NCBI RefSeq assembly: GCF_001194135.2
Contig: NC_068990.1
Coordinates: forward strand, 20,930,375-20,969,034
Origin: Octopus bimaculoides
Lineage: Eukaryota
Reading direction: 5' to 3'
Length of the DNA: 38,660 nucleotides
The position numbers were made by a program, and so were the translations under genes. Positions 1 to 38,660 of the stretch are shown piece by piece (the first letter of the stretch is position 1; every line of letters starts with the position of its first letter). Under the pieces are notes generated by a model, which saw only the letters and a list, made by a program, of their open reading frames with translations, had not been told where the DNA came from and searched no databases.

Positions 1-30
<30 letters not shown>

Positions 31-35
<5 letters not shown>

Positions 36-90
36 CAACATGGCCGCAGTCTAATGACAGAAACATGTTGGAGATGAAAGATAAAAGATA
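31..90 (+). mobile_element. SINE family B 3' tail
   Basis: CAACATGGCCGCAGTCTAATGACAGAAACA...AAAGATAAAAGA. Confidence 0.7.
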
Positions 91-320
91 TCTTTATCAA
101 TCCATGTATCTATCTATCTATCTATCTATTTACGATTTCTCGATTCCATCTTAGAGTGGTTGATATAATTTCAGATTTCGCCTGAAATATTTGTTAAGAT
201 CGTCAGCAAGTATTTCATTTAAAATTTAAGTAGTTCCAAGAAGAAATTGAAACTGCGCATCTGTTTCTTCTTGTCTGATATCCGATTTTTGGTCTACATA
301 GCATCAACTATGTAACCATA

Positions 321-351
<31 letters not shown>

Positions 352-1657
352 TTATAGATATATATTTATACATATATATTTATACATATATATATATATA
401 CATATATTATATAAAGGTGTGTATGTATGTATGTATGTATGTATGTATGTACACAAACATGCATTCTGATACAGACGCATGTACATACGTATATCAGATC
501 TATATCATCATAAACAGAGAGAGAGAGAGAGGCAAAGGGAGAGAGAGATCGATAGACATATAGATAAATTTGATTAAATATCTGTCATGAAGCTGTCGTG
601 ATTTCTGAACATGAAACGAATAGTTTTGTGCTTGTCTCTTTGCATCGTTATTCAGATATATTGTTCTCTGTCTCTTTTGCTTCATATCTCTTCCTTGAAG
701 TTCTATATGAGGTAAAAAGAAATTCACTGTAAGCATTTAAAAGTCTCTTTGAATGGACAGTTGCGGGTAATTTCAGAACATTTATCATGTATGAAGTGGG
801 GGCAGAGAATTAATATAAGCTTCGTTATATAGCCTTAAGTTCTACCCATTGTTGTCACATTAGAAGGCAGCATCTTATAAGGGTATTGTTCAATGAAAAT
901 AACTATAAGAAGCTCGGAATGCCTAGAAACAGTGGCGAATTGTGTTGTAAGTGAAAACGTATGAAAGATATAGTAAAGAGAGAAAGGAAGAAAAATTGAA
1001 AGCGATATATGTAAATAAAGAAAAAGATCAGCCGAGGCAAGATATTCAAAGTGTATATATTCACCTATAATCATGCATCTGTTAAGGTAAAAGCGAAAGA
1101 ATGTATAAAGTTGTGTTAAGACTTGTTTTGAAGAAGGCGAATTGTATAGGATTACCACTTCAAAGACAATAGATAGAAAAGTGTTCCAGGGCTCTTGAGG
1201 CAGCTAGAGGCTTTGATATCTGAATTTTCTTAAAGGTTATCTGTAACACTAAAGGCTGTTTTGTTTTCTTCAGTGATTTTCGTTTTGGTCATCTCAAGAT
1301 CAGTTTGTTGTTGATCACTTCATAGAATAGTTATGAACGAAAAATCTTTATTGATGAAAATAACGAACGACAAGAAAACTGTTGGTAAGAAATAAAAGGG
1401 AATAATGACAAGAAAAAAAGACGTTTTAAATATTTTTAAAAAGATTGTTGTAAAGAGAAAGTGGAAATTTGAACATGAGAGGGGAGGACATCTTTGTTTG
1501 TATATATGCAGAATTGTCAATATAGAAATAGATATTAAGAAATAAAGTTATATTTAAAGGCCTAAGAACAGGCAATGTAATTCAAAGCAGAAGTCTTTAT
1601 TTTCAAAGAAAACAAGCGGGCGTTAAATATGTCCAAATACAAGCTTACCTATTAATA

Positions 1658-1910
1658 TCATATGATAGATCGATATATTTCCAATGTAACTGGAGATATA
1701 ATGCATTAATCTCCCCCTCTCGTGTATATGTGTGTGTACGTACGTATGAATGTATGGATGTATATATGTATGTATGGATGTATGAATGTATGTATGTGTG
1801 TGTATGTAGTTATGCATATTATTATTCAAGATTTCTTACCAATAGAGAAAGAACCGGTTTCTAAATCAGATTCAAGATATTTTATTGGAATTTCAACATC
1901 AACAGGGTAT
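1658..1910 (-). CDS. Hypothetical last two coding exons (1840-1910, 1658-1689) of an unidentified minus-strand gene
   Basis: YPVDVEIPIKYLESDLETGSFSI|VTLEIYRSII* with TTG|GTAAGA donor, TCTCCAG acceptor and AATAAA at 1601-1596. The upstream acceptor is poor and competing plus-strand models exist. Confidence 0.2.
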
Positions 1911-2502
1911 CTTTGCATGTTGGTATATGAGCAGTATTTCATGTCAGTGCATGAGCTAATTTGCATGTTTAGTTTTGTGTATATATAATCATGCATATAG
2001 TTGAATGTCTAGACATGCGCATGTGTTCTGTAAAGCTTTACAAATTTTGACAGATCCATTCAGGGCTTGGAACTGAATTCTCCTAATTAACTTTTAAGGT
2101 TTCTGATTCTGAGAAGCCTAATTTCTTAAGACTGCTGCTTAGACAATCTGTTTACATATCCTAGTGCCACAATAATTACAGGTATAAAGCTGAACAGGTA
2201 ATCCGCATTGAGTCGTTGTAAATGCTTCTGTGATTAAACTTTGGTGGGGTAGTTGGTCAGTTAGCCATTGATATATCGAACCCTAATGCATCTTTCGTTT
2301 AATGCCAATAGTGAAAGAAACAGCTATTATGTTTAATGCAAGGCTATTAAATTCAATAGGATAATGTTAATTCTAAGTTGGCTATTCGATGTTATTAAGA
2401 AAGAACAATTCGAGATGAAATGAGCAAACATAAATTCTATTAAGCTTCGTACATTTATATCTCGGAGTCATACGCAGTCCTATTAATGTCATTTTCTACA
2501 TG

Positions 2503-2776
2503 TAGGCACGTTTATAGCTATGTGGTAAGAAATTTGCTTTAGAACCACATGGTTCCGGGTTCGGTTTCACGGCGTGGCAACTTGAATATGTGCTCTAATA
2601 TAGCCCAGTGTCGACCAAAGCCTTGTGAGTGGATTTGGTAGGTGGAAACTGAAAGAAGCTCGTCGTATAAATTCATTCATACATACATAAATAGATACGT
2701 AGATACATATGTGTGTGCAAGTGTGCGTGTGCGTGTGCTGTGTGTTTGTGTAGTTATAATTTGTGCTTGTGTAGTT

Positions 2777-2823
<47 letters not shown>

Positions 2824-3085
2824 ATCGTTGTGTTTGCTCACTTCTCTGCACCGCTTGATAACCATTGTTGGTTTGTTCACGTCCTCTTAATTTAGCGGTT
2901 AGGCAACACGTGAACAATACAGCAAGTAGCAAACTTTAAAACATTAAATACGGGGTTCGTATTTATTCTTTGAAACCCTTCTTAAAAGCCCTTCTTTCTT
3001 ATACCTATACTTAAAAACCCTTCCTCCAAGGCGTTGCTTTAGCATGGCTACAGTGTTATGACTGAAACAAGTAAAAGATAAAAGA
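2503..3085 (+). mobile_element. tRNA-derived SINE family B (bipartite, internal microsatellite)
   Basis: Head TGTGGTAAGAA...CCACATGGTTCCGGGTTC, GGAAACTGAAAGAAGC, internal (TA/GT)n, tail AGCATGGC...TGACTGAAACAAGTAAAAGA. Confidence 0.85.
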
Positions 3086-3289
3086 CAAGCTACCTAATCG
3101 ATCCTGTTAATACCAATAATATCTTACTAATAATATTCCAATATGAACTTCTCATATATGCTACGCTTTATTTGTATTTTATTGTCCCAGGATTGATCCT
3201 TGTCTGAAGCGGTTCTACATATCCTTCATAAATTTTGTTTATTAACAGAGTAGTAACTAATAATATTGAAATAATCGATATGTTCTCAT

Positions 3290-3452
3290 CAAAGGTTCTC
3301 ATCCAGGGTTCATATGTTCTTTTGGGATCCATGTGACTCTTGGGGGCCCATATAAGACTTTGTGGTTAAAATTTATGCGCAGTAACTTGGTTAGGCTTTA
3401 ACAATACGCAATATATTTTAACAATTTTTTTATACAATTTCTAATATTTAAT
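3290..3452 (-). mobile_element. Partial third copy of the same hAT MITE in the opposite orientation
   Basis: CAAAGGTTCTCATCCAGGGTTCATATG and TTAAAATTTATGCGCAGTAACTTGGTT align to the reverse complement of the right part of copy 2. Confidence 0.6.
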
Positions 3453-3559
3453 TATAGATATACAATAGATTTCAGCAACGTCAACTCCACCAGCGGAACC
3501 AGATTCGTGTAAGCATAAAGGAACACGATCGAGACGCTGCTTCTCGATAAGGAAACCTT

Positions 3560-3734
3560 AACTGTCATTGTGGTTTTGTGGCACGAAGCAAAGGTCTTGC
3601 CGTTCAGTCAAGAAACCACAGAGTAAATAATCTACAAGCTTCCAAGCAAGCAGACCTCAACTTGTTCCATTTGCCAAAACGTTTGAAAGACATCAGCAGG
3701 CCTCAAGAGACTCGTTCGTTTCCACAGAACATGA
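3560..3734 (+). pseudogene. Decayed pair of C2H2-like fingers, probably an RTE LINE 3' end
   Basis: NCHCGFVARSKGLAVQSRNH, a linker, then after a frameshift TCSICQNV*KTSAGLKRLVRFHRT*. Same two-finger layout as 33561-33737. Confidence 0.5.
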
Positions 3735-4310
3735 ACAACGCTCTATTTTGGTTCTGTAATTCATATTATACAGAATGTAAATTATGGTTGGGTATTACGA
3801 TATATTCATGCTAATGGGGCTTCTTTTATTTATTTATTTGTTTATATATACATATTGGTTGTGCTTTATATTATGGGTTTATATTATGGTCGTCCACAAC
3901 AAGAGAATCCATCATCATAAAAATGCAATAGTTCTTTTTTTTTAAACATCGAATAGCTATGAGTGTCTAGTGGTGTAAAATAGGGATCAAAACGGTCCAT
4001 AGACAGAATGGGGTTCAGTACCATTCATATAGATAAAGTGTTATAATTTTGTGATTATGTTCTGTAACGCTGAACCAATAACATTTTTATGAGGAAATGT
4101 TGATAGAGAGAACTAAATGTTGCTGTTGAAATGTGTTCTGTAAGCCTTAACTCTATCGTAGAATCTCTTGTGAAGTGTTTATTTTATAGACTTAGTATTT
4201 TCATTAAATGTAAAAGCGACGAGAAAAACACAAGAGAGAATATAAGCTAGAATTACCAATGTAAGGTAAATAGTAAAATGGAATTAAAACAATGGATAAG
4301 AAAGCAGTAT

Positions 4311-4361
4311 CATTTACATTATTTACATTATTTACATTTGACGGATATTTATCCTCATCTT
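4311..4361 (-). mobile_element. Terminal fragment of a second copy of the hammerhead-tailed element, cut by an N gap
   Basis: (ATTTACATT)n followed by TGACGGATATTTATCCTCATCTT matches the outer end of the 8616-8775 arm. Confidence 0.75.
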
Positions 4362-4461
4362 NNNNNNNNNNNNNNNNNNNNNNNNNNNNNNNNNNNNNNN
4401 NNNNNNNNNNNNNNNNNNNNNNNNNNNNNNNNNNNNNNNNNNNNNNNNNNNNNNNNNNNNN

Positions 4462-4572
4462 TTTCTGTCTACCAAATCCACTCACATAGATTTGGTCAGC
4501 CCGAGGATATAGTAGAAGACACTTGCCCATGGTGCCACGCAGTGGAACTGAACCCAGGACCAAGCGGTTGCA
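4462..4572 (-). mobile_element. SINE family B 5' module fragment
   Basis: CTACCAAATCCACTCAC...GTAGAAGACACTTGCCC. Confidence 0.85.
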
Positions 4573-4991
4573 GACATAATTTTATAAATGTAGGTTTCCC
4601 ATTCACATATAAACTCACTGTAGCAAACAAATACCTGATAAAAACAACAGTCTGACACGTAAGTGATTATAACGAAATTAAATAGGAAGCGTTGTGCATA
4701 TTTTATAATCTTACAGAAGTTTATTCAGCCATCTTGTTGATGACGTTTGTTTAAAGTTGTATTAACTTAAGTTCCTATATATTGCCTACTCAAGGTACGA
4801 TTTTGTTTCGTTGTATCTCTATATTAATATACATATATATGCACCCTTTTCTATAAATATAACTTCCCTATGCCTCACTTACTTTTGTCTTATTGTTGCT
4901 TATCATATGAAATATGAATAACTCATTTAATTCATTTTGTTTTAGTTATTTGTTTATACTTATCGCATGTGTTTATGCATATCATATATAT

Positions 4992-5023
<32 letters not shown>

Positions 5024-5487
5024 ATAGTTAAATATACACATGTTGTACATACCCCTAAGTTCGAAAATCTCTGCTATACCTATTTAATTTCAACCCTGTC
5101 AAGTTTTCCTTGAAAAAGGACTTTTTCCAAAGCGTTGAACTTTTCAGTCTCCACGGCAAGTTCCCTATATTATAATTGTCGATTTTACTAAAGGACATGG
5201 GTTTGTAAAGTTGAACAACGAAAGCGCTTACACACAATGCACATAATACAAAAAGTTCTTTCCAAAACGTTCATGGGATTCTGTTATTCAAAAAAGANNN
5301 NNNNNNNNNNNNNNNNNNNNNNNNNNNNNNNNNNNNNNNNNNNNNNNNNNNNNNNNNNNNNNNNNNNNNNNNNNNNNNNNNNNNNNNNNNNNNNNNNNNN
5401 NNNNNNNNNNNNNNNNNNNNNNNNNNNNNNNNNNNNNNNNNNNNNNNNNNNNNNNNNNNNNNNNNNNNNNNNNNNNNNNNNNNNNNN

Positions 5488-5577
<90 letters not shown>

Positions 5578-7982
5578 CATACACATGTATATACATAGAG
5601 ATAGATATACATATATAACATTTTTCCTGCCGTACATACAAATATACGTATGCATGTATCTATATATATATATAAATATATACGTATTATATAGACACAC
5701 ATATATACATGTGTATAAATAGATAGATATATACACATATATACATATGAATATATATAGATATGTATATTTTTTTGTATGCATCCCATTCTCTATGTGT
5801 CTCTTTCTTTTTCTGTGTACATCTGTTTTTGTACATAATCTTTTCTGTGTCATTTTTTCTGCATATTTCACTGTAAATACCTTTTGTCAAAAAACCCTTT
5901 AAAAATGTTTCGTTTAGAAAAAATGGTATTTTGTTTCCAATGATTTGCCATGGGACTTTCCTTTTCTAACAACACGTAAGAAGAATTAAGTTCGCGTCTC
6001 TTTTTAATGATTCGATAATTCCTCAAAAAGCATTATTATTGGATGAATGTTTTCCTTTATCATATAAAGATGAATATACCTAAACACAATGATTGTAGAT
6101 CTCTCAGTTTTCATTCAATCTCAATATCATTTCATCTTCATAGGATTGAATATATTGCCGTCGACTAGCTCAATTTAAAGAAACCATTGAAGAAACATCT
6201 TGATTCTGAAAAAGAATAAGAGGGTACAGATGAATCACCGGTAGCATCTAGGAAAAGAACAGAGCCTTTATATAAAGAAATTTAACACCAAAGATAATCA
6301 ACACTCACACACACTCATTACCCGCAAAACAGCAAGGGAAAAGTAGTCCGGATCAGCTGTTACACTAGAAGCTTATATATTACTGACTAGTTCGATCTAT
6401 AGTATGTGATTCATTAAGTTTCGAAGTTAAGATATAGTGAGTTTGCTACAAATCTTTATTGTGCGTTTATTACACTTAAATCACTATCCATAATCAAGCA
6501 AGAATAGAATATATTTTTCTATTTCATTTGCATATTTTTTAGTGTTTATCCTGCCTCTAGAACTTTCTATAAGTTACTGAACTTCTCAATGCTAGATGAA
6601 TTTAATTCTCTGAACCAGAGAACAATTTCTGATCTGCGATGTTCTCACAAAGCAGATTAGAAAAAATCTAATTAATATTAATGTTCCATTAGGCTTTGTG
6701 TCTATGTTGGACTACAAGATTAATGTTCCATTAATATTCTCAATGAACGTATAAATAAATTCTGTTATACGACTGTCTCTTATGTCTATGCCTGCACTTA
6801 CTCTCAAGCCAACCCCTCCCTCCGATATTGTTGTGTACCATTTCAGACAAATAATAATTCCTCACAATAAGTTAATATTTTGCCAGGTAGATTAATGAAA
6901 TTAGTAAAGCATCATTCAAAACAATTCGCAGTATTTCTTTGTGATACTTTACGATCGATTTCTACTTTGAATTTCATTCTATCGGGGTCGCTGAAACGGC
7001 ATTAGTCCAAAACCAGAGTCGATCATTCTCTCACCCAACAGGTGCTGTCTTGTGTCGACGTTGCACTTTGGGCGGTTCATACCATTCCATTGCCATATAA
7101 AGTAAATTTGCTTTTCTGTATATCTGGTATTTGCCAATTTACTTTTCTCACTGAAAAAAAAAACATGTATGCTTCTTAGTGGTAAAGTATATTTTAGACA
7201 GAGATGAATTGCATTTTCCTCATAACTATTATACTTTTTATTCTACATATTACTCGGTTACACATACACAAGAAAGTGGTAAAAAATGAATAAAAGAAAT
7301 GTGAAGTAAGAAACAAATTAAAGTTAGTCATTCTTTAAAACTAAAAATATCTCCCAGACTCTCATTGGTATTGTAGTCATTTGCATTCTGTCTGTTTTTG
7401 AAATTTTTACTCATTTTATGTTGATCTGTTATTCAAAGTTACAATTTACCTTAATGATCAAAAATTTTCAAATTTATCTTACTCATATCATGAAATGTTT
7501 AGTTTAAAATTCAGATGTTGCATGCGGATAATTTTTATTCTAACCGTACATTATATAAAACGAATAACCCTGTATATTTCCAGTGGGCACTTTGTGTGTA
7601 AATCAATGCAAATTAATTACACTGAAGAATCGTAATTAATTGTCTTAATTTAATTTTATTGAACATCATTCATGCAAATCGGAATATCCGATCTCGTAAA
7701 AGAATTTCATAATAAATACTACAAAAGAACGTTGTTCTGCACAGTTAAAAATAGTATTCAGTAACTGGTGTACTCTTAACAAAGAAATTCGTTCAGGTGA
7801 TCCATTTCCTATCTACTTTGTGATTGTTTAAACAAACGCATTCGTTTAGGAATCAATAATAATGAATGTGCACTCGCAGTGCAGGAGTGTCAATAGATTT
7901 ATTCTGTAGCATGTCGCCACAACATCTAAAACAGAAACTTTAACACGTCAGTTCCTTATTTGTGTCTACCACAATGATTTTA

Positions 7983-7986
<4 letters not shown>

Positions 7987-8034
<48 letters not shown>

Positions 8035-8048
8035 TTCTCTCTCTCTCT
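7987..8048. repeat. (CT)n microsatellite
   Basis: Direct inspection. Confidence 0.98.
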
Positions 8049-8381
8049 CACTTCGCTCTTTAGGACATCTATCAAATATATTCAGTATGCCCTTGATATT
8101 TGTTGATCTCAGTAAACTATTCAGACTATATTGGTCAGATCATTCTTTCGTGATTTTAGGCGTTAAAAGCTAAAACTCTTTACCTAGTTTCTTTCGAATG
8201 ATATGCGTTTGATTCACTGAGTTTTATTTCGCTGCAAAAAGAATATTTTGTGAATGACTCTTGAGAAATATCAAGGTAGTTAAAGTTAAACCGTTTCTTT
8301 GTAGTTCATTTGAAAAAAAAAAACAATATATAAACAAACAATAAAAATCCACATCTTTTTTTTTTTAGAAAATCCATATAT

Positions 8382-8467
8382 TTACGTTTGAGGAAATGCT
8401 CCAATTACCACCGGCATCACCATTACGTTTGAGGAAATGCTCCAATTACCACCGGTATTACCATTAC
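8382..8467. repeat. 41-bp tandem duplication (2 copies + 4 bp)
   Basis: TTACGTTTGAGGAAATGCTCCAATTACCACCGG(C/T)AT(C/T)ACCA at 8382-8422 and 8423-8463, 2 differences. Confidence 0.95.
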
Positions 8468-8589
8468 CTTGCTCATGTTCCATAAATTCCTGTCCTGTCC
8501 TACAGTGGCTGATATTTCTCAATATTTTCTGTTTCGTTATATTTCACCCTTGACTCGCCTGGTATTGCAACATCTATTATCTTACAGTT
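8382..8589 (-). mobile_element. Relic of the restriction-like endonuclease domain of an R4/Dong/NeSL-type non-LTR retrotransposon
   Basis: Translates NCKIIDVAIPGESRVKYNETENIEKYQPL*, then after a frameshift NLWNMSKVMVIPVVIGAFPQT. This matches the IIDVAIPGD...EKIEKY...LW...VIPVVIGALG pattern of RLE-clade elements. Confidence 0.75.
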
Positions 8590-8672
8590 CTATATTTAAG
8601 AGACGAGGAATTTTGTACATTATTTACATTATTTACAATTGACGGATATTTGTTCTTATCTTGTTTGTTGCT

Positions 8673-8718
8673 AACACAACGTTTCGGCTGATATACCCTC
8701 CAGCCTTCATCAGGTGTC
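8673..8718 (-). ncRNA. Minimal type I hammerhead ribozyme, mirror copy in left arm
   Basis: Exact reverse complement of 8953-8998. Confidence 0.75.
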
Positions 8719-8791
8719 TTGGGGAAATTTCGAACCTAGGTTCTCATTCCTAAGGTATTTTTCGATGTTGTTATTTCCGCCATATGCCCAT

Positions 8792-8863
8792 GGTCATATG
8801 GCGTAGTGGTTAACAGCACGGGCTACTAATCCAAGATTCCGAGTTCGATTCCAGGCAGTGATC
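8792..8863 (+). promoter_or_regulatory. tRNA(Arg)-like SINE head with intact Pol III internal promoter
   Basis: A box TGGCGTAGTGG (8799-8809) and B box GTTCGATTCC (8843-8852) fit consensus. The sequence resembles eukaryotic tRNA-Arg(ACG) as I recall it. Acceptor stem keeps 6/7 pairs; D, anticodon and T stems are broken. Confidence 0.8.
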
Positions 8864-8952
8864 TGAATGATAATAATAATAATAATAATAATAATAATAG
8901 CAACATCGAAAAATACCTTAGGAATGAGAACCCAGGTTCGAAATTTCCCCAA

Positions 8953-8998
8953 GACACCTGATGAAGGCTGGAGGGTATATCAGCCGAAACGTTGTGTT
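8953..8998 (+). ncRNA. Minimal type I hammerhead ribozyme (dimer-type stem III)
   Basis: Stem I GACAC/GTGTT; core CTGATGA plus an extra A; stem II GGCTG/CAGCC; GAAA; loopless palindromic stem III (AACGTT 8988-8993); predicted cleavage after GTT at 8993. Confidence 0.75.
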
Positions 8999-9031
8999 AA
9001 CAACAAACAAGATGAGGACAAATATCCGTAA

Positions 9032-9048
9032 TTTTTTTTTTTTTTTTT
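9032..9048 (+). terminator. T17 run, potential Pol III terminator for the 8792 head
   Basis: First run of 4 or more T downstream of the A/B boxes. It may be an unrelated poly(A) tail from the other strand. Confidence 0.4.
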
Positions 9049-9120
9049 GATTTACCATCCATATTTATACAATTAGCCGTCATCTTTGACGGCACGGGGC
9101 CAGCTAGTTATATTATATCC

Positions 9121-9292
9121 TTTTCTACTCTAGGGACATGGCCCGAAATTTTTGGGGAGGGGGCAAGTCGATTAGATCAACTCCAGTACGCAACTGTTCT
9201 TACTTTATCGATCTTGAAATTTGAACTCAGACAGACGAAATACCGCTAAGCATTTATCCCCGGCGTGCAAACGTTTCTGCTAGAGCGCCGCG
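9121..9292 (-). mobile_element. SINE family A, tail type 2, internally deleted
   Basis: Same head as family A. Tail GGCCCGAAATTTTTGGGGAGGGG is shared with 16971 and 37763. Confidence 0.8.
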
Positions 9293-9710
9293 TTGCTAGT
9301 TATATTTTGTTAAGGCAGAATAGTCATTACACCAGTCAAAGTACATAGTGGCATTTCTTCCGGTTTTAATATTCCGGTTTCAAATACCGCTAAAGTTAAC
9401 TTTACATTTTATCCTGTCGGGCGTCGATGAAGTAGATACCATTTTTCCTGCTTCTCAAAATTTCAGGCTCTGTGCCAATACAAAAAAGGATTATATTATA
9501 ATTATACATAGAAAGACGTTTAATTTGCGAACGCTAGTGTAACTCATTATGGCACACACGCACATGTATACACATATCCACGTAGCTTTGGATTAAATTT
9601 AAGTAGCATAAATTAGGGGTCAAATCTATCAAAGAGGTATTCTTGTATTTCAAAGAATCCTCATTAGTAAATGCTATGGCGAATGTTACTCTAATGTCAA
9701 GTCACTTCAG

Positions 9711-10003
9711 CCCTATCAGAAGAGATTGCGGATTTATTTGCATGGCACACGAACAACAATAATAACAAACAAATCGTCTCCACCGCCTCTACTACCACCA
9801 TTACACCCTTCACCGACGCTGCTACTACTACAACTGCTGCTGCTGCTTCTATTACTGCTACTACAACTTTCGCTACCGCCACCATCATGCGCTTTCATCC
9901 CCCGCCGCAACACAGCAATTATGCATACAACCACTACACCACTACCACTGACTGCTACAACAACAACAACATAATCAACAATAACACTGTGATTATTCGC
10001 TGA
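9711..10003 (+). CDS. Hypothetical low-complexity terminal exon (96 codons, Thr/Ala/Asn-rich)
   Basis: After CACTTCAG the frame reads LSEEIADLFAWHTNNNNNKQIVSTASTTT...MRFHPPPQHSNYAYNHY...VIIR*. Degenerate trinucleotide repeats can produce such frames by chance. Confidence 0.2.
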
Positions 10004-11164
10004 GCAGCGAAGTGGAACAGGAAAGCCAACATCGACGACATCAAATCAACAACACCAACATCAACAACAACGACATTTAATCACCACAATTAATATAACA
10101 GAAGATCCAAACATCCGTTTGTTAAATGATATTCTCATTTGTTTGCAATCATCGGTTTATATTTTTAATTTTTTTATCTATCTTATTTTATATTTTAATT
10201 ATTCTACTCTTAATTTGACACTCGAACTTTCATTTCTTTCTAATAATTCCATCCATTATTCTTTTCTTCTTTTCATTTCTTTCTAACCTTTCTTCTAATG
10301 ATCACTCTGCTTTCTGTTTTTCTTTTCTTTCTTTTTTTTACACCCACCAATACTCAAACGTCACTCAAATTTGTTTCTCGGTGCCAACTTTAACAACATT
10401 ATCGTGTGAGAACCGAACACTCGATCCACTCGTAAACACCTCACTGAGTTTCCAATGTGCTAATGACCTCTTATTAACGGGTGCACGTGCCAGTAACTTT
10501 TCGTTCAAGATTATCACCACACCCATCTCTGTTTACCGTTTATCTACTTCATGAGGAAGTTTTCCCCCATTAATTTCCATTAAAATTGGTCATATTACAT
10601 TAAAGAACCCGACCAATGTAATAGTGCAACTAAGATGTTTTGTAAATATTCTTCAAATTTCTCCCCAATTGTGCTCTTCACTTATATTTTCATTCTTCCA
10701 TTTGTACTCTCGTCTCATTATAAAGAAAGCTCTTTTTACCGTCTCACCTTTTACGTCTCCTGTGTTTGCATGCAGAATATTCTTCCAAGAAATATTCCAC
10801 TTCACATCGCTTAAATGTTTGACATTTATGAATCACAGAAAATTACCATTCACTCGTAGTAATTAGCCGTTTTATGTTTAATTAATAGTGCTGTTATATC
10901 GTAGGCTAACATCTTCGTGACGTGTCGAGAATGTGAGGAACAATTAACACTTCACTGCTAAATCCTTCACTATGCGTGTATATAAGTATTGTATTAGATA
11001 ATCAGTTTTATTGCTTACTTTTAGAGTGTATCTATCATATATGAGAGCGATATCACGTTTCATAGGAACCAATTAAATTGCTTTTTAATTAAGAAGTTTT
11101 CCTGGTGCTTCATGCTACATATTTATAATAACAGGAGAATTAGATGTGATATAAATCTTTTATT

Positions 11165-11560
11165 TTTTTTCCTTTGCTTGCTTCAATCATAAAATTGTGG
11201 CGAGGCTGGGGCACCACCTTGAAGAACTTTTAGTCCAATGAATCGACTCCAGATGTTATTTTATTTTTTGTTAAGCCTGGAACTTAATTCTATCAGATTC
11301 TTTTGCACAACCTTTAAGTGACCAGGACGTAAACATACCAACACTAGTTGTCAACTGGAGGTGGTGGGGGACCAAATACGGACACAGCGTTACACATACA
11401 TATATATACATAAATAGGCGACCGGCTTCTTCTAGTTTCCGTCTATCAAATCCAATCATAAGGCGGTTTTGATCGGCCCGGTGTTATAGCATAAGACACA
11501 TGCCGAAGGTGCTACGCAGTGGGACTGAATCTGGAATCATGCTGTTGGGAAGCAAGCTTC
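11165..11560 (-). mobile_element. SINE family B, diverged
   Basis: Homologous to 18654-19045; abuts a family A copy at 11561. Confidence 0.8.
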
Positions 11561-11757
11561 TTATTTATTTATTGCCCATAAGGAGCTAAACATAGAGGGG
11601 ATAAACAAGGACAGACAAAAGTATTAAGTTGATTACATCGACCCCAATGCGTAACTGGTACTTATTTAATCGACCTGAAAAGGATGAAAGGCTAAATCGA
11701 CCTCGGCGGAATTTGAACTCAGAACGTAACGGCAGACAAAATACCGCTAAGCATTTC
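11561..11757 (-). mobile_element. SINE family A, tail type 1, cut by gap
   Basis: Homologous to 20901-21130. Confidence 0.9.
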
Positions 11758-12556
11758 NNNNNNNNNNNNNNNNNNNNNNNNNNNNNNNNNNNNNNNNNNN
11801 NNNNNNNNNNNNNNNNNNNNNNNNNNNNNNNNNNNNNNNNNNNNNNNNNNNNNNNNNNNNNNNNNNNNNNNNNNNNNNNNNNNNNNNNNNNNNNNNNNNN
11901 NNNNNNNNNNNNNNNNNNNNNNNNNNNNNNNNNNNNNNNNNNNNNNNNNNNNNNNNNNNNNNNNNNNNNNNNNNNNNNNNNNNNNNNNNNNNNNNNNNNN
12001 NNNNNNNNNNNNNNNNNNNNNNNNNNNNNNNNNNNNNNNNNNNNNNNNNNNNNNNNNNNNNNNNNNNNNNNNNNNNNNNNNNNNNNNNNNNNNNNNNNNN
12101 NNNNNNNNNNNNNNNNNNNNNNNNNNNNNNNNNNNNNNNNNNNNNNNNNNNNNNNNNNNNNNNNNNNNNNNNNNNNNNNNNNNNNNNNNNNNNNNNNNNN
12201 NNNNNNNNNNNNNNNNNNNNNNNNNNNNNNNNNNNNNNNNNNNNNNNNNNNNNNNNNNNNNNNNNNNNNNNNNNNNNNNNTTCCCAAATACATTCATAAG
12301 ATTTTTGCCGGTCAGGGATTATAGTAGAAGATACATGGAACTAAACACGAAAACAAATTATTATTCACATGGCATTATTATAGTTAATTTAGACTCAGAA
12401 CAACTCCGCGCGCTGAATAATCTAAAGTGAATGCGTACTAGACATGGTCAACTCGTACATCATTTTGTGGCCTAGCTTTCATTTCGGAGAGTTTCTCAAA
12501 CTTTTTGGGTCGCCGCCCGCCTCATGGCCGCATAATAACCTCAGCGCCCCCATCCC

Positions 12557-12807
12557 TATTTTTATGTATAATTTTTTCAGCTTTTTTCAACAAATTTTAT
12601 TCAAAATAAAGAATAGCAACATGCAAGAAAAGCATCGCTAAATGATGATTCCAGAGCATATTCACCATCTACTTCAAATACTGCTTCCCAATTGCTTGGC
12701 AGATGGTCAAACTGTCATTTAAAGATGTTTTTGTTAAATATTGTTATTGTTTTAGCTGAATAAAATTTATTGAAAAAAAGCCGCAGTAATTATGCACCAA
12801 CCCAATA
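12557..12807 (-). mobile_element. Mariner-derived MITE with transposase C-terminal relic
   Basis: Right end reads TATTGGGTTGGTGCATAATT on the minus strand (mariner/MADE1-like TIR with TA). Imperfect inverted repeats lie at 12564-12603 and 12757-12797. Minus strand 12711-12649 encodes FDHLPSNWEAVFEVDGEYALE, like the DD34D C-terminus (LP.RW.KV....GEY). Confidence 0.7.
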
Positions 12808-12829
12808 CATATATATATATTTATACTAC

Positions 12830-13072
12830 TTTGTTATCTCTCCTTCTTCTTAACTCTCCTGAGTGACCCTTCTGTCCAGCATTCGCCATGATAGATCTCT
12901 GACCACTACACACATTTTTTTCGCTCCTTGTTTCTTTCCGTGTTCCTTTCTGTAGAAGAGCGTAGGCTCGAAACGTTAAACACTTTCTCAATTCCCGAGC
13001 GTTATACTAATACATCTATCTGTTTCCAACACCACCTGTCTTCATCTCTTGTTTTTTTTTGTCAATTCTCCC
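12830..13072 (+). mobile_element. Repeat with a degenerate hammerhead-like motif (probable Penelope-like terminal repeat), truncated by gap
   Basis: TTT-CTGTAGA-A-GAGC-GTAG-GCTC-GAAAC-GTT-AAA at 12947-12980. The left boundary is approximate and the family assignment is inference. Confidence 0.5.
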
Positions 13073-14780
13073 NNNNNNNNNNNNNNNNNNNNNNNNNNNN
13101 NNNNNNNNNNNNNNNNNNNNNNNNNNNNNNNNNNNNNNNNNNNNNNNNNNNNNNNNNNNNNNNNNNNNNNNNNNNNNNNNNNNNNNNNNNNNNNNNNNNN
13201 NNNNNNNNNNNNNNNNNNNNNNNNNNNNNNNNNNNNNNNNNNNNNNNNNNNNNNNNNNNNNNNNNNNNNNNNNNNNNNNNNNNNNNNNNNNNNNNNNNNN
13301 NNNNNNNNNNNNNNNNNNNNNNNNNNNNNNNNNNNNNNNNNNNNNNNNNNNNNNNNNNNNNNNNNNNNNNNNNNNNNNNNNNNNNNNNNNNNNNNNNNNN
13401 NNNNNNNNNNNNNNNNNNNNNNNNNNNNNNNNNNNNNNNNNNNNNNNNNNNNNNNNNNNNNNNNNNNNNNNNNNNNNNNNNNNNNNNNNNNNNNNNNNNN
13501 NNNNNNNNNNNNNNNNNNNNNNNNNNNNNNNNNNNNNNNNNNNNNNNNNNNNNNNNNNNNNNNNNNNNNNNNNNNNNNNNNNNNNNNNNNNNNNNNNNNN
13601 NNNNNNNNNNNNNNNNNNNNNNNNNNNNNNNNNNNNNNNNNNNNNNNNNNNNNNNNNNNNNNNNNNNNNNNNNNNNNNNNNNNNNNNNNNNNNNNNNNNN
13701 NNNNNNNNNNNNNNNNNNNNNNNNNNNNNNNNNNNNNNNNNNNNNNNNNNNNNNNNNNNNNNNNNNNNNNNNNNNNNNNNNNNNNNNNNNNNNNNNNNNN
13801 NNNNNNNNNNNNNNNNNNNNNNNNNNNNNNNNNNNNNNNNNNNNNNNNNNNNNNNNNNNNNNNNNNNNNNNNNNNNNNNNNNNNNNNNNNNNNNNNNNNN
13901 NNNNNNNNNNNNNNNNNNNNNNNNNNNNNNNNNNNNNNNNNNNNNNNNNNNNNNNNNNNNNNNNNNNNNNNNNNNNNNNNNNNATATATAAATAAAAACA
14001 TATACATTTAAGCCTGAAGAAAAACACAAATTACAGACATATATATTTATATATGTGTATATATAGATATGAACGTTTCACAAAAGGAATTTCTATATAT
14101 ATGCCAATCTGAAGGCCTCTGTATACGGTATTTGGGACATTAAATGGATATTGAATGAAACTTCCAAACACCAAAATATATATATAAAAAAACAAAACAA
14201 GGAAATAATAATAACAAAATTATCTTTATGGAGAAAAACATGGCGATTACAAACGAGATCATACGATAGAAACGGACAGATACAATTAGTAAAGGTTATA
14301 AAGTTTCGATTTAAATAAATGCTTTAGAGATACGGTTTTTCATAAGGAAAACAAACAGAGGAATATCGTTTTTAAACTCGCCATGCCAACCGAATAATTG
14401 TAACAAATATACATTGTTGCTATAAAAACGATATAACAAAGACGTTTTCCTAAGTATTTTTTCTACGAACGCCGCTGCGAATGTTGATACTGGTTGGTTT
14501 CCAGATTGAAGCAATACGAGAAGGAAAAATATTCGCCGCACTAATGACTAATGACTAATGACTCATGTCAAGTATAACGGTCGTTTTCTGTTTCCCATTA
14601 GTCTGTCATACGTACTATATCTCTGTCTTTCTCTCTAATTGTGATGTCTTAGTACAATTATGTGTGTATGTGTGTGTGTGTGCGTGCGTGTGCGTGCGTG
14701 CGCGTGTGTATTTATACACACAGACATATATGTACATATATACATACATAGAATTTAACATATACTCAGTATCTATCTAC

Positions 14781-14822
<42 letters not shown>

Positions 14823-14886
14823 CACTCATACTTTCTCTCTCACTGTCTCTTTATTTCTATGTTTACCTATACATTATATTATATGT

Positions 14887-14919
<33 letters not shown>

Positions 14920-15583
14920 NNNNNNNNNNNNNNNNNNNNNNNNNNNNNNNNNNNNNNNNNNNNNNNNNNNNNNNNNNNNNNNNNNNNNNNNNNNNNNNNN
15001 NNNNNNNNNNNNNNNNNNNNNNNNNNNNNNNNNNNNNNNNNNNNNNNNNNNNNNNNNNNNNNNNNNNNNNNNNNNNNNNNNNNNNNNNNNNNNNNNNNNN
15101 NNNNNNNNNNNNNNNNNNNNNNNNNNNNNNNNNNNNNNNNNNNNNNNNNNNNNNNNNNNNNNNNNNNNNNNNNNNNNNNNNNNNNNNNNNNNNNNNNNNN
15201 NNNNNNNNNNNNNNNNNNNNNNNNNNNNNNNNNNNNNNNNNNNNNNNNNNNNNNNNNNNNNNNNNNNNNNNNNNNNNNNNNNNNNNNNNNNNNNNNNNNN
15301 NNNNNNNNNNNNNNNNNNNNNNNNNNNNNNNNNNNNNNNNNNNNNNNNNNNNNNNNNNNNNNNNNNNNNNNNNNNNNNNNNNNNNNNNNNNNNNNNNNNN
15401 NNNNNNNNNNNNNNNNNNNNNNNNNNNNNNNNNNNNNNNNNNNNNNNNNNNNNNNNNNNNNNNNNNNNNNNNNNNNNNNNNNNNNNNNNNNNNNNNNNNN
15501 NNNNNNNNNNNNNNNNNNNNNNNNNNNNNNNNNNNNNNNNNNNNNNNNNNNNNNNNNNNNNNNNNNNNNNNNNNNNNNNNNNN

Positions 15584-15630
<47 letters not shown>

Positions 15631-16028
15631 AACGCATTTGTGCTTGAATGCGGGCGCATGATGGGTATGTGTGGGTGCATATACGGAAGTGTGTGTGTGA
15701 ACCGGGTATAATTCTGGAATACGAGAGACTAAGCAAAGTGTATGTAGTTACAAATATTCTTTAGAAATTTTGTAGGAAAGCACCAATTCATTGAAGAATT
15801 CTTTATTTGGCCATTTTGACTGAAAGCAAAATAAACACGAAACACACGTTTAATAACTTAAAACTGTTTATGATATTTTCGTAAAGCGAGTTTATTGTGA
15901 AGATATGACACATGATGCTGTCAAAACACGCTCAAGCATTGACATACATTTCTTAAGGACAACGCTGTGTTTATTTATAAGCCAAAGATTTTGGCATCGT
16001 TGCTGTTTTGTTTTTGTTGTATTTTGTT

Positions 16029-16059
<31 letters not shown>

Positions 16060-16224
16060 GGGAAGTTGTTTGACCCCTGGTTTAGGCCTGATTACACAGA
16101 TCATTTAAATGAGTGCTTCGGAGTTTATTTATTATTCGGTTGTTGCTTTTTTTCGCCTTCGAATCTTCAATGATATATTGGACTCTCCCTCTCGTGGCTT
16201 CGACGATTAGAGGCGGTGGTGGTG

Positions 16225-16572
16225 GTGACGTACACGCAAACACATACATACACACACACAAACATGGATATAAACAAACATGGACATAAACACACATGGG
16301 CATACGTTCAGCTGAACACGAATACACACACAAACCCATACATACCTGAACATATATACACAATCACGCACAAAAACACACACACAAACGCATACACACA
16401 CATAAACAGACAACCACCTCAAACAAACTCAAACACTCAAGCATACACGCTCACACAGGCGTACATGCACACAAACAAATACACAGAAACAAATATAAGC
16501 ACGCACACACTCAAGCACGCACACACACAGGTACGCACATACACACACAGGCACACACACACACACACACAT
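16225..16572. repeat. Degenerate (CA)-rich low-complexity tract
   Basis: Direct inspection; it produces the spurious HT-rich ORFs. Confidence 0.95.
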
Positions 16573-16771
16573 ACGACATCATCACCCTATGGCCGCCTGC
16601 TTTCATGGTCAATGCTGAACACTCTAGTAGCATCCTCATCCCGTTCCTGTTGTCGCCTCTTTTTCTTTCGCCACTCGATGACCGAAAACGTTTGCTGGTG
16701 TTGATCCTGATGTCTTGGTTTATTTTCTGGTCAATCTGCACAATGAATATAATTAGAGCGGATATGAAGTC

Positions 16772-16950
16772 GGCGTGCTGGCAGAATCGTTACCAGGGCA
16801 AAATGCTTAGCATTATTTCGTCTTCATGTTCTGAGTTCAAATTCCACTGAGGTCGACTTTGCTTTTCATCCTTTCGGGATCGATAAAATAAGTACCGGTG
16901 TAACACTTGAGTCGCTGTAATACACTAGATACCAAAATTTCAGGCCCTCT
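16772..16950 (+). mobile_element. SINE family A, diverged
   Basis: GAGTTCAAATTCCACTGAGGTCGACTTTGCTTTTCATCCTTTCGGG core. Confidence 0.8.
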
Positions 16951-16970
16951 TCCTTTAGTAAAAAGGATTA

Positions 16971-17182
16971 TTCTTTTCTACACTAGGCACAAGGCCCGAA
17001 ATATGAGAGGGGGCCAGTCGATTAGATAGATCACAGTACGCAACTGCTACTTAATTTATCGACCCCGAAAGGATGAAAGGCAAAGTTGACCTCGGCGGAA
17101 TTTGAACTCAGAACATAAAGACTGACGAAATACCGCTACGCATTTCGCCTGGCGTGCTAGCGTTCCTGCCAGCTCACCGCCT
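16971..17182 (-). mobile_element. SINE family A, tail type 2, near full length
   Basis: Head, core and tail all present. Confidence 0.9.
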
Positions 17183-17251
17183 TAGTAGAAAGAAGTTTTA
17201 TTGCGAGCATGGTTTGTGCAGGGCCAGTGCACACTGATGTAAGACCTGAAT

Positions 17252-17368
17252 GGAGGCTTTAGTGTGCCCAAGGCTATACTAGAAAACACTTAGCCAAGTT
17301 GCCACGCTGAAACCGGAACCATGTGGTTAGAAGCAAGCTTATTATTTATACAGTGACGCCTGTGCCTA
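17252..17368 (-). mobile_element. SINE family B head fragment
   Basis: CCGGAACCATGTGGTTAGAAGCAAGCTT. Confidence 0.7.
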
Positions 17369-17672
17369 GGTTGAGAAAGAAATAACCATTGATTTACTGA
17401 GATCAGTGTGATTGGGATTGACGAGACCCTACATGAAACTCGTTGTCACTCTGCCTAAATCAGAATTGAGTATTTGACTATTATTTATTGTCCCGAATCC
17501 CGGAGGATTAAAGGCAAAATCGATTCCATCATTGTTTGAAATTAGGATATAAATTACCCAATTAAAGATTAGTGTGTCGATAAAATAAAGGTACAAATCA
17601 AGTGCTGCTTTCAGTGGTATCGATTAATGCCTTTCATAAAAATGTGTTTCCATATGCTTACATCAGAACTAC

Positions 17673-17900
17673 GCCGCCCGTAACGCAGAACAGTGAAAGA
17701 TAAGCAAATACAAGACCCTGACCGGCTGCTTCCAGTTAGTGCCAGTTCTCATCGAAACCACAGATGTTTGCAGATCTCCGAGTGACGATTTCCTCCGGCC
17801 CGTCTGAGAAATGAACCCCGCGAGATTAGATGGCAACTGCAGTGAGTGCCGCTGGCCATCATTGTCGGCAGCACCTCGGCAATTATGACCACAAGGCGCG
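17673..17900 (+). mobile_element. Decayed CRE-clade-like non-LTR retrotransposon C-terminus (RLE domain)
   Basis: AARNAEQ*KISKYKTLTGCFQLVPVLIETTDVC...DFL then RQHLG, resembling AA..AE..K..KY..L....F.PVAVETLG.WG...FL...RQRL. Contains stops and frameshifts. Confidence 0.55.
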
Positions 17901-17945
17901 TCTAAACACGCTATTTGTTCTGGAGCGTACAACCCATTACTCACT

Positions 17946-18002
17946 CTCGCGTCTTCTGCTACTTAATCCCTTACCCTCGCGTCTTCTGCTACTTAATCCC
18001 TT
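17946..18002. repeat. Tandem duplication with 30-bp period
   Basis: CTCGCGTCTTCTGCTACTTAATCCCTT at 17946-17972 and 17976-18002. Confidence 0.95.
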
Positions 18003-18245
18003 CTACGTTTTGTCTTTTGTTTCCATTCTGAGACAATTATGGGGGTTTTCCTCAAAAATTTTATCTTATATACTTTGAATGTTTTTTTTTTAATGTTCTC
18101 GTGGGTTCTCGTGTGATTTTAATCTCAGTATTTAAAGTCATCTAATTCAAGACGTGTATGGTAAAAAAAAACTTATACCAGTAAAACACTAGGCTGAATG
18201 GGATCGACTAATCCTCACCATCACAATTTTTAGCATAGTCTATAT

Positions 18246-18604
18246 TAAGGGTTCTCAACCATTTTTTATCTATGGATACCTTTGATGAAAATTTTATTCT
18301 GGCAGCCCCCAGCCATAACCATTCGATGTTTAAAAACTAATTTTATACAAGCGTCTTTCAAAATTCCTCTGTTGTTTTTCATACATTACCTTGTGTAGGT
18401 TGAACTATGTAAAATGTTTGAGAAAGAAACCTGCTTATTGCAATACATACCAATACATACATCTAAAGCAAATTTCTTTCATGGGCCCTTGAAAAACTAT
18501 CGTGAATCCCCAATTTAAAATTTTGTGTATAACCCCACCCTCCACTAAAAAGAATCTTACATAGACCCCTTCGAGGCCATATGGACACTGGTTAATAACC
18601 ACTG
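18246..18604. mobile_element. hAT (Charlie-like) MITE, copy 1
   Basis: Ends TAAGGGTTCTCAACC and GGTTAATAACCACTG approximate a CAGTGGTTCTCAACC TIR. Both terminal regions are homologous to 20150-20673. Confidence 0.65.
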
Positions 18605-18653
18605 GTCCTATACCCAAAACAGTGTCCCTTTATATATTCAATAGTCCCTAAAC

Positions 18654-19045
18654 GCTTTACTCTTTTACTCGTTCCAGTCATTTGACTGCGGCCATGATGG
18701 AGCACCGCCTTTAGTCGAGAAGATCGACCCCAGGACTTATTCTTTGGAAGCCTAGTACTTATTCTATAGGTCTCTTTTGCCGTACGGCTAAGTTACGGGG
18801 ACGTAAACACACTAGTATCGGCTGTGAAGCGACGTTGGGGGACAAGCACAGATACAAGCATATACACACACATAAATATATAAATACATATATACGACGG
18901 GCTTCTTTTAGTTTCCGTCTACCAAATCCACTCACAAGGCTTTGGTCGGCCCGAGGCTATAGTAGAAGACACTTGCCAAAGGTGCCACGCAGTGGGAATG
19001 AACCCGGAACCATGTGGTTGGTAAGCAAGTTACTTACCACAGCCA
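18654..19045 (-). mobile_element. SINE family B, near full length, low divergence
   Basis: All modules of family B are present. Confidence 0.9.
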
Positions 19046-19664
19046 GAAAAAACTAATCGATCTCGGTATGACTTGAACTCAGAATTTGAAGGTACCAAAT
19101 TACAGACAGGAAAATATTTTGTACAGCGCACCATCAATTCTGCCAACAACCACATTTTTTCTAATATAATGAACACCATTTTTAAGCTATAAAACAAAAT
19201 GAAATGTAAATGGTTATTCATTAATTTATACAATAACTTCAAATCCTCAATGTATTTTTCATAAATACGGTATTGCAAGGCAATTAATGCTGAATGTGAT
19301 TTTTACTGTTTAGAATAAAATTAATAAGCGTAAAGTAGAATTAAATAATTTCAATTTAAAAGTTGTTTACAGTCTGTTTGAAAGGAAATTAAGGAAATTC
19401 CGAAACATAATGGTGAAATTTTCTTTATAAATTAAGAAATTTCGTTTGTGACATGCTACCTACTTTTGTAAAGTGTTTTCATTCCCCAACAAGTAAAATT
19501 CCGACGTAAGTAAACAGAGTTGAATGTTTTCTAAACGAATTTTTATGTTTTCTTCCAATTCTACTTACTTTCAACTAAACGAATATTGATCGTAAAAATA
19601 TTTCTTATTTTCCTTCGTGCTTTCATTAATTTCATTTTCCTCCATTTTAATTTCTTGTTTTAGC

Positions 19665-19725
<61 letters not shown>

Positions 19726-19753
19726 TAATAATAATAATAATAATAATAATAAT
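19665..19753. repeat. (AAT)n microsatellite, about 30 units
   Basis: Direct inspection; one GAT interruption. Confidence 0.98.
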
Positions 19754-20149
19754 ATACAAATAGATTATTGTAAACAGCAGAACGATAAATATATTATCCT
19801 GAGAGAAAATAGAATTATAAACGTATGAAAGAAGCTTTCAATTTCCGTGTAATTTATTGTAAACATTTCGTATTTCCCGTTTTTAAAACGCTTTGATTTT
19901 TACAACAATTGTCGCATTTGTATATATTTCATTTATTAATTACGACTTAAATAGCTTTATTCCTGTTTCAACATTAAACCTAGCTTTCAATAGCTTTATA
20001 TTTTGATAATTAATAATAACATCGTATTTAGCATTAATTTACTTTTATGGCGAATTTAAGAAGTTAAGCATATCATGTGTATATGATTTAATAATGTTCA
20101 AAGTGATCCCTGCCTCGTTAAACTGTGTACTGGAAATATCCTTCTAGCA

Positions 20150-20673
20150 GAGTGATACTCAACCATTTTTTTAATCTATAGACCCCTTTGATTCCTATTT
20201 AACTCAGATGGACCCTTATAGCCATTCAATGTTTAAAAAATACCATTAGATGTTCTTAATTAAATATTATTTGGCATTGTATAAAAATAATTGTGAAAAT
20301 ATTGTTGTATTTTACAGGGTGTTCAAAACGTCTCTCCGCAGTGAATATTTACCATCCTGACTCTCCATGAGTCAGACTCTCCATGAGTCAGACTCTCCAA
20401 GATGTATTTCAAAACATGTGTAGAAGAGTCAACTTGTGTATTGAAAATGAAGGACGACACTACCAACACCTCTTATAAAGTTCTTTAAAGTCTTGTAAAG
20501 TCTAATATATTCTTTTGTAGTCTTATACCATCTTATAAATATTTATTTTGCAATAAAATACTTACTACGGAGAGACTTTTTGAACACCCTAACCAATTGA
20601 TTGCAGATAAATTTTAACAAAAGCACTTTTATAGACCCCGAAGGGTCATATGAACGTCGGTTGAGAGCTACTG
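20150..20673. mobile_element. hAT (Charlie-like) MITE, copy 2, interrupted by a Tc1/mariner-superfamily MITE
   Basis: Ends GAGTGATACTCAACC and GGTTGAGAGCTACTG. Shares CTCAACCATTTTTT..ATCTAT..AC.CCTTTGAT and ATAGACCCC...CATATG with copy 1. Confidence 0.65.
20315..20590 (+). mobile_element. Internally deleted Tc1/mariner-superfamily element (MITE) with transposase C-terminal relic
   Basis: TA|CAGGGTGTTCAAAACGTCTCTCCGCAGT pairs with ACTACGGAGAGACTTTTTGAACACCCT (27 bp, 2 mismatches). 20392-20478 encodes TLQDVFQNMCRRVNLCIENEGRHYQHLL*, like the C-terminus of DD41D/rosa-type transposases. Confidence 0.85.
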
Positions 20674-20759
20674 AAACTGCTGTCGCTTAGGAGGCTGAAT
20701 GCAGATTAGCATTTGTTTTGACTTTTATGTCAGGATCGATTATAATATTGCTTTTAAAA

Positions 20760-20872
20760 TAGGCACCAGGTCTGAAAATTGACGGAGGTAGCAAATCAAT
20801 TACATGAACCTTGGTGATCAACTAGTACTTATTTTATCGATCTCGAAAGGATGAGACGCAAATTCGACCTTA
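20760..20872 (-). mobile_element. SINE family A, old fragment
   Basis: AGTACTTATTTTATCGATCTCGAAAGGATGAG core similarity. Confidence 0.6.
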
Positions 20873-20900
20873 GTTAAAGATCGATAATAATGTTTATTTC

Positions 20901-33129: not shown

Positions 33130-33950
33130 TTTCATCAAAAGTGCCTCAGACGTATCTTGAGAATGAAATGGGAATGTTTCATATCAGATACAGACGTTCA
33201 CGCAGGGCACGTCGCAGCTCAGTTGAACAACATGTTATCTTGGCTGAAATCAGATGGCCTGGACCTGTTGTCAGAATGAAAGATGAGCGATCGCCAAAGC
33301 GTCTAATCTATGGTGAGCTGAACTCTGACAAGTGACCACAACATAAGCAGAAGAAAAGGTATAAACACTGTGTGAAGGAAAACCTCAGGAAACTAGATAT
33401 GAACAGAAGTGATTGGGAAACTGATGTTCTAGTTCAGGACAAGTGGAGAGGTTCTGTTAGGACAGGTTGCAATACCTGGAAGGAGAAGATGGTTCAGTGT
33501 TCTGAGCTTAAAAGGTCCTTTTGGAAAGGAACTATTGGGACTGAAATCAACAGTGAATACTGGATTTTATGTGTGATCGTGTTCTGTTGTAAAAAGTAGG
33601 GTACGTGAATCATATGACATCACATGAAAATCGAAATACCCAGGTAGGTAATAACCTCGAATACCAACCGCTTCTTACGACTTGTTCGCAAAACTTGTAA
33701 AACAATACCGAGACTTAAAACACGTATGTTAGTTCCCAAAACATTCCTTCAGAATCGGATTCCAAAGGGTAATGATGTAGAAGAGACTTGAATAATATCT
33801 GTCACTAATGTTTTAAACCCTGTCAGTCAGAAGCTAGTCTTAAAAGTCATCTGAGGCTCCTCAACGGAGTGATTGTGCTGTGTGATGGAGTGTGGTTTAT
33901 ATGTTCGTGGGACAGCTGTCATCTGACAATATGAAGCAATCATCACTTAT
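33130..33950 (+). mobile_element. 5'-truncated RTE-clade (BovB-like) LINE, decayed
   Basis: FHQKCLRRILRMKW, then EIRWPGPVVRMKDERSPKRLIYGELNSDK*PQHKQKKRYKHCVKENLRKLDMNRSDWETDVLVQDKWRGSVRTG, then C2H2-like relics, a 3' UTR and a (TATG)n tail. Confidence 0.9.
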
Positions 33951-34007
33951 GTATGATAGTATGTATGTATTATGTATATATGTATGTATGTGTGTATGTA
34001 TGTATGT

Positions 34008-34175
34008 AAGGAAGGAAGGTAACCATCGGTTTCAACAGATCACATGTTTGCACGTGAAAAATTTGTGACAGTCGCTGAAGGGGGTGGGGCAGCATTCGGT
34101 CTTTTTGCAGAAAGCCCCACACGTGAATGCAGTCACACACACAGCAACTGCATTTGAAGAAGCCCTCAACCGGTG
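34008..34175 (-). mobile_element. 3' end of a second RTE-type LINE, tail-to-tail with the first
   Basis: Minus strand FKCSCCVCDC, then with a 1-nt shift SRVGLS, resembling the RTE terminal finger C..C.RDCHSRIGL.SH. Followed by a short UTR ending in (CCTT)n(CATA)n. Confidence 0.55.
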
Positions 34176-34417
34176 CTACTGTGTGTGTGTATATATATAT
34201 TATTTTCTTTAAGAGTTCCAACTCTGTCTGTCTTTTATGTTTTATTTATATGCGTGTAAAAATAATGTGGGATATAGAATATGGAATATATAATATATAA
34301 TATAAAAATGGATGGTACAATGAAATGAAGTATTGAATGTCTTATTGAATATATGGAATATGTCTTATTGAATATATGAAATATTGAGTGTTCAATGTAA
34401 AGGATTAAATATATAAA

Positions 34418-34461
34418 GACGAATACGTATTTTCAATACCTTGTGGTATTTCATCATGGCC
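34418..34461 (-). ncRNA. Hammerhead-like motif with perfect stem II and 10-nt palindromic stem III
   Basis: Minus strand: GGC-C(A)TGATGA-AATACC-ACAA-GGTATT-GAA-AATACGTATT-C-GTC. The core has one extra A after C3. Confidence 0.5.
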
Positions 34462-35165
34462 GGTATCTGACAGATATTGTAAAGTATAGATCTGGAAAAA
34501 TAACAATGTGGATATAGGTGGATAGGGAGTCTGTCGTTCTTGAGAACCCTTAATAGTTATGTACTGGGACAGAGATTTCTAATCGCATCTATGCGAAATT
34601 AGGGGAAGAAAATATAATTCTCTTCAGTAGCTGTGAGAAAACTCATAGGTAGATGTGTCCTAAAATTTTAAAGGGCTTAATCTCTATTGAAAGTGAGCAA
34701 CTTTCTATTGTGGTACAGTAAATTTATTTTGGGATAAGAGAATTTGGAAGGTTTATGCTGTATATATAGGGAAGAATTTGTTGCTCGTTTGATATAGTAG
34801 TGGCAAAATCAATATTTTCCGTTTGATATCATCTACGATCATTTTGTATGTTTTTGACCATCTATACTTAGAAAGTGACGTATCATTTGTTTAGGTCTGT
34901 GTTGGTGGTATTTTGTTTTGAATTTATTAGAAGCTAAAGGTTTTTGAATTATGCTGCTATGCAATTCTAACTTCGCTCAATGTATCTACACATATACAAG
35001 AAATAACTGCAATAAATTTGCAAAATTTTTGAACGCTTATTGAATAAAGAGTGTTTCTTATCGATGTCTCTTTACAAATCTGATCTTTTTAACTGAAATT
35101 AACTTTCACGGTGAGAAAAGCGAATGACAATATTTTCAGAGTAATTATCAAACATTCCTTTGAGA

Positions 35166-35550
35166 GGGAAAAAGTTTGCTCAAGACCACATGGTTCCAGG
35201 CACGGTTCCACTGTATGGCATCCTGGGAAAGTGTCTTCTACTATATCCCTGGGATGACCAAAGCCTTGAGAGTGAATTTGGTGCATGGAAACTGAAAGAA
35301 GCCCCTCGTGTATATATGTGAATATTTATGTGTGTCTTTGTGATATCCCCACCCTACCTACAAAATAAAAAAAGAAAACAATCGACAACAAATATTGGAT
35401 TGTTTATGTCCGAGTAATATAGCAGATCGACAAAAAGTAATTGATATAATAAATACCAGGCCTTCAAGAAATAAGTACTGTGGTTCTTTCAACTAATGTC
35501 TTCCGACGTTACCCCATCATGGCTGTAGTTCGATAACTTAAACAAGCAAA
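35166..35550 (+). mobile_element. SINE family B, diverged
   Basis: CCACATGGTTCC...GTGTCTTCTACTATA...GGAAACTGAAAGAAGCCC. Confidence 0.75.
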
Positions 35551-35634
35551 AAGGTGATATATATATTTATATGCACGCCCACCTGTGTTTGTGTGTAAAT
35601 AGACACACATACACACACGCACATACGCACACAC

Positions 35635-35671
<37 letters not shown>

Positions 35672-36460
35672 NNNNNNNNNNNNNNNNNNNNNNNNNNNNN
35701 NNNNNNNNNNNNNNNNNNNNNNNNNNNNNNNNNNNNNNNNNNNNNNNNNNNNNNNNNNNNNNNNNNNNNNNNNNNNNNNNNNNNNNNNNNNNNNNNNNNN
35801 NNNNNNNNNNNNNNNNNNNNNNNNNNNNNNNNNNNNNNNNNNNNNNNNNNNNNNNNNNNNNNNNNNNNNNNNNNNNNNNNNNNNNNNNNNNNNNNNNNNN
35901 NNNNNNNNNNNNNNNNNNNNNNNNNNNNNNNNNNNNNNNNNNNNNNNNNNNNNNNNNNNNNNNNNNNNNNNNNNNNNNNNNNNNNNNNNNNNNNNNNNNN
36001 NNNNNNNNNNNNNNNNNNNNNNNNNNNNNNNNNNNNNNNNNNNNNNNNNNNNNNNNNNNNNNNNNNNNNNNNNNNNNNNNNNNNNNNNNNNNNNNNNNNN
36101 NNNNNNNNNNNNNNNNNNNNNNNNNNNNNNNNNNNNNNNNNNNNNNNNNNNNNNNNNNNNNNNNNNNNNNNNNNNNNNNNNNNNNNNNNNNNNNNNNNNN
36201 NNNNNNNNNNNNNNNNNNNNNNNNNNNNNNNNNNNNNNNNNNNNNNNNNNNNNNNNNNNNNNNNNNNNNNNNNNNNNNNNNNNNNNNNNNNNNNNNNNNN
36301 NNNNNNNNNNNNNNNNNNNNNNNNNNNNNNNNNNNNNNNNNNNNNNNNNNNNNNNNNNNNNNNNNNNNNNNNNNNNNNNNNNNNNNNNNNNNNNNNNNNN
36401 NNNNNNNNNNNNNNNNNNNNNNNNNNNNNNNNNNNNNNNNNNNNNNNNNNNNNNNNNNNN

Positions 36461-36672
36461 ATACGTATGTATGTATATGTGTGTATATATTTGTATATAT
36501 TTATATATAGATATACATATAGAAAGACATATATATATATATATATATATGCATATATATATGTATGTATGTATGTATGTATATATACGTATGTATGTAT
36601 ATGTGTGTATATATTTGTATATATTTATATATAGATATACATATAGAAAGACATATATATATATATATATAT
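36461..36672. repeat. Compound TA/TG microsatellite block duplicated with 124-bp period
   Basis: ATACGTATGTATGTATATGTGTGTATATATTTGTATATATTTATATATAGATATACATATAGAAAGACA starts at 36461 and again at 36585. Confidence 0.9.
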
Positions 36673-36821
36673 AATACTTATGTTTGTATGTATGGATAAT
36701 ACATGGATATGCACATGCGTACGTACAATTATATATGTGTATTTATATCTGTGTATATAGATAACTATGCTTGCCTACATACATGCCTACACATAAATAC
36801 ATGTATTTATTTATCGATTAA

Positions 36822-36861
<40 letters not shown>

Positions 36862-37485
36862 TGTGTGTATGTGTTTGTGTGCGTGTGTGTGAATACTCAC
36901 ATACTCACACTCACGCACATACGCATATGTACTTATATAGAAACGTGTATACGTGTGTGTGTGTGTGTGTGTCTATGTATGTTTGTGTCTAGAATCTTTT
37001 ATTTGTCCCAATTTCCCCTCTTAAAATCTCTTTTCAAGAAATCTTCATTTCGTGTATGCTCGGTTTTATAAATTGCAATCGAAGCTCCTTCTCAGCTATA
37101 TTTCCTTTTACACACATAGTTAAAGTTCACACAGTTGCATCTCCAACCAAACACGCCAGTACCGCCAATGTATGTGTGTGCGATAGGTATGTATGTACGC
37201 ATGTGTGTATGTGTATATGTATGAACCCATATAATCACAATCACCTATTAACACTTGTGTATATACCAAATTTGCCTTTCTAGTTATTTTTCTCTCTATC
37301 AATGTATATCTCTTTCTATATATATAGGCACTCACACACATGATTATACATATGTACATAAGAGATGTCAGGATGTACCAAACACAATAATAACTAAGTT
37401 TTAAAGGACGCAATACGGCTTAATTGTATTGATGCTTTGTATTTGTTCTAATTCAAAGTCCTGAAAAAGGTGAAAAGCTACTTAC

Positions 37486-37494
37486 TGTCACGGA
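37486..37494 (-). other. Candidate 9-nt microexon TCCGTGACA
   Basis: A pyrimidine tract of more than 30 nt ends in CATAG immediately before the 9 nt, followed by GTAAGT. Confidence 0.35.
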
Positions 37495-37762
37495 CTATGA
37501 TGAAGAAGAAATTAAGATGTAAGAAATGAATTTATTTTACACTTGAAAGAGTTCAGGTCATAAGAAAAAGGAAAGCAATGAGACAGATGTAAGCTCTAAT
37601 GTCTTCCAATTCATGGAAAAAAGCTACGATGGTAAAAAGTCCTACTTGTTAGTGGAACACAATAGCATTTGGATGAAGGTGCGGTGAGTCTCGAATCAGT
37701 CGAGGTTGCATAAAGAGATCTGAAACTAGAAAAGAAAGCTCACGAGTGCATGTATTTTAATA

Positions 37763-37978
37763 TTCCTTTCTCCTCTAGGCACAAGTCCCGAAATTATTTT
37801 GGAGGGTGCCAGTCGATTAGATCGAACCCAGTACGCAACTGGTACGTAATTTATTGACCCCAAATGGATGAAAAGCAAAGTCGACCTCGGTGGAATTTGG
37901 ACTCAGAACGTAAAGACAGACGACATACCGCTATGCACTTCGCCAGGCGTGCTAACGTTTCTCCTAGCTCGCCGCCTT
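37763..37978 (-). mobile_element. SINE family A, tail type 2, near full length
   Basis: Homologous to 16971-17182. Confidence 0.9.
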
Positions 37979-38660
37979 CCCACGTAGTTTAATGTTGTAA
38001 CTGGACTGTTCAATCTCTCACTGCGTTCTGCCATTTAGTCATGAATTGGAAGATTTTCGACCAAATCCAACATTAGCAACATGGTGTTTTTGTAAGTTAT
38101 CATGGACGACGTGTGCTGGGTTTCATTTTCGGCTGTCACTAGCATTGAAGTATGGATGCGTACTCTCGTGTATCACGAAATTTGTGTATCTTTCGGATGT
38201 CCTTGTCGATGTTCTGTTTCACAAAGATGATCGTAAACTATATACGCCATAGCATTGAACAAGGCTAAGCGTCGAAGTGGTGACAGCATAATTAGCATAA
38301 TTCTTTACTTCATTGATCTCTGAAGGTTGAAAGACAAAGTCGTACAAGGCAAGATATGACCGGACACGATAAATAAGAAAAAAACCTCAGTCCTAGTAAA
38401 TGCCACACATATTGTGTCCGATGCACATGTAAGCAAAAGCACACAAATCACTCACATACATACATACATACATACATACATACATACATACATACATACA
38501 TACACGCACACAAACGTACATACATATTTACAATTATGTTTGCATGCTTACATACATACAACCATGCATACCTTGATACAAATGAGCACACACAGACGGA
38601 CGGACACACTCGCGTACACGCAGGTGTGTGAAAGGGAAAGTTCGAAGTCTCTGTCAAACT

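What the first reader, a model, noticed from the sequence alone, without database searches (positions are those of the whole stretch)
8616..9048. Candidate ribozyme-tailed tRNA SINE that may parasitise Penelope-like elements
Seen: one unit joins a tRNA(Arg)-like head with intact A and B boxes, an (AAT)n spacer and a 130-bp tail containing a hammerhead fold; on the left arm the tail ends in (AATGTAAAT)n. The unit occurs as an inverted dimer. Known: minimal hammerheads and inverted or partial-tandem terminal repeats are hallmarks of Penelope-like elements (PLEs); typical SINEs borrow LINE 3' tails; Schistosoma Sm-alpha repeats are a precedent for a Pol III repeat with a hammerhead. Inference: this is a high-copy non-autonomous element made by Pol III, processed by its own ribozyme and copied by a PLE reverse transcriptase. 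I do not know of a description of this combination in cephalopods, but cannot check.
Basis: partly seen in the sequence, partly recalled or inferred. Interest (0 to 1): 0.9.

Follow-up and report, generated by a model that had tools for sequence, protein, structure and literature searches.

The report
tRNA-headed repeat with Penelope-type hammerhead
A short mobile-DNA insertion joins a tRNA-derived promoter head to a tail carrying the minimal self-cutting RNA motif typical of Penelope-like retrotransposons, which hints at an undescribed kind of parasitic repeat, but only one locus could be examined.

Summary
Two 139-nt arms (8637-8775 and 8896-9034, 95% complementary) flank a tRNA-derived head (8791-8863) and an (AAT)11 run. 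The head has a perfect A box and a B box matching 10 of 11 positions. Each arm holds a 46-nt minimal type-I hammerhead (8953-8998 on +, 8673-8718 on -). The motif has all four traits reported for Penelope-like-element (PLE) hammerheads. It is the only such motif in the window, and 300 shuffles gave none. Rfam and ARAGORN recognise neither the ribozyme nor the tRNA.

New here: the symmetry axis lies at the 5' end of the head. The left copy keeps the first 13 nt of the head fused to the tail. So head and tail were one unit, and two units are joined head to head. A third tail end with the same (AATGTAAAT)n repeat runs into an assembly gap at 4312-4361.

Not supported: processing by the ribozyme, because all copies span the predicted cut site. 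Untestable here: copy number, genome-wide linkage of head and tail, and the partner. A LINE with a repeat tail is a serious rival to a PLE. No other copies could be retrieved from any collection. Verdict: a plausible new variant of known kinds, resting on one locus.

The parts
8616..8640 (-). 3' simple-repeat tail of the left copy, (AATGTAAAT)~2.6 read on the minus strand
   Evidence: The same repeat adjoins the third copy at 4312-4338.
8641..8775 (-). Tail module of the left (inverted) copy
   Evidence: Inverted repeat I1; 95.7% identity to the right tail; alignment.
8673..8718 (-). Minimal type-I hammerhead motif of the left copy, identical to the right one. Predicted cut between 8678 and 8677 on the minus strand.
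   Evidence: Descriptor scan.
8776..8790 (-). 5' end of the left copy: the first 13 nt of the head (8778-8790, TGGGCATATGGCG when reverse-complemented, 12/13 match) joined through GA to AATA and the tail. About 90 nt of head body and (AAT)n are deleted.
   Evidence: Global alignment of the two halves.
8788..8793 (.). CCATGG palindrome holding the symmetry axis (8790|8791), where the two copies meet 5' end to 5' end
8791..8863 (+). tRNA(Arg)-like head of the right copy. A box 8799-8809 (11/11); B box 8842-8852 (10/11).
   Evidence: Not called as a tRNA by ARAGORN or Rfam.
8866..8899 (+). (AAT)11 spacer between head and tail
8896..9031 (+). Tail module of the right copy. It ends at CCGTAA, without the 9-nt repeat.
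8953..8998 (+). Minimal type-I hammerhead. Helix I 8953-8957 with 8994-8998; CUGAUGA 8958-8964; extra A 8965; helix II 8966-8971 with 8980-8985; GAAA 8986-8989; C15.2 and G16.2 at 8990-8991; U16.1 8992; U17 8993. Predicted cut at 8993|8994.
   Evidence: trait list from PMC4209133.
9032..9048 (+). T17 run abutting the right copy. It would act as a Pol III terminator for a transcript started in the head. Its origin is unexplained.
4312..4361 (-). Third, partial copy: (ATTTACATT)3 plus the last 23 nt of the tail, cut off by the assembly gap 4362-4461

Best explanation
The locus is a fairly young insertion of a short non-autonomous retroelement.

Unit layout: a tRNA(Arg)-derived head with an internal Pol III promoter, an (AAT)n linker, a tail of about 135 nt, and an (AATGTAAAT)n 3' repeat. 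The tail contains a minimal type-I hammerhead of the kind found in the terminal repeats of Penelope-like elements.

Arrangement: two units sit 5' end to 5' end around a CCATGG axis. The left unit has since lost, or never had, about 90 nt of head body and linker.

Proposed working, all inferred:
1. Pol III starts at the head and reads through the tail. At this copy a T17 run would stop it.
2. The uncut RNA is copied at a nicked target by a reverse transcriptase that recognises the tail.
3. That enzyme is most likely from a PLE. The tail was probably borrowed from a PLE, and PLE integration typically leaves inverted 5'-adjacent copies.
4. The ribozyme is probably an inherited passenger, or it acts only when two copies pair. 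Helix III is reduced to the self-complementary ACGU.

My breakdown: head and tail are one element, about 0.65. The tail and ribozyme are PLE-derived, about 0.55. A PLE enzyme moves it, about 0.4.
For: Shown by the sequence and tools:
- The inverted repeat is real and 95% matched.
- The hammerhead descriptor hits only the two arms; 0 of 300 shuffles give a hit.
- That paper also reports pairs of such motifs 100-700 bp apart on opposite strands.
- The 46-nt motif is identical in both arms, while 6 differences lie in the other 93 nt.
- The symmetry axis lies 1 nt before the tRNA-like +1. The left copy keeps 12/13 of the head's first 13 nt fused to the tail. By my calculation the chance of that at a fixed position is about 1e-6.
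- No target-site duplication surrounds the head alone.
- The head is unlike the roughly 19 copies of two other SINE families in the window.
- Two separate loci carry the same 9-nt repeat at the tail end. That marks a retroelement 3' end, not a terminal inverted repeat.
- The third copy sits at an assembly gap, as reported for PLE structures.

From the literature:
- Non-autonomous PLE derivatives that share 3' ends with autonomous PLEs exist.
- Animal retrozymes are argued to be PLE derivatives.
Against: - Only one complete head, and one locus with head and tail together.
- The two copies may stem from one event, so the linkage evidence is effectively n = 1.
- No PLE coding remnant was seen in the window (motif check only).
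- No partner sequence is available.
- A 9-nt repeat at the 3' end is not a described PLE hallmark. It resembles LINE tails such as UnaL2 (TGTAA)n. A LINE fragment in this window ends in (TATG)n.
- Rfam hammerhead and tRNA models do not score.
- There is no covariation, because the motif copies are identical.
- No target-site duplication beyond chance.
- The right copy lacks the repeat tail and abuts an unexplained T17.
- The tail alone is not unusually stable (z = -1.0).
Confidence: 0.5

Rival explanations
1. The same composite tRNA-headed element, but moved by a LINE of the stringent-recognition type (L2, CR1 or I-like) that recognises a 3' stem-loop plus a repeat tail. The hammerhead would be an unrelated acquisition, as in the Schistosoma SM-alpha SINE-like elements.
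For: - The unit ends in a short tandem repeat that contains TGTAA, and the linker is (TAA)n. UnaL2 ends in (TGTAA)n and the I element in (TAA)n (PMC3747384).
- A stem-loop GUUGU-GUUA-ACAAC lies about 35 nt before the repeat.
- A LINE 3' fragment in the window ends in (TATG)n.
- LINEs and SINEs with hammerhead or HDV-like ribozymes are reported (PMC6765202).
Against: - The ribozyme has the specific PLE-type minimal architecture.
- A head-to-head inverted pair is typical of PLE insertions, not LINE insertions.
- No target-site duplication was found, whereas a neighbouring SINE copy shows one of about 18 nt.
- No LINE in the window shares the tail.
Confidence: 0.2
2. Two inverted, truncated fragments of a PLE end (a remnant of a PLE insertion), with an unrelated small tRNA-SINE ending in (AAT)n that landed between them by chance.
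For: - Pairs of minimal hammerheads on opposite strands 100-700 bp apart are described as truncated PLE remnants.
- The window is dense in SINEs, about 19 copies in 31.6 kb of sequence.
- (TAA)n is a known retroelement tail.
- There is only one head in the window.
Against: - The left arm carries the head's first 13 nt (12/13) fused to the tail, and the symmetry axis is at the head's 5' end.
- No duplication flanks the head.
- Head plus (AAT)n is only 109 bp.
- The head belongs to neither abundant family.
Confidence: 0.12
3. A non-LTR retrozyme: a ribozyme-bearing repeat that is cut out of tandem transcripts, circularised and reverse transcribed.
For: It has a type-I hammerhead, is non-coding and is PLE-related. 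Such elements occur in molluscs (mussel; PMC7229834) and are argued to derive from PLE terminal repeats.
Against: - There is no direct tandem repeat here. The two ribozymes are on opposite strands, so no monomer can be released from one transcript.
- The copies are not circularly permuted.
- The motif is the minimal type, not the canonical type I with loop contacts.
- A tRNA head is not a retrozyme feature.
Confidence: 0.05
4. A foldback or miniature inverted-repeat DNA transposon whose arm happens to contain a hammerhead-like string.
For: A long, near-perfect inverted repeat of small size. There are sub-threshold hits to a hairpin microRNA family (MIR2606: 57.8 bits against a threshold of 139.7).
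Against: - No target-site duplication.
- The arm ends carry a 9-nt tandem repeat at two loci, but not on the right arm.
- The motif appears in 0 of 300 shuffles.
- The centre is a tRNA-derived sequence whose 5' end is the axis.
Confidence: 0.04
5. An assembly artefact: a false palindrome in a gap-ridden draft.
For: There are 13 gaps in the window, and one cuts the third copy.
Against: - The arms differ at 6 positions, and by a 90-nt deletion and different ends. Artefactual palindromes are expected to be identical.
- There is an independent third copy.
Confidence: 0.03

Closest known systems
Minimal hammerheads in the terminal repeats of metazoan Penelope-like elements (Cervera & de la Pena 2014, PMC4209133)
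   Same: - CUGAUGA and GAAA boxes.
[quoted passage not shown]
- A G10.1-C11.1 pair and a 6-bp helix II.
- A 5-bp helix I.
- No helix III, only the self-complementary ACGU.
- Occurrence as a pair on opposite strands a few hundred bp apart.
   Different: No PLE reading frame is nearby, and the motif sits behind a tRNA-derived head and in front of a 9-nt repeat tail. Cleavage is untested.
Schistosoma SM-alpha / Sj-alpha SINE-like elements (described in PMC6765202 and PMC8490949)
   Same: A short non-coding repeat that combines a Pol III promoter with a type-I hammerhead.
   Different: - SM-alpha has a canonical, active hammerhead and occurs in tandem arrays, where cleavage releases monomers.
- Here the motif is minimal, the arrangement is inverted, and the copies span the cut site.
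- There is no sequence relation that I could test.
Non-LTR retrozymes of animals (PMC7229834; bioRxiv 10.64898/2026.07.22.740005)
   Same: Non-autonomous, hammerhead-bearing, and thought to depend on PLEs.
   Different: Retrozymes are defined by direct tandem repeats and circular RNA. Neither is seen here, and they have no tRNA head.
Non-autonomous PLE derivatives such as MRC1 of Chlamydomonas (Craig et al. 2021, PMC8557442)
   Same: Short elements thought to use PLE machinery through a shared 3' end.
   Different: They are found in algae, lack a hammerhead and a tRNA head, and form direct pseudo-LTRs.
tRNA-derived SINEs with LINE tails (SINE2 class), including octopus families of Ohshima & Okada 1994 as cited in PMC4758252
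   Same: A tRNA-derived head with A and B boxes, a short body and a simple-repeat 3' end.
   Different: Known SINE tails come from LINEs, and Repbase defines SINEs as LINE-dependent (PMC5753468). A PLE-type ribozyme tail and a head-to-head arrangement are not described.

Membership tests
Hammerhead ribozyme, PLE-type minimal type I | Conserved core boxes CUGANGA and GAAA in the right order | tested here: met
   CUGAUGA 8958-8964 and GAAA 8986-8989
Hammerhead ribozyme, PLE-type minimal type I | [quoted passage not shown] | tested here: met
   A8965 is unpaired. GGCUGG pairs with UCAGCC (6 bp, one G-U), with an 8-nt loop. Trait list.
Hammerhead ribozyme, PLE-type minimal type I | Palindromic 15.2-16.2, followed by U16.1 and H17 | tested here: met
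   A-C-G-U at 8989-8992, then U17 at 8993
Hammerhead ribozyme, PLE-type minimal type I | Helix I of 4-5 bp starting right after the cut site | tested here: met
   GACAC pairs with GUGUU, 5 bp with one G-U. It is present in the local minimum-energy fold.
Hammerhead ribozyme, PLE-type minimal type I | Match to curated covariance models (Rfam hammerhead families) | tested here: not met
   No hit at gathering score or at E<=10, even on a 71-nt slice. This is expected if these models require helix III, which I did not check.
Hammerhead ribozyme, PLE-type minimal type I | Compensatory changes in the helices across copies | tested here: inconclusive
   The two motif copies are identical, and the third copy lacks the region.
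Hammerhead ribozyme, PLE-type minimal type I | Self-cleavage | not testable with these tools
   Needs transcription of single and paired constructs.
tRNA-derived SINE | Head derived from a tRNA, with A and B boxes | tested here: met
   A box 11/11, B box 10/11. Alignment score 47 against shuffles at 14.8 +/- 2.9. The reference tRNAs were recalled from memory.
tRNA-derived SINE | Cloverleaf still recognisable | tested here: not met
   ARAGORN and the Rfam tRNA model are negative. This is not required of SINE heads.
tRNA-derived SINE | Many dispersed copies with the same head-body-tail order | tested here: inconclusive
   One full unit, one deleted unit and one tail end in the window. External searches found nothing.
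tRNA-derived SINE | Target-site duplication | tested here: not met
   The best flank repeat is 10 nt with 1 mismatch. That length or more occurred in 93 of 300 random pairs.
tRNA-derived SINE | Tail shared with an autonomous partner | not testable with these tools
   No eukaryotic genome or repeat library is on hand. The LINE fragment in the window does not share the tail.
PLE-dependent non-autonomous element | Tandem or inverted 5'-adjacent copies at the insertion | tested here: met
   A head-to-head pair. The feature is described.
PLE-dependent non-autonomous element | 3' end similar to that of an autonomous PLE (reverse transcriptase plus GIY-YIG nuclease) in the same genome | not testable with these tools
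   No PLE motifs were seen in the window's reading frames (motif check only). The genome is not available.
Non-LTR retrozyme | Direct tandem repeats, each with a hammerhead | tested here: not met
   No direct repeat of the unit. The motifs are on opposite strands.
Foldback / miniature inverted-repeat DNA transposon | Terminal inverted repeats flanked by a target-site duplication | tested here: not met
   No duplication, and the ends are asymmetric: a 9-nt repeat on the left and T17 on the right.

The most novel reading that the evidence does not exclude
This is one copy of a family of true SINEs that parasitise Penelope-like elements rather than LINEs. The tRNA-derived Pol III head would be fused to the ribozyme-bearing 3' end of a PLE, and integration would follow the PLE habit of inverted or tandem copies. 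That would be the first SINE class with a PLE partner. It would also give a natural Pol III-driven substrate for studying how PLE enzymes choose and copy RNA, and what the minimal hammerhead is for.
Probability: 0.35. Interest if true: 0.75.

Novelty: new variant of a known kind. Interest (0 to 1): 0.55.

Why it matters
SINEs are defined as clients of LINEs. PLEs are a separate, telomerase-related retroelement order whose known dependants are retrozymes and a few algal elements.

A tRNA-headed SINE with a PLE-type ribozyme tail would add a third kind of dependant. It would show that PLE machinery can be hijacked by Pol III transcripts.

It would also be a small, tractable system for two open questions: how PLE integration makes inverted and tandem copies, and whether the minimal hammerhead has any role. 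The copies here argue that the transposing RNA was not cut, which bears on that second question.

If the partner turns out to be a LINE, the element is still a second example, after the Schistosoma SM-alpha family, of a Pol III repeat that carries a hammerhead.

Tried and rejected
Attempts to find other copies outside the window all failed:
- Exact-pattern DNA scans with the ribozyme core and with the head found nothing in metagenome contigs, viral contigs or prokaryotic genomes.
- I searched the protein collection with reading frames of the repeat, hoping that spurious gene calls on other copies would lead to their contigs. The sense frame gave no candidates. All six frames joined, with low-complexity runs masked, gave nothing at E<=0.01.
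- A nearby LINE fragment, tried to identify the organism and fetch genome pieces, gave nothing at E<=0.001.
- So the collections apparently hold no sequence of this genome, and all three protein searches are spent.

Curated models:
- Rfam found no hammerhead and no tRNA at any threshold or slice size.
- The sub-threshold MIR2606 hits only reflect the long hairpin, and I rejected them.
- Pfam on the repeat frame and the LINE fragment gave nothing useful.

Other checks:
- Target-site duplication search: nothing beyond chance.
- Similarity of the right flank to the element ends: weak (scores 17-18) and not pursued.
- A simple motif check of the window's reading frames showed no convincing reverse-transcriptase or GIY-YIG remnant. 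A full profile scan of the window was not run.
- Two papers that would give more detail (Lunse et al. 2017; Ferbeyre et al. 1998) are not held.
- The Octopus vulgaris repeat paper has no sequence library among its held supplements.

Full report
**What is in the sequence**

Between 8616 and 9048 lie two 139-nt arms (8637-8775 and 8896-9034). They are 95% complementary and 120 nt apart (95.7% by BLAST). As a single strand the stretch would form an almost perfect hairpin of -265.8 kcal/mol, z = -31.6.

Between the arms lie a tRNA-like sequence and an (AAT)11 run at 8866-8899. Outside the left arm are 2.6 units of ATTTACATT, which is (AATGTAAAT)n on the other strand. The right arm stops at CCGTAA and abuts 17 T (9032-9048).

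BLAST of the parts against the window finds one more piece. At 4312-4361 there are three units of the same 9-nt repeat and the last 23 nt of the tail, cut off by the assembly gap at 4362-4461. The head has no other copy in the window.

**The ribozyme motif**

Rfam finds no hammerhead at its curated thresholds, at E<=10 on the region, at E<=5 on the whole window, or at E<=10 on a 71-nt slice.

Read by hand, the right arm contains GACAC-CUGAUGA-A-GGCUGG-AGGGUAUA-UCAGCC-GAAA-CG-U-U|GUGUU at 8953-8998.

Cervera and de la Pena (PMC4209133) defined a minimal hammerhead in the terminal repeats of metazoan Penelope-like elements (PLEs). They list traits that emerged beyond their search pattern:
- a conserved G10.1-C11.1 pair;
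- palindromic positions 15.2-16.2 with little or no helix III;
- a helix I of 4-5 bp and a longer helix II.

All of these are present here.

I wrote a descriptor with these rules and scanned both strands. It hits the two arms and nothing else, and it gave no hit in 300 dinucleotide-preserving shuffles of the window. Helices I and II are part of the local minimum-energy fold: -13.0 kcal/mol for the hand-drawn fold against -13.6 for the optimum.

The 46-nt motif is identical in the two arms, while the other 93 nt carry six differences. That is suggestive, not significant (about 0.09 by my calculation). With identical copies there is no covariation test. So the motif is real at the level of sequence and fold. 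Activity is untested. The same paper reports that such motifs barely cleave in vitro and only as dimers.

**The head**

ARAGORN and the Rfam tRNA model do not call it. It nevertheless aligns to tRNA-Arg(ACG), recalled from memory, with a score of 47 against 14.8 +/- 2.9 for shuffled heads. That is the best of twelve recalled tRNAs, with Thr next at 42.

The A box TGGCGTAGTGG (8799-8809) is perfect. The B box AGTTCGATTCC (8842-8852) misses one position. This is what a decayed SINE head looks like. 'Intact A and B boxes' is nearly right.

**Are head and tail one element?**

No collection on hand holds this genome. The locus itself gives an argument.

A global alignment of the right half against the reverse complement of the left half shows that the symmetry does not stop at the tails. 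The axis lies at 8790|8791, inside a CCATGG palindrome and one base before the tRNA-like +1. The left copy begins with TGGGCATATGGCG, which matches 12 of 13 positions of the head's first 13 nt. It then continues with GA-AATA and the tail.

So the left copy is the same unit minus about 90 nt (head body and most of the (AAT) run). Both copies start at the same 5' end, where a Pol III transcript of a tRNA-type gene would be expected to start (general knowledge of Pol III genes, not tested here).

A chance 12/13 match at a fixed position has a probability near 1e-6 (my calculation). An unrelated SINE that landed between two older arms would not leave its own first 13 nt on the far side, and no duplication flanks the head.

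The window is rich in SINEs, with about ten copies of one family and nine of another. The head belongs to neither.

I therefore think head, linker and tail were one RNA (about 0.65). The caveat is that the two copies may come from a single event, so this is one observation and not a family consensus.

**What kind of element**

The same 9-nt repeat adjoins the tail end at two separate loci. That marks it as the 3' end of a retroelement rather than the tip of a DNA transposon. There is no target-site duplication beyond chance: the best is 10 nt with one mismatch, and that length or more occurred in 93 of 300 random flank pairs. The arms differ at 6 positions, by a 90-nt deletion and in their outer ends, which argues against an assembly palindrome.

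**Which partner**

For a PLE:
- the ribozyme architecture;
- the pair on opposite strands, which Cervera and de la Pena describe at 100-700 bp spacing;
- the habit of PLE insertions to carry an inverted copy at the 5' end, odd extensions at one end, unclear duplications and assembly breaks (Craig et al.);
- the existence of non-autonomous PLE derivatives that share 3' ends with autonomous elements, and of retrozymes now argued to derive from PLE terminal repeats;
- octopus genomes are reported to hold both very many SINE families and recently active PLEs (PMC13282606), but I could not verify that this window is cephalopod.

Against a PLE, and for a LINE:
- a short tandem repeat at the 3' end is the signature of stringent-type LINE/SINE pairs, for example UnaL2 with (TGTAA)n and the I element with (TAA)n (PMC3747384);
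- the tail repeat contains TGTAA and the linker is (TAA)n;
- a LINE 3' fragment in this window ends in (TATG)n;
- a simple motif check of the window's reading frames found no convincing reverse-transcriptase or GIY-YIG remnant.

I put the PLE partner at about 0.4 and a LINE partner at about 0.2.

The inferred cycle is as follows. Pol III starts at the head and reads through the linker and tail. At this copy the T17 run would terminate it. The RNA is then copied at a nicked target by the partner's reverse transcriptase.

The head-to-head junction at a self-complementary CCATGG would fit two cDNAs meeting at their 3' ends, or a snap-back at the RNA 5' end. That is speculation.

What the sequence does show is that every copy, three of three, contains sequence on both sides of the predicted cut. 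So the template RNA was uncut. A cut at 8993 would sever the head and most of the tail from the last 40 nt and the repeat, which is the part a reverse transcriptase would have to engage.

In this locus the two motifs are on opposite strands, so one transcript holds only one of them. A read-through transcript would be locked in a 139-bp duplex.

The ribozyme is therefore more likely a passenger inherited with the tail, or active only between molecules, than a processing step of the element's own cycle. 'Processed by its own ribozyme' is not supported.

**Comparison with known systems**

- The motif is a member, by sequence criteria, of the PLE-type minimal hammerheads.
- The element is not a retrozyme, because it has no direct tandem repeats.
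- It is not like SM-alpha in detail. SM-alpha has a canonical, active ribozyme in tandem arrays.
- It is not a standard SINE as catalogued, because those are tied to LINEs.
- I found no paper describing a tRNA-headed repeat with a PLE-type ribozyme tail. Repbase, Dfam and SINEBase were not available, so 'not catalogued' is unproven.

**Verdict**

It is strengthened by the shared 5' end and weakened on ribozyme processing. It remains open on copy number and partner.

It is best filed as a possible new variant of known kinds. It is worth a genome-wide check that would take an hour with the assembly in hand.

Noticed in passing
window 2521-2684, 4462-4570, 11392-11563, 17254-17337, 18860-19060, 21706-21821, 23495-23641, 31506-31673, 35185-35335: About ten copies (67-87% identical) of a tRNA-derived SINE-like family. 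One lies directly after the gap that cuts the third tail copy.
   Followed up: partly
window 9115-9307, 9314-9441, 11561-11757, 16771-16921, 17016-17202, 20880-21160, 21819-22028, 37811-37976: About nine copies of a second abundant repeat family (69-89% identical). The copy at 20880-21160 is flanked by an 18-nt direct repeat, GATAATAAT(G/A)TTTATT, which looks like a LINE-type target-site duplication. One copy starts about 65 bp to the right of the finding.
   Followed up: partly
window 31492-31564: The only tRNA that ARAGORN calls (Gly, TCC) scores below the Rfam tRNA threshold (24.4 against 29 bits). It runs into the body of the first SINE family, so it is probably a SINE head and not a tRNA gene.
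   Followed up: partly
window 33130-34008: A frameshifted fragment that looks like the C-terminal part of a non-LTR retrotransposon protein (my own recognition; no hit in Pfam or in the protein collection). An untranslated stretch follows, ending in a (TATG)n repeat.
   Followed up: partly
window 8936-8949: The tail itself contains a B-box-like string, GGTTCGAAATTTCC, just before the ribozyme. It may be a remnant of a second tRNA-like part, or chance.
   Followed up: no
window 9049-9095: The right flank after T17 has a degenerate ATTTAC-type stretch and a small hairpin, GCCGTCA-TCTT-TGACGGC. The hairpin arms resemble the tail's terminal CCGTCA. This could be a remnant of an older copy or a PLE-style end extension. 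The similarity is weak.
   Followed up: partly
window 8382-8467: A 41-nt unit repeated twice in tandem (95% identical) about 150 bp to the left of the finding, with no evident link to it.
   Followed up: no
window, whole: The window is a draft-quality stretch with 13 gaps and 34.6% G+C. It is rich in TA, TG and TATG microsatellites, which produce dozens of sub-threshold hits to microRNA families (mir-297, mir-466 and others) that are artefacts of simple repeats. No protein-coding exon was recognised.
   Followed up: partly
window 8637-9034: Five of the six differences between the arms are transitions. If the locus is transcribed through, it would form a 139-bp RNA duplex, a natural substrate for RNA editing or small-RNA pathways.
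   Followed up: no
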